Shown: positions 1 through 64,000, counted from the first letter of the stretch. The stretch is DNA of 64,000 nucleotides from Candidatus Marinacidobacterales bacterium (GCA_965237955.1 OZ250169.1:1376001-1440000), one strand, 5' to 3'. Made by a program: numbers and translations. Notes: a model not told the origin generated them from the letters alone.

Positions 1-232
1 CCGCACGCGGCGCAAAAAAGTAAGCAGGCTGCCGCGGAGGCCGCAAACAAGAGTGCTTGTCTATTCACGAAGTTGTCCTCCTGCAGACCGAGGGGAGTCT
101 GCCGATTGAGTCCTGTTGTTGCGGCTTCTGGGGATCGCTTTCGTCGAGAGCAAAAGCGAAATCTAGCACAACTGCCCGGTTTCGGCCAAGAGGACCGGTT
201 TTACCAGATGTTAAATCGGTGTTAAGTATCTA

Positions 233-458
233 TAATCGCTCTACCTACACGCTGTCGGCGCGGTCGTTCGTTGCGGCGCTGCTGCAATACAACACGTCGA
301 ACAGCTCGCTGTCGATGAACCTGCGCTACCGCTGGGAATATCAGCCGGGGAGTGGATATGTCGTCTATACCGATGGGCGGGACACCACGGGTATTGGATA
401 TCCCGACCTTCGGAACCAGAGCTTTGTCGTGAAATTCACGAGACTGTTTCGCTTCTGA
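233..458 (+). pseudogene. 3' fragment of a DUF5916-type outer-membrane protein (paralog of the downstream gene)
   Basis: TYTLSARSFVAALLQYN...NLRYRWEYQPGS...VVKFTRLFRF closely matches the C-terminus of the 480-2770 protein; upstream sequence is unrelated. Confidence 0.75.
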
Positions 459-479
459 CGCCGCTGACCCGATGACACG

Positions 480-2770
480 ATGACCCCCAACTTCAAGACG
501 GTCTTGTTCCTCGCCGTCGTGTGCGCGGCGTCAAGCTTTGCGCTCTCAGCCGATGGCGACGACTCCCTCAGTATCGACGAGCTCAACACGCTCCCGAGGC
601 GCCGGCGGTGATGACCCGCGACGACGATGGCAACGCCACGCTGCGCGCGGTTCGGCTCGAGGAGCCGTTGGTCCTCGACGGCTCCCTCGACGAGCGGGCC
701 TACGCAAGCGTCCCCGCGATGAGTGGATTCGTCCAGCAGGAACCGCACGCTGGTGAGCAGGCGACGGAGCAGACCGACGTCTGGGTGTTCTTCGATCAGA
801 ACAACGTGTATGTCGCGGCCAGGCTTTGGGACTCGCACCCTGAGCGCATCGTTGCCAACGAGATGCGGCGCGACAACTTCAACATCAAGGGCCAGAACGC
901 GAGCTTCTCCGTCATTCTCGATACCTTCTACGACCACCGCAACGGGTTCTTGTTCCGTACGAATCCGCTCGGCGCGCTCTGGGACGGCCAAGTGACGGAC
1001 GAGCAGAACGTCAACAGCGATTGGAACACGATTTGGTACGTGAAGTCGGCCCGCTTTGCCGAGGGATGGACGCTGGAGATGTCGCTTCCGTTCAAATCGC
1101 TTCGCTATCGGGCAGAAGACTCTCAGATCTGGGGCATCAACTTCGAGCGGCGGGTGAAGTGGAAAAACGAGAGCAGCCATCTGGTTCCGATCCCCCCCGC
1201 GTTCTATCGACAGGGGCTCATCAAGCTGTCGTTTGCGGCAACGCTCGTCGGTATCGAGACGCCAACGCACTCGATGAGCCTCGAGGTCAAGCCCTACGTG
1301 AGCGGTGCGACGAACACCGACTTGACCGCGGAAGAGCCGTACGAAAATCGAGGTGACGCCGATTTCGGCTTCGACGCGAAGTACGGTGTGACCAAAGGAC
1401 TGACATTCGACTTCACCTACAACACCGATTTCGCCCAAGTCGAGGCCGATGAATCTCAAGTGAACCTCACGCGATTCAGCCTCTTCTTTCCCGAAAAGCG
1501 CGAGTTCTTTCTCGAGGGTCAGGGCATTTTCAATTTCGGCGGTCGCGGCGCGCGCGCGTTTTCCTTCGATGGTCCGTCCGATGCGCCGGTCATGTTCTTC
1601 AGCCGTCGCATCGGTTTCGAGGACGGTCTCGAGGTCCCGATCCTCGCTGGTGGGCGGCTCACGGGTCGTGCCGGTGCGTTCAGCCTCGGTTTGCTGAACA
1701 TTACCACCGACGAGGCGCTTGGCGGCCTCATCCCCCAGATGAACTACTCGGTCGTCCGGGTGAAGCGTGACGTTCTCGCGCGCAGCAACATCGGTTTCAT
1801 CGGAACGTATCGTACCGAGAACCTGGATCGTACGGGCTCGAACGGCTTGCTCGGCGTCGACGGGAATTTCACGTTCTACGACAACCTGAATATCAACGCC
1901 TACTACGCGAAAACGGACACCCCTGAGCTCGATCAAGGGGACACGAGCTATCGGGGCGCGGTCAAATTCGATGCGGACTTGTACGGCTTCGAAGCGGAGC
2001 ACATGCTCATCGATCCCGACTTCAATCCTGAGCTCGGCTTCATGAGGCGCCGGGATATCCGCAAGACCCGTGCCGGTGCTCGCTACAGCATCCGCCCCGC
2101 CGCGATCGAAGCCATTCGCAAAGTCGACTTCGACGGCCGCTACAACGACTACCGGACCGTAAGCGGCGGCCAGATGGAGACCCAGATCTTCGATGTCGAG
2201 ACTCGTGTGCGTTTCGAAAGCGGTGACTTCGCGAAGTTCACCTACAGCCACAACTTCGAAGCGATTTTCGAGGATTTCGAGATCTCCGACGGCATCTTCA
2301 TTCCCGTCGGCAACTACCGGTTCGATCGCGTCCGCGCCGGCATGTGGTTCAGCAGACATCGTCGGCTCTCCGGGTGGGTCGGCGTGGAAGTGGGGAGCTT
2401 CTTCGGGGGCACCCGCACCGAGTTGACCTTGATGCGACGAAACCGTGTCGAGGTGACACCGCAGTTCTCCCTCGAGCCCGGCATCACCATCAACTGGATC
2501 GACCTTCCCCAAGGCGCCTTCACGACCAGCCTCGTCCGACTGCGAGCTACTTACACGATTTCGCCGCGGAGCTTCGTCGGCGCGCTCGTACAGTACAACT
2601 CCGAAGCGAACGCGTTCACGACCAACCTCCGCTTCCGCTGGGAGTACCGCCCCGGAAGCGACGTGTTCTTCGTCTATAGCGACGGCCGCGATACTTTGGC
2701 CGGCAGTGGCATCCCGACCCTAGAAAACCGCAGCGTGATTGTGAAAGTAACGCGGCTGTTTCGTTTTTAG
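480..2770 (+). CDS. DUF5916 / CBM9-like domain outer-membrane beta-barrel protein; frameshift after the signal peptide
   Basis: Motifs LDGSLDE, NTDFAQVEAD, NLTRFSLFFPEKREFFLEG, C-terminal F. Signal peptide MTPNFKTVLFLAVVCAASSFA starts at ATG 480 in a different frame from ORF 521-2770. Confidence 0.8.
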
Positions 2771-2821
2771 TGGATCCGCTATCCGCGTATCCGCGCCGTC
2801 GAAGCTCGTGCAACACGACCC

Positions 2822-2850
2822 TGCTGATGGCCGATGGCTGACGGCAGCAG
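2822..2850. repeat. Degenerate heptamer repeat (TGATGGC family)
   Basis: tgctgatggccgatggctgacggc; same unit at 28616-28707 and 47720-47752. Confidence 0.55.
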
Positions 2851-2891
2851 CTTAACGGGCGGACAAACATGCGATAAACTTTCCCCACCGC

Positions 2892-3923
2892 ATGCCGAAG
2901 AAGCGAGTCTCCGTTCTCTACGAGATATGGTGGCCCAAGGAGTCTCCCGAGCCGCCGCGCACGCTTCTCGGAAAACGTCCGGCCGATGGTCCGTCCGATC
3001 CGGAACCGGACGTTCACGAGGAAGTCTACGATGCTCTTGGAAGGATCGGCTATTCTCCGCAATACGCGGTGTTGGAAGGCGACGTCGCAAGCCTTGCGAA
3101 GATGGCGAGGGCGCGTACATCTCTGGTTTTCAATCTCACCGAATCATACGCCGGAGACGACACCAAAGACCTCCACGTGGCCGCATTTCTCGAGCTTTTG
3201 GGGAAACCTTTCACGGGCTGTGACGCGCGTGCTCTCCATCTAGGCCAGGACAAAGCTTTGGCCAAGAAGATTCTTTGCTTCCACGGTATCCCGACTCCCG
3301 ATTTCGTCTCGGTGGCGCGTGGGACGAAACGCATCGAGCCCGACCTTCCTTTCCCACTCATCGTGAAACCTTCGCTAGAAGACGGTTCGATCGGTATCGA
3401 CACCGGCTCCGTCGTTCACGATGACAAGGCGCTTCGTGAGCGCGTGCGATACATTTACTCGTCATTCGCGGGGCCCGCCCTGGTGGAACGCTATGTGGAA
3501 GGTCGAGAAATCTACGTGGCGATCATTGGAAACGATCCACCGGAGGCGCTACCCCTGGTGGAGCTGGACCTGTCGGGCGTTCCGCACGATGTACCGCGAA
3601 TCGCGGGGACCGAGGTCAAGTGGTGGAAGGGTTCGGAGATCTATCACAAGACGCCGCCGATCTACCCGAAGAATTTTTCTCGACAGCTCACCCGCAAAGT
3701 CCAGAAGATCGCCGTTGCTGCATTTCGTTCACTTGGACTGCGCGACTACGGGCGCGTGGATCTCAGAGTGACAGAAGGTGGAGCTGTGTTCGTCATCGAA
3801 GTGAATCCCAACCCGTGGCTCTCATCAGAGTGCGAGTACTTCATGGCGTGGAAGAAAACGGGACGTGGCTACGACGAGCTCATCGCCCGCCTAGTCGAGC
3901 TAGCCTTCGAGCGTGCTAAATAG
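2892..3923 (+). CDS. D-alanine--D-alanine ligase family ATP-grasp protein
   Basis: FNLTE, DKALAK, PLIVKPSLEDGSIGI, GRVDLR, IEVNPNP motifs. Confidence 0.85.
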   Translation: MPKKRVSVLYEIWWPKESPEPPRTLLGKRPADGPSDPEPDVHEEVYDALGRIGYSPQYAVLEGDVASLAKMARARTSLVFNLTESYAGDDTKDLHVAAFLELLGKPFTGCDARALHLGQDKALAKKILCFHGIPTPDFVSVARGTKRIEPDLPFPLIVKPSLEDGSIGIDTGSVVHDDKALRERVRYIYSSFAGPALVERYVEGREIYVAIIGNDPPEALPLVELDLSGVPHDVPRIAGTEVKWWKGSEIYHKTPPIYPKNFSRQLTRKVQKIAVAAFRSLGLRDYGRVDLRVTEGGAVFVIEVNPNPWLSSECEYFMAWKKTGRGYDELIARLVELAFERAK

Positions 3924-4024
3924 GGCACGAACACCTTCTTGTAGCCGGTGCGGTCGGCGAGCTTTCCTGTTAAGGGTCGGGTCATCAGGATTACCTGCGG
4001 ACGGTGGGTGGACGGAACGCGAGC

Positions 4025-4324
4025 TCAGTCTTCGCTCTCGACTTCGTAGATGCTTTCGACCTCGAGGAGCTGCGCGATGAACTCGCGAACGTCGGACTCC
4101 GCCTGCTGTTCGGTGACCTCGAACTCCTTCACGATGGTGTTCACGATCTCTCGAAGGCCTCGTTTTCCGTCGATGAGCTCGTACACGCGGGCGCCGACTT
4201 CGTTCAACGTGTAGAGCGTCTCCATGTCGGCGACGTCTTTGCGCATAGGCACCAGGATCAGCTCGTCGACGATTTTGCGCGAGACGACCTCTTCGTTGCG
4301 GGCAAAGATAGCGTCGAGCTCCAT
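4025..4324 (-). CDS. PqqD family (RRE-like) protein
   Basis: 99 aa; LYTLNEVGARVYELIDGKR...IVKEFEV...DVREFIAQL pattern. Confidence 0.8.
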   Translation of the reverse strand: MELDAIFARNEEVVSRKIVDELILVPMRKDVADMETLYTLNEVGARVYELIDGKRGLREIVNTIVKEFEVTEQQAESDVREFIAQLLEVESIYEVESED

Positions 4325-4351
4325 CGCGACGTTCCTAATAGGCTTGGTAGG

Positions 4352-4663
4352 CTAGTAGCGGGGAACGGTCGGGTCGATGGTTAGAGACCAGGCGTCGATC
4401 CCGCCGGCCATGCTCTTAACGTTGGTAAAGCCTTTTTGCGCGAAGAAATGAACCGCGTTGAGGCTACGGACACCGGTGTGACAATAGAACACGAGCGGCG
4501 TGTCTTTGTCCCACGAGGCCATCATCTCGTCGACGAGCGTTTTCGAAGCGAGCGTCGCTCCCTCGATACGCGCCGTATTCCACTCGTCTTCACCGCGCAC
4601 GTCGATGAGGCGAATGGTGCTCGATTTGAGCGCTTCCTGAACGTCCTGCGGCGAGACTTCCAC
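4352..4663 (-). CDS. Rhodanese-like domain protein
   Basis: LIDVR, FYCHTGVRS active loop, GGIDAWS...DPTVPRY. Confidence 0.9.
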   Translation of the reverse strand: MEVSPQDVQEALKSSTIRLIDVRGEDEWNTARIEGATLASKTLVDEMMASWDKDTPLVFYCHTGVRSLNAVHFFAQKGFTNVKSMAGGIDAWSLTIDPTVPRY

Positions 4664-4723
4664 GAAACTCCCCCTCCTGTGGGAGTTAGTGTATCAGCAT
4701 TCAGCATCGGGTTCATTCCAGGT

Positions 4724-5318
4724 CTGTTCATCCGTGCCAACGCACTCGACACGGCGTGGGGTACCGACGATATCGATTTCATCGCCGACGTTCGCCCACG
4801 CGGCGCAGTTCTACCCAAGTGTGAGGACCCGAGCGCGGTCGAGGACGTGGCGAGCCGACTCGGATTGGGCGTGGGATTGTTCTTGATGGTCGAGACCGCC
4901 GAGGGAGTCCTCGAAGCCGCCGCACTTGCGTGTGCGTCCAACGTGACCGGGCTCGTCTTCGGCGCTGCCGACTATCGTGAAAGATGCCGGCGGCCCGCGC
5001 GGCGTGAAGAAAGCGTTCGACACTCCTTGGTTCGAGTACAAGGATGTCGACGGTCTCGAGGCGAGCGCGCATCGCGTTCGCCAAATGGGTTTCGATGGTA
5101 AGACGGCGATCCACCCGAGCCAAGTGCCGGTGATCAACCGTGTGTTCTCACCGAGCCCGGAAGAAGTAGCGCGGGCGCGCCGCATCATCGAGGTCATGGA
5201 GAGGGCATCCGCGGAAGGGAAGAACGTCGCCACCCTCGACGACGAGATGGTCGAAGCGCTCCACGTAAGAGAGGCCATGCGGATTCTGGCAAGGGCCGGA
5301 ACCGCGCAGCCATCTTGA
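4724..5318 (+). pseudogene. CitE/HpcH-HpaI aldolase-citrate lyase family remnant
   Basis: FIRAN..., VLPKCE, LMVETAEG, LVFGAADY in one frame, then GFDGKTAIHPSQV in another; N-terminus missing and internal deletion near 4980. Confidence 0.75.
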
Positions 5319-5337
5319 GACGGGCTAGCGCTCCGAC

Positions 5338-7572
5338 TCACCGTTTCGGGCCGTTAAGCTCACGTTCTACTGGCGACAGGCAGCGCGTATCATCGCAAGC
5401 TTGATACACGAGGACGACGCGCTCGCCGCGGAGCTCGCCGGTAAGGGTGATTTCGCCTCCGTAAACCGAGATCGCGTCGTCGGAGAACGCGAACGTCATC
5501 ATCTCGCCTCGGGGATAGGTGATGTCGCCGACGTCGCCTTGGACTTCGGTCGCAATCAAATACGGTGACGACGCCGGGTTGGCGTTCACGTGCCAACCGT
5601 CTTGGATCTGCATCTCAATCTGGAATCGACCGTTCGTCGTGTGAAGCGTTGCGGCGACGACGGAATCCGCGATCGATTGCGGCGTCTCCTGCCCTTGCCG
5701 CTCACTGTGGTAGCGCGTGATCGAAAGCGCAAGTGTTTTCGTCGCCGATGGGTGCTGCGTGTACTCTGAAGAAAAAGCACGGAGCGCCGACTCCGCGCGC
5801 TCGGTGTAGACTTCCTTCCCGGTGAGCTCGGCCAGATTCATGAGCGCTTCGACTGCGGCGCCGTTTCCCGACGGGATCGCGCCGTCCATCGCGCCTTTCG
5901 TTTGGAACAAGTTCAACGGGTCCTCGGTGGTCTGGAAATAGCCACCATCCGGATCGCGAAGGCGAGACTCGAGCTCGTCGGCCAGTTTTTCGGCTGCCGC
6001 GAGCCAACGAGTGTCGCCGGTCTCACGATGGAGGGTCACGAGGCCGCGCATCATGAACGCGTAGTCGTCGAGAAACGCATCCACTTTGCTCTCGCCGTTT
6101 CTCCACGAGTGCTGGAGCGTTCCGTCCTCGCCTTCGAGCGATTCGAGGACGAAGCCCGCCGCTTTTGTGGCCGCATCGCGATACCGCGGCTCGTCGAAAA
6201 ACTCGCCACCTTTGGCCATGGCGGCGATCATCATCCCGTTCCAATCCACGAGCACTTTGTCGTCGAGGAGCGGGAACTCTCGTTGCAGGCGCGCGAGTCG
6301 AAGCGTTTCGATGGCCGGGGCCATACGTTCGAGCAGAGCTTCCCGCGTCGTCTCGAGCCGTGTCGCGTGCTGGTTGAGCGGGGCGCTCAGGTAGACGGTG
6401 TAGAGGTGCTCTTCGAAGTTAGGGTCGCCATCGAACGCGAAGATTGGCCCGAGGAGCGCGAGCTCGTCGTCGCTCAGAATCGTTTCGAGCTCCTCGCGGC
6501 TCCACACGTAATAGGCGCCCTCGTGGAGATCCGTCTGAGAGTCGATAGCCGATTGGAATCCGCCGACATCGTGGGTCAAGCGTTCCAGCACGAAGTCGAG
6601 AGTTCCGCGGGCGAAGCGCGCGAGCTCTTCGTCCCCGGTAAGGCGAGCCGTGTCGATCAGGATCTCGGCGAGAAACGCGTTGTCATACAGCATCTTCTCG
6701 AAGTGCGGCACGCGCCACTCGCGATCGGTGGCGTAGCGATGGAATCCCCCGCCGACGTGGTCGTAGAGCGCACCTTCGACCATGTGGCGCAGGGTCTCGA
6801 CGAGCATGCGACGCGCGTCTCCCTCGCCGTCGACGGCGCGCGCGTGGAGAAGAAAGAGATTGGCCGGTGACGGGAACTTGGGCGCGGGACCGAATCCACC
6901 CCACTTCTCGTCGAAGCTTTGCCGGAGGGAATCGACGGCACGCTCGACGCCGTCTTCGCCGGGTACATCGGAAGCCGGGCCGGCTCGCGATGCAATCATG
7001 TCCTCCATCGCGGTTTTGATGCGCGCGGCGGACTCCTCGATGCGGGCGCGGTCGGTCGTCCACAGCTGTTGGATGCGATCGAGGATGGTGGGGAAGCCAA
7101 CCATGTTGCCACGGTCTTCGGGCGGGAAATAGGTGCCGGCGAAGAACGGTTCGAGATCCGGCGTCAGGAAGACCGAGTTCGGCCACCCGCCGCGGCGGGT
7201 GATGAGCTGCGTCGCGGTCATGTAAATCTCGTCGAGGTCCGGGCGCTCTTCTCGGTCCACTTTGATATTGATGAAGCCCGCGTTCATGATCGCCGCGATC
7301 TCCGGAACATCGAAGACGTCTTCTTCCATCCGGTGGCACCAGTAGCACGTGGAGTAGCCCACGGAGAGGAAAATGGGCCTGTCGAGCGAGCGAGCGAGCG
7401 CGATGGCTTCTTCGCCCCAGGGATACCAGTCTACCGGGTTGCGCGCGTGGAGCTGCAAGTACGGGCTGGTCTCATGGTAGAGGCGGTTGGTGCCGGGTGG
7501 TCGTTCCTGCGAAGGGGAGCACCGGGGCCCGACGAGAGCGAAAGCGAGAAGTAGCATGAGGCTCCGAGACAT
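5338..7572 (-). CDS. DUF255/YyaL (SPATA20-like) thioredoxin-domain protein with C-terminal DsbD-N-like domain
   Basis: NRLYHETSPYLQLHARNPVDWYPW, GYSTCYWCH, KVDREERPDLD, PHFEKMLYDNA; ends GWHVNANP...YQACDD. Confidence 0.9.
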   Translation of the reverse strand: MSRSLMLLLAFALVGPRCSPSQERPPGTNRLYHETSPYLQLHARNPVDWYPWGEEAIALARSLDRPIFLSVGYSTCYWCHRMEEDVFDVPEIAAIMNAGFINIKVDREERPDLDEIYMTATQLITRRGGWPNSVFLTPDLEPFFAGTYFPPEDRGNMVGFPTILDRIQQLWTTDRARIEESAARIKTAMEDMIASRAGPASDVPGEDGVERAVDSLRQSFDEKWGGFGPAPKFPSPANLFLLHARAVDGEGDARRMLVETLRHMVEGALYDHVGGGFHRYATDREWRVPHFEKMLYDNAFLAEILIDTARLTGDEELARFARGTLDFVLERLTHDVGGFQSAIDSQTDLHEGAYYVWSREELETILSDDELALLGPIFAFDGDPNFEEHLYTVYLSAPLNQHATRLETTREALLERMAPAIETLRLARLQREFPLLDDKVLVDWNGMMIAAMAKGGEFFDEPRYRDAATKAAGFVLESLEGEDGTLQHSWRNGESKVDAFLDDYAFMMRGLVTLHRETGDTRWLAAAEKLADELESRLRDPDGGYFQTTEDPLNLFQTKGAMDGAIPSGNGAAVEALMNLAELTGKEVYTERAESALRAFSSEYTQHPSATKTLALSITRYHSERQGQETPQSIADSVVAATLHTTNGRFQIEMQIQDGWHVNANPASSPYLIATEVQGDVGDITYPRGEMMTFAFSDDAISVYGGEITLTGELRGERVVLVYQACDDTRCLSPVERELNGPKR

Positions 7573-7698
7573 AGTTGAACATTAGGTTGTTGGTGGAAGC
7601 GGCGCAACTCGCTGCACTGGAGCGCCGTCCTGAGGGGAAGCAGGAACCAAAGAAGCGCAGGAATGCAGTAGACAGATTTGTGGTAGCGTTCCTGTTCA

Positions 7699-10600
7699 AT
7701 GGAGGTGGGCATGGGCTCGCGGGCGCTTGCGCTCGGTGTTCTGGTGGCGGCCTGTGCCGCTTCGAGCGTTGCCGAGGAGCTCGAGGTCGTCCTCCGCGAA
7801 GGCACGAACTTCGCGGTCGCTCGCTCTCCCGTCGACGATAGTTTCATCCTCGACTTGCAGGGGACTTTGTGGCGACTGCCGAGTGACGGCGGGGAAGCGA
7901 CCGCGTTGACCGACAGCATGGGCGACGACCGCATGCCTCACATCTCGCCCGACGGCGCGCGCGTCGTCTTTCAGTCGTACCGCGCGGGCACGTGGGATAT
8001 TTGGGCAGCGAATGCCGATGGCTCGGCACTCGTCGCACTCACCGATAGCCGGTTCGACGATCGGGAGCCGGTGTTCTCGCCCGATGGCACATGGGTCGCG
8101 TTCTCGTCAGACCGGAACGGGAACTACGATATCTGGGTGCTCGACCTCGAGACGCAGGAGCTCGAAGCCCTCACCCGACACGAGGCGAGCGACTTCATGC
8201 CCGCGTGGTCGCCTTCCGGGGACGCGATCGCGTTCGTGTCCGAGCGTGATTCGGAGCCAGCTCTCTACCGTCTGGAGCCGGGCTCGGATGGCGAGCCCAC
8301 GCGACTCGCATCGTTCGACGGAAGGATAGCCGCACCGTCGTGGAGCCCGAATGGCTACCGTATTGCGCTGCGCTTGCTGGAGCTAGGGTCGATGAGCGCG
8401 GATGCCTTGGGCCCGGCGCCCGAGTCGAGTCGGCTAGTGCTCGTTTCTGTGGATAGCGGCGAGGTCGTCGACGTGGTGACGCCGACAGACGTCTTTCCGT
8501 TTCGCATCGAGTGGTTGGGCGACGCGGAGATCGTCTACACGGCGGCGGGATCGCTTTGGCGACAGTCACTCGAGGGAGGGGCCGAAGCTCGTGCGATTCC
8601 GTTTGAGGCGACGGTGACGTTGGACCGGTCACCCTACCGAAGGCGCGACGTCGATCTCATCGAGGATGGCGAGGAGCTACCCGTGCGCGGCATCGTTCGC
8701 CCGGTGGTATCACCGGACGGCTCGAAGATCGCGTTTGCGGCCCTTGGCGATATTTGGACGGTCTCGTCTCAGGGCGGTGAGCCCGTCGCTCTCACCCGCG
8801 ACGAGCATCTCGACTCGGATCCTTCCTGGTCACCCGATTCGAGTTCGCTCGTGTACAGCTCGGATCGTTGGGGAACGATGGATCTGTGGGTCAAGGCGGT
8901 TTCAGCGTCGCACCGCACCCGCGGACGCCAGCTGACGTTCGCAATCGGCGCTGAAATCTCGCCAGCGTGGTCGCCCGATGGGACGAAGGTCGCTTACGTC
9001 GACGAGCGCTCGCGGATCCACGTTGTGCCCGCGACCGGCGGTAACGACGAAGTGCTGAGCTCGCCGCGTCGCGGCGTGAGCCAGCCGTCGTGGTCGAGCG
9101 ACAGCCACCATTTGGCCTTTGCCGTTCACGAACCAATCTCGTCTCGTTTTCGTGAGGGCTACAATCGGATCCACGTGCTCGATACCAGAAGCAGCCTGTC
9201 AGGCCTGTCGCGCGTTGTCGAGCAACCCAAAGGAAGTGTCGGCACGCGCGACGGGGACGGGCCGGTGTGGAGTCCCGATGGGCGCTCGATGGCGTTCGCG
9301 ATGGACGGCGGTCTATGGGTCATGCCAGTCGCAATCGACGGGAAACCTCGAGACGTTCCGCGGGAAGTTGTTCGGGAGGCAGTCGATTTTCCCAGCTGGT
9401 CGCCCGATAGCGCTTCGATCCTTTTCGTCGGGCCGAAAGGGATGAAACGCGTGGATCTCGAGAGTGGGCGCGCGACGCACGTCGGCGTTCAACATCACTA
9501 CGAAGCGGTCTCGGCAGGCGGTCGTTTCATGATCCGCGACGTGCGTATCGTGGACGGTAGTCGAGAGACCGCGCTCGAGCACCAGGATGTCGTGATCGAA
9601 GGCAACCGTATCGAGCGCATCGAGCCCACGATGGCGGTCCTCCCCCGAGACATGCGCGTCATCGACGGCGCCGGTAAGACGCTCATCCCCGGGCTCATCG
9701 AAATGCATACGCACTTGAGCCTACCGGCGTAGGGCTCGCAGCACGGCAAAGTGTGGCTAGCGTATGGCATCACCTCCATCAGGACACTCACGGATGCGCC
9801 GTACCGAACCCTCGAGGAACGCGAATCCGTGCGTTCGGGTCGGCGGATCGGTCCGCGAGTTTTCATGACCGGCGCCGCGATGGACGGTGACCGCGTCTAT
9901 TACACGAGCAACCTCGCCATCGGCGATGAGGAAGAGCTCGCCCGGGAGATGCAACGCGCCTTCGATATCGGCTACGACCTCGTCAAAACTTACGTGCGTC
10001 TGCCCGACGATCTCCAGAAGCTCGCGATCGAGGAAGCACATCGTCAAGGAATCTTCGTCACATCACACGAGCTGTATCCTGCGCTCGCGTACGGTGTCGA
10101 TGGCGTCGAGCACGTCGCAGGGACGTCGCGACGCGGCTATTCGCCGAAACTTTCCGACCTCGGTCGAAGCTACGACGACGTCATCGAGCTCATCGGGCGC
10201 TCCGGCGTCTATTTCACGCCGACGGTATTGATCTACGGCGGCTGGACGCTCGCACTCGCGCGCGCGCCCGAGCTCGTTCGAGAGCGTCGCTTTGAAAAGC
10301 TATTTCCGGCGTGGGCTCAGGATCGGTTCAAAAGTACGCCCGTTACCGAGAACGCGGACGCTGCTAGCGATGTGGTGGCCCCCATCTTCGAAACGGTGCG
10401 AGGCGTTTCCGATCGGGGAGGTCGTATCCTAGCGGGCACCGACTCGCCGATCGTGCCCTATGGGTTGAGCCTGCTCCTCGAGATCGAGCAACTTGCCGAA
10501 GCCGGTCTCGCTCCGATGGAAGCGCTCGATAGTGCGACTCGAGTCGCTGCCGAAGCGCTCGGTGTGGGGCACGAGCTCGGGACCATCGAGGTTGGCAAGA

Positions 10601-10722
10601 TCGCCGACCTCGTCCTCCTCGGTGGAGACCCGTTGGAAGATATCGGGAACTTGCGGAAGACCGAACTCGTCATCATGAACGGCCGCCTTGTCACAGTGGA
10701 GCAGCTATTGAGAAGCCCCTGA
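7699..10722 (+). pseudogene. PD40/TolB beta-propeller plus amidohydrolase, interrupted by in-frame TAG at 9730-9732
   Basis: Many WSPDG repeats; PGLIEMHTH metal motif then TAG; ORF 9751-10722 continues in the same frame (YGITSIR, AGTDSP, GTIEVGKIADLV). Confidence 0.85.
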
Positions 10723-10799
10723 GCATCCAAAAAAAGGTGCTTCCGGGGTTTCCGGGTGAATGAACAGCGGCAAATCATTGCGGCTCGACGCACCGAGCG

Positions 10800-10976
10800 C
10801 TAGATGCTTCCCACTAAAACAAGAGTCGCCCACGAAGGCGCCGTGTCGCGTAACGGCAACGTCACCGAGAAGAGCAGGAACAACCGAATCCACTCGCCGT
10901 CGGGGCCGTAGATGCGACGAAATGCTTCGGTCTGATCTTGTTTGACCTGATACTCCGAGATATAGGCGAAGCTCAT
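10800..10976 (-). pseudogene. Truncated ABM-like (antibiotic biosynthesis monooxygenase) fragment
   Basis: EYQVKQDQTEAFRRIYGPDGEWIRLF, then degenerates. Confidence 0.45.
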
Positions 10977-11059
10977 GTCGCCCTGATTGTAGAGCACTTA
11001 CATTGCTTTTCCCCAGCGAGCGCAATAAGCTGCCGGTCGCCAAACACGAGGAGAAACCG

Positions 11060-13926
11060 ATGCCGCGTTCCGTTCGACTGCCTTTTGTTATCGCACCTCT
11101 GTTGGTGCTCGCCGTCACCGCCTCGGCGCAGACAATCCAAACACCGGAAGAGTTCTTCGGATTCCAGCTGGGGACCGACGGAGAGATGGCGCGTTACCCG
11201 AAGGTGCTCGACTATCTCCAGCACGTGGCCGCGAGCTCGGATCGCGTGCTCTACGAGGTGCTCGGCAAGACGACGGAGGGCAACGACTACGTCCTATTGA
11301 AAATCAGCTCGCCCGAGAATCTCTCGCGGCTTGAGCGTCTCGTCGAGATCAACCACCGGCTCGCGGATCCACGCGGGCTCAACCAGGTCGAGGCGATGGA
11401 GCTGGCCCAGGAAGGACGCCCGTTCTACTTCCTCTACGCGACCATCCATTCGACCGAAGTGGGCAACGGCCAGGCCGTACCGCTGATCGTTCACCGACTC
11501 GCGACCGAAGACTCGCGAAAGATTCACGAGATCTTGGACAACACCGTTCTCCTCTACGTACCGTCGCAAAACCCCGATGGGCAGGTGATGGTGATCGACC
11601 ACTGGTACGAGACGAAAGGAACCGGATATAACCGCGTGTATCCCGATCTCTACCACAAGTACGTGGGACACGATGACAACCGCGATTGGTTCATGTTCAC
11701 GCAGATCGAGACGCGGCTGAATATCGAAAAAGTGCAAAACGTCTACAAGCCTACGATCAGCCACGACATGCATCAGATGACGCCGACAGGTGCACGGATT
11801 TTCGTGCCGCCGTTCAAGGATCCCTACGACCCCAACATTCATCCGCTCATCGTCGAAGGCCAAGCTCAGGTGGGGCTTGCGATGGCGGGTGCCTTGATTG
11901 CGTCGGGCAAGGACGGCGTTACCTACGACACTCAGTATGATTTGTGGACGCCCGCGCGGCAGTACATGGTCTATCACGGTCAGCCGCGCATCCTCACCGA
12001 GATTGCGAGCGCCAACATCGCCGATCCGTACACGAGCTCGAAGCCGCTCGGACCGCAGCAAACTCGATGGAATTTTCCACGACCGTACACAAAAACCGAG
12101 TGGCGTCTGAGCCAAATCGTGGACTACGGGATCACCGCCGTCTTTGGCGGGTTGACTCATCTCGCCAAATATAGGTCGACGTGGCTCGAGAACTTTTACC
12201 GCGTGCACCGCGACTGGGTCGAGCGGGACGAGCCGCCGTTCGCATTCGTGATCCCCGAGGACCAGCGCGATCCGTATGCCACCTACCGTCTTCTCGAGAT
12301 CCTCAAGACCGGCGCGGTGGAGATCCATCGCGCGAGCTCGAACTTTCACGCCGAGGGGAAGGATTACCCGGCAGGTTCTTGGGTTATCCCGCTGGATCAA
12401 CCCTACGGCGCGTTCGCGAAAACGATGCTCGAGCTGCAGGAGTATCCGGATCTTCGTTACTACCCAGGTGGTCCACCCATTCCGCCGTATGACGTGACCG
12501 CGCACACGCTCGGCTATTTGATGGGCGTGGACGTGGATCCGATCGACGAGCCGCTCGATGCCGAGCTTACCCGCGTAGAGAAAGTCTCACCGTCGCCTTC
12601 GACGGTGCCGAAGCGGCCGCGCTGGGCGTACGTCATCCCGCCCGACTCGAACGCCGGGTTTCTCGCGCTCAATCGCCTATCGAAAGAAGGGGTTTCCGTC
12701 TTCCGCGCGGGTTCCACCGTCGACGTTTCCGGACAAGCGATCGCACCGGGCGCGTGGCTCGTACCGCCGAGCGGCAAAGCGACCCGCGTGCTCGAACAGG
12801 TTGCCGAGCAAACCGGGCTGCCCGTTCTCGGCGCGGACCGCGCTTTCGGTGTCGACGGTTTTCGCATGAAGCGGCCGACGAGAGTGGGGCTCTACAAAGT
12901 CGCGAACAACATGCCCGCGGGATGGCTCATGTGGCTTCTCGAGAAATACGGAGTTCGACCACCAGGTCATGGCGTCGACGGACTTCGATACCGATCTGTC
13001 CGAGAGCTACGATGTGATTCTCCTGCCCGCGGGCACGAGCAAAGAACGTATGCTTACTGGATTGTCGCCGTCGCGGCACGACGAGAGCTGGCGGTGGGCA
13101 TTTGGCATTGGCGAGGATGGATGGGAGCGGCTTCGTCAGTTCGTCGAGAGCGGCGGCACGCTCGTCGCTGTTGGTGACGCCGTGGCTACCGCACGTGAAC
13201 TGCTCGACCTTCCAATCGAGCCGGTGCTGCCACAAGCTCCGAGGCGCTTTCGCCGCGGAGCCGAGCCTCCCGATCCAAGACCGGCGGTGTCGGCACGGGA
13301 CGCGGACGCGAGCTTCAAGCCAAGCGTTCGAGAGCCCTTCCGAGCTCGTCAAAGCTCTCGAGTCTCGCGTGGTTGATCCAACTTCGGTTTTCTATTGCCC
13401 CGGCTCTCTGCTCGAGCAGGAGTACAACGTGCGCCATCCGGTCGCGTTCGGCATGCCGACGCGGTGGCCGGTTTTCTTCCGGCACGATCAAGCTTACCGG
13501 CTGAAGCCTAGCTTCGACGTCCGCACCGACGTGGTATCGAAATATCCCGATGAAGAGGATCTGATCGCCAGTGGATGGCTGCTTGGTGGCGAGCTGCTCC
13601 GCGATCAAGCGAACGTCATCGCTTTCGAGCTCGGGCGGGGGAGCGTCGTCGCGTTGGGAAGCCAGGTGGAGTTTCGCACTCAGACTGAAGCGACGTTCAA
13701 GCTGTTGTTCAATGCGCTGGTGCAGGGACCCGCCGACGAGCTCACTGCCTCCGAGCTTGCTCGATTGAGGTCGCCGAGCCCAGGGCCCTTGGCTCGCATC
13801 TCGTTCGCATGCTCCTCGGTAAAGGGGGTCGGCAGGGAAACACGCGGAAAATCGCAAAAAACTACCGTTTTTAGCGTGTTTTTGGCGTTTCGGGCTTGCG
13901 GAATCGAAGGAACGCGACTAAAATAA
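11060..13926 (+). CDS. M14 family zinc carboxypeptidase (secreted) with two +1 frameshifts (~12950, ~13320)
   Basis: GAGGAG RBS, signal peptide, IHSTE, NPDG, DDNRDW, HDMHQM; continues in frames 12969 and 13102; removing one G (TACGGAG) and one C (AAGCCAA) restores one ORF. Confidence 0.85.
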
Positions 13927-14081
13927 CTCCTGTTTGATAGACGGTCGATTTCTAAACACATTGTAATTTTTATGGCGCAGGGGGAAGGCGAACGCCCATC
14001 GTGGTGCTCGTCCGAGCCACTTGGTTTGTTTCGGGCGGCTCTCGTTCCGAGCTGTTCAATTTCACAAAGGAGATTCGAGGA

Positions 14082-14381
14082 ATGGCGACAAAACCGATGA
14101 CGAAGACACAGATCGTGGCCGAGTTTGCGGAAACGATGCAGGTTCCAAAAAAGCAGGCGGCCGTGTGGTTCGACGAGTTCGCGGCTATGGCAACTCGAGA
14201 GACGAGAAGGAACGGCCAGTTCATCATTCCCGGCATCGGGAAGCTCGTGAAATCGATCCGCAACGCTCGGAAGGGTCGCAATCCTCAGACCGGCGAGGAG
14301 ATCCAGATTCCGAAGAAGACGGTCGTCAAGTTCCGGGTCGCCAAGGCGTGCAAGGACGCCGTCGTCCCGCCCAAGAAGTAG
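14082..14381 (+). CDS. hup: HU family DNA-binding protein
   Basis: MTKTQIVAE, IPGIGKL, RKGRNPQTGEEIQIP, VKFRVAK. Confidence 0.92.
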   Translation: MATKPMTKTQIVAEFAETMQVPKKQAAVWFDEFAAMATRETRRNGQFIIPGIGKLVKSIRNARKGRNPQTGEEIQIPKKTVVKFRVAKACKDAVVPPKK

Positions 14382-14393
14382 AGCATCTGTCGG

Positions 14394-14421
14394 CCCGCCT
14401 TCGCGGGTTAGCGAAGGCGGG
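14394..14421. terminator. Hairpin between convergent genes
   Basis: cccgccttcgc-gggtta-gcgaaggcggg, 11-bp perfect stem. Confidence 0.7.
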
Positions 14422-14425
14422 TGGG

Positions 14426-16114
14426 CTAGTTCGGGCTCGCGTCGAGCCGAGTCAACGCTTCTCGTGCCTCTTCTCGACTGGGTTCGGCGTCGATAGCTTG
14501 TTTGAATGCAGTGCGGGCTTTTTCCCTCTCGTTGAGCCCGACATAGGCGAGCCCATAGAGATAGTTGGTGTCGTAAGCGAACGCGCCCGACGGCGAGTCC
14601 AGAGCACCCAGTACTTCGAACACGTTCGAGAACTCATCTTTCGCGAGTCGAACTCTCGCCATCGTGAGACGAAAGCTGTAGTTGTCCGGTGCTTGCTCGA
14701 TAGCGCTCGCGATCACTTCCTCGGCGAGGCCGATCTCAAGCCCTTTGTCCACGCAAAAACGCGTAAGAAGGTTCGCAAGGTTCAAATTCGACGGATTGGA
14801 TTTCACCAGCGTCGATAGCCGCTTGATATACGCTCGAAACTGAGCTTCCGCGCGAGCGGTATCGCCACGTTCGAGATACTGCAGTCCGAGGAGATCCCGA
14901 TAGAGAAACGGAATGTGCGTCGGTTTGTGCTCGAGAAGCGTTTCCAGAATAGGGACGGCCTCGCCGAGGCGGCCGTCCTCGCGCATCGCGTCGACCCGCT
15001 TCAGTTGGACGTCGACGTTAATAGGGTCGACTTCGGCGACCGCGCGGAGATACCCACCCAAGCTCTCGGCGTTCATGGACTCGGGAATGGGGATCGTGCC
15101 GCCGTCATGGATGGCTCGGATCTCGTCGTTCACGATCTCGAGCGCGATGCGATGGCCGCCCCGGTAGAGCTCGAGCATCCCCACATCGATGCTGATGTGC
15201 TTGCCACCGAATCGCGACTCGATGACACCGCCGGTGAGCGTGTGGCCAACTACCATGCGTTTCGCGTCCAAGTTGTGAAGGATGCGATCCACGAGCGGCT
15301 GTGCCGATTCTTGGGCAGTCTTGGTCAGCTCGGTTTGCGCAAGGCCGCGATACTGCAACGGAGATGCCTTGTCGAAGGTAATCCCCTCTTGAATAGGAAC
15401 CTCAAATCGTAGCTCTTGCCGGATCCGGCGATTGATTTCCGCGATGTCCATTATGGAGAACTTTTCGCTCCAATCGCCGTGGGAGAACAAAACCCCGTTG
15501 ATCTTGACGGCGGTGTTGTGCTCCCGAATCCACTTGCCGTACTTGCCGTTCGAGCTGAAAGCCCGACGGTGCTCGATCGCCCCGAGCGGGTTCTCCCTGT
15601 CGAACTCTTCGCGAGTCACGCTTTTCTTGGGCGCGTCCTCACCCCGGTCTCGCGCCTCGCGCCGGAGCTGCTCGTAGACCCGGTCGAAGACTTGATCGCG
15701 CCTTCTCCGTGAGTCGCGGTCGACGAACGCTTCGTACTCCTTCGGCGATACGAGCTCGAGAATGCCCAAGACGTTCCACGTCTCGTGGTTGCCGATGAGC
15801 ACGTGAACTCGACCCCCCGCGTCTTCCGCCTTGTCCTCCAGCTTCATGAGGAAGTCCATGGCTTTGCGAGAGTCTGGACCCCGATCGACGATGTCACCGG
15901 TTTGAACGAGATGCGCCTCGCCACCGATCCAGCGAAGCTTGCCGTCGATGAGATTCGCGTTCTGCAGAATTCGAATCAGGTTGTCGTAGGCGCCATGAAT
16001 GTCGCCGATGGCGACGATGCGCTCGACGCTATCCCACTCGAACCGGCGCTCCTCGGCGGGGAGCGGAAACGAGAGCAAGAGGCTGAAAACGGTGACGCCG
16101 AGAAGTCTCATCAT
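14426..16114 (-). CDS. Exported Shewanella-like (Shelph) metallophosphoesterase with C-terminal TPRs
   Basis: Signal peptide; GDIHG, GDIVDRG, GNHE, VVGHT, IDVGM motifs; TPR-like tail. Confidence 0.85.
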   Translation of the reverse strand: MMRLLGVTVFSLLLSFPLPAEERRFEWDSVERIVAIGDIHGAYDNLIRILQNANLIDGKLRWIGGEAHLVQTGDIVDRGPDSRKAMDFLMKLEDKAEDAGGRVHVLIGNHETWNVLGILELVSPKEYEAFVDRDSRRRRDQVFDRVYEQLRREARDRGEDAPKKSVTREEFDRENPLGAIEHRRAFSSNGKYGKWIREHNTAVKINGVLFSHGDWSEKFSIMDIAEINRRIRQELRFEVPIQEGITFDKASPLQYRGLAQTELTKTAQESAQPLVDRILHNLDAKRMVVGHTLTGGVIESRFGGKHISIDVGMLELYRGGHRIALEIVNDEIRAIHDGGTIPIPESMNAESLGGYLRAVAEVDPINVDVQLKRVDAMREDGRLGEAVPILETLLEHKPTHIPFLYRDLLGLQYLERGDTARAEAQFRAYIKRLSTLVKSNPSNLNLANLLTRFCVDKGLEIGLAEEVIASAIEQAPDNYSFRLTMARVRLAKDEFSNVFEVLGALDSPSGAFAYDTNYLYGLAYVGLNEREKARTAFKQAIDAEPSREEAREALTRLDASPN

Positions 16115-17031
16115 GATCTTGAGCTATCCGTCTTGTGCACGCCGAAAATCGCGCCAAAGATTCCCTGGAGAAGATCCATGTGATCCGTGAGAAGCTCGAA
16201 GAGAGCGTCGCGATCGATGCGGAGCGCCTTGCCGGGCGACGTTGCCTTCCCCCGCCAGGACCAGTCGGAGCCGGCTAACGTTTCTTCCGCTCCCAGGCAA
16301 TCTCCTGCGGACGCGTTGGCGCTCTCACCTCCGGCCGGAGATTCGAGCGCAACATTTCCCGAGAGAACGAGCAAGATCGACGACGGATGCCCCTCGGAGA
16401 AGAGAATTTCGTCCGGCTGGAATGAAACTTCCCGGGTAATAGCCGCGAGCACGTAGACCTCGTCCGCGGTCGCCCGCGCGAAAAGCGGAACTGTTTGAAG
16501 GTACAAAGCCTTGTCCACCGTCTTCAGAGCTTCTCTCGAGCGTGGCGCCTGTACAGGCTGTACCGGACTCGACGTTCGAATCCGAGACGGCAGGGAGTCG
16601 CCTCCGTTTCGTTCGAGCAACATGCGGAATAGGCCTTGAGCGAGCTCGATGTTGGCGGACAGTAACGTGCGAAACTCCTCCGCCGGCATGACGAGGGCAA
16701 CCGAATCCGCGCTCGCATGAGCCTCGTCCTGTATAGTCGTTCCCTCCAGAAACTCCTGAAAGCCGAGCATCGCGGGTGGGTCCAAGCGCTTGGCGCCATG
16801 TCGTCCGTTTTGAATTTCGAACGAGCCCTCGAGCAGGACTTGAATGTATTCCACCGGAGCGCCTTTTTTCTGGACGGTGGAGCTCGCTTCATAACGCACT
16901 TGGCGCGATATCGCCGAAATGCGGAAAAGCTCGTCCACGGACACGAAACGAAAAAGCGGTATCTGGCGCAGCTGCTGTGCGAGCGTGACCGCTGGTACCG
17001 GGGCGAGGGGCTCAAACTGCATGGGCTGCAT
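16111..17031 (-). CDS. Tandem cyclic-nucleotide-binding domain protein
   Basis: Two cNMP-like repeats (IPLFRFVSVDEL...; VPLFARATADEV...FSEG); GGAG upstream of ATG 17031, overlapping the upstream stop. Confidence 0.8.
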   Translation of the reverse strand: MQPMQFEPLAPVPAVTLAQQLRQIPLFRFVSVDELFRISAISRQVRYEASSTVQKKGAPVEYIQVLLEGSFEIQNGRHGAKRLDPPAMLGFQEFLEGTTIQDEAHASADSVALVMPAEEFRTLLSANIELAQGLFRMLLERNGGDSLPSRIRTSSPVQPVQAPRSREALKTVDKALYLQTVPLFARATADEVYVLAAITREVSFQPDEILFSEGHPSSILLVLSGNVALESPAGGESANASAGDCLGAEETLAGSDWSWRGKATSPGKALRIDRDALFELLTDHMDLLQGIFGAIFGVHKTDSSRS

Positions 17032-19837
17032 CGGTCTCCGTTTCGTGATGATGGGCGGCGAGCGCGTACGAGGCGGCTTCGAACACGGCGAAGTCCTCGG
17101 CGTCGCGAAACGCCAGCAGTTGCTCGAGGTCATCGGCGAGCGACCACATTTTCTGTTCGCGCACCATGTCGATGGCGGTCGCGGCGACCACTTCGTCCTC
17201 GTCGTAGATGAGACGGGTCAAGGCTTCTTCCACGTCTCGCATACGGGTCTTGATCAGCACATTCCCTTTGCGGACTTTCTCATCGAGGGGCACTTCATCG
17301 ACCAAAGGCAGCAGCGACTTGCGCACATCGCCCGATAGCGTGTTGTCGAGGAACTCGACGCCACTCGAGCGAGCGCGCGCGTCCCCGTGCTCGATGGCCC
17401 ATCGTGCCGCTCGGATGTCGCTCCCGTCGTACAAAAGGCCCATCAGGCGATAGATGCGGTCCATCGCACGGTCGCGCTTCTGTTCGAGCGCCTGCGCGAG
17501 GAGCGTATCCCGGGACAGGTTGCCTTTTTCGAAGAGATCGTAGGTTGAGCCGAGATAGCGGTAGTAGAGCGTGACTTCCTTCCTCAGCAACGCTTGGATC
17601 GGCTCGGGGTCAAGCGCGAGGGCGCCGGCGCCGGCGTCCTCAGTGGATTCTCGGCTTATATGCTCGAGCGCTTTGATGGCTTTGTAGCGTATGAACCCGT
17701 CGTCGCCGCCGAGACAACCGAGAAGCTCCGCGACGGATGATTCCGAGGGAATGAGGGCGAGCGTGCTCGGGATGTGTCGCCGCACCCAAGGATCCTCTTG
17801 CTCGTCGTTGAGAAAGTAGGTCAGCGTGGGGATGACATCCTCGCCGTAGCTCACCAGCACGTCGCGGGCGGTGTTCTTCAACCTTCGATCGCGTAAGAGC
17901 GAAACCAGCACCGGAACGAACAGAAGATCGGTGTCGCCCAACAGACGGGCGCTCCGGATCGCCTCACGGGCGACGCTCACATCCGGGTCGTTCATCAACG
18001 GAGTGAGCAGTTGGCGAAACCGCGGGTCGGTGGTGCGCGCGATGGCGCGTGCCGCTTCGCGGCGGGCCGGCACCGCGGACTCCCGTCCGTCCGAGGCGAG
18101 CCGCTCTAGCGTCTCTTCGACGATGGTGCGATCCGATTCGTCGCTACTTTCGGCGAGGGCTACCGCGGCGGTCGCGACGATGCGCGGATCGCTATCTCTC
18201 AAATAGGGCCTCATCAGATCACGCACGTCACTGTTATGGACCGAGGCGATCACTTCGACCGCGGCCGCGCGGACGTCGGGGTCGTCGTCTTTCAACGACA
18301 GTTCCACCGAGGGGAGCCAACGCTCGACGAGCTCGCTCCGGGCACCTTGGATTGCGACCAGTGCCCGCGATCGAACGCGCGGCGACGCGTGATGGAGCAG
18401 AAGCGGTGTGATCAAGTTACGCTTTTCGAGCGCTTCGAGAAGCTCGATCGAGCGGAGCACGCGCTGCTCATCCGAGCTTCCGAGCTCTTCTACGAGAGTT
18501 TCCACCGTGGCGAGATCGCCGGCCTGAGGCGTGAGTTCTTCCGGCTCGAGCGAGAGCGTCTCGATGCTTCGTCGAAACGAGGACAAGTACTCACGCTTCG
18601 CCAGCCGCGTGACTGGGAGCCAGAGAGCGGCATAGACGAGCGCGATGAGACTCAGATGCCACCACTCAGCGCCGAGGAGCTTGGTGGCCACCAGCAGGAT
18701 CGCGGAGCCGATGCCCTTGCCGATGAATCGGTCCGCCACCACGTCGACGAAGCCTTTGGCCTTCAGCTTGATTTCGGCGGAAAGCGGGAGGAACAAAACC
18801 TCGCGTGTCGTCTTGTCGATGCTGTAGCGGAGCGTGGTGTCCGAGGCCCGCGCCGTTGCTGAGGCCCAGAGCGCTCCCTTCGCAAGCACGACTCCGGACC
18901 ACAAAACGAGATTGACGGGGAGAATCGCCAGCGCGAATCCGACCCCGAAGAGACTGTAGATGCGCGGCGTCGCAAACTGAATGACGAATCCCGCGAAAGA
19001 GCTGACCGTCGTCATCCCGGCAATGTATTTGGTGATGGTGTCCTTGGTCCCAACTTGATCTTCCAGGACCATGTAGAACTGATTCTCGAGCGTCAAGGCT
19101 CCCAGCGCGCCAAAGCCGATGATGAGGGCGATGATCTGGAGGTGGCGCGATTGCCGGAGCATGGACAGCGCCTCTCCACCGCCGACCGTGTCGGTCTTGA
19201 CCTTGAACGAGTCCGTTGCATCGGGTCGCGTCCTGCGCTGGATCATGAGGACGAGGAAGAAAGATACGGCCAGGATGCCCGAGCTCCCGAGAAGCAGATT
19301 CGTGGTCCCGAGCCGGTCCACAAAGAGCACGGTAAGGGTGGCGCCCGCCGCTCCACCGAGCAGGGCTCCCGCGCCGATGAAGCCGAAGAGTCTCTTCGCT
19401 TGCCGGGGCGCGTAAATGTCGTTGGCGAGCAGCCAGAACTGGCTGATGAGAAAGATCCCCAGAAGTTGCCGGCCGAAGAAGAAAAAGGCGACGGCCACCC
19501 ACTCCTGTCCGCTCTGGAGGAGAAACCAGAAGGTGATGAGAATAGCGATCACGCCCAGCTGTGTCCCCGGCAGGACCCAGAGCTTGGGCACCATCGCGAC
19601 TAATCGACTGTAGTAGTTCAGGATGAAACCCGAGGAAATCCCTGCGAAGAGGAATACCCATGGCATGTTGTCCGCGCCGAGAGCGGCGATGAACTCGGAG
19701 GCGGCCGAGGGCTTGATGTTGTTGTAGGCCGCCATCACAAGGAAGGAGTAGACGAACATGAGGATGCCGGTTCCGGCTTCGCCCTCGCGAAACGTCACGA
19801 CGGGAGAGAGCACACGTCGGAAGAAGGAATCACTCAT
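17012..19837 (-). CDS. Npt1/Npt2 (TLC) nucleotide transporter with HEAT repeats
   Basis: MFS-like hydrophobic N-half, QFWLLANDIY..RQAKRLFGFIG, RYSIDKTTREVLFLP, KAKGFVD; HEAT repeats (DDDPDVRAAA, DPDVSVAREA). Confidence 0.88.
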   Translation of the reverse strand: MSDSFFRRVLSPVVTFREGEAGTGILMFVYSFLVMAAYNNIKPSAASEFIAALGADNMPWVFLFAGISSGFILNYYSRLVAMVPKLWVLPGTQLGVIAILITFWFLLQSGQEWVAVAFFFFGRQLLGIFLISQFWLLANDIYAPRQAKRLFGFIGAGALLGGAAGATLTVLFVDRLGTTNLLLGSSGILAVSFFLVLMIQRRTRPDATDSFKVKTDTVGGGEALSMLRQSRHLQIIALIIGFGALGALTLENQFYMVLEDQVGTKDTITKYIAGMTTVSSFAGFVIQFATPRIYSLFGVGFALAILPVNLVLWSGVVLAKGALWASATARASDTTLRYSIDKTTREVLFLPLSAEIKLKAKGFVDVVADRFIGKGIGSAILLVATKLLGAEWWHLSLIALVYAALWLPVTRLAKREYLSSFRRSIETLSLEPEELTPQAGDLATVETLVEELGSSDEQRVLRSIELLEALEKRNLITPLLLHHASPRVRSRALVAIQGARSELVERWLPSVELSLKDDDPDVRAAAVEVIASVHNSDVRDLMRPYLRDSDPRIVATAAVALAESSDESDRTIVEETLERLASDGRESAVPARREAARAIARTTDPRFRQLLTPLMNDPDVSVAREAIRSARLLGDTDLLFVPVLVSLLRDRRLKNTARDVLVSYGEDVIPTLTYFLNDEQEDPWVRRHIPSTLALIPSESSVAELLGCLGGDDGFIRYKAIKALEHISRESTEDAGAGALALDPEPIQALLRKEVTLYYRYLGSTYDLFEKGNLSRDTLLAQALEQKRDRAMDRIYRLMGLLYDGSDIRAARWAIEHGDARARSSGVEFLDNTLSGDVRKSLLPLVDEVPLDEKVRKGNVLIKTRMRDVEEALTRLIYDEDEVVAATAIDMVREQKMWSLADDLEQLLAFRDAEDFAVFEAASYALAAHHHETETDAAHAV

Positions 19838-19952
19838 GTCGGTCTACGTAGCCGCCGACCCCATGTTATGCCAGCGTGCGGAGACGCGGCAAATCACCGA
19901 GCAACCGTTAGGGCCGGCCGGAAAGAGAATGCTGATGACGCGGGAAGAAAAT

Positions 19953-20037
19953 AACGCAAAGTCGCAGAGTCGCCAAGGGTTCGGCTGCGCTTTGCTCAAC
20001 TCGACTCGGATTTTTCGCGCCCTGGCGCCTTTGCGTT
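19953..20037. repeat. Inverted nonamer-type cassette (AACGCAAAG...CTTTGCGTT)
   Basis: aacgcaaagtcgcagagtcgccaag ... ctggcgcctttgcgtt. Confidence 0.5.
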
Positions 20038-20056
20038 TGCTTTTCGGAATCAGCCA

Positions 20057-21085
20057 CTAAGCTCGTTCTCTCGACGGCTTCGAAGGGGCGAGGTCACGTC
20101 GGGGCAATCGGCGCGTTCGGTCGAGAAGGCGTCCGCCCTCGCCGAGCGCGGGAACGAGTTTCCGAAAGAGCGGGTTCCGGCGAGCCTCGGCCAGGCGAGA
20201 TGCGAGATCGCGGCGATCGGGGAGCTTCGGCTTGGTGGCTGCGAGCGCGGCGGCAGAACCGAAAACTCCGCAGATCTCGGGTCTCGAGCCAAGGAGCCAG
20301 CCGAGAAGATAGCCGCTCGCAAAGGCGCTAGCGGCTCGTTCGACTTCTGCGCCGAAGCTTGGAACGCGAATCGCCCGATTCGTCTTGTCTCGGGAGTAGA
20401 CACGCGAGCCGCCGGCTCCTAGTCGGACGGCGATGGCGCCCACGCCGAGCTCCAACGTCGAGGTCGCGGCGGCACCAATCCGAGCTCTCTCGGCGAGGGC
20501 CCGGAGCGTCTCCGAGTCGGCGAAGAGGACATCGACGTGGCTGAGGAGACTACGAAGCGCGCGCCAGTCGCTCGTGGGCGGTAGAGCGTTCACATCGAGC
20601 GATGTGCTCGCCCCGACGCTTCCAGCGCGAGCGAGCGCACTCGTCGCCGTCTCCAAACTTCGACGGTCGACGAGGACCGATCCGCAGACGTGGAAGTGCC
20701 GGCTTCCCGGTAGCGCACGCAACACCGCTTGCTTTGATGGCGTGCCATCGGAGGCGGCCGAGGTCATCCGCACTTCGTGCCTTGGTGTGCGAACTCGAAT
20801 CGTCACCGGTGTCGTTCGTGCGTCCGAGCGAATCCCACGAGTCTGGATTCCACGCTTTCTGAGCGCGCTCAAAACTTCTTTGTCCACGTCGCTCGTACCC
20901 ATCCCGGTGACGATGGCGGCGGACAGCCCCAGCCGACTCAACCTCTCCGAGACTTCGACGCCACCCCCGACGATGCGCCACGAGAGCTCTTCGGCGCGCT
21001 TCGACCCCGCGGGGAGCAAGTCCTCGGAGAGACGCACGTACATCTCGCGCTCGACCGGACCGAGGACCACGACCTGAGCTCGCAT
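20057..21085 (-). CDS. PfkB/ribokinase family protein, catalytic motif degenerate
   Basis: GGG...LSRLG, TSLDVN, DVLFAD, VRLGAGGS; the DTTGAGD position reads VERAASAF. Confidence 0.7.
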   Translation of the reverse strand: MRAQVVVLGPVEREMYVRLSEDLLPAGSKRAEELSWRIVGGGVEVSERLSRLGLSAAIVTGMGTSDVDKEVLSALRKRGIQTRGIRSDARTTPVTIRVRTPRHEVRMTSAASDGTPSKQAVLRALPGSRHFHVCGSVLVDRRSLETATSALARAGSVGASTSLDVNALPPTSDWRALRSLLSHVDVLFADSETLRALAERARIGAAATSTLELGVGAIAVRLGAGGSRVYSRDKTNRAIRVPSFGAEVERAASAFASGYLLGWLLGSRPEICGVFGSAAALAATKPKLPDRRDLASRLAEARRNPLFRKLVPALGEGGRLLDRTRRLPRRDLAPSKPSRERA

Positions 21086-21198
21086 CGAGCACTAGATTGC
21101 CATTGCCGCGCGCGGATTAAAAGGGGGTGTTCTTGCGCGCGGCCGGGAAGTTTGAGTTGTTGTCGGGCACGGGCAGGGGCAGGGGTGCTGGCGACGGG

Positions 21199-23352
21199 CT
21201 ACTGTGCGGGCAAGATCAGGGTAAGCTCGTTGCCTTGCTCGGATGTTTCCGACGTCCACTGCCCCTGGAAGTAGTCGACGACGTTGCTCACGAACGACAG
21301 CGGCCAGCTCACGCCGTTGCGATCGAGAGCCCAGGCGATGTAGTCCTTGCCGCCTTCTCGCGGTTGGCGCACGCGGGTGATGTTGTCGGCAACTTGAATG
21401 TAGGCCTTGCCGGCGTCGATATGCGCGGACAGGCGAATGAGGCCGCCGCTATGGCCGGTCAGGTCGTGCTCGGCGCGCTCGACGAGCGCCGAGAGCGCCG
21501 AGCGCAGAAGGAAAGCATCCGCGCGGACACGATCTGTCGATGCGAGCTCTGTGGTTTCGAGGCGCACCGCATGCCGCTCGAGGCTGTCGGCCGTCCACGC
21601 GCGCACGCTCTGGAACACCGGGCCGAGCGGAATGAGATTCATGGCGGGTGGTTGACCGGCCATGAACTCGAGGACGGCGTCGCGAAACCGTTTTGTACGT
21701 GAGAGCTCTTTTCCCATCCCGAGAAGCTCACTCGTGAGCCAATCGGGACCATCGGGTTGTGTGCGCAGTCGTCCCATGGTCGAGAACAAGCGGTCGAGCG
21801 GCGGTCCCATTTCCACGATCGCTTGCTCGGCCAGTCGGCCGATGAGGGCGTAGCGTTCCGCGCGTACGAGTCGATCTTTGGCGACGGCGCCGGCAGCGAG
21901 CTCGAGGACGAGTGCGACGCCGTCTCCCAGTCGATCGAGATGTTTGGTCGCGTCCCTGTGCGGTGGAGCGGACTCGGGCGGAAGGTAGAACGTGAGAAGA
22001 CCGAGGTTTCTGATCGCTGTTCTCACTGGGATGGCGACCATCGAAGTGAGCTTCCCTGCGCTGCGCTCGAGCACCTGTCCGATGGGTCCCGGCTCTCCGG
22101 TCACGAACACGATGGAGCTGCCACCTTCGATGATCAAGGTTCCGAGCGGGCGCTGCGATGCATCGACAAGCGTCGCTAGGGGCTCTCGTTGCAGACCATG
22201 CAGAATCACCGGATGCAGCTGAGAGTCGTGACGGAGCAACGAGAGCGAGCCGCTCACCGCGTCGAGACCTTCGACGAGGCGCATGACCAGCGCTTTCAAG
22301 ACTTCGTCGGAAGGGGTTCCCTTGAGCAGGGACTGCGCCGCCAGGAACGGTGCTCCGAGCTCGGAGAGCTGCTTGTCGACGTGGTCGCGCTGATCGCGCA
22401 TGTCCTCGAGCGCGGAAGTGAGGTCCGCCGCCGCCTGAGCGTAGCTGTCCACCAGGGCTTCGGCGGCCTGGGGGTCACTCGCGTCGGTGGCCGCCGAAGG
22501 TGACGTCGCACCTTCGAGCGAGCGCGCCACCGGGACTTTGACGGCAACACGTTGTGGCGGGGAAGGCGCCGGTGAAATCCCCTGCGCCGCCGTTGTAGCC
22601 GGTGAGGCTTTTGGCTCCGATCCCATGTTCGCCATGATCTCGGGCGTCGGCGCCTGCGTCTGCGACGTGTCGGATTCCGCGCTCGGGCTCCACCCGAACA
22701 TGGCCCGCATCGACTCCGCGTTCCACTCTTCGATCGAACGCGCGTTGCGGATGTTGGCGCCGAGCTTGAATCGGGTGGCGATGTCTTCCATCGTCAGCTG
22801 CAGCGCCGCGGCGAACGTCTCGATAACGCCTTCTTCGCGAATCGCAACCGCGGGAAAGCTCGCGGTGTGCCGTGCGTTCAGCGTTCGCTCCATCGCCTCG
22901 AGCGAGGTCACTTCGGGAAGATCGCGCTTGTTGTATTGATACGTCACCGGGATCTTCGTCGGGTCGAGCCCGTGAGCCAGCAAGTTCTGGTTCATCTCCC
23001 TGAGACTCTGGATCGTCTCTTCCCATCGATCGGCGGCCGAGTTCGCGACGAAGACGACGGCATCGGCTCCGTTCAGGAGGAGCTTTCTGCTCGCCGCGTA
23101 CATGCGCTGGCCCGGGACAGCGATGACTTGAAACCGCAGCTCGTAGCCGCGAAACGCCGGAGTCTTCATCGGCAGAAGATCGAGCAGAATCGTGCGGTCC
23201 TGGGTCGAGTTGACGGAGACCATCTCGCCACGCCGTTTCGGATCGGCGCGCCGATGCAACACCACGAGGTTCGTCGTCTTGCCCCCGGCCGCCGGACCGT
23301 AGTAGATGATTTTGGCCCGGACGACGCGCTCTCGGTGACTAATCTCGACCAA
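21199..23352 (-). CDS. MglA-like small GTPase fused to GAF and degenerate histidine-kinase-like domains
   Basis: KIIYYGPAAGGKTTNL, DRTILLDL, VPGQ, GADAVVFVANS, YNKRDLP; AIPVRTAIRNLGLL GAF; IQVADN HATPase remnant. Confidence 0.82.
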   Translation of the reverse strand: MVEISHRERVVRAKIIYYGPAAGGKTTNLVVLHRRADPKRRGEMVSVNSTQDRTILLDLLPMKTPAFRGYELRFQVIAVPGQRMYAASRKLLLNGADAVVFVANSAADRWEETIQSLREMNQNLLAHGLDPTKIPVTYQYNKRDLPEVTSLEAMERTLNARHTASFPAVAIREEGVIETFAAALQLTMEDIATRFKLGANIRNARSIEEWNAESMRAMFGWSPSAESDTSQTQAPTPEIMANMGSEPKASPATTAAQGISPAPSPPQRVAVKVPVARSLEGATSPSAATDASDPQAAEALVDSYAQAAADLTSALEDMRDQRDHVDKQLSELGAPFLAAQSLLKGTPSDEVLKALVMRLVEGLDAVSGSLSLLRHDSQLHPVILHGLQREPLATLVDASQRPLGTLIIEGGSSIVFVTGEPGPIGQVLERSAGKLTSMVAIPVRTAIRNLGLLTFYLPPESAPPHRDATKHLDRLGDGVALVLELAAGAVAKDRLVRAERYALIGRLAEQAIVEMGPPLDRLFSTMGRLRTQPDGPDWLTSELLGMGKELSRTKRFRDAVLEFMAGQPPAMNLIPLGPVFQSVRAWTADSLERHAVRLETTELASTDRVRADAFLLRSALSALVERAEHDLTGHSGGLIRLSAHIDAGKAYIQVADNITRVRQPREGGKDYIAWALDRNGVSWPLSFVSNVVDYFQGQWTSETSEQGNELTLILPAQ

Positions 23353-23404
23353 GTTCGTCCTCTGCGTAAGAAGTTTGGATGGCTATCTTTATAGTATATC
23401 TCAG

Positions 23405-24064
23405 TCAGGGCGACACGATCAGGTCCGACGGGGGCTCGTCGAGGGCGCCCAGGTCGTCGGGGAGCTCGATCGCCGGGGCGCCACCGAGGCTCGAATGGAG
23501 GACCTGCTCAGCGGTCTCGAGATAGCCGGCCTGATGTCCTCCCGCGACATGATCACGGATTGCCTGGCTTATCGTCTCGAGTACGGTACGGACGTCGCTA
23601 TCGGAAGCTTCTGGCGCGGATGCGATGCTCCTCCGGTCGGAAAGAACTCTGGCGAGCCAGTCGGCCACTTTATCGAGGTGGGGCGCGCCGGAGGGATGGT
23701 TATAGACGATTCCCTTGGCGCGCGTCTCCATCGTTTTGAGAGCCGTTCCGATCACAACCCGTAACTCTTCGTCGGAAAGTGACGCGAAGCGAGCCCGAGC
23801 CGACAGCATCAAGTGGTGGGTGAACAGAAGGAGCATCACGTGTCCGTCGTTCAAAGCCAGGAAGCGTGACAGAAAACGCGCGTCCTCTTTTTGTCGGGTG
23901 GCGGACCGCCAGTTTGGATCCGCGCCGTGAAGATAAGGGCAGTCTTCGGGGCAATTGATTTCCACCCGCCGCTTCGTCCCGCAGCACTTGGAGCAGATGA
24001 GGTCGCCCCCCCGAGCCGGACAAACGCGCTTGCCTTTGACTTTGTCGCACGACCAGCAGGACAC
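23405..24064 (-). CDS. Hypothetical protein with Cys-rich N-terminal zinc-binding region
   Basis: CWSC...CPA...ICSKCCG...CPEDCPYL. Confidence 0.7.
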   Translation of the reverse strand: MSCWSCDKVKGKRVCPARGGDLICSKCCGTKRRVEINCPEDCPYLHGADPNWRSATRQKEDARFLSRFLALNDGHVMLLLFTHHLMLSARARFASLSDEELRVVIGTALKTMETRAKGIVYNHPSGAPHLDKVADWLARVLSDRRSIASAPEASDSDVRTVLETISQAIRDHVAGGHQAGYLETAEQVLHSSLGGAPAIELPDDLGALDEPPSDLIVSP

Positions 24065-24087
24065 GGGGTAATCGTATCACTCTAGCG

Positions 24088-24224
24088 TTCAGCATCCAGC
24101 ATTCAGCATTCAGTTCACATCACGGCGTGCAAGTCGGAGGCGACGTCGTTCTGCGCAACAGCGAGCCTTCGAGCGGCACGGCTCGGTTTGAACTGAATGC
24201 TGGATGCTGGATGCCGAATGCTGA
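24088..24224. repeat. Inverted heptamer-array cassette (CAGCATT/AATGCTG)
   Basis: ttcagcatccagcattcagcattcagttc ... gaactgaatgctggatgctggatgccgaatgctga. Confidence 0.7.
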
Positions 24225-26696
24225 CTACGACGAACTTTTCAGCGCGGCAACGATCTCATTGGTCGACGCAAACCTATCCGCGGGATCCGCTGCTATACAG
24301 CGGGCAAGGACCGCCTCTAGCACTTCCGGTGCGTCGGGGATCAACTGGCGCAACGGAGCCACGGCGCCGTTCGCTTCGGTTGGGTTTTGCTCCGTCAGGG
24401 CGTGGTAGATCACGGCACCCAACGAGTAGATATCGGAGCGCGGACCGACGGCTGTGCCGTTCAGGAACTCGGGCGCCGGGTAACCATCGGCTTTTCCGAG
24501 TTGCGGGAGTCGCAACGCACCGAGACCGAATCCCGTGACTTTCAACTTGCCGCCCGTGCCGACGAGGATATTCGTGAGCTTGAGATCGCGATGCAACAGT
24601 TTGCGCTCGTGCGCGTAGCCGATGGCAATCGAAAGCGTGTTCAACAGGTCGAGCGCTTGCTTGATCGTCAAGCGTTTGTTGCGCTCGAGAAACGTGGACA
24701 GGTTGAAGCCTTCGACGAACTCGGTGACCGCGGCCTTCGAGCCTTGGATGTCGATGAGACCGAGTAGCCGTACGAGGCTCGGGTGTTCCAGTCCGCGCGC
24801 GAGTTTGGCCTCCGCGAGAAACTGTTGGACGACGCTCTGGTCTCGGATCAAGTCTGCACGAAGAAGCTTCACCGTCACCGGACTCTGGTTCCGGGAATCG
24901 ACGCCTTTGTACGTCGTGCCCAGAAGTCCCTTGCCGAGGACTTCGCCGAGTTGAATCGGTGACGCTGCCGCCGACTGCGGTGCGGCGGCGGGTGCCGGCG
25001 CCGGAGTGGCTCGAGGCGCGGGTTGGCCGGCAACGGGAGCTTGCGGCGCGGGCGCCGCCGGTGCCGGCTGTGCGGGCTGTGCCACGGGAACCGGCTGCGG
25101 TTGAGGCACCGGTGCATGTTGTCCCGGCGCATTTGCCGGTGACGGCGTGGGAGATCCTCCGGGCGCGCTCAGCCGAGCGATTTTTTGCTCGACGTCCTCG
25201 TAACCGTAGCGCTCGGTCATCACTTTGCGAAACGCGTCGATGGCTTCGGTTGCTTTGCCGAGCTGTTCATAAGCGAGGCCGAGGCAGTAGAAGAGCTCGA
25301 GCGTTTGCCCGCTGATCTGTTGGTTTCCGATCAGCCGTTGGATTTTGTCGACAGCGAGCCCCGGCATGTTCTTGGTGAGGAACAAGCGCGAGAGAATGAG
25401 AGTCGCGGCGTCGTAGTGCTCGTGACTGCCGTCGATTTGCTGAAGCAGTTGAATCGCGCGATCGTCATCGCCCTGTTGTTGCGCAAGCTTTCCGGCTTCG
25501 TAGAACCGGCCGCTTTGCTCGTAGAGCTCTGACGCTTTCGCCAGATTCTGGCTCTCTTCGTAGAGCTTGGCGGCCTGTTCGAGGTCGTTGCCGCGCTCGA
25601 ACATGGCTGCAGCTTGCTTCTTTTCACCAGCGCGGAGATAAACCCCGGCTGCCTGCAGCGGCGCGTCGCTCTGCTCGTAGCATCGTGCGGCTGCTTCTAG
25701 ATTGCCTATTGTCTCGTAGAGCTCCGCGGCGCGTAAGTTGTCGCCGCCTTCGAGGAAACGGTCAGCGGCGGTGTTGCTGTCTCCTTGATGGAATGCGATC
25801 TCACCGAGCAACAAGGCGGCGCGCTTCGTCTCGCCGGCTTTTTGGAACATCTCGGCGGCGCCCTCGAGGTTTTCTTCTTTGAGCAGCATCTCGGCCGCGT
25901 CGTTGTAACGCCCTTCCTTCGACGCGAGCTCGGCGGCTTGGTGCGCCAGCCCGGCGCGTTTGTAGAGCTCGGCGGCGCGCTCGGGAGCACCGCCCTTTTC
26001 GTAGAGCTGGCCGGCATGCAAGGCCACTTTGGCTTCGCGCTCGGACGGCGCGGCGATGAGCCCGCCGCCGCCGACCGAGGTCGTCGCCGACCAGTGCTCT
26101 TCGTAGTGCTCCGCTGCTTTGATGTATTCACCGAGCTTCTCGTAGCACTTCGCCGCTTGCGGAAAATAAGAGACGTCCGAGTAAAGCTCCGCGGCTTTGT
26201 CGTACTGCCCGAAATCGAAGTAGAGCTTCGCGGCGTCGATCTTCTGCCCGTGATCCTCGTAGAGCTTGGCCGCTTCCGCGTGCTTGCCGACTTTGATCAG
26301 CATCCTGGCGGCGCGCTTCCAGTCCTCCGCTTTGAAGTACATGTCGGCCGCGCGCTCCCACTGCTCGAGCTGCTCGTGAAGCGCTCCTGCCGAGTTGTAC
26401 TCCTCGGCGTCGACATAGAGATTGATCGCTTCGGGGTACCACTCCGCTTCCTCGTAGAGGCGCGCCGCCCCCGCGATGTTTCCGGACTTTTGAAGACGGC
26501 TAATCTCGCGCTCGAATTGCATGAGACGAAGCTTCTCGCCCCCGACTTTGTCGACGACCTTCTCCCAAACGCCGAGTTCCATGAGCTTTGCGGAGATACG
26601 AGGCCATACGAGCAGCCCAGCCACGACGACGACGAGTATAGGCAGAAAGATGTCGACGACCGGTGCTGGCAGGTAGCTCTTGAGAAAGTCGAACAT
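24225..26696 (-). CDS. Membrane-anchored TPR/SNAP-like repeat protein with C-terminal Ser/Thr kinase-like domain
   Basis: N-terminal TM; many AAxLYE repeats; LGKGLLG, VTVK, HRDLKLTN, APE, SDIYSLG; DFG reads GFG. Confidence 0.85.
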   Translation of the reverse strand: MFDFLKSYLPAPVVDIFLPILVVVVAGLLVWPRISAKLMELGVWEKVVDKVGGEKLRLMQFEREISRLQKSGNIAGAARLYEEAEWYPEAINLYVDAEEYNSAGALHEQLEQWERAADMYFKAEDWKRAARMLIKVGKHAEAAKLYEDHGQKIDAAKLYFDFGQYDKAAELYSDVSYFPQAAKCYEKLGEYIKAAEHYEEHWSATTSVGGGGLIAAPSEREAKVALHAGQLYEKGGAPERAAELYKRAGLAHQAAELASKEGRYNDAAEMLLKEENLEGAAEMFQKAGETKRAALLLGEIAFHQGDSNTAADRFLEGGDNLRAAELYETIGNLEAAARCYEQSDAPLQAAGVYLRAGEKKQAAAMFERGNDLEQAAKLYEESQNLAKASELYEQSGRFYEAGKLAQQQGDDDRAIQLLQQIDGSHEHYDAATLILSRLFLTKNMPGLAVDKIQRLIGNQQISGQTLELFYCLGLAYEQLGKATEAIDAFRKVMTERYGYEDVEQKIARLSAPGGSPTPSPANAPGQHAPVPQPQPVPVAQPAQPAPAAPAPQAPVAGQPAPRATPAPAPAAAPQSAAASPIQLGEVLGKGLLGTTYKGVDSRNQSPVTVKLLRADLIRDQSVVQQFLAEAKLARGLEHPSLVRLLGLIDIQGSKAAVTEFVEGFNLSTFLERNKRLTIKQALDLLNTLSIAIGYAHERKLLHRDLKLTNILVGTGGKLKVTGFGLGALRLPQLGKADGYPAPEFLNGTAVGPRSDIYSLGAVIYHALTEQNPTEANGAVAPLRQLIPDAPEVLEAVLARCIAADPADRFASTNEIVAALKSSS

Positions 26697-26915
26697 TCTT
26701 TCGTTTGCTCGTTTACCAGTGATAAGAGCGACGGAAACCCCAAGCCGTGCCTCGCACAGCACCCCGTGGGAGAGTTTGCAAACATTGTCGCATCGGTAGC
26801 GGACAAAGTCAAAGCGGCGCGCTCTCAGGAGGTTACGGGCTTTCCTCCCTTGACAGAGCCTCTTCGCCGCGTCTAGCATGGGGCGAAACGCTTAACCGAA
26901 AAGGATTTACTCAGA

Positions 26916-28571
26916 TTGAGCCAGACTGAGGACACCCTGTCGGGGCCCGAGTCGACGGCCGCGAACGAGCTTGAGCCCAAGCTCGAGCCCAAGCTCGAGC
27001 CCGAGCTCCAGATTGCCGAGGCGCGTCGCCGCGCCGCTCGGCTCGGTTACCCATTCGCCGATCTCGACGCGTTCCGAGAGGACGTGTCCGCGTGGCAGCA
27101 GATCCCGATGGACTCCATTCTTCGGTATCGGGTCGTGCCCTTGCGCGAAGAAGGGGAAAGCCTCGTCATCGCAATAGGTGAGCCCGCGCGCTACCGCGAG
27201 CTCGACGAGCTCGAGCGAGGCCTCGGTCGTCAGCTCGTGATCGAAGTCGCGGCGCCGTTCCAGATCGAGGAGATCCTGGCTCGTAATCGAACTTCGAGCT
27301 TCTTGCTCGACAAAGCTTCGGAAGAGCTCAAGCTCGAGATCATCTCGGATGACGACGGTGAGAACGAAGATCTCGAAGCGACGTCGGAGACGTCGAGCCC
27401 GATCATCAAGCTCGTCCACTCTCTACTAGTCAACGGCATCGAGCGGCGGGCAAGCGATATCCACGTCGAGACAAAAGAAGAGCAAGTGCTGTTGAAGTAT
27501 CGGATCGATGGCGTCCTGTACGCCGCTATGGATCCGGTCGACCGGCAACATCATTCCATGATCGTTTCGCGCTTGAAGGTCATGGCCGAGCTCGACGTAG
27601 CGGAAAAGCGTGTTCCACAGGATGGTCGCTTCAAGCTCAAGATACGCGGACGCCCCATCGACTTCCGCGTGTCCATCATGCCGAGCATCTACGGGGAAGA
27701 TGTCGTGGTCCGCATCCTCGACAAGGAATCCATCAGCGAGCAGTTCTCCGAGCTTCGACTCGATGTGCTCGGGTTTCCGGATCATGAGCTGAAGCGCTTT
27801 CGGAAGTTCATCCGCGAGCCGTACGGCATGGTGTTGGTCACCGGGCCTACCGGGAGCGGCAAGACGACGACTCTCTACGCCGCGTTGTCGGAGATCGCAA
27901 GCCCCGAGGAAAAAATCGTAACCGTCGAAGACCCGGTGGAGTACCGCATCCCGCACATCACTCAGGTTCCGGTCAACGAAAAGAAGGGGTTGACGTTCGC
28001 GCGGGGGCTACGCTCGATTCTCCGTCACGATCCCGACACGATCATGGTCGGTGAGGTCCGCGATGCGGAGACCGCGCAGATCGCAGTGCAGGCGGCGCTG
28101 ACGGGCCACCTGGTATTCACAACGGTTCACGCAAATAACGCCTTCGATGTCATCGGTCGTTTCCTTCACATGGGCGTCGAGCCCCACAACTTCGTGTCGG
28201 CGCTGAACTGCGTCATGGCACAGCGGCTCGTGCGAAGTGTGTGTGAAGGGTGTCGCGACAAGATCAGTATCGATCCCGACGAGCTCGATCTTTCAGGCCT
28301 CGACGACGCCGATCGTAATCGGGACTTTTTCGTTGGGCGAGGCTGCTACCAATGCCACGGCACCGGCTTCCACGGACGGACGGCTGTCTGTGAGCTTCTG
28401 AGCTTGAACGATCGCCTACGCGAGCTAATCCTCGAACAACGCAGTACCACCGAGCTGAAGCGCGCCGCTCGAGAAGAAGGAATGATCTCGATCCGCGATC
28501 ACGCGCTCGAAAAAGTCTTCAGTGGCGTTACTACGCTTGCGGAGATCAATAAAGTCACGTTTGTGGATTGA
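26916..28571 (+). CDS. GspE/PulE/PilB family secretion or pilus ATPase
   Basis: ASDIHVE, PQDGR, GPTGSGKTTT, EDPVEY, LRHDPD, TGHLVFTTVH, CxxC pairs. Confidence 0.93.
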   Translation: MSQTEDTLSGPESTAANELEPKLEPKLEPELQIAEARRRAARLGYPFADLDAFREDVSAWQQIPMDSILRYRVVPLREEGESLVIAIGEPARYRELDELERGLGRQLVIEVAAPFQIEEILARNRTSSFLLDKASEELKLEIISDDDGENEDLEATSETSSPIIKLVHSLLVNGIERRASDIHVETKEEQVLLKYRIDGVLYAAMDPVDRQHHSMIVSRLKVMAELDVAEKRVPQDGRFKLKIRGRPIDFRVSIMPSIYGEDVVVRILDKESISEQFSELRLDVLGFPDHELKRFRKFIREPYGMVLVTGPTGSGKTTTLYAALSEIASPEEKIVTVEDPVEYRIPHITQVPVNEKKGLTFARGLRSILRHDPDTIMVGEVRDAETAQIAVQAALTGHLVFTTVHANNAFDVIGRFLHMGVEPHNFVSALNCVMAQRLVRSVCEGCRDKISIDPDELDLSGLDDADRNRDFFVGRGCYQCHGTGFHGRTAVCELLSLNDRLRELILEQRSTTELKRAAREEGMISIRDHALEKVFSGVTTLAEINKVTFVD

Positions 28572-28615
28572 AGCGTTCGTGGATTGAGGCGCCATTGGCC
28601 TGGATTGGGGCGCCC

Positions 28616-28707
28616 CCAGCCATCAGCCGTCAGCCATCAGCAGGGCACAGTCGTTCGAGCTTCGTCGTCGCGGTCTTGCCGATGGCTGATGGCTGACGGC
28701 TGACGGC
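28616..28707. repeat. Inverted heptamer-array cassette (GCCATCA/TGATGGC)
   Basis: cagccatcagccgtcagccatcagc ... gccgatggctgatggctgacggctgacggc. Confidence 0.7.
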
Positions 28708-28722
28708 GCATCGTGCCCACGC

Positions 28723-28749
28723 TTGGCACTCGACACCCCCGCCTGCTGA
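28723..28749 (+). promoter_or_regulatory. CIRCE-like operator (HrcA)
   Basis: TTGGCACTC-N9-GCCTGCTGA versus consensus TTAGCACTC-N9-GAGTGCTAA; TTGACA follows closely. Confidence 0.55.
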
Positions 28750-28943
28750 TTGACATCTTTTGACAGGTGGCACGGGATTAGGACACTTTTTGTCACCGCT
28801 TGGACCGCTTCGCCGTCGTGTCGAGACTATAACTTGTGTGGTTTCAACGAGATCAAAAACTTTCAGCTAGAGCGTGATCTGTGCACGCAAATTGCATTTT
28901 GAACGGGTGCAGCCGCGGTTCGGCCGGGAAGGAGACGATCGTC

Positions 28944-29531
28944 ATGGATAACCACTTGCACTCCGAAACACCCGTCGAGTATTTCAAGGAAGTCGTCGAG
29001 AAGGTCATGGCGCGCCAGGGATTTCGCACGAGTGAGCTTTCGTCGTTCTACCTCGTGCAGCTCCTCGACGATTTCGTCGACCTCGATCGCCGATTCACCC
29101 AAGCCGAGGTCGAAGTGGACACGACCCTTGCCGAGCTTCTGTGCGGCGCGATTGCGAGCCAGGGCGACCGGCGGTTTGCGCGGCTCAAGTTGACCGGTGA
29201 TGTGGCGCTCTTCGTGTCCGGCTTTTTCTCCGACAGCATCGCGCGGAGGCGGATCGAGCTCGATTACTATGTGCGCATGGGTGGCTATGCGTACGGACGC
29301 GCGGCGCGACTGAGTCCCAACGACGCGGCCTCCGTGTTCCACGAGCTATCGGCCAAGTTCGGTCGCTTCGTGGACGTCTTGAACGAGGTCAGTGAGGAGA
29401 GCTCGCTGACAGACGCCGCGGGCGTTCTACGTCTCTACGAGCGTTGGCTCCAAACCGGCAGCAAGCGCAGCGAGATCCGGCTACGCCAGGAAGGTATCCT
29501 CCTGGGGACGTCCGCCGACCGTATGCATTGA
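28944..29531 (+). CDS. Hypothetical protein (helical)
   Basis: GGAG RBS; YFKEVV...YLVQLL...GDVALFVSGFFSD...YY..MG..AY. Confidence 0.75.
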   Translation: MDNHLHSETPVEYFKEVVEKVMARQGFRTSELSSFYLVQLLDDFVDLDRRFTQAEVEVDTTLAELLCGAIASQGDRRFARLKLTGDVALFVSGFFSDSIARRRIELDYYVRMGGYAYGRAARLSPNDAASVFHELSAKFGRFVDVLNEVSEESSLTDAAGVLRLYERWLQTGSKRSEIRLRQEGILLGTSADRMH

Positions 29532-29541
29532 TTGCGTCGAC

Positions 29542-30192
29542 ATGCTGGCCTCTATCCTTCGGCACATCGATCGCGTCTACGATTTGGAGCTGGACGTCGA
29601 CATCCAGGATTTTCTCCTCACCTCCGACATGTGTGCGCGCCTCGGTCACAAAGACGCGCGCGCCTCGGTATTCGTGCGCGAGCACGATGCTCGCGACGAG
29701 ATCGAGCTCGGAGTCTACATCGGTGAATCGGAGCTCGAAGAGCTCTCGAAGATCGACTTGACTCAGGCCATCCATCCTGAAAGCTTCGAGATCCTCGTCA
29801 CTGCAATCGAAGAGGTGAGCCACTTCGCTTATCTGCTGTTCAGCGCGTCTCGCGAAAAGCCGGTCACGCAGCTCGAGCTTGAGCTCCAGGCGGAGGTCGA
29901 CAAGTTCATCACCGCCACGCTTCTCCTCGCGTCGAGAAACGAGGGGCGCGTTCCTGCGAATGTCCTCGATCGCCTGTTCGGAGACTTCGTGGTACGCGAT
30001 GGGCTGGATACGGGGACGAGCGATCGCTATGCGGCCGCAGCCTCTCTGGCGTCGCGCTATTGCTCCTACGTCGTCGAAGCTTCGCTGGGTCGAGAGAGCC
30101 TCCACGCCCTTCTTCCCGAGCTTCGAAGCTTCTATCGACTGACGCAGCGGGGCAAAATCGGCCGCATTCACAACGTCGTCTTCACGGCGTGA
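29542..30192 (+). CDS. Hypothetical protein with EEVSHF / ELELQAEVDKF motifs
   Basis: ORF directly downstream of 28944-29531; possible zincin-like ExxH...E. Confidence 0.7.
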   Translation: MLASILRHIDRVYDLELDVDIQDFLLTSDMCARLGHKDARASVFVREHDARDEIELGVYIGESELEELSKIDLTQAIHPESFEILVTAIEEVSHFAYLLFSASREKPVTQLELELQAEVDKFITATLLLASRNEGRVPANVLDRLFGDFVVRDGLDTGTSDRYAAAASLASRYCSYVVEASLGRESLHALLPELRSFYRLTQRGKIGRIHNVVFTA

Positions 30193-30221
30193 CAACGCGC
30201 TGCGCTGTTATACTCTCTCCG

Positions 30222-31025
30222 ATGAGACGGGACGAGAGGGCCACGCTGGTGGACCGGCGGGCGTTGTCGGCCGATGCCTGCCTCCTCTATTTCCGCTCGG
30301 ATTTTCTCGCTTCGAACATGCTCCCCGGCCAGTTCACCATGGTGCGGCTTCCGCAAGCAGAGGGTTTGCTGCTGAGACGCCCGTACTCGTTTTGTGATGC
30401 CGAGCCGGGCGGGCCGGACAGGCCGGACGGGGGACGCTTCAGCTTGCTCGTCAAAGAGGTCGGACGTGGCACGCGAGCGCTCGCGCGTTTGGCGGAGGGC
30501 GAGCAAGTCGACTGCCTCGGGCCTCTGGGCTCGACGTTCGCGATGCCCGCCCGCAATCGCCGTCCCGTCATCGTGGCGGGTGGCGTCGGGATCGCGCCCT
30601 TCGTCGGGTTTTGCCGTGCGTTGCGCGCGGCGGATCGCAAGGCCACCGTTCTCCTCGGAGGGCGTAGCGCGCACGATCTCTACCTGAGAGAGGAGTTCGA
30701 CGCGCTCGGAATGGACGTCGTCTGTACCACCGAGGATGGAAGCTTTGGCGAGAAAGGTCGGGTGACGGCTCTTCTCGACGACGCGCTCGACTCTGAGGTG
30801 CAGCTGTACTCCTGCGGTCCGACACCGATGCTCGTCAAAGTGGCGGAAGCGGCACGCGCACGGGGCGTTCCGCATCAAGTGTCGCTCGAGCGACGCATGG
30901 GCTGCGGGATGGGATGTTGTCTCGGGTGCGTCGTTTATACGAGCGAGTACGTGCGCTCCTGCACCGAGGGTCCGGTGTTCGACGCCGATACGATTCAATG
31001 GGAGCGAGACGAAAACCCCCTTTGA
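30222..31025 (+). CDS. pyrK: Dihydroorotate dehydrogenase electron transfer subunit
   Basis: PGQF, RRPYS, GGVGIAP, CGPTPM, MGCGMGCCLGC...CTEGPVF; adjacent to pyrD. Confidence 0.92.
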   Translation: MRRDERATLVDRRALSADACLLYFRSDFLASNMLPGQFTMVRLPQAEGLLLRRPYSFCDAEPGGPDRPDGGRFSLLVKEVGRGTRALARLAEGEQVDCLGPLGSTFAMPARNRRPVIVAGGVGIAPFVGFCRALRAADRKATVLLGGRSAHDLYLREEFDALGMDVVCTTEDGSFGEKGRVTALLDDALDSEVQLYSCGPTPMLVKVAEAARARGVPHQVSLERRMGCGMGCCLGCVVYTSEYVRSCTEGPVFDADTIQWERDENPL

Positions 31026-31043
31026 TGATGTCATGATGTCACG

Positions 31044-31955
31044 ATGCCGAACTTGAGTGTCACCATCGCCGGCATTCACTTTCGAACGCCCCTCATCGCC
31101 GCGAGCGGAACCTTCGGCTATGGGACGGAGTATGTCGACGTCGCCGACTACGGTGCCATCGGCGGGATCGCGGTGAAAGGTCTTTATCTTGAGCCACGCG
31201 AGGGGTGCGCCCCGCCGCGCATTTGGGAAACACCGTCCGGCATGCTGAATGCGATCGGGCTCCAGGAAGTGGGCATCAAGAGCTTCATCGCTGACAAGAT
31301 GCCGCGCTTGCGCGAGCTCGACACGTCCGTTCTCGTCAACATTTGCGGCAGCAGTCTCGAAGAGTACGCGGAGCTCGCGCGGATTCTCGACGACGTCGAA
31401 GGGGTTTCCGGTATCGAGATGAATATCTCGTGCCCGAACGTTCACGAAGGCGGAATTCTTTTCGGATGCGACCCCGACATGGCTGCGCGCGTGACCGAAG
31501 CCGTCAAAAAGGAAACGAAGCTTCCCGTCATCCCGAAGCTGAGCCCGAACGTCACCGACATTACCGTCGTGGCGCGGGGCGTCGAATCTGCGGGCGCGGA
31601 TGCGCTGTCGGTGATCAACACCATCCCGGCGATGGCCATCGATGTCGAAACCAAGAGGCCTCGTCTCAAGAACATCATCGGCGGACTCTCGGGACCCGCG
31701 ATACGACCCATCGCCGTCCGACTCGTGTACCAAACGGCGCAAGCGGTGAAGATTCCGATCATCGGTATCGGCGGCATCGCGTCGCACGAAGATGCACTCG
31801 AGTTCATTCTCGCGGGCGCGTCCGCCGTGCAAATCGGCACGATGAGCTTTGTCGATCCATCTGTTTGGAGAAAAACGCTCGATGGACTCGAGGACTACTG
31901 TCGACGTCATGGAGTGGGCTCTCTTTCCGAGCTGACGGGAGCTGTCGAGACATGA
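31044..31955 (+). CDS. pyrD: Dihydroorotate dehydrogenase class 1B
   Basis: ASGTFGYG, MLNAIGL, NISCPNV, KLSPNV, GGLSGPAI. Confidence 0.95.
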   Translation: MPNLSVTIAGIHFRTPLIAASGTFGYGTEYVDVADYGAIGGIAVKGLYLEPREGCAPPRIWETPSGMLNAIGLQEVGIKSFIADKMPRLRELDTSVLVNICGSSLEEYAELARILDDVEGVSGIEMNISCPNVHEGGILFGCDPDMAARVTEAVKKETKLPVIPKLSPNVTDITVVARGVESAGADALSVINTIPAMAIDVETKRPRLKNIIGGLSGPAIRPIAVRLVYQTAQAVKIPIIGIGGIASHEDALEFILAGASAVQIGTMSFVDPSVWRKTLDGLEDYCRRHGVGSLSELTGAVET

Positions 31956-31959
31956 GCCC

Positions 31960-32652
31960 GTGAAGCCTGAGCTCATCGTTCCCCTCGACGTCGATTCACT
32001 CGACAAGGCGCTGAAGCTTCGTGACGAGCTGGCGGACGTCGTCGACTTCTTCAAGGTGGGTAAAGAGCTGTTCACCGCCGTCGGGCCGCGGATTCTCGAC
32101 GAGCTCGACGGAGCCCGAGTTTTTCTCGACCTGAAGTTCCACGACATTCCGAATACGGTCGCGGGCGCGGTCACCGCTGCCGCGCGTCGACGTGTCGACA
32201 TCGTGGATGTCCACGCGTCGGGAGGGAGGGCGATGATGGAAGCCGCGGTGTCGGCGGCTAGAAGCGTGGATTCGTCGCCGCGCGTCTTCGGCGTTACCGT
32301 GTTGACGCATCTCGATGACGATGACCTCGCCGAGCTCGGGTTCAACGATCGGAGCCGGGACCAGGTCGTGCGACTTGCCAAGCTAGCGAAAGCGAGCGGC
32401 CTCGACGGCGTCGTCGCGTCGCCGCTCGAGATCGAAGCGGTGCTCGAAGCGACCTATTGCAAGCTCGACGTGCTCGTCCCAGGCGTGCGGCCGAAGTGGG
32501 CGGCCGCAAGTCACGACCAGAAGCGAGTCGCGACACCGCAAGACGTCGCGCGTCGAGGCGCGCGCTACGTCGTTGTTGGGCGTGCGATCACGCAACATGA
32601 ACAGCCCCGCGGCGCCGCCAAGCGAATCCTAGAAGAGCTCGACCAGCCATGA
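31960..32652 (+). CDS. pyrF: Orotidine-5'-phosphate decarboxylase
   Basis: FLDLKFHDIPNTV, VTVLT, PGVR, DQKR. Confidence 0.95.
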   Translation: MKPELIVPLDVDSLDKALKLRDELADVVDFFKVGKELFTAVGPRILDELDGARVFLDLKFHDIPNTVAGAVTAAARRRVDIVDVHASGGRAMMEAAVSAARSVDSSPRVFGVTVLTHLDDDDLAELGFNDRSRDQVVRLAKLAKASGLDGVVASPLEIEAVLEATYCKLDVLVPGVRPKWAAASHDQKRVATPQDVARRGARYVVVGRAITQHEQPRGAAKRILEELDQP

Positions 32653-32906
32653 TCGACGTCGAGATCCTCACCCGGGCGGGTTGCCACTTGTGTGACGAGA
32701 TGAAAAAAGCCCTGAAGCAAGCTGCGAGTGGGTTGCCCCGTATGGAGGTTCAACTAAAGGAAACCGACATCGACACCGACGAAGAGCTCACCGCGAGATA
32801 CGGCAACGACATCCCGGTGTTGTTCGTGAACGGAAGCAAAGCCTTCAAACACCACGCCACTGTCCACGAGCTAGAAAAGCGCCTGCTGATGGCCCGCCAC
32901 CGCTGA
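32649..32906 (+). CDS. Glutaredoxin-like (DUF836) protein
   Basis: GCHLCD, DID..EL..RYG..IPV. Confidence 0.85.
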   Translation: MIDVEILTRAGCHLCDEMKKALKQAASGLPRMEVQLKETDIDTDEELTARYGNDIPVLFVNGSKAFKHHATVHELEKRLLMARHR

Positions 32907-32935
32907 CAGGCCTTCGCGGGTCGATGGGGGAAACC

Positions 32936-32978
32936 AAAAAAAACGCCCCGTGGCGGCCGCGCGCCACGGGAAGTTTTT
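32936..32978. terminator. Bidirectional intrinsic terminator
   Basis: A-run, cccgtggcg/cgccacggg stem, T-run, between convergent pyr operon and pal. Confidence 0.7.
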
Positions 32979-32985
32979 GCCAGAG

Positions 32986-33546
32986 CTATCTCTTCGCGTC
33001 GATCTTAAAGTGCGCGCGCCGGTTGCGCTGGTGGCAGCTTTCAGTTTCCTCGGGACACAGCAGGAGCTCCTCGCCAAAGGATCTCATCTTGAGCCGGTTG
33101 GCGGGAATTCCCAGCGACTGAAGATACTCCATCGCAGCTTTGGCACGCCTCTCACCGAGGGCCAGGTTGTACTGATCGGAACCCTGGCTGTCGCAGTGGC
33201 CTTCGACCTGAATGACGACCTTGTTGTAGCTGAGATTGAGCCAGTCGGCGTTGTTCGACAACGCTGTACGTGCGTCCTCGCGTAGCGTGGACTTATCGAG
33301 GTCGAAGTGCACGTCGCTGAGGTTCCGCTGCAGCTCCGTGACCGTGGCACGCTGAAACAGCTCAGCTTCCGTCGGTTCCGGCGGCGGTGGCGGTGGTGGT
33401 GGCGGCGGTGGCGGCGGAGGTGGCGGTGGCTCCTCCGCAGGTGGTGGCGGTGGCGGTGGCGGCTCCTTGCCGCAACCGGCCAACCCCAAGACGAGAGTGA
33501 GAGCAAAGACGAGCAATCCCAGGGAGGCTATCCAAGATCTTTTCAC
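32986..33546 (-). CDS. pal: Peptidoglycan-associated lipoprotein with poly-Pro linker
   Basis: GGAGG RBS, lipobox LAGC, EGHCD, YNLALGERRA, NRRA. Confidence 0.9.
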   Translation of the reverse strand: MKRSWIASLGLLVFALTLVLGLAGCGKEPPPPPPPPAEEPPPPPPPPPPPPPPPPPEPTEAELFQRATVTELQRNLSDVHFDLDKSTLREDARTALSNNADWLNLSYNKVVIQVEGHCDSQGSDQYNLALGERRAKAAMEYLQSLGIPANRLKMRSFGEELLLCPEETESCHQRNRRAHFKIDAKR

Positions 33547-33758
33547 GTACTCACCTCCTGCGCGGTTTTCGATCGCGCTTCTCGAACCATCGCGCAGTAC
33601 CTTAGTTTGAATTGTCGAGAAGCGTTTCAACTGATTGAGCCAACGAGGCAGGACCCTCAACTGGCGCGATAGTCTAATCGCGTGAACTGCAACTTGTCAA
33701 CAATAGGGGGAAAAAAGACGAGCCGTAACCCCCCCCGCGGTTCGCCGTGGTTGCGTGT

Positions 33759-34250
33759 TCAGGCGACCTCATCGAGAAAGTATCGGTGGACGCGGGTATC
33801 CGTCGAAAGCTCGGGATGGAAGGTACTCACCAGGATTCGTCCCTCGCGGGCGAGAACTGCTCGCCCTCGGTGTTTCGCGAGCGTGCGAACCTCGGCGCCG
33901 GTGCGAGAGATGACAGGCGCTCGAATAAAGACCATGGGCACCGGCTCGTCGCCGAGCTCCGAACACGGCTCGAAGCACTCGTGACTATCGATTTGCCTGC
34001 CGTAGCCGTTGCGCTCGACGTCGATGTCCATGAAGCCGAGAGAGCCTTGTGATGGTTTGGTCACTCTGCGCGCCAGGAGGATTGCGCCCGCGCACGTGCC
34101 ATAGAGCGCACCGCCAGCTTCGTAGAAGGCGCGGAGCGGTTTGATCAGGTCTTCCTCCTGTATGAACTTGAGCATCGTCGTGCTCTCACCCCCGGGGAGG
34201 ATGAGAGCACGGAGCCCTCGAGCTGGGAGGCTTTACGGATCGGATGCGTC
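33759..34250 (-). pseudogene. pdxT: 5'-truncated second copy of pdxT (left island boundary)
   Basis: Aligns to 47150-47638; lacks the N-terminal GVLALQG and has a 1-bp deletion near 34214. Confidence 0.9.
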
Positions 34251-34269
34251 CCCAATTTCGTGGAAAAAG

Positions 34270-34547
34270 AATGGCGCTCCTCCACTTCAGTTTCTCCGCT
34301 CCGCATGCCGAACACTTGAGCCGGGCAAAGCCCGCTTCTGCGACGCCACAATCTAGGTAGCGCGCGACGACGGTATCCACGAAGCGGCGCCAGTAACCAT
34401 ACTTTTTTTCGAAGCGCTCATCCCCAGAGAGCTTTCACATCCTTCGTAGTACAACTCGACGAGCTGATACAGGCGAGTGGCCCGGACATCGCGGGGACGG
34501 TACAGCCGAGGTGGGTCGAGAGCGGCGGAGGATGTGGCCAGGCCCAT
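34270..34547 (-). mobile_element. IS91-family transposase N-terminal zinc-binding fragment, frameshifted
   Basis: YRPR...LYQLV...YLDCG...GFARLKCSACG spread over three frames. Confidence 0.75.
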
Positions 34548-35004
34548 AGGGCCTGTCCATCGGCGAAGTCCATGCCAGCGCTAGCTCGCTCCTTGGTGCG
34601 AACGTCAAGCGCAAACCGGTTGAGGCGCATGAGTCTTTACGGGCGGTAGTGGGAGCGTTCAAACGGATCGTCAACAAGCGTTGACACCGGGCTGGCGCCT
34701 TTGTGGCGTAAACCGTGGTAAGTGCTGGGCGCCGGTTGCTTGGGCTCGGCGAGTTTGGTGCAAAACGCTCCAGACTCCCGCGCCGAGGGCCACGACGATC
34801 GCCATGGCGAGAACGAACGGGGGAGGGAAGGACGGTGTTTCCATTGACCCACCCATGAATCTGTGGCAGTCTTCCCTTGGTTTTTGCGGCTGATTCCACC
34901 CGGAGAACTTCGCAAGCAGCCGCGGCGGGGCATATTGGCGGTTTGTGCCCAACCACGAAGTTGAGGAAACGCTTCCGGCACAACGCACGACGTCCACTTC
35001 AACC

Positions 35005-36449
35005 GGAGATGCCCCTGAGATAGTTGAAGGTTAGGAGTGGCGGCTCCTAAGGCCGGGTTCGATAGAATCCGGCTGTGAAGGAAAAAGAAAGGAGCCACCA
35101 CGATGTCAAATTACCAAATCATCGATGCGAAGAACAGGAAGAAGCTTCGAGAGATACTGAGCTCGAAGGGGCAAGCTCTGTTGCCGTTCTTGGATGCGAT
35201 TGAGCGAACCGAGATAGCGATCGACGAAGTGATCGACGTTGCTGGCCGAGCGACGATCGAAGCGGTCTTGGATCTGTCAGCCCAAAGTGTGGCTGGGGAG
35301 AAACACCCGGGGAAGAAGGGTAGCGATGTTCGCTGGCACGGCCGGCAGGGTGGCGTAGTAAGCCTTGCGGAGCGGAAGTTGAGAGTGAGCCGGCCACGTC
35401 TGCGGCGTAAGGGAAAGGCAGAGGGAGGGGAGGTTGCGATTCCTGCCTACGAAGCGGTGAACAACTCGTCTCGGCTGAGCCAACGCATCTGGGAAATCCT
35501 GATGCTGGGTGTGTCGACGCGCAAGTACGCGTCGGTTCTTCCCGAGATGGCGGAGACGGTAGGGGTTAGCAAGAGCGAGGTGAGCCGTGAGTTCGTGGAA
35601 GCAAGCGCGGAGCAGTTGCAGGGGCTGATGGAGCATCCGCTGGACGAGCTGGAGATCGCGGTCGTGTACCTGGACGGGATTCGCTTCGGCGAGCACCACG
35701 CGCTGGCGGCAATCGGCGTAGATACAGAGGGATACAAGCATGTTCTGGGGCTTCGGGATGGAGCATCGGAGAACCAGATAGTGTGCAAGGCGCTGCTGGA
35801 GGACCTGGTCGAACGAGGCCTGAGCCCAGAGCGGTGTCGGCTGTTCGTGATCGATGGCTCCAAGGCGCTACGGGTCGCCGTCGACGCTGTGTTCGGTACC
35901 CACAACAAGGTCCAGCGTTGCAGGAAGCACAAGGAGCGCAATGTGCTCGGTTATCTGCCGCAGGAGCTGAAGCCGCAAGTGCAAGCGAGCCTGCGTTCGG
36001 CCTGGCAGCTCCCAGCAAAGAAGGGCAAAGAGCGGTTGGAGCAACAGGCGAAGTGGCTCGAGGACGACTACCCCTCGGCGGCGGAGAGCATCCGGGAGGG
36101 GCTTGACGAGATGTTCACCATCAACGAGCTCGACCTCCCCGCATCTCTGAAACGCTGCCTTGGATCGACGAACATCATCGAGTCGTGCTTCAGCGGTGCG
36201 CGAGGTCGTACCCGTCGCGTCACCCGCTGGCGCAATGGCAAGATGGTTCTGAGATGGGCCGCTTCGGCTCTGCTCGCCACGGAGAAAAATTTCCGTCGTA
36301 TCATTGGATACCAATCGCTACCGATCCTCGAAGCGAAGTTAGCGGAGGTCACTGAGAATCAAGCGCTCGACAAGCACGCCAAAGTCGGGTAAACCATGTG
36401 TCAGGAGCCGCCACCACCTCGAACCTTCAACTATGGTGGGGGCACCTCC
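35005..36449 (+). mobile_element. IS256-family insertion sequence, transposase 35103-36392
   Basis: GVSTR, YLDG, IDGSKAL, QRCRKH, TNIIES; TIRs ggagatgcccctgagatagttgaagg / ccttcaactatggtgggggcacctcc; 8-bp TSD CTTCAACC (34997-35004, 36450-36457). Confidence 0.95.
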
Positions 36450-36971
36450 CTTCAACCGGGCAGTCTATGGCACGCGTTTACATATCTTCGACGTTCGAAG
36501 ATCTTGGGAGGGAGCGTGCCGCCGCCGCCATGGCCCTAAGGCGTCTCGACTGTCACCCAATCGCCATGGAAGACTACGTGGCTTCCGACACTCGGCCGCT
36601 TGAGAAGTGCCTGGATGATGTTCGGAACTGCCAAATCTATCTCGGCATCGTCGCGCGGCGTTACGGATATCGTCCACCGGATCACGACAAGAGCGTCACC
36701 GAGCTCGAGTATGAGGAGGCGCTGAAGGCTGGTCTCCCCTGTCTCATTTTCCTCCTAGCCGACGACGCGGCTTGGCCGAGCGAGTGGATCGATACGGGTA
36801 AGGACAAAGCTTCTGTCGAGGCGTTCCGGCGCCGGCTGCGTAGGAGACACACCACGAGCTACTTCAGCGAGACCCCGAAGCTGGAGACGTTGGTCACCAC
36901 CGCTGTCGCCCTACTACAGAATACCGTTCGCCCGCCGCGGATCGTGATCCCTCCGCTGCTTCCGTACCTAA

Positions 36972-38248
36972 GTAGTCTTTTTCATAAGTACAGTGACGTA
37001 TATTTAAGTTGCTGAAAGAGCGCCTCTCTGGCATGATTCTGCCCATTGGAGCAGATAAATGCCTAGAGAATCGCCGTTTGACATTGAGTTGACCGTCGAC
37101 GAGCACGATATCCTTGAAGAAACAGCCAGAGCATATACGTCACCGTATATCGATGTTGTTCGTGCAAAGATCATTCTGTATGCCGCCGAAGGCCTGACGA
37201 ACAAGGAGATTGGAGAGCGCCTCGACACTCCGCGACAGATCGTGAGCAAGTGGCGGAAGCGTTTTTTCGACCAACGCCTGGCAGGGCTGCAAGAGCAGCC
37301 CCGCCGGGGGCGGCCCGGCCAGTTTTCCCCCCTCCGTCGTCGTCGCCGTAAAGGCTCTCGCGTGTGAGTTGCCGCACCAAACTGGACTGCCGCTCTCACG
37401 ACTCAGCACCGCGGACCTCCGTCGAGCCGCGATCGACCGTGGGATCGTGGCGAACATCGGACAGACGACCATCTGGCGTTGGTTGAGTGAGGACGCCATT
37501 AAGCCCTGGACCCATCGTAGCTGGGTGTTCCCGCGCGACCCGGACTTCGAAGCCAAAGCAGCTCCCATTCTCGACCTCTACCAAGGACGTTGGCGTCGTA
37601 AGCCCTTCTCTGGAAACGAGTTCGTCATCAGCGCCGATGAGAAACCCCGTATCCAGTGCCGGCTTCGCACATACCCGACGACTTCGACGGCTCCAGGGCG
37701 GCCGATGCGCATCGAGCATGAGTACTCTCGTGAAGGCACGGTGAACTACCTTGCCGCATGGGATGTTCACCGCGCGAAAGTCTTCGGTCATTGCGAACCG
37801 AAGAGCACGATCGTCTCCTTCGAGCGCTTCGTCGGGCAAGTCATGCGTCGCAAGCCCTATCGCACCGCGAAGCGAGTCTTCTGGATCGTCGATAACGCTT
37901 CCATTCATCGCGGCAAAGCTTCTGTCGAGCGCTTCCGGCAACAGTGGCCTAATTCCGTACTCGTTCATACCCCAACCCATGCCAGCTGGCTCAATCAAGT
38001 CGAGATCTTCTTCTCTATCGTTCAAAGAAAGGTCCTCACCCCGAACGACTTCTTGGCACCCGACGACATCCCTTTCCATCTTTCCAAGTTCGAACGCTAC
38101 TACGAGGACATCGCTCGACCCTTTCAATGGAAATTCACCCGCAAAGACCTCAAACAGCTGATGAAACGCCTTGCCGTATACGAACCTCGTCTTGCTTCCG
38201 CCGCTTGACCGTTGAAAAATACGTCACCGAACTTTCGGGATAGCGTAC
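36972..38248 (+). mobile_element. IS630-family element, orfA 37059-37367 and orfB 37369-38208
   Basis: HTH (WRKRF...GL...PRRGRP), DEK, DN, ASWLNQVE; frame change at TTTTCCCCCC; ends GTA...TAC flanked by duplicated TAA. Confidence 0.92.
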
Positions 38249-39108
38249 TAAGCGACCGCAGCACGCAACATTTTGAGCTGCGGCAAGCCCTGACCCGGCA
38301 TCAACATACCAAACTGCGGCGTCCCATGGTCGTCTTCGTGCACGGTGACGAGCGGCAAGCTCATAGTGCGTTCATTCAGAGACTTCAAGAGGTGATTCTT
38401 CCCGAGCTGTTGCGACTCGATCCAAAGACGCACAAGATTGATCGGTTGCTCGTCCGATGGAGTGAGCCGTTAGCCAACCTGCAACAGCGCAAGGACCGCC
38501 TGCAGCTGCGTTTGACTGAAGCGCTCAAGCATCTTCGCTCCGGCGCGTCCACGGATTATCGTCCCTGGTCTAGTCGTGAACTCGCAGTGCAACTCGCGAG
38601 ACATCAGTGCCCCGTGATGGTCTGGTCTTCCGTTCTTAGTAGCGACTGGCAGTTCAACGATCCGAGGCTCATCGAAGAATGGCTCTCCGCTTGGTCCGCC
38701 TGGCCCGATCTCCCCCATGGCCAGCTGTTGATGATCGTTCTGAGCATCCTTTACAGGGACGTTTCGCAATTCGGCCTTTTGAGACGTTGGAAGGTCCGCA
38801 AACGAAATGAGGCTATCGAATCGTTCTTAACGAAGCTTGGCTTCTCGAAGCTCTCCGGAATTTCGGGCGTCACCCTGGAGCGTCTTGAGGGGGTGAGCGA
38901 GACGGACGTGCTTCTCTGGATCGACGACCAGCTTGCCGAGTTCGCTCGTGAGACGAGGGCCGTGGACTCCGCGCCCCGCGTCATCGCCGAGAAACTCACA
39001 CCCTCGGTGCGTGAGTTCTTCGCCAGCTCGAAAGAGCTGAGCGAATCAGGAGGTGTCCCCATGGAAACCCTCGCGATCGCTTTGCGGCGCCAGCTCGCGG
39101 AATGCCTA

Positions 39109-39235
39109 GTCCCCTGGATCTTTGATTACTATACAAAGTTAGGCTTTTCGCCAGCCCATAATATTCATAAGATTCATGCACTTAGAAGTGTTTCGGCAAG
39201 CTCTGCTTTATCTAGTTTGTTCTGATACAGGGGAC
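39109..39235. mobile_element. MITE-A copy 1 (127 bp, IS630-derived)
   Basis: cTA-GTCCCCTGGATC...GATACAGGGGAC-TAg; near-identical copy at 43917-44043. Confidence 0.9.
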
Positions 39236-39258
39236 TAGCCGAAGGAAGGCAGTGAACG

Positions 39259-40254
39259 ATGGCAGCCTGGTATCGCGGCGCGGGAGTACGGGAGGCGGCG
39301 GAGGCTCGCATGGAGCTGCCAGAATCGTTACTCGAGCACCACAACGACCCGGTCGGATATATCGCGGATCCCGGCCTCATCGATGCCGTCAACGTTGCGC
39401 TTCATTTGGGGCAGCCGCTCCTCGTGACCGGGCAGCCCGGCACGGGTAAGACGCAACTTGCATACAGTATTGCTTGGGAGCTCGGATTGGAGCCGCTACT
39501 CAAATTCGAGACCAAATCGACAAGCGTCGCGCGGGATCTCTTCTATACCTACGATGCGCTTGGCAGGTTCCACGCTGCGCAGGCGGGAAACGGTTCCGAC
39601 GATGTGCTCGACTACTTGCGATTCAATGCGCTTGGGCTGGCCATCATCAGGGCCAACGAGGCCCAAGACGTGCGACACGTGGTAAAAGACTCGGCCAAGC
39701 TCGGCAAGCCGTGCCGGTCCGTCGTCCTCATCGATTAAATCGACAAGGCACCGCGCGATTTTCCCAACGACGTTCTCAATGAACTGGAAGGCATGTACTT
39801 CAAGATTCCCGAGCTCGGAAACGTCAGCGTGACAGCACGCCGAAAGTTGCGCCCGGTGCTCGTACTCACGAGCAATACCGAGAGAGATCTAGCGGAGGCT
39901 TTTCTCAGACGCTGCGTTTTCTATCACATCCCGTTTCCGGACGACAAACGTCTAAGGCAGATTGTCCACTCCCGACTGGCCGAGGCGATCGCCGGCGATT
40001 CGGGGGTCCTCGAGGCTGCCACGGAGATCTTTCAACGGTTGCGCGACCCGTCGGCGGGACTTTCGAAACAGCCCTCGACTGGGGAGTTTCTAGCATGGCT
40101 GCGCATTATCAAGCCTGGATCTGACGGGCGGCCTCTGGAGCTGGCTGATGCGACCATGATCGAGCCGACGCTCTGCTCGCTTATCAAGACAGTCGATGAC
40201 CGCCCGAAGGCGCGGGAGCTGCTGCTGGAATGGCTGGAGAGCAAACGAGAGTAA
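39259..40254 (+). pseudogene. MoxR family AAA+ ATPase with TAA at the Walker B Glu (39736-39738)
   Basis: GQPGTGKT, DLFYTYDALGRF, VVLID*IDKAPRDFPND, TSNTERDLAEAFLRRC; both halves in one frame. Confidence 0.9.
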
Positions 40255-42410
40255 GAGAGTCGCCCGACGGCGACCGTCTTTTCGAGTTTTTGGACCAGCT
40301 CCGCCTGGCCGGCTTTCGCATCGGAATCCGGGACTACATCACGGCTCACAGGGTGGCTGCGGCGTGCGAGGGGAAATCGGGTCAGACCGATCCGACCCGC
40401 CTTCGAAATTGGCTGGCGGCCGTGCTCTGCACCAACGCGGAGCAGCAAGACGAATTTCGTCGGCGTTTTCGCGATTGGTGGAATTCGCTCGGCCCGCCCG
40501 AGCCGTGCGCACCGCCTCCCGAACCATGGCGCGATACCGAGAGCGAGGCCATCGTCCGGAGGTCGAATCGCTCGAAGCGAACGGCTATCCAGAGCGTGAT
40601 CCTTGGCGCGCTCGTCCTCGCTGTCTGGATCGTGTATCCGTCGAAAGACCCTGCCCGCGAGGACGCGCCACCAATAGCCGACGAGACCGTAGCGGGCAGG
40701 CCAGCGATAGCCGAACGAGCGGCGACTCCGGATTCCCGGATCTCCGTGCTGGTGGTCGACTCCGACGGAAACCCTATACGTGCGGCTACCGTGTTCGTTG
40801 CAGCCGTCGGCAGCCCCGAAAATGAGTGGGTGTCGCAAGAGACATCGAACTCTGGCGAGGTCATCCTGCCTCTCGAGCCGACGCGGGGCACGAGCGCGCT
40901 TCACGTTAGCCATGTCGACTACTGGCCGCCGAATCCCTACGTGGTTTCCGAGGGCCCGGGTCGACTATCTCTCGACGTTGTACTGACCCGACGAGGCAAC
41001 ACTTGGACCCGATGGCTTGTTCGATATCAAACGAAACTCCAACTCGTCATGATGACGTTACCGCTCCTTCTCGCCGGCTGTTGGTGGAGGTGGAAGCACG
41101 CGCGGCGCGCGCTGATCCTCGAACGGCGCACCGTTCGAGGCAACCGGGAACGGGCAGACGTGGGTTTGCCGGAGCCTCCGCACCGCCTATACGAAGGTGG
41201 TGCGTTTCTCGAGGCCCGGACCGAAGCGCGGCGCTATCGCGGTACCGGTTTTGGCGACCTTGATATTGAAGCGACCGTCGAGCAGACAGTAAGTCACGTG
41301 GGCTGGTACTCACCTGCTTACCGCTCTCGCCTCGGTCTTCCGGCCTACTTGGCGCTCGTGGATCGCGCCGGGTTTCGGGACCAACAGGCTCGGCTAGTCG
41401 ACGAGTTTCTCGACCGCCTCGTCGAAGGAGGTGTACCCGTCGTTCGTTGTTCCTTCGACCGCGACCCGCGGCTGGTTGCCGTTTCGTCACGAACGGACAC
41501 CAAGCAAGTAAGCCTGCGTCGGCTGGCTTCCGCTAACGCCGATCACACTCTGTTGATGTTCAGCGACGGCGCGGGGCTTTCGGACCCGGTTACCGGGCGC
41601 CTCGCGAGCTGGACCGAGCTCTTCGCGTTTTGGAACGAGCGCGCCTTAATGACACCGACTCCGGCGGTTCATTGGGGATGGCGAGAGGTCGACTTGTCGC
41701 GGGCCGGCTTCGGTGTTCAGCCGTTTTCACCGCAATGCTTACAGCTATTCTTGCGGTCGCTGCAATTGTCAGACGGCGCGTATCCAACGCGAGCGCAGTG
41801 GCGGCCACCGTTTCCCGAGATCTTCGCCGAGCGTCCGGCGCGCTGGCTCGACCGGAACGAACTTCGACCGGATGAGCTGGAAGAGCTTTGCCGTCAGCTG
41901 CGCGCGTACCTGGGCGAGGACGGTTATCGCTGGCTCAGCTCGCTCGCGGTCTACCCGGCGCTCGAGTGGTACCTGACGCTCTCGTTGGGGCTAAGTTTGC
42001 GCCGGGTCGATGGCTCGCCAGCGCTGGATGAGGAAAGGCTCCTCAGACTCACGCGGCTGCCCTGGCTGCGCCAGGGCTTCATGCCCGACTGGCTCCGTCT
42101 TCGGCGCATCTCGGGGCTTGACCGAGACGACGAGGAGACGGTACGTGTCTTTCTCAGGAAACTACTGAGCGCGCAAGTTGAACCCGAGGGAAGCCGGTTC
42201 CGCCTTGAATTGGCGCGACCACCCGACGTCAAGAAGCGACGGAGCTGGAAACGCTTCTTTGTCGACTTGCTGCGCGCGGAACCCGCGGATAGTCCGCTCT
42301 TGGACTATGTCTTCGTCACTTTTCTACTGGAGAAAAAGCCCCAAAAGCTCCATTTGCTGGCGCCCCGGAGCTGGCATCGCTGGGTGTATGAACGGGGCCT
42401 GCGCACTCTA

Positions 42411-43593
42411 GTCCCATGGAACAGAAAAAGCTAGACAACACCGGCCCTTCTGTGATCTGCTAAATGCATGAAACACAAGGGCCGGCGAAAAGCCGAATTG
42501 AAGCTGTCGTCTCAAGAAAGCGAAGCGCTGACGCGACTGGCGCGACGCAGCCGTAGTTCGCCGCACCAAGCCTTCCGAGCGAAGATCGTGCTGGATTGCG
42601 CGGCGGGTCTGACGAATATGGAAGTTGCTAGGAAGATGCACACCATGAGGAGCACGGTGGGCAAGTGGCGAAGACGCTTTGTAGAACAACGAATGGAAGG
42701 GTTGTACGACGAACCTCGGCCGAGAGCGGCTCGCAAAATCGGCGATGACCAGATCGAGGAAGTCGTGACCAAGACGCTGGAGACGACTCCAAAGGGGAGA
42801 ACCCATTGGAGTACGCGCTCGATGGCCAAGCATCTTGGGCTGAGTCATTCGACGATTGGACGTATTTGGCGAACGTTCGGGCTTCAACCGCACCGCTCGG
42901 AATCGTTTCGTCTCTCGCAAGACCCACAACTGGTCGAAAAAGTACGCGACGTTGTTGGCCTGTATATGAACCCACCGGATAACGCGGTCGTCCTGTGCGT
43001 CGACGAGAAATCGCAGATTCAAGCGCTCGAGCGTGCTCAACCTGTCCTGCCCATGAGCTTGGGCCAGCCCGAGCGACAAACCCACGACTACATTCGGCAT
43101 GGAACGACTGACCTGTTTGCCGCACTCGACGCCGCAACAGGTGAAGTCTTCGGAAAGTGCTACGCGCGACATCGAGCGCTAGAGTTCAAGAAGTTCCTCG
43201 CTGAGATCGAAGCAGCCGTTCCCAGCGAGTTGGACATCCACGTCGTGCTCGACAATCTCGCCACGCACAAGACACCGGCGATCAAACGCTGGCTTTCCAA
43301 GCGACCTCGGTTCCACTTTCACTTCACACCGACACACGCCTCTTGGCTCAACTTCGCTGAGCGCTTCTTTGGCTTGCTCACCGAACACGCCTTGCGACGA
43401 GGCTCGCACACGAGCGTGCCTCAGCTCCGCGTTGCGATACAAGACTATCTCGATGCTCACAACGAGAACCCAAAGCCGTTCAAGTGGACGAAATCCGCCG
43501 ACCAAATCCTCGAAACCATCGCTCGGTTCGCCCAGCGAACGCTCGATACACATGGCAAATCGAATTTGGACAGTAATTAAAGATCCAGGGGAC
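42411..43593 (+). mobile_element. IS630-family element with intact transposase 42468-43580, inserted at CTAG
   Basis: [25 protein letters not shown]; TIRs GTCCCATGGA.../...TCCAGGGGAC; TA duplication. Confidence 0.95.
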
Positions 43594-43916
43594 TAGGAGT
43601 AAGGACCGCGCCGGTGTTGGCTCTTGCCGCAGGAATCTCTCTCTATGGTCCGTTCGTTGGATCGACGCTTGAATTCGGCAACAACCTCGTGAGCGCCGAA
43701 GCTGCCTCGCGGACGAGTCTGCGGTTGCCCGGATCCGTCGAAGTGCCCCAGCTCGTTGGCTTGCCGGCTGACGCCGCACTAGAGGCCCTCCAGAACGCTG
43801 GTTTGGAGGCTCAGTCGCAAACTCAACCATCGGATCGTCCCGCCAATGAGGTCCTCACGCAGGATCCGATCCCAGGCACGATGGTCGCGCCGGGAACCGC
43901 CGTGGCTCTCGTGCTA

Positions 43917-44043
43917 GTCCCCTGGATCTTTGATTACTACACAAAGTTAGGCTTTTCGCCAGCCCATAAGATTCATAAGATTCATGCACTTAGAATGGTT
44001 TCGGCAAGCTCTGCTTTATCTAGTTTGTTCTGATACAGGGGAC
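43917..44043. mobile_element. MITE-A copy 2 (127 bp)
   Basis: Same as 39109-39235 apart from 4 substitutions seen by eye; CTAG target. Confidence 0.9.
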
Positions 44044-45095
44044 TAGCCGCCGCGACCCCACCTCCCCTCGCAACCCCCAATCGACGGCCTTCGGTGTCGC
44101 TTGCTGCTTTTCCGGCAGAGACAGAAGCCGGACGAGACTCCACCCTTACTGCTACCGCTCGTGATCCCGACGGAGACGAAGTTACGTATACGTGGCGTGC
44201 GGCTGACGGCCGCATCACGGGGAGCGGTCCAAGCGTGACGTGGACTGCACCGGGGAGCGTAGGAGCCGACGCTTCGGTAGCGGTGACGGTGACGGTCGAC
44301 GACGGCAGGGGGGGTCCAGTTCCGAGACCACGAACATACAGGTCCAGGCCCCGACAGGAATCGTTACCGGTGTCGTGTTGACCCAATCGGGTGTCGCGCT
44401 CTCAGGGATCACGGTGACAATCGCGCGCCCAGACGCGGGTGTGTCACAAACTGTCGTTACGGACGCAAACGGTCGTTTTCAAGTTCCTCGGCTTCCGCTG
44501 GGTGCGTACAACGTGGTGGTGGAGATTCCCGGATTTCAAAAATACAGTAGCACCGTAGATGCAGCGGTCGATTCCGTCCCGACGAACGTCGTACTTCAGC
44601 CCGGTCCGGCTAACGGCCCGAGCCGGGATCCGACCGCAGCGGAGCTCTTCCGGGCGTCTTCCGTCAGCGAGCTCCAGCAAAACTTATCCGATATCTACCA
44701 CGATTACGACAGCTCAGAACTTTCTGAAGACGCCCGCGCGACGCTAGCGCGGAACGCCGAGTGGCTCAAGCTCCCCTACAATACGGCGGTCATTCTGGTT
44801 GAAGGTCATGCGGACTCGCGCGGGACAAATGAATACAACTTAGTGCTCGGCGAGAGAGTGGCCCGAGCCGCGATGGAATATCTGCAGGCGCTCGGTGTTC
44901 CCGCGAGTCGACTCAAGTATGTCTCTTACGGGGAGGAGTTTCCGCAGTGCACCGAGGAGAACGAGAGCTGTTGGCAGCGCAACCGCCGCGTTCATTTCAG
45001 AATCGATGCCAAGTAGCAACGCGCTTCGGCGCGCTTTCAACGAAACGCTTCCGTCCGATCGCGATTCTCCATCGCTCCGACTGGCCCCGCCGAAT

Positions 45096-45245
45096 TCAAT
45101 ACAACATTCTGAATCGGATGGTGTGCGGCAGTTGCTTCATCTCGTCGATGACGTGGGGCGGATACTTCTTGCTGAAGTTGGTGATGACGTATCCAATCCG
45201 CTTGTCGGTCTTCAAGTACTGGCCGACTATATTGATTTTGTGCCT
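45096..45245 (-). pseudogene. serA: C-terminal ACT-domain fragment of D-3-phosphoglycerate dehydrogenase
   Basis: Manual translation: INIVGQYLKTDKRIGYVITNFSKKYPPHVIDEMKQLPHTIRFRMLY*. Confidence 0.7.
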
Positions 45246-45385
45246 GCTCACGGAGCTCGTGAGCGGCCGCCACGAGCGGCTAGGCGATGCGGTGTTGGCA
45301 GCGCAGACGGCTTACGCTCACACGGGTGCCCTTCCTGAGCTTCTGAACAACTATCATTTGCTGGGCGATCCGGCGCTTACTCAAC
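45243..45385 (+). pseudogene. Peptidase C25 (gingipain-like) domain-end fragment
   Basis: RLGDAVLAAQ...YHLLGDPAL. Confidence 0.6.
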
Positions 45386-45394
45386 CACACGCTA

Positions 45395-45554
45395 GTCCCC
45401 TGGAACAGAGGTTCGTAGCCTAAAGCTCGACGCCATTTTGTGGGCTGGCGAGGCGTGACGACGAAGTCATATTGGAATATTTCGAGGAGGAACAACGAAG
45501 CCAGCGCGCAAAAAGGGCCCGAGATTTAGGCTACGAACCTCTGTTCCAGGGGAC
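45395..45554. mobile_element. MITE-B (160 bp) with long perfect TIRs
   Basis: ctagtcccctggaacagaggttcgtagcctaaa ... tttaggctacgaacctctgttccaggggactag (33-bp perfect IR including CTAG). Confidence 0.9.
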
Positions 45555-45557
45555 TAG

Positions 45558-45730
45558 TGGGTTGGTACGAGGAGCTCGAGCTCTTCGTGCCAGTTGAGCA
45601 CGACGTGAATGGTGTCGAACTGGGTTTGCCAGTCCTCGCGCTTTGCAGCCAACACTTTTCGTCCACTAGCGGTGATGCGGTAGTAGCGGTGGCGCTGGCC
45701 GGCGCGCTCTACCCAGCGGCCGCGGACCAG
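45558..45730 (-). pseudogene. PadR-like fragment joined to a kinase/beta-propeller-type C-terminal tail
   Basis: WVERAGQRHRYYRITASGRKVLAAKREDW, then IHVVLNWHEELELLVP. Confidence 0.5.
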
Positions 45731-45826
45731 CTGGAGAGAAAAGACGCCGAGCTCGCACAGCCACAACGGGATACGGATCGTCCATCGTTGCGAAGCGTCT
45801 AATGCCGGGGAATGACGCTTCTACCG

Positions 45827-47027
45827 CGTAGGGGTCAATAAACTCGAACGCGCTCCCGCACAGCGGTATCCGGGGCGAGTTCTTGGAGGTCAGATCTGTT
45901 GAATAAAATGTCGCTGTCCAGTATGTACGCCAGTTCTCGAGAGGAGACGCGATGGACTGGACGACAATGCTTGCGTACATCACGGGATTGGTTGATCAGG
46001 AGTTGCCCCTGCGGAATGAGTACCTCGTTGCCGAGAATCGGGTAGTTCGAAATCAGCCCCAGGGCCGTTTGCGCCTGACCGACGGCGAGCGGCGAACTCT
46101 GGCTGAGTCGGAAAACAGCTCGGCAGGCGAGCGCTCGAAGAGGTAGCAAGCATCGTGAGGCCTGAGACGATCCTCGGATGGCACCGCAAGCTTGTCGCGA
46201 GGAAGTTCGATGGTTCCAAGAATCGACGCGTATCCAGGCGACCACGCGTCGACGAAGAAATCAGGAGCTGGTTGTACGCATCGCAACGGAAAATCGCTCG
46301 TGGGGCTACGATCGGATTGCGGAGCGATGGGAAACCTCGAGTATCCAGTGAGCGACAAGACCGTCGGCAACGTCTTGAAACGGCATGGCATCGCGCCCGC
46401 GCCGGAGCGCCGAAAGACCACGACGTGGTTAGGAGTTCGTCCGCTCGCACATGGACGTACTTGCGGCGACGGATTTCTTCACCGCGGAAGTGTGGACCAA
46501 GACCGGGCTCGTCACGTACTACGTGTTGTTCTTCACACATCTTGCAACGCGGCGGTTATATATCACGGGTATCACGCCGTATCCCGACGGGCAGTGGATG
46601 ACCCAGGTGGCTCGGAATGTGACCATGGCGGATGTCGGGTTCTCTCCTCGAGCCGTTAGATCCACAACCGGGACTCCAAGTTCTGCGAGGCGTTTCAGCT
46701 GACCGTCGAAACCGTGCGTATCAGGACCGTCAAACTGCCCGCGAGCCCGAATCTGAATTCATTCGCGGAGCGCTGGGCGAGATCGGCGAAGGACGAGTGC
46801 CTGTCGAAGCTCATCCTCTTCGGGGAGAGGTCGCTTCGGCTCGCGCTGAAACACTATGTCGCGCATTTCCACGAAGAAAAGGAATCACCAAGGCAAGGGC
46901 AATCTATTGTTGTTCCCGGCCGTCGAAAGGATGCGTCGGGTCGAAGGCCTGGTTCGTTGTCGGGAACGGCTCGGCGGACTGCTCCGATACTACCATCGGG
47001 AAGCTGCATGAGTTTTTTGACCATACG
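45827..47027 (+). mobile_element. Degenerate integrase-core (rve/DDE) transposase element
   Basis: RNEYLVAENR, PETILGWHRKL, ATDFFTAEV, PNLNSFAERW across several frames; imperfect IRs cgtaggggtcaataaactc / gagttttttgaccatacg. Confidence 0.75.
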
Positions 47028-47149
47028 GGATCGCGCGCGCGCCGGGACGGCAGCGATTCGAATTCTTTACAGACCCCGCCCGAGCTTTACAGGCGGGCGG
47101 ACCAAAGAATTGGATGATGGATAACCAATTGTCCAGTTTCTTGGAACAG

Positions 47150-47752
47150 TCAAGCGAGATTTTCAAGGAAGTATCGGTGGACGCGAGTATCGGTCGAAAG
47201 CTCGGGATGGAACGTACTCACCAGGATTCGTCCTTCGCGGACGAGAACCGCTTGGCCTCGGTGTTTCGCGATCGTGCTAACCTCGGCGCCGGTGCGAGAG
47301 ATGATCGGCGCTCGAATAAAGACCATGGGCACCGGCTCGCCGCCGAGCTCCGGGCACGGCTCGAAGCTCTCGTGACTGTCGATTTGCCTGCCATAGCCGT
47401 TGCGCTCGACGTCGATGTCCATGAAGCCGAGAGAGCCTTGTGATGGTTTGGTCACTCTGCGCGCCAGGAGGATTGCGCCCGCGCACGTGCCATAGAGCGC
47501 ACCGCCAGCTTCGTAGAAGGCGCGGAGCGGTTCGATCAGGTCTTCCTCCTGTATGAACTTGAGCATCGTCGTGCTCTCACCCCCGGGGAGGATGAGAGCA
47601 CGGATGCCCTCGAGCTGCGACGCTTTGCGGATCTGCGTCGACGGACAGTCCAGCCGTTCCAGCATACGCTGGTGCTCCGCATAGTCTCCCTGCAGAGCAA
47701 GCACACCAACGCCGTCGTGCCGATGGCTGATGGCTGATGGCTGATGGCTCAT
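47150..47752 (-). CDS. pdxT: PLP synthase glutaminase subunit
   Basis: GVLALQG, PGGESTT, GTCAGAI, RNGYGRQ, FIRAP, FHPEL. Confidence 0.95.
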   Translation of the reverse strand: MSHQPSAISHRHDGVGVLALQGDYAEHQRMLERLDCPSTQIRKASQLEGIRALILPGGESTTMLKFIQEEDLIEPLRAFYEAGGALYGTCAGAILLARRVTKPSQGSLGFMDIDVERNGYGRQIDSHESFEPCPELGGEPVPMVFIRAPIISRTGAEVSTIAKHRGQAVLVREGRILVSTFHPELSTDTRVHRYFLENLA

Positions 47753-47756
47753 CGCA

Positions 47757-48638
47757 CTACCAACCACGGGTCGAAAGAAGATCCTTCTCATCCATCGTCG
47801 CGATGTCGAGGCCGGGCATCGGTTCCCCGAGACCTCGCGAGACCTCCACCAGGACCTTGGGATCTTCGTAATGTGTGACGGCCTTCACGATCGCGGCGGC
47901 GCGGGTTGCGGGGTCCTCGGACTTGAAGATTCCCGAGCCGACGAAGACCGTCTCCGCGCCGAGTTGCATGCAAAGCGCGGCGTCGGCCGGCGTCGCCACC
48001 CCGCCTGCGGCGAAGTTGGGAACCGGAAGCTTGCGGTCTCGAGCCACCATCCGCACGAGCTCGTACGGAGCACCGAGGTTTTTGGCCTCGGCCATGAGCT
48101 CCTCGGTGGCCATGACACTCAGGCGGCGCATGTGACCGTTCACAGCGCGCAAGTGGCGCACGGCTTCCACGATGTTGCCCGAGCCCGCCTCGCCTTTGGT
48201 TCGGATCAGCGCGGCGCCTTCGCCGATGCGCCGGAGCGCTTCGCCGAGGTTGCGGCATCCGCACACGAACGGTACGTCGAACGCGAGCTTGTCGACGTGG
48301 TGCTCCTCATCGGCCGGCGTCAACACCTCGCTTTCGTCGATGAAATCCACGCCCATCGCCTGGAGAAGCTGAGCTTCGACGAAGTGGCCGATGCGCACTT
48401 TGGCCATGACGGGAATGCTCACCGTGCGCATGATCTCGTCGATCACGTCGATCGCGGACATCCGCGCCACACCGCCATGCTTGCGAATGTCAGAGGGTAC
48501 CCGCTCGAGAGCCATGACGGACACCGCGCCTGCGTCTTCTGCGATCTTGGCCTGCTCTGCATTGGTCACGTCCATGATGGCGCCGCCTTTGAGCATGTCG
48601 GCGAGGCCGGTCTTGAGTTTCAGTTGTGTTTCGGTCAT
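47757..48638 (-). CDS. pdxS: PLP synthase lyase subunit
   Basis: [42 protein letters not shown]. Confidence 0.97.
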
Positions 48639-48681
48639 CGATTGCCTCCCATATAGAAATTGCGAACCCTGAAATCGAGAT

Positions 48682-50196
48682 TCAAATGTGGAGCGCGGGC
48701 TCCTGCTCGCGAACTCCCGGACCCTTCTTGTCGCTTCCGCCCGCTCGCCCGAACCTGCGCTCGAGAACGTTGCCGAGCCTCTTCACACCCTCTTCGATCC
48801 TCTCGACCGGGACTCGTGAAATCGACAGGCGGAGGAAGCGTTCACCTTCGCCCCGAGCAAAAAAATGTGCGCCCGGCGTGAACACCACCCCGTCGGTGGC
48901 GGCGTCCGCGAGCACGGCGTCAGCGGACTCCGACTCGGGCAACGTGATCCAAAACGCGAACCCGCCTTCAGGCTGGGTCCAGGTGACGCCTTCGGGGAAA
49001 TGTCGCTCGAGCGCGGCGACGAGAGTTCGACTTTTGTCTAGATAGATCCCGGCGAGGCGCTCGAGGTGTGCATCGTAATGGCCGCGTCTACAGAAAATGA
49101 GGACCGCCGCCTGCAACAACAGGCTCGTATGGTAGTCGGAGATGAGTTTGGCGCGAGAGAGCGCGGCGACGACGTCGGGCGGCGCAACGATCCACCCGAG
49201 CCGGAGCCCGGGGAAAAGCCCCTTCGAGAACGTTCCGATGTGGATGACACAATCTTGGTCATCGAGCGCTTTCAACGGAGGCAACGCGACGCCGTCGAAG
49301 CGGAGCTCGGAATCGAAGTCGTCTTCCACGATGGGCACGCCGTGACGGTTGGCGATGCCGACGAGCCGCTCGCGCGACGCGAGGTCCATGGTGATCCCGG
49401 TTGGGTTGTGGAACGTCGGCATGGTGAACAGAAACTTCGGTCGCGAACTCGCCAGAGACGCCTCGAGGATATCGAGATCCATGCCGCGCGGCGTCATCGG
49501 GATTTCCTCGATCTCGGCTCGGTATTGCGCGAGCAAAGGTAGGACGATCGTATAGGTCGGGCTCTCGAGCACGACCGGATCGCCGGGATCGAGCAACGTG
49601 CGGCAGATCAAGTCGAGCGCTTGCTGCGAGCCGTTGACGACGAGAACGTTGTCGGGGGTCGTTTCCACGCCCCGGCGTGCGAGGCGCTCGGCGATGTAGC
49701 TCCGGAGCGGCGGGTACCCTGCCGCGGGTCCGTATTGGAGAAGCTTCTTGCCTTCTTTCACGAGGACCTCGTCGAGGACGACGCGAAACGGCTCGACGGG
49801 AAAGAGCTCTTCGTCAGGAACGAGGGACGCAAAGTCGATCAGGTCCGGATGGCGAGCTTCCTCCGCGGGCGAGCGCACCCACTCGCGGGCTGCCTGGGTC
49901 GCTCGCGAAAACGACCAGCGCATGGTCGACGCGGCCTTCGGACCACGCTCGGCGACGAACGTGCCCTGGCCGACGTGCGAATGGACGCGGTCCTTCTTTG
50001 AAAGAGCTTCGTAGGCGCTCGTGACCGTGTTGCGGTTGATGCCGAGCTTCGTGGCGAGCTCACGGCTCGCGGGGAGCTTTGCCCCGGGAGTCAGCCGGCC
50101 ATCGTCGATGAGCGCCGCGATATGCGCCTCGAGCTGCTGATAGAGCGGCCGATCGAGGTCGCGGTCCAGCTCGACGTCGTCCCATAATTGGACCAT
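48682..50196 (-). CDS. MocR/GabR family PLP-dependent regulator (PdxR-like)
   Basis: GntR HTH (PLYQQL...LPASRELA) plus aminotransferase domain ([23 protein letters not shown]); directly upstream of pdxST. Confidence 0.9.
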
Positions 50197-50269
50197 GCCA
50201 ATTGTGTATCAATTTCACGGTTCTAAGTCAAACGTCAACAGACGATGACCAAATAATTTGAATGGGTGC

Positions 50270-50290
50270 AGTCCAATAGTGGATTGGACT
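50270..50290. promoter_or_regulatory. Candidate MocR operator
   Basis: AGTCCAAT-N5-ATTGGACT perfect inverted repeat; further TGGACC/TGACCA boxes in 50189-50306. Confidence 0.5.
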
Positions 50291-50307
50291 AGTAGGGCCT
50301 GACCAGA

Positions 50308-50460
50308 CCCCTGCCCCCTGCCCCCTGCCCTTGCCCTTGTCTGCCCAACGCTCAACATTGGCGCTCAACCGAGGCGTATTCGCATCAGGAGTGGGGAGGT
50401 TGAGTCGATTGAGTTTTTCGGGAGCGGGGACGGGCAGGGGCAGGGGAGCTGGGAGCTGGG
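50308..50460. repeat. Inverted hexa/heptamer cassette (CCCTGC/GCAGGG)
   Basis: cccctgccccctgccccctgcccttgccc ... gggacgggcaggggcagggg; similar at 21166-21186 and 56220-56385. Confidence 0.6.
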
Positions 50461-50469
50461 AGGAACGCC

Positions 50470-52383
50470 TTAATCGTTGACCGCGCCGTGCTCGAACACT
50501 TTCGCCTCGATGAACAGATCAAGGAGCTCGCGGTCCACCTTGCCCGCGAACTCGGCGTTCAGGATATCCAGGGCGCCCGCGGTGGAGACCGCGGGCTTGT
50601 AGGGACGATCGCTTGCCGTGAGAGCGTCGTAGATGTCGGAGATTGTCATCATCCGCGTCTGAGGCGGGATATCGGCGGCTCCTCGTCCTTTTGGGTACCC
50701 GCTGCCGTCCAGCTTCTCGTGATGGCTCCGCGCGAGGTCCGGGATCGACTGCAGATCCCGGGTCCACGGGATCGTCGACAGAAAATCGAACGTGTGGACG
50801 ACGTGCAATTCGATCTGCTCGCGCTCGGGTCCGGTAAGGGTTCCTCTGGCGACGGTCAACGCGGTGAGCTCGTCATCGTTGAGGTAGGGGAGCTCGGTTC
50901 CGTCGATATCCTCGTAGCTGAGCTGGCTGACCTCCATCAGCCTGTCGAACTCCGCGGAGTGGGTGATCGTCGGTATGTTGGCCGCTTCGACGGCATCGCG
51001 GGCCTCGTCGATCGAGTCGAGTCGGCGCGCGAGCTCCTCTTTCATCTGCTCGATCTCCTCGGGCGACGCTTCGTTTTGCATCAAGCGGTCGAGCATTCTC
51101 CGAACGTATTGCGCTTCGAGGGTGCGACGGATGGTCTTGAAGCGCTGGCGCACGGTGGAGAGCTCTCCATGGTAGAGCTTCGTTGCTTTGATGAGAACCT
51201 TCTCCGTCACTCCCACTTTTCCGAAGTCGTGGAGGAGCGCGGCGTAGTTCAGCTCGCGGATCTCGTCATCGGTCAATCGAAAACTGCCGTAGGTTCCGCG
51301 TTCGGCGCGATTGGTCACTTCCGCGAGCGCGGTGGTCATCGACGCGACCCGCTTGGAGTGGCCCTGGGTGGTGGGGTCACGACTCTCGATGGCTTGTACC
51401 GCGGCGTTGACGAACTGCCGGAACAGGTTCTCACGTTCGACGTAGAGGTTGTTGTTGTCGACGCACACGGCCGCCTGACTCGCGAGCGAGCGTACGAGCC
51501 GCTCGTCGTCTTGGTCGAAGGACAACACGCCGCGCTCGAAGCTCTCGGTTGTGTCGAGCACCGATTCGCGGTTGTTCTTCTTGTTGATGAGCTGCAACAC
51601 CCCGATGGTCTCGCCTTCGGCGTTTTCCATGGGTACGACGAGCATGGACCGCGCGCGATAGCCCGTCGCTTCGTCGAAGCTTCTGTTGATGACGAACGGC
51701 TTGTCCTTGGGAGGGTCGTAAGCGTCCGCGAGATTCAACGTCTCTCCGGTTTGAGCCACGTAGCCGGCGATGCTGTCGGGGCTGATGGGAAGCACATCCT
51801 CTTCGAAGTGGAGCTCGCGCGAATCGTTCTGAGCGAGTCGAAACTTCAACCACTGAGCCGTTGCTCGAGCTTCGGTGCCATCGCGATGGACGATGGGCTG
51901 GTCGATGTCGGAGACGAGAAAGAGACTGCCGGCGTCGGCGTTCGTGATCGCGCGCGCCTTGGTGAGGATGAGCTCGAGCAGGCGATTGTGATTGCGCTCG
52001 GCCGAAAGCGCGATGCCGATGGCGTTGAGCTCCTCGAGTCGAAGCTGGCTATCGACGTAGCGGGTCGCGTTGCGGAGCGTCCGCAAGAGCTCGGCTTCGG
52101 TCGGGCTCGCCGAGACGACGTCGAACAGGAGATCATCGTCGGTCTCGGTATCAAGCGTCGTCGCGACAACGGTGCCGCCGTTGGTGACGAACGCTTCCAC
52201 CGCCGTGCGCTCCGCTCGAAGCCGCTCGGCGTCGGTTAGCAAGACGCCCGGCTCCGACGGAAGCGGGCCCGACCCGTCGACAGTCGAGATCTTGAAACGG
52301 TTGAAGATTTCAGGGTAGCGGTCCGCGGAAAGCGAGCCCCCCGCAGCCGTCCACACGAAAACCGGACACATCAGATGCACCAA
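50470..52383 (-). CDS. GAF plus HD-GYP cyclic-dinucleotide phosphodiesterase
   Basis: RSMLVVPM...GVLQLIN; LHDFGKVG, HHEKLDGSGYP, DIYDALTA.DRPYK. Confidence 0.92.
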   Translation of the reverse strand: MVHLMCPVFVWTAAGGSLSADRYPEIFNRFKISTVDGSGPLPSEPGVLLTDAERLRAERTAVEAFVTNGGTVVATTLDTETDDDLLFDVVSASPTEAELLRTLRNATRYVDSQLRLEELNAIGIALSAERNHNRLLELILTKARAITNADAGSLFLVSDIDQPIVHRDGTEARATAQWLKFRLAQNDSRELHFEEDVLPISPDSIAGYVAQTGETLNLADAYDPPKDKPFVINRSFDEATGYRARSMLVVPMENAEGETIGVLQLINKKNNRESVLDTTESFERGVLSFDQDDERLVRSLASQAAVCVDNNNLYVERENLFRQFVNAAVQAIESRDPTTQGHSKRVASMTTALAEVTNRAERGTYGSFRLTDDEIRELNYAALLHDFGKVGVTEKVLIKATKLYHGELSTVRQRFKTIRRTLEAQYVRRMLDRLMQNEASPEEIEQMKEELARRLDSIDEARDAVEAANIPTITHSAEFDRLMEVSQLSYEDIDGTELPYLNDDELTALTVARGTLTGPEREQIELHVVHTFDFLSTIPWTRDLQSIPDLARSHHEKLDGSGYPKGRGAADIPPQTRMMTISDIYDALTASDRPYKPAVSTAGALDILNAEFAGKVDRELLDLFIEAKVFEHGAVND

Positions 52384-52422
52384 GCCCTTTCGGCGCCAGA
52401 ATGTCGGGGGAGCGAAAGTATG

Positions 52423-53361
52423 CTAGCGGCGTCCGGTGTCCGGGTCAAGTGAGCGCGACCGGCGTTTTCTCACGAGGAAGATCCCTAGAAAAATCGTGGC
52501 TGCCCCGATGAGTTGAAGCGTTCCGATAGGTTCGCCGATCCATAGATGGGCGATCGCGAGTGCGGCCACCGGCATGAGGTTCGAGTAGATCGCCGTTTGC
52601 GTGGGGCCGATGCGCGACACCGCAAAATACCAGCAGCAGTACGCAACCACGAGCGCGAACACGAACGAGTACACCGTCGCCCACCACGCTGCCGCCGGGA
52701 CCGCGCTCGGGTCGAGCGAAAGAAGCGCCGGTAGACCGAAGGGCAAGAACACCAATGTGCCCAACGTCATCGTGTAGGCGTTCGTCTTGAACAAGCCGTA
52801 CCGGGCGACGACCGGCTGCCCGAACACGGTGTAGGCCGACCAGCACAGCGTGGCGGCGAGCGTGAGCCAGTCGCCCCGAGCGCTCCCTCCAAGCTGGACC
52901 GAGTCGTGCAGTACCAGGCAGACGCCGAGCACGGAAACCGAGATGCCGATCCAAGTGCGAGGCGTCGCCCGCTCGATGGAGAACAACGAGCTCAGTATCG
53001 CAACGAACACCGGTGTGAGCCCGAGCAGGATTGCGGAGTTCGATGCCGTGGTCTCGTCGATACCGGAGATGAACAAGAGCTGGTAGCCGGTGTGCCCTAT
53101 TAGAGCTAATGCGACGAAACGGAGGCGGTCCTCGGGAAGGATGCTCGGACCAGGGACGAGTCGCGCGAGCGTGAGAAAGATGATCGAGGCGACGATCAAA
53201 CGGACGCTATTGAAAGCGAACGGCTCGAGCTCCTCGAGGGCGAACTTGACGACACTGAAGTTGATCGCCCATATCAGGACGGCCCCGACGAGCGCGGCGT
53301 CGACGGCTAAGGTGTGTTTTGCGGTGGTCACGGGCCGGGCAACAGGCTCTTCGACTTCCAC
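52423..53361 (-). CDS. DMT/EamA family transporter
   Basis: About 10 hydrophobic segments, IWAINF..VK, LMPV. Confidence 0.88.
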   Translation of the reverse strand: MEVEEPVARPVTTAKHTLAVDAALVGAVLIWAINFSVVKFALEELEPFAFNSVRLIVASIIFLTLARLVPGPSILPEDRLRFVALALIGHTGYQLLFISGIDETTASNSAILLGLTPVFVAILSSLFSIERATPRTWIGISVSVLGVCLVLHDSVQLGGSARGDWLTLAATLCWSAYTVFGQPVVARYGLFKTNAYTMTLGTLVFLPFGLPALLSLDPSAVPAAAWWATVYSFVFALVVAYCCWYFAVSRIGPTQTAIYSNLMPVAALAIAHLWIGEPIGTLQLIGAATIFLGIFLVRKRRSRSLDPDTGRR

Positions 53362-53377
53362 CCGGCCCGGACGGAAA

Positions 53378-54265
53378 CTACATCATCCTTTCGATGATGC
53401 GATCGCTCTGCTCTTTGGTGAGCGCCGGGACTGCTGTTGCGACGGGTCCCGCCTCGAGCACCGGTTCTTGATCGTTGAGCGCCGGAACGTCTTCGTTCTT
53501 GTAATAGAGGCCAGTGTAGATCATGTCGTCCCAGTGCATCGCCTTTTCACAGGCGCTCTTCCAATCAGACGGATCATGGTCTTCGTCTTCCAGTTTTTTG
53601 ATCCGTTCGCGGAAGAAATCGTAGCTGTTGTGCTTGTTGAACGTCACGCACGGGCTGAAACAATCGATGAACGAAAACCCTTTGTGCTCGATCGCTTGCT
53701 GTATGAGAGACAGCAGGTGTTTGCCGTGGCCCGAGAATCCACGCGCGACGAAGGTCGCGCCGTTCATGATCGAGGAGGTGACGGCGTTGTAGGGCCTCTC
53801 GAGGTTGCCGAACGGCGTCGACTTCGTCTTCATGCCGACCTCACTCGCGGGGCTTACCTGGCCTGTTGTCAGACCGTAGATCTGGTTGTTCATCACGAGG
53901 TAAGTCATGTCGACGTTGCGCCGCGCGGTGTGAGTGAAATGATTGCCGCCGATGCCGTATCCGTCGCCGTCACCGCCCGTGACCAACACCGTTAGCTCGG
54001 GGTTGGCGAACTTCACGCCGGTCGCGACTGCCAACGCGCGGCCGTGGAGCGTGTGCATGCCGTACGTGCTGAGGTAACCCGGGAAGTTGGAGGAGCAGCC
54101 GATCCCGCTCACACACATGATTTCGTGAGGCTTTCTGCCCAACGCGGCCAACGCTTTTTGCACGGCGTTCAGAAGACCGAAGTCGCCGCAACCGGGGCAC
54201 CAGTCTGGATCGATTTTGCTCTTGAAATCTTTCGCTTTGAGCTCGGGTAGTGCGGTTGTCGCCAT
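53378..54265 (-). CDS. 2-oxoacid:ferredoxin oxidoreductase beta subunit
   Basis: WCPGCGD, GIGCS, HGRA, GDGD, YGLTTGQ. Confidence 0.95.
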   Translation of the reverse strand: MATTALPELKAKDFKSKIDPDWCPGCGDFGLLNAVQKALAALGRKPHEIMCVSGIGCSSNFPGYLSTYGMHTLHGRALAVATGVKFANPELTVLVTGGDGDGYGIGGNHFTHTARRNVDMTYLVMNNQIYGLTTGQVSPASEVGMKTKSTPFGNLERPYNAVTSSIMNGATFVARGFSGHGKHLLSLIQQAIEHKGFSFIDCFSPCVTFNKHNSYDFFRERIKKLEDEDHDPSDWKSACEKAMHWDDMIYTGLYYKNEDVPALNDQEPVLEAGPVATAVPALTKEQSDRIIERMM

Positions 54266-54274
54266 CTTCGTCTC

Positions 54275-56065
54275 CTAAACCATGATCTCTTGAAAGGGCA
54301 CGAAGACGCCGTCTTCGACCTCTTTCTTGTCGCCCAGGTGATCCAAAACGCCGTTCACGACGTGGTGCGGCTGGAATGGCTCGCCGTCGTATTTGCGGAT
54401 GTGGCCGTCCACCGCACAGCCGGTTTCGCTCCTGAGGAAACGGTGGAACTGGCCCGAGTGGTTGTTCTCGACGATGAGCACCTTCTTGGCTTTGTCGATA
54501 ACGGCTGCCACCGCCTCGGTATGGAAAGGCTGGATCCACTTCACCGCCAGCTGGTTCGCTTTGACGCCTCGAGCCTCGAGAAGTGCGCGCGCCTCGCGGA
54601 TGACGCCTTCGGTCGAGCCGAAGCCGACGAGAGTGACGTCGGCGTCCGCAGGTCCAACGAGCTCGGGTGCATCGACTTTGTCGAGAAACGTCGACAGTTT
54701 CCGAGCGCGCTTTTCGACCATCTCGCGGCGTTTGTGCGGGTTGGTGAACTCGTCGCTGATGAGCACACTGTCCTCGTCGTGCTCGTCCGTGGCCGCAACG
54801 TAAGCATGGCCGGCCACGCCGGGGATGGCGCGCGGTGAGATGCCGCTGTCGGTGATCTTGTAGCGCTGATAGCCGTTGGTCGCTCCGCCTTCGGTGATGA
54901 CGTCGCCGCGGTCGATCGTCGGCTGCATGTTGATGGCGTCGGGGTCGACGCTGAACGTGCCTTCCGAGATCAAGAGGTCGGACAGCACAATCGCCGGACA
55001 CTGGTAGTGATCGACGAGGTTGAACACCTCGGCGATGGTGTCGAACGCATCGAGGGCGTCCTTGGGCGCGACGATGACGCGCTCGAAGTCGCCCTGGCTG
55101 GCACCGAGCATCTGCCACAGGTCGCCTTGCTCGGTTTTCGTGGGAACGCCCGTCGACGGACCCGCCCGTTGCACGTTGATGAAAACGACCGGGATCTCCA
55201 TCATGCCGGCGGCACCGACCGCTTCGGTCATGAGGGCAAAGCCTCCGCCCGACGTCGCGCACATCGTGCGCGCGCCGGTGTTCGCTGCCCCGAGCGCGAC
55301 ATTGGCGACACCGATCTCGTCTTCGATTTGGCGCACCATGATGCCGCACTCGCGCGCGTTTTTCGCCATCCAGTGAAGAACACCCGTGGCCGGGCTCATG
55401 GGGTAGGCGGCGTAGAATTTGACGCCGGCCGCGGCGCCGCCCATGGCAATCGCGTCGTTGCCCGTCCACACCGCCATCGGCTTGTCGCCTTTCGGAAGCG
55501 AGCTCGCGAACGGTTTGAATTTCATTTTCGCGTGGTCGAAGCCGGACATCGCTACGCTGACGTTCTCGGCAACGACGACGTCGCCCTTCGCCCTGAACTG
55601 CATCGTCAGCGCGTCCTCGAGGACTTTGAACTCCATCCCGAGCAAGTTGCTCATGACGCCGAGCGCGACGGTGTTCTGGATGAGCTTGTTGCGGTTGTCT
55701 TCGGTGAGCTCTTTGATGGGCATCCCGCACAGCTGGACACCATCCTGCACTTCGGCCGGCTTGATATCGTCGCTGTTGTAGATGATCGCGCCCCCTTTCA
55801 CCACGTGCCGTGCGTGCCGGTCCATCGTGTCCTGGTTCAAGGCCAAGATGAGGTCGAGCTTGTCGCCGTGGGTGTCGACCGGACCGTCCTTGACCCGCAC
55901 CGTGAGAAAGATGTGCCCACCACGGATGATGGATTGGTACGCGTTGTAGGCGTACAGGTTGAGGCCCCGGCGCACGAGGATACGCGCGAGGATGTTCCCG
56001 GGCGTTGCAATACCTTGCCCGGCCGCCCCACCGATGGCGAAGGCGAAATCATAGCCGCTGGACAT
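54275..56065 (-). CDS. 2-oxoacid:acceptor oxidoreductase alpha subunit
   Basis: GGAAGQG, IRGGH, AYPMSPA, EDEI, QRAGPSTG. Confidence 0.95.
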   Translation of the reverse strand: MSSGYDFAFAIGGAAGQGIATPGNILARILVRRGLNLYAYNAYQSIIRGGHIFLTVRVKDGPVDTHGDKLDLILALNQDTMDRHARHVVKGGAIIYNSDDIKPAEVQDGVQLCGMPIKELTEDNRNKLIQNTVALGVMSNLLGMEFKVLEDALTMQFRAKGDVVVAENVSVAMSGFDHAKMKFKPFASSLPKGDKPMAVWTGNDAIAMGGAAAGVKFYAAYPMSPATGVLHWMAKNARECGIMVRQIEDEIGVANVALGAANTGARTMCATSGGGFALMTEAVGAAGMMEIPVVFINVQRAGPSTGVPTKTEQGDLWQMLGASQGDFERVIVAPKDALDAFDTIAEVFNLVDHYQCPAIVLSDLLISEGTFSVDPDAINMQPTIDRGDVITEGGATNGYQRYKITDSGISPRAIPGVAGHAYVAATDEHDEDSVLISDEFTNPHKRREMVEKRARKLSTFLDKVDAPELVGPADADVTLVGFGSTEGVIREARALLEARGVKANQLAVKWIQPFHTEAVAAVIDKAKKVLIVENNHSGQFHRFLRSETGCAVDGHIRKYDGEPFQPHHVVNGVLDHLGDKKEVEDGVFVPFQEIMV

Positions 56066-56219
56066 TTTTCCTCCAACAAGAGAGTTCGGGTCAGATTTTA
56101 AGGGGTTCAGGATTTTCTGCACCCGGGCAACTTTAGAAGTTTATCACTCTGGCCCCAACCTGGAAAGTGGCCGAAGAAGGCCCCGTTGCGGGCCCCCAAA
56201 CCCCCCGTGCCCGATCCAC

Positions 56220-56385
56220 CCCCCCTGCCCCTGCCCGTCCCCGTTTCCGACCAGTACTTTGGACGTTTTGAGCGAATCGGGCTGTGGGTTCGGCAGGGCC
56301 CGCAGTCGAGACGAATTTGGGCACGGGCACAAGCGTTGGCGTTGGCGTTTGAACTGGGACGGGGACGGGCAAGGGCAGGGGGCAC
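56220..56385. repeat. Inverted hexamer cassette
   Basis: ccctgcccctgcccgtccccgt ... gggacggggacgggcaagggcagggg. Confidence 0.6.
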
Positions 56386-56430
56386 AACAGTGATTCTCAA
56401 CACGGCGGTGGGTTGTTACACTGATACCCC

Positions 56431-57823
56431 ATGCAGGGTCGTTGGGCGCGGGACGCCGTCAATATCATCGTTGCCGTGGCCGTCTTCGCGGGTGCGTTCG
56501 GATTCTACTACCTGACCGGGCCGGCGGATGTGGCGTGGATGGAAGGTGCGGAGTACCAACGCCGCGTTGCGCAAACCGATATCGGGAACGGACCGTGGGA
56601 GCATCCGCTGTTCGTCTTCCTCTCCCAGCCGTTCTTGCTCCTACCGTGGGGAGAGCTCGCGCGCCGCGCGAACTGGGCGGCCGCCGCCTCCGCTGCCGGC
56701 GCGTGTCTGTTCGTCTACCTCTTGTTGAAGAGCCTGCTTACGATGGCGCCCCAGTTCATTGCGAGGCGCGTCGGCGTCCTCGCCGCGGTCTCGCTCGGCG
56801 TGTCGCACACGTTCTGGATGCGCGCGGTCACGCCCGGTCCGGAGCCTCTGGATGCTCTATTGCTCGCGGCGATGTTGTACTTTCTGATTCGTTTCGCGAA
56901 CGTCGGGGGTGCGACCAACCTCTATATCGGCATGGGGATTCTCGGGCTCTCGCTCGCCAACAATCTCCTGATGGTCTTTCTGGTCCCGATTGTGTTCCTA
57001 TGGGCTCGTGTCGTGCAGCCACCGCTTATCCGAGAGATCGGCAAAGTCCGCTTCCGCGGCCTGGCGATGTTCGTTGCCGGAGCATCGGTTGCACTTGCGG
57101 TAACGGCGTGGGGATGGACGAAGACGGGTTTTCTCATACCGCCGGTTCAGAAGAGCTGGCTCCCATTCTGGGAGCACATGATGCTCACCTGGGAGCCACC
57201 GCTACAGGAGTCGTTGATGCGCTTCGGCGCGATGGTGCTCTTGAACTTCCCACCGTGGACGGCGGTTATCGGTCTTCTCGGATTGTGGGAGCTCTATCGC
57301 CGACAGAAGTACGTTTTCTTTCTCATCTTCCCGTTGTTTCTCGTGCACGCGTTCTTGGTCGTGACGCTCCGCCTCGGCGCGCCGGTGCCGTCTTATTTGC
57401 CGGCGTGGGTACTCCTTTCGGTGGCCGTCGGGTTCGGGTGGTGGAAGCTCCTGTCGAGCGGCGGGTGGCAGGGCTTCGCCGTGGCTATCCTTTTGTGTGC
57501 CTCGCCGCTCGTGATCTATCGCTTTGCACATGATGGGCTTGCACCCGCCCCACCCCGTCATCACGACGAAGCTTGCGACCCACCATCTACAGGCGACAGG
57601 CGAGTGGTTTCACGTCATGCCCCGGACTGCCTTCACCGATCGAGTGTTGGCGGACGCGCCGGTCTCGTCGATAGAGCCTGGTGAGCCTGCTGAGCCCGGT
57701 CAGGCCGCTCAAGAAAACGTAGAAGTCGCGGATGACGCTCTCGACGACTCGCACCTCATCGGAAGGTGGTACGGCTACGTCGAGCCACAGGGCTACCCGG
57801 TGACGCTACGGATCCATCCCTGA
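56431..57823 (+). pseudogene. DUF2723/TMEM260-like GT-C membrane protein, truncated or frameshifted near 57530
   Basis: HPLF, FWMRAV..., multiple TMs; coding signal changes frame and ends abruptly. Confidence 0.6.
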
Positions 57824-57927
57824 TCACAAAACAGACGCTAACACAACCGCGACTCGGCCTCGACCGGAACGTTCATGAGGTCTCACCGAAGATCTCCAGT
57901 TGATTTCTGGATTCCGAGCCGCTAGGA

Positions 57928-58482
57928 TTGGCGACACTTTCTGGCGTGAGAGACCTCTTGAGCTTCATTAACGGTTCGATCGACTTCACCGATAAGAAAA
58001 TACTATCGGCACTCCTGTCCAAGGGTCGCAGCACGTTCGCGGAGCTCGCCGCCCAGGTCGGACTCACCGCGCCAACCGTCCACGACCGCGTCAAAAAACT
58101 CGAGAGAAGCGGAGTCATCGAAGGCTACACCGCGATCATCAATCCCGCCTCGCTCGGATACGACATCACCGCGATGGTTCGGATTACCACCGTTGCCGAC
58201 GTGACGTCTCACGACTACGAGAGTCATCTCGCCGAGATCTCGGAGATCCAGCAATGCTTCTCCGTCGCCGGAGAAGAGACCTACGTCGCGCTGATTCTCA
58301 CCCGCACGCCCAAAACCCTCGAGACGGTCCTGCAGCGCATCAAGACGATTCCGGGAACGATGGCGACGAAGACGTCGGTGGTATTGTCGGCTCCGATTAG
58401 CCGGCACACGTTGCCTCAAAAGGAAGACGTCCGCGAGTTTCCCGCCGAATCGACCAACGAATCCGCGTCCATAGCGCGTTAG
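57928..58482 (+). CDS. Lrp/AsnC family regulator
   Basis: DKKILSAL...ELAAQVGLTAPTVHDRVKKLE.SGVI.GY. Confidence 0.9.
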   Translation: MATLSGVRDLLSFINGSIDFTDKKILSALLSKGRSTFAELAAQVGLTAPTVHDRVKKLERSGVIEGYTAIINPASLGYDITAMVRITTVADVTSHDYESHLAEISEIQQCFSVAGEETYVALILTRTPKTLETVLQRIKTIPGTMATKTSVVLSAPISRHTLPQKEDVREFPAESTNESASIAR

Positions 58483-59837
58483 TGGTGCCTCCGCATCAGC
58501 GTATTCATCGCAACCAGTAAAGGATTCCAAAGCGCTCCCGCGGGCGGCGCATACGCCAGATCGAGCTGCGCCGCCTCTCGAACCGTCATCCGAGCGGTCA
58601 AGGCGGTCGCGGCCACGTCGATTGCGGACGCTGCCTCCGCGCTTCCTACGAGCTGGGCACCGAGGAGGCGTCCGGAGTCTCGATCTGCGAGAACTTTGAC
58701 CGACGCCGGCGCGCCCCCGAAATAGTGAGCTCGCGATCGCGCCTCGATCGTCGACTCGACGACCGAGAATCCGCCGCGGGTCGCCTCTTCCGTGTTCAAG
58801 CCCGTCCGCGCCGCAACGACGTCGAAGACTTTCACGATGCTCGTCCCCACCGCTCCGATGAAACGCGAGCGCTCTCCGGCGAGATTCTCCCCCGCGATGC
58901 GGCCCTGTTTCGCGGCGACGGTTCCGAGCGGGATCAACGCCGGGCCGCCACTCACGAGATGATGCGTCTCCGCGCAGTTTCCGGCCGCGTAGACGCCAGG
59001 GAGGTTGGTCTCGAGACGCTCGTTGACCACGATCGCGCCGCTCGCGCCGATTTCGACGCCCGCCTTGGCCGCGAGCTCCACCGAGGCCACGACGCCCACA
59101 TCGACGAACACGAGCTCCGCGGGAATACGGAGCGAGCCGGTGGCGAGCTCGACCGCTTCCACTTCGCCGCTCCGATTTCCGGCGACGCGCTTGACCCGAC
59201 GGTTCGTCATGACGGTGACGCCGTGACGGGACAGCTCGTCTTCCACGAGCTTGGCCATGTCGGGGTCGAGCGCGGAGAAGATTTGCGGGGCCGAGTCTAC
59301 GAGCGTGACCGACAAACCACGCGCAACCATCGCTTCGGCGATCTCGAGACCTACGTAGCCGCCACCTATTAGCACCGCGCGACGCGCTTGCCGCATGCCC
59401 AGCCACGAGTGAATGGCTTCGGCGTCGCCGAGCCGGCTCGCCGTGAATACGCCCTTCAGGTGGGCACCTTCGACATCGGGCGTGACGGGCCGGTAGCCCG
59501 TCGCAACCAGGACTTTGTCGTAGCCCAGGGTCTCGCGTTTTCCCGAGCGTCCGTCTTCGACCGTCACCTTCCGCTGCGAGGCCATGAGCTCGACCGCCCG
59601 GCACTCGACGCGGGCGTCGATCCCCCGATCGTTTTTGAGGCTTTCCGGCGTGAACAGCTCGAGCTCGGATAACTCGGGCACGAGCCCGCTCAGAAAATAC
59701 GGCAGCCCACAAATGCTATAGGCGATGCGAGGGCTCGCTTCGAGAACGGTCACCTCGAGCGAGGGGTCCAGCCGCTTGGCGCGTGAGGCAGCCGTCATCC
59801 CGGCCGCATTCCCCCCGATCACGAGAATGCGCGTCAT
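58479..59837 (-). CDS. CoA-disulfide reductase / NADH oxidase family flavoprotein
   Basis: GGNAAG, YSICGLPY, GGGYVGLE, DLAYAPP. Confidence 0.9.
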   Translation of the reverse strand: MTRILVIGGNAAGMTAASRAKRLDPSLEVTVLEASPRIAYSICGLPYFLSGLVPELSELELFTPESLKNDRGIDARVECRAVELMASQRKVTVEDGRSGKRETLGYDKVLVATGYRPVTPDVEGAHLKGVFTASRLGDAEAIHSWLGMRQARRAVLIGGGYVGLEIAEAMVARGLSVTLVDSAPQIFSALDPDMAKLVEDELSRHGVTVMTNRRVKRVAGNRSGEVEAVELATGSLRIPAELVFVDVGVVASVELAAKAGVEIGASGAIVVNERLETNLPGVYAAGNCAETHHLVSGGPALIPLGTVAAKQGRIAGENLAGERSRFIGAVGTSIVKVFDVVAARTGLNTEEATRGGFSVVESTIEARSRAHYFGGAPASVKVLADRDSGRLLGAQLVGSAEAASAIDVAATALTARMTVREAAQLDLAYAPPAGALWNPLLVAMNTLMRRHH

Positions 59838-60547
59838 TCTGAGTCTGAGTCTGAGACCGGCGCGTATTGCCGAAGGTAGTCGCCGATGGCGGCCATCAGC
59901 TCATCGCTGAGGTTTCCACCACGGTGAAGGATGTCGACCATCTCGCGCACGGTGATCACCGGGAGCACCGGGATGCCGAGGGAGTCCTCGAGCTCGCTCA
60001 ATGTGCTCTTCTTTCCTGAGCCTCGCTCCTGCCGATCCACCGCGACGACGATGCCGGTGATCCGGACGGACGCTTGGCCGAGGAGCTCGACCGAGTGGCG
60101 GATGGAAGCGCCGGACGTAATGACGTCGTCCACGATCACGGCCGATAGACCCGCTTCCGGTTGCGTGCCCACAAAGCGACTCCCTTCACCGTGGTCTTTG
60201 ACCTCCTTGCGGTCGAACGCGAACCCGACGTCCGAGCCGAGCTCGGCGAGCGCGCTCGCTGTAGCCACGGCGAGCGGGATACCTTTATAAGAGGGTCCGA
60301 ACACGAAGTCACACTCGAGTCCCTCGGCGAGCATGCGGGCGGCGTAAGCACGGCCCAACCCCGCGATCGCACTTCCGGTACGCAGCTGGCCCGCGTTGAT
60401 GAAATAGGGCGACGTGCGCCCGGATTTCAGGGTGAACTCCCCGAAACGGACGACGTCGCTCGCCGCGAGGAGCTCGACGAAGCGCTTCTTGTAGGCGTCA
60501 TCTCGAGGGTCAGTCTCAGGGTCAGGCACGGCGGGAGCATAACGCAT
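59834..60547 (-). CDS. pyrE: Orotate phosphoribosyltransferase
   Basis: FTLKSGRTSPYF, FGPSYKGIP, RKEVKDHGEG, VDDVITSG. Confidence 0.95.
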   Translation of the reverse strand: MRYAPAVPDPETDPRDDAYKKRFVELLAASDVVRFGEFTLKSGRTSPYFINAGQLRTGSAIAGLGRAYAARMLAEGLECDFVFGPSYKGIPLAVATASALAELGSDVGFAFDRKEVKDHGEGSRFVGTQPEAGLSAVIVDDVITSGASIRHSVELLGQASVRITGIVVAVDRQERGSGKKSTLSELEDSLGIPVLPVITVREMVDILHRGGNLSDELMAAIGDYLRQYAPVSDSDSE

Positions 60548-60588
60548 CTTGTGCGCCCACAGCCATTTCTGATACAACCTTGCCAACC

Positions 60589-61560
60589 ATGGAGCTGATC
60601 CATCGCCCTCGACGCCTCAGGCGCAGCGAGCCCATCCGTACGCTCGTGCGAGAGACGGCGCTGTCACCAGGTGAGCTCATCGCACCGCTTTTCGTCAAGG
60701 AAGGCAAGGGAGTTCGCGAGCCAATCGATACCATGCCTGGCCAATTCCGGCTTTCTTCCGACGAGCTCGTGCGCGAGGCGGAGGAGCTCTGGGGCGTCGG
60801 TGTCCGGGCGGTCAATCTCTTCGGGTATTCGGACACCAAGGACGAGGGCGCCACTGAATCCTACAACCCCGAAGGGGTTATCCCGAACGCAGTGCGCGCC
60901 CTCAAAAGAGCGCTACCTGAGCTGTGCGTCCAGACCGACGTTGCCCTCGACCCATACTCGGTGCACGGTCACGACGGGCTCGTGATCGATGGCGATGTGG
61001 CCAACGACGAGACCGTGGAAGTCCTCTGTCGCATGGCGCTCGCGCACGCCGAAGCCGGTGTCGACTGGGTCGCGCCCTCGGACATGATGGACGGGCGTGT
61101 CGGCGCCATCCGCGATGCACTCGACGAGGGCGAGTTCACCCACGTCGGGATCCTCGCATATTCCGCGAAGTACGCATCCTGTTTCTACGGTCCCTTCCGG
61201 GGCGCGCTCGACTCCGCGCCGCGCAAAGGCGACAAGAAGTCCTATCAGATGGACCCTGCCAACGCACGAGAGGCGCTCAAAGAGATTGCCCTCGATATCG
61301 AAGAAGGCGCCGATGTCGTCATGGTCAAGCCCGCACTCCCCTACCTCGACGTGATCGCCCGTGTCCGGGCGGAGTTCGACGTTCCCATCGCCGCCTACAA
61401 CGTTTCCGGAGAGTACGGGATGATCGTGGCCGCTGCCGAGAAAGGTTGGATCGACCGCGATTCGGCGATTTTGGAGGCGCTCGTTTCCATCAAGCGCGCC
61501 GGCGCCGACATGATCCTCACCTACTTCGCGAAGGAAGCCGCACGCCTGCTTCGAGCGTAG
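60589..61560 (+). CDS. hemB: Porphobilinogen synthase (DVALDPY, non-Zn type)
   Basis: RPRRLR, PSDMMDGR, YSAKY, YQMDP, MVKPA. Confidence 0.96.
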   Translation: MELIHRPRRLRRSEPIRTLVRETALSPGELIAPLFVKEGKGVREPIDTMPGQFRLSSDELVREAEELWGVGVRAVNLFGYSDTKDEGATESYNPEGVIPNAVRALKRALPELCVQTDVALDPYSVHGHDGLVIDGDVANDETVEVLCRMALAHAEAGVDWVAPSDMMDGRVGAIRDALDEGEFTHVGILAYSAKYASCFYGPFRGALDSAPRKGDKKSYQMDPANAREALKEIALDIEEGADVVMVKPALPYLDVIARVRAEFDVPIAAYNVSGEYGMIVAAAEKGWIDRDSAILEALVSIKRAGADMILTYFAKEAARLLRA

Positions 61561-61561
61561 T

Positions 61562-61940
61562 GCCTGGGCCGGCTACAGCGAGATCGGTGAGAACTTCAAC
61601 CCCGAGGTGGGTTTTCTTTGGCGCCGCAGCTACCGCAGCGTCACGACCGGCGTGTTTCGATTCCTTCGGCCCGATATCGCTCTCTTTCGTGAGCTCCGCC
61701 CCCACGTCGTCTACTCGAGTTTCTAGAATTTCACCGGATTCAAAGAGACAGAATTTCTGCATTTCGATTCTCACTTCGACTTCGAGAACGACGCGCTGTT
61801 CGAACCCGCGGTCAATCACACCGTCCAAGGTTTGAAACAGCCGTTCGCGATCTCCCCCAGCGTCATCGAAGCACCAGGCACCTACACGCACTGGGAGCTC
61901 GGCTGGCGCTGGAACACGAATTTGGCCGCGCCCCTTTCCA
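61562..61940 (+). pseudogene. Internal fragment of another DUF5916-type protein with in-frame TAG (61724)
   Basis: GENFNPEVGF...RELRPH...PFAISPSV..APGTY resembles DFNPELGF...FEISDGIFIPVGNY in 480-2770. Confidence 0.65.
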
Positions 61941-62040
61941 GCTCTACGGTACAATTAGGGGGACTCGCTCTTGTGTGGCGCGCAGGCTCAACGGAGACGG
62001 CCACAACGCTGAGCAAGCTGAACTCGATCCGCTCCTGCCA

Positions 62041-63531
62041 ATGAGCCGCACCGCCACAATACACGATATCCGAACGCTTCTCCTGTCCTTCTACCCGATG
62101 CTCGTGATCGAGACCGTGGAGGAGGAGCGTGTCCATTCAATTCTTGGCCCGATCGCCGCGGGCTTCCGTCTCCCACTCTTCGAGTGGACGATCACTCACG
62201 GCTTGGTACGACTCCCTTCGCGGGAGCGCATCGTCAACACGAAAGAGCCTCTCCAGCTACTCCAGTACCTCGAGCGCCTCCCGGAAGAGGGCATATTTCA
62301 CCTCAAGGATTTCACGAGACACCTCACCAATCCGACGCTCACACGCTTGCTCCGGGAAGTGGCGACCGTCTTCGGCAAGAGGTGCTCCTTTATCGTCCTG
62401 ACCGAGGAATCGGTAGAGCTTCCTCGCGAGATCGAGCACCTGGTGGCGCACTACCGCCTTCACTTTCCCGATCGAGACGAGCTGCGCGAAGTCGTGGACA
62501 ACGTCGTCCGCTCTCTGAGCAGCTACCATCCGATCCATTTCGAGATCGAGCCACCGGACTTCGAGGAGCTTCTAACCGCGCTCGGCGGATTGACCCTCAA
62601 CCAGGCGCGTCAGACCGTCGCGTATTGCGCCATCGAAGATGGAAGGCTGTCGCCGGAGGACATCCGGCGAGCGCTCGATCGCAAAGCCCAGATCATCAAG
62701 GACGACGGCTTGCTCGAGTATTTCCCGGCGCAGGACAATCGCTATGAGCTGGCTGGCTTCCAGCGGTTGAAGGAGTGGCTCGCGCGCGCCCGTACTGGCT
62801 TCGGTCCTAAAGCGCGGGAGCTGAACTTGAGCTCTCCCCGAGGAATCCTGCTGCTCGGGATCCAGGGGTGTGGGAAGTCACTGGCGGCGAAGTTCGTCGC
62901 GCGGGAGTGGAAGCTGCCGCTCCTGAAGCTCGATGCGGGGCGGCTCTACGACAAATATATCGGCGAGTCGGAGAAGAACCTGAGACGCGCGCTTGAGATG
63001 GCCGAGTCCATGGCGCCGGTCGTGCTGTGGATCGATGAGATCGAGAAGGGTCTGGCGCCGAGCGGAAGCGACGAGGCGGACTCAGGACTGAGCCGCCGAA
63101 TCTTCGGGACCTTCGTGACCTGGCTGCAAGAACGAAAGAAGCAGGTGTTCGTCGTCGCTACGGCGAACGACATATCTCGGCTACCGAGCGAGCTCTTGCG
63201 AAAGCGACGCTTCGACGAGATTTTCTTCGTCGATCTCCCGACTATGGAAGAGCGTGTCGACATATTTCGGATTCACCTGGGTCTCCGAAAACAGGACCCG
63301 AGCGCACTCGATCTGGATCGTCTCGTGCTTGCCACGGAGGGCTTCAGCGGCGCGGAGATCGAGCAGACGGTCGTCTCCGGGCTCTATCGCGCTCTCTACC
63401 GCGGACAGCCACTCGACACGGAGTCTCTCTTGGAAGAGATCCAGGGAACCGTACCCCTTTCGGTATCGAGGCGTGAGGATCTGGCCAGGCTCCGCAAGAT
63501 GGCCGAGCGCCGTTTCGTCAACGTGCGCTAG
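62041..63531 (+). CDS. Ycf46-like AAA ATPase
   Basis: IETVEEER, GIQGCGKSL, WIDEIEK, RFDEIFFVDLP. Confidence 0.9.
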   Translation: MSRTATIHDIRTLLLSFYPMLVIETVEEERVHSILGPIAAGFRLPLFEWTITHGLVRLPSRERIVNTKEPLQLLQYLERLPEEGIFHLKDFTRHLTNPTLTRLLREVATVFGKRCSFIVLTEESVELPREIEHLVAHYRLHFPDRDELREVVDNVVRSLSSYHPIHFEIEPPDFEELLTALGGLTLNQARQTVAYCAIEDGRLSPEDIRRALDRKAQIIKDDGLLEYFPAQDNRYELAGFQRLKEWLARARTGFGPKARELNLSSPRGILLLGIQGCGKSLAAKFVAREWKLPLLKLDAGRLYDKYIGESEKNLRRALEMAESMAPVVLWIDEIEKGLAPSGSDEADSGLSRRIFGTFVTWLQERKKQVFVVATANDISRLPSELLRKRRFDEIFFVDLPTMEERVDIFRIHLGLRKQDPSALDLDRLVLATEGFSGAEIEQTVVSGLYRALYRGQPLDTESLLEEIQGTVPLSVSRREDLARLRKMAERRFVNVR

Positions 63532-63606
63532 TGCCCGAACAGTCGATACCGCGTCCATGCGCATCACGTTGTGTAGAATCGCCAATGGTAGAGAGGAGAT
63601 CCGATC

Positions 63607-63794
63607 ATGATCATCGGTGCGCATTCGATCACCTATAGCAAGAATCCCGAAGCCGATCGGGCCTTTCTGCGCGACGTGCTCGAGCTCCCGAATGTCGACG
63701 TTGGAGATGGGTGGCTCATTTTGGATTGCCATCGGCGGAAGTAGCCGTGCATCCGTCCGAAAAGAACGATATGCACGAGTTCTATCTGATGTAG
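63607..63794 (+). pseudogene. VOC/glyoxalase family remnant
   Basis: MIIGAH...ADRAFLRDVL...DVGDGWLI(F)GLP..EVAVHP; frameshift at 63720 and early stop. Confidence 0.7.
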
Positions 63795-63810
63795 GGTATC
63801 AGCTGGGCCT

Positions 63811-64000
63811 ATGACGCACGCGAACAGGATCCTTGTTGTCTTGCTGGCAATCGGGCTCGGCTCGTGTATCTCCAAGAAGGTCGACGTCGTTCCGTTCCTC
63901 GCGCCCACGCAGACGGCGACGCTCGAAGAGCTCGTTGCCCATATCAATCAATGGAAGGAGATTCGAACCCTCGTCCTCCGCGTCGACCTTCAGTTCGAGA
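63811..64000 (+). CDS. Putative lipoprotein, runs off the window
   Basis: Signal peptide with LGSC lipobox; ATLEELV. Confidence 0.55.
   Translation, partial: MTHANRILVVLLAIGLGSCISKKVDVVPFLAPTQTATLEELVAHINQWKEIRTLVLRVDLQFE

Follow-up and report, generated by a model that had tools for sequence, protein, structure and literature searches.

A broken iSTAND-MoxR-vWA ternary operon on a genomic island of a Candidatus Marinacidobacterales bacterium

What did the fragmented reading frames at 36467..45016 (+ strand) once encode, and are they still at work? The window, a stretch of 64,000 nucleotides from a Candidatus Marinacidobacterales genome, holds at these positions three linked genes broken by six lesions: four insertions of mobile DNA, one stop codon and one frameshift. 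When the insertions are cut out at their target duplications, a DUF4062-iSTAND gene (gene 1), a MoxR gene (gene 2) and a membrane vWA gene (gene 3) are obtained. A first-pass annotation, made from the sequence alone, had proposed the same three genes, and its coordinates were all borne out, as were its lengths of 460 codons for gene 1 (stop included) and of 1158 codons for gene 3 after one added G, the restored gene being 3473 nt long and one base short. A gap of 3 nt separates gene 1 from gene 2, and genes 2 and 3 overlap by 25 nt. The locus is almost certainly a broken and decaying iSTAND-MoxR-vWA ternary operon on a 13-kb island, and this copy is very likely non-functional; the first-pass annotation identified the operon and underplayed both the six lesions and the probable death of the copy. 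Genes 1 and 2 and the four excised segments are as follows.

36467..36971, + strand: gene 1 piece 1, DUF4062 (NIR, TIR-like NADase) domain (PF13271, E = 2.4e-26)
36972..38251, + strand: IS630-family element between DUF4062 and iSTAND, CTAA duplication (HTH, DDE_3; 4 full copies at 100%)
38252..39109, + strand: gene 1 piece 2, inactive STAND (iSTAND) domain (PF19995, E = 3.5e-10)
39110..39238, + strand: 129-bp MITE, CTAG duplication, lying five codons short of the gene 1 end (115 full copies)
39239..39255, + strand: last codons and stop of gene 1
39259..40254, + strand: gene 2, MoxR-type AAA+ ATPase (331-332 codons, one internal TAA)
42412..43596, + strand: second IS630-family element, just before TM3 of gene 3, CTAG duplication (38 full copies)
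43918..44046, + strand: second copy of the same 129-bp MITE, CTAG duplication (115 full copies in the genome)

Genes 1 and 2 and their intact relatives

The earlier assignment to the MoxR-vWA-iSTAND ternary systems is supported by the domain content, since DUF4062, iSTAND, AAA, PASTA, PKD/Big_9 and OmpA all score above their cut-offs. This class is the vWA-MoxR subsystem 2 of Kaur, Burroughs, Iyer and Aravind (2020, PMC7159879), extended in PMC8195603, which is statistically associated with a multicellular host habit. The architecture had been called uncharacterised. This holds experimentally, as literature searches found no test of any iSTAND system; it does not hold for the design, which the iSTAND text accessible in PMC7159879 already contains. 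The locus is thus a further member of a predicted class described in 2020, to which it adds two swappable outward-facing slots, a tail from the Pal-like gene of the host family, and a likely order of decay.

The iSTAND segment at 38252-39109 matches PF19995 with 41 bits against a cut-off of 24. The GKT Walker A is absent from it in the alignment, and the predicted model of the orthologue in the nearest intact locus, L018, matches AAA+/NB-ARC/ORC folds. In the DUF4062 domain, the catalytic Glu81 (codon 36707-36709) is retained; it is invariant in all eight aligned sequences, lines up with the catalytic position that was mutated in KpSwz (PDB 10wc, E = 9e-19), and is present in 36 of 40 DUF4062-iSTAND fusions. 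From the profile match and this residue, the previously suggested nucleotide-cleaving effector appears probable. Most full-length fusions are near-constant in length, at 426-499 aa. A search of the genome for a paralogous or rescuing copy found one iSTAND only, that of gene 1. Ternary systems of this class bear a TIR/DRHyd, peptidase or EAD domain on the iSTAND N-terminus, the place that DUF4062 takes here; we take the DRHyd of Kaur et al. to cover DUF4062. PADLOC models gave no match to gene 1 or gene 3, and NCBIfam none to gene 1 or to the first piece of gene 3.

Gene 2 retains an intact Walker A, and its Walker B is broken by a TAA at codon 160 (39736-39738), where the Glu of IDE should stand. 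All 14 MoxR homologues have DE at this position with their motifs conserved, and intact homologues match AAA_5 above its cut-off; gene 2 belongs to the MoxR clade and lacks VMAP-type extensions. The other MoxR of the host genome is of CoxD type, so that no rescuing copy of gene 2 is present.

Intact operons of this gene order do exist. Homologues of the vWA core form 3019 clusters at 50% identity (E up to 1e-30). Among 19 fetched loci, 12 have the order X-iSTAND, MoxR, vWA, where X is DUF4062 in seven, TIR in four and neither in one; two others carry a TIR or trypsin gene with no iSTAND match, and five, mostly at contig ends, could not be resolved. DUF4062 and TIR, both of them folds that consume NAD, take turns in the N-terminal slot on iSTAND. 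The intact relatives include L018, which is the nearest (identity 47/44%, 69/62%, 49%), L013 and L020.

The membrane vWA protein and its outward modules

Gene 3 consists of four pieces, with a reading-frame change at the run of 7 G at 44308-44314. They are listed here together with the host gene that resembles the tail.

40230..42411, + strand: piece 1, N-terminal helical domain, TM1, carboxypeptidase-regulatory-like loop, TM2, vWA, helical linker
40581-40637, + strand: TM1
41031-41087, + strand: TM2
43597..43917, + strand: piece 2, TM3 (43614-43670) and PASTA (PF03793, E = 1.5e-11)
44047..44314, + strand: piece 3, PKD/Ig domain, its end formed by the 7-G run (PKD, PKD_4, Big_9)
44315..45016, + strand: piece 4, carboxypeptidase-regulatory-like and Pal-like OmpA (PF13620, E = 1e-14; PF00691, E = 2e-16)
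32986..33660, - strand: host Pal-like lipoprotein gene adjoining the island (identity with the OmpA tail 64%)

CarboxypepD_reg matches gene 3 twice, above the cut-off (E = 1e-14) and below it (E = 3e-5). The vWA domain proposed earlier has no Pfam vWA match in gene 3, and the vWA profile found nothing below E = 0.02 among the sequences of solved structures; its predicted structure resembles the VWA of NorD. The top five Foldseek matches are NorD (NorD VWA, E = 6e-4), with TM-scores that are low, 0.33-0.37 by target. Asp378 and Asp446 stand at the ends of strands 1 and 4, and the MIDAS is degenerate, reading D-R-A-G-F instead of DxSxS. The predicted model thus suggests that the middle domain adopts a vWA fold. 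The N-terminal helical domain is conserved across 14 loci, and it aligns in register, weakly (E = 0.066), with the four-helix N-terminus of the host genome's CoxE.

About three TM segments had been claimed for this protein. With a strict hydropathy cut, only TM1 passes in the locus copy (KD 2.08, as against 1.18 and 1.57 for the two other helices), where TM2 is weak; in homologues all three helices are clear. The three hydrophobic segments are found in 50 of 63 homologues and in 153 of 170 full-length-looking ones, and TM1 to TM3 show a positive-inside bias of 45 vs 5, 0 vs 41 and 42 vs 5. The homologues and the charge bias both support the claim, and we strongly infer three passes of the protein through the inner membrane, the helical N-terminus and the vWA lying inside, and the TM1-TM2 loop and the tail after TM3 outside. 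The outward parts vary around a constant core, the loop from 28 to 800 aa and the tail from 117 to 1007 aa; the accessible text of PMC7159879 gives the loop no separate mention as a second outward slot that varies. The C-terminal modules (PASTA, PKD and OmpA at the locus) are variable in a domain census of 197 homologues, made with home-made profiles that left 96 of the 197 unlabelled. PASTA or OmpA is fused to vWA in homologues, and so does not always belong to a separate gene. The tail of PASTA, PKD, carboxypeptidase-regulatory and OmpA domains was considered as a new design and rejected as a permutation only, though PASTA together with OmpA occurs in 0 of the 197 homologues (96 unlabelled). 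The outward modules of the locus copy are non-enzymatic binders, and such freely varying modules are as expected of sensors.

The OmpA tail is 61-73% identical to a syntenic Pal-like gene of the family genomes. On the tail, the Pal equivalog TIGR02802 scores 115 bits, below its cut-off of 125; the tail is a fused domain and not a stand-alone lipoprotein, and the tol-linked pal sits elsewhere in the host genome. In a protein tree, the tail and the adjoining Pal-like gene are sisters at only 90/57, within the family clade, with the bootstrap not settled. A recent local duplication of the adjoining gene is rejected, because the two are not sisters in the DNA tree, are 44% identical at third codon positions, and the orthologues of relatives are nearer to the tail in protein (up to 73%, vs 64% for the adjoining gene). 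Judging from these comparisons, the tail was probably captured from the lineage of the family's Pal-like gene.

The island and the decay of the operon

The 13-kb island that carries the operon is bounded by copies of pdxT, and an IS256-family element stands immediately before gene 1.

33759..34250, - strand: duplicated 3' part of pdxT, left island boundary (93% identical to 47150-47639)
47150..47791, - strand: complete pdxT, right island boundary (TIGR03800 above cut-off)
35005..36449, + strand: IS256-family element, its end lying upstream of gene 1 at a distance of 17 nt (35 copies)

One genome, G006, has a single pdxT and a collinear empty site, and relatives have a single full-length pdxT match. 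Among the island remnants that were scanned, nothing else was recognised as a known defence gene. The system is patchily distributed: a search of the 18 other family genomes gave no iSTAND, the vWA core is present in 4 of 400 other phylum genomes, and a search for orthologues in close relatives gave just two weak N-terminal matches in 60 genomes.

The IS256 element likely displaced the promoter of gene 1, and no sigma-70-like promoter was found in 34700-36520. CTAG precedes 107 of the 108 end-to-end MITE copies in the genome. The TAA of gene 2 is present in contigs of runs X1, X2, X4 and X5, and the 7-G run is found without a gap in those of X1, X2 and X4. In a contig of run X6, 43913 is followed directly by 44043 and the second MITE is missing (short side 106 nt), and a contig of X5 has a joint without the first IS630 element, a weak case with a short side of 25 nt. 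RNA run X9 yielded IS pieces and one 262-nt MoxR piece at a depth of 2.3, which says nothing on transcription.

Could the operon still be partly functional, or could its lesions be assembly errors, with a homopolymer slip, read-through of the TAA or a free DUF4062 fragment? The frameshift does lie in a run of 7 G, the first MITE alters only the last five residues of gene 1, the DUF4062 domain is still complete within a 205-codon frame, and alleles without two of the insertions exist. However, contigs from two studies, P1 and P2 (one of which may be the source sample), show the same TAA and the same 7-G run, the TAA costs MoxR its catalytic Walker B Glu and cuts the protein short, and an IS630 element parts the tail from the membrane core; we therefore regard this as very improbable. 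The recurrence of stop and frameshift in two studies, together with the alleles without two insertions, points to a real, recently decaying pseudo-operon. The MoxR nonsense change likely came first, followed by a build-up of IS and MITE copies under relaxed selection, some of them still polymorphic.

Possible action of the intact ancestor and comparison with known systems

By analogy with related systems, the intact ancestor may have been a trans-membrane alarm that sensed a threat to the envelope and killed or stalled the cell by destroying NAD+ (probability about 0.52). The PASTA, Ig and Pal-like peptidoglycan-associated modules on the outside would be bound or put under strain, and this would be passed to the vWA domain; a MoxR hexamer would grip the vWA protein and remodel it with ATP, as NorQ does NorD; and the iSTAND protein would then be released or oligomerised, switching on the DUF4062 NADase and leading to abortive infection. 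Candidate triggers would be phage entry, a predator or epibiont, or an envelope-directed effector. For the direction and output in themselves, from the envelope through vWA and MoxR to the NADase, we would give roughly even odds.

Kaur et al. argue the reverse, with iSTAND as the sensor and the vWA tails as effectors or decoys, and this counts against the direction favoured here. The missing PADLOC match for genes 1 and 3, the want of another recognised defence gene in the scanned remnants, the degenerate MIDAS, the low TM-scores to NorD and the weak TM2 of the locus copy also weigh against the alarm reading. As put forward in the accessible text of PMC7159879 and PMC8195603, the iSTAND protein would sense an invader (perhaps nucleic acid) in the cytoplasm and MoxR would deploy the vWA protein outward; DUF4062 would make an ADP-ribose-type signal or set a threshold, and the outward domains would block entry or remodel the wall. 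Some homologous tails are enzyme-like (SLT, PBP transpeptidase, phosphoesterase), which fits an effector role and argues against a sensor, and some are copies of host envelope proteins (SLT, PBP, IcmF, Pal-like). Nevertheless, NAD+ depletion is the terminal step in the DUF4062 proteins tested, so far as the accessible reports describe them, the variable part lies on the extracellular side of the vWA protein whereas the iSTAND protein is near-constant in length, and a downstream nucleotide receptor is not seen in the operon. The reverse direction is possible, if doubtful. The system might also not be defensive at all. It would then be a machine for envelope maintenance or stress signalling, held to peptidoglycan by PASTA and Pal-like domains, whose MoxR and vWA parts act on a membrane client and remodel it. 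The characterised MoxR-vWA pairs are chaperones (NorQD) in the sources as accessible, NorD is the top structural match, and the outward domains are ordinary envelope modules; yet the patchy distribution described above, the location on an island, the NADase fold with its Glu kept and the freely swapped tails make such a housekeeping role unlikely.

Within the envelope-alarm reading, a more speculative and rather doubtful version is that membrane iSTAND systems are trans-envelope guard receptors, in which captured host envelope proteins are integrated decoys that trigger MoxR-driven NAD+ destruction. The captured pieces, in two independent periplasmic slots, would be the family's Pal-like domain here and PASTA, lytic transglycosylase, PBP or TssM/IcmF elsewhere, and a phage, predator or rival effector grabbing such proteins would set off the system. 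If true, bacteria would have in them an equivalent of the integrated-decoy receptors of plants, one that works across the inner membrane; a single nonsense change may turn such systems off when they are costly. The DUF4062 domain has been shown to be an anti-phage NADase, depleting NAD+ in Swarozyc, Avs2, Vulcan and Vesta, according to the accessible parts of 2026 preprints (10.64898/2026.05.01.722283, 2026.06.25.731849, 2026.09.04.749371). With DUF4062 versions there is therefore something to read out directly (NAD+ level, Glu mutant), and they could show whether ternary systems sense envelope threats and in which direction they signal. The experimental value lies in the intact relatives and not in the locus copy, which for its part documents cleanly, in nature, how a domain was captured from a host envelope gene and how a defence-type operon is lost in wild populations.

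The locus shares the DUF4062/NIR domain and its catalytic Glu with Swarozyc, Evangelion, PsAvs2, Vulcan and Vesta. As described in the accessible text, those systems sense phage proteins in the cytoplasm via fused or adjacent modules, whereas the NADase of the locus is linked with a MoxR motor and with a partner that spans the membrane; the main texts of the three preprints mention neither iSTAND nor MoxR. NorQ-NorD and CoxD-CoxE share the vWA fold with the locus, whose gene 3 aligns weakly in register with the host CoxE, but they are soluble housekeeping metal-insertion chaperones with a full MIDAS motif and no third component. For the VMAP systems, with their DGR-diversified CLec sensors, a 2024 proposal runs from the vWA-protein sensor to MoxR and on to the third component's N-terminal effector (PMC10907252), the same direction that by analogy may apply to the locus; here iSTAND replaces VMAP, and domain capture stands in place of diversification by reverse transcriptase. 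In Esr of Actinomycetota, the sensing of an epibiont depends on a surface Ig/beta-propeller protein whose gene accompanies those of MoxR and vWA (10.64898/2026.09.08.750141). MoxR and vWA genes again go with outward Ig-type modules, there experimentally required for threat sensing; unlike the locus, Esr has, in the accessible text, a separate secreted sensor, a kinase/FHA output and a monoderm host, with no iSTAND or NADase described. The closest likeness is to the iSTAND ternary systems themselves. In the accessible text of PMC7159879, these have N-terminal TM segments in about 28% of cases, PEGA, OmpA, PASTA or Sel1 domains after a TM segment, and TIR or DRHyd on iSTAND, with DUF4062 not appearing by name. 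The locus agrees with them in its iSTAND, MoxR and vWA genes, in the nucleotide-processing domain at the iSTAND N-terminus, in the N-terminal TM segments and in the PASTA and OmpA modules behind a TM segment, and differs in being a pseudo-operon.

Restored frames and lesions of the operon

The first-pass annotation had proposed three closely coupled frames broken by four insertions. The sequence agrees with this reconstruction, which we found careful and correct: 4-bp duplications flank all four insertions that interrupt the frames.

36467-39255, plus strand: gene 1, 459 residues when restored; DUF4062 and iSTAND by Pfam
39259-40254, plus strand: gene 2 (MoxR), 331 codons; AAA by Pfam; TAA replaces the Walker B Glu
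40230-45016, plus strand: gene 3, one base short at a 7-G run; carboxypeptidase-regulatory-like (two copies), PASTA, PKD/Ig and OmpA by Pfam

The DUF4062 profile of gene 1 matches KpSwz (PDB 10wc, E = 9e-19) and TEP1. Glu81 lines up with the catalytic position of KpSwz and is invariant in the aligned sequences (8 of 8). Among 40 DUF4062-iSTAND fusions, 36 carry the catalytic Glu, and the others have one Asp, one Lys and two unmatched positions. The predicted structure of the gene 1 orthologue in L018, the closest intact operon (pLDDT 88), resembles TIR and AAA+/NB-ARC folds.

The operon lesions are real. The TAA is spanned, with no difference, by contigs of four public sequencing runs (X1, X2, X4 and X5; studies P1 and P2), and the 7-G run by contigs of X1, X2 and X4 with no gap (sequencing platform not on record), where one of the two studies may be the assembly's own source. 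The cut points of the first-pass annotation were independently confirmed by empty sites. In a contig of run X6 (study P3), the second MITE is missing and 43913 is followed directly by 44043 (short side 106 nt); in a contig of X5, the first IS630 is missing and 36967 is followed by 38248, with a short side of 25 nt, which is weak. Across the 8 runs examined, out of 23 listed, neither the second IS630 nor the first MITE showed an empty site. Since the TAA is present in X5, and this region, covered in X6 at a depth of about 3, shows no listed difference, the MoxR nonsense change is likely older than the first IS630 and the second MITE.

Each inserted element is repeated in the genome, which is a single contig of 8.13 Mb.

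35005-36449: IS256, upstream of the operon; 35 copies
36972-38251: first IS630; 4 full copies
39110-39238 and 43918-44046: 129-bp MITE; about 115 full copies genome-wide; target CTAG
42412-43596: second IS630; 38 full copies; target CTAG

The ends of the MITE and its CTAG target are common to the second IS630, which is the likely mobiliser of the MITE. Related ends are also found on a 163-bp element present in 30 copies, one of them at about 45396-45558. Four insertions fall in 5.85 kb, where 0.11 would be expected under uniform spread (Poisson P ~6e-6, post hoc), and 3 of 10 CTAG sites are occupied, as compared with about 2.4% genome-wide. Of all 20-kb bins in the genome, the one holding the operon is the densest when five element families are counted. 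Elsewhere, long frames hold 17 of 115 MITEs but 2865 of 7695 CTAG sites, so that MITEs are rarer there. This insertion pattern fits lost selection on the operon, which is real but very likely dead. Decay may be common in this class; at another locus of the class (L024:1177-7556), an IS-like insertion splits the vWA gene and parts it from MoxR.

The island and its pdxT repeat

The 3′ part of pdxT is present on either side of the operon, at 93% identity between the copies.

33759-34250 and 47150-47639: pdxT 3′ direct repeat, bounding a 13-kb island
34216-34568, minus strand: zinc-binding domain of an IS91-like transposase, left as a frameshifted remnant at the left edge (Pfam E = 1e-4, below cut-off)
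45118-45393, plus strand: gene fragment repeated at several places in the genome; no Pfam match
45557-45766, minus strand: PadR fragment, debris downstream of the operon
45922-47124: broken integrase-core IS, debris downstream of the operon

The fragment at 45118-45393 presumably resembles the end of a peptidase C25, judging from a motif. About 214 nt of the repeat are 99% identical and the remainder is more diverged, with 13 synonymous and 12 non-synonymous differences in 138 codons. This uneven divergence suggests that DNA from a relative was integrated by homologous recombination. One relative's genome (G006) is collinear on both sides of the island site with one pdxT, and matching relatives have one full-length pdxT match each. 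The repeat could be the result of rolling-circle transposition and subsequent homologous integration.

A second Pal-like lipoprotein gene (32986-33660, minus strand; loci L031-L058), distinct from the tol-linked pal, lies beside pyrF and often also pdxT, and is conserved across the family and order. In another relative (G008:C4, about 1543500-1549700), this site may be open to other insertions, since pdxT and the Pal-like gene are about 6 kb apart, whereas most family genomes have them at a distance of about 1-2 kb.

The membrane vWA protein and its relatives

No Pfam vWA match was found in the cytoplasmic core of gene 3. The top five structural matches of its predicted model (pLDDT 78) are NorD VWA domains, with modest scores (E = 6e-4 to 4e-3). 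A 49-sequence profile of the core aligns in register with CoxE of the same genome, weakly (E = 0.009), and strands 1 and 4 each end in an Asp residue, as in published descriptions of iSTAND ternary systems. Three hydrophobic segments are present in 50 of 63 homologues in one set and in 153 of the 170 full-length-looking sequences among 197 homologues; TM2 is weak in the present copy. The charge bias at TM1-3 (in-out, out-in, in-out) places the vWA domain on the MoxR side and two modules outward.

The gene order iSTAND gene, MoxR, vWA was found in 12 of 19 fetched loci (7 DUF4062, 4 TIR and 1 neither), with the vWA gene cut by a contig end in three of them. Two loci have a TIR or trypsin gene and no iSTAND match, and five, L024 among them, gave no clear order, mostly at contig ends. 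In L018, the loop is occupied by a WD40 propeller and the tail by DUF3108 and IcmF_C. By home-made profiles, which left 96 of the 197 homologues unlabelled, loops contain carboxypeptidase-regulatory-like domains (45), WD40 (26) or PASTA (4), and tails contain FGE (18), WD40 (17), PASTA (11), SLT (8), IcmF_C (8), PKD (4), OmpA (2) or PBP (1); PASTA and OmpA occur together in none of the 197. Entire pieces of envelope machinery, identified by domain only, are found in the tails of six homologues (P0018, P0026, P0063, P0031, P0037 and P0005): lytic transglycosylase, PBP dimerisation and transpeptidase, phosphoesterase, IcmF/TssM domains and DUF3108. One iSTAND protein (L023:5074-6171) begins with a short hydrophobic membrane-like segment and has no enzyme domain. 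The vWA family is large, counting 3019 clusters (50% identity) when matches with E-values up to 1e-30 are included. The distribution near the present genome is patchy: no iSTAND was found in 18 other family genomes, and the vWA core is present in 4 of 400 other genomes of the phylum.

The OmpA domain of gene 3 is 61-73% identical to the Pal-like gene found beside pdxT/pyrF in family genomes (64% for the copy in the same genome), but its identity to the OmpA tail on a different vWA homologue is only 28%. In the protein and DNA trees alike it falls within the Pal-like genes of the family; a sister relation to the local copy is seen in the protein tree only, without strong support. These identities and both trees indicate that the tail was captured from the envelope gene of the host family, long enough ago for third positions to be saturated, and that OmpA tails on vWA proteins arose more than once.

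Proposed mechanism and known systems

In the intact system, the vWA protein would sense an outward threat, MoxR would remodel using ATP, and the iSTAND-bound NADase would be switched on, leading to NAD+ loss. Our analysis favors this order as most likely. The sensing step is proposed because of the topology and variability found here, the proposal in PMC10907252 and the Esr pathway (10.64898/2026.09.08.750141). The motor step of MoxR draws on NorQ-NorD, and the NADase step leans on three 2026 preprints (10.64898/2026.05.01.722283, 2026.06.25.731849 and 2026.09.04.749371). The main rival is that the signal runs in the reverse direction, as proposed by Kaur et al. (PMC7159879).

A literature search that covered few subscription journals returned computational papers only and no experimental study of iSTAND systems. 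The class merits an experiment, which the DUF4062 versions make easy; what the present locus adds is chiefly an example of how a domain is captured and an operon decays. PMC7159879, which defines the class, lists N-terminal TM segments and PEGA, OmpA, PASTA and Sel1 tails. The features of the iSTAND ternary class that were tested at sequence level are present here; the N-terminal domain, which is conserved across 14 loci, is a candidate for the CoxE-like one, as it aligns in register with the CoxE N terminus at E = 0.066. The operon belongs to an already known and predicted kind of system, and the present copy is new.
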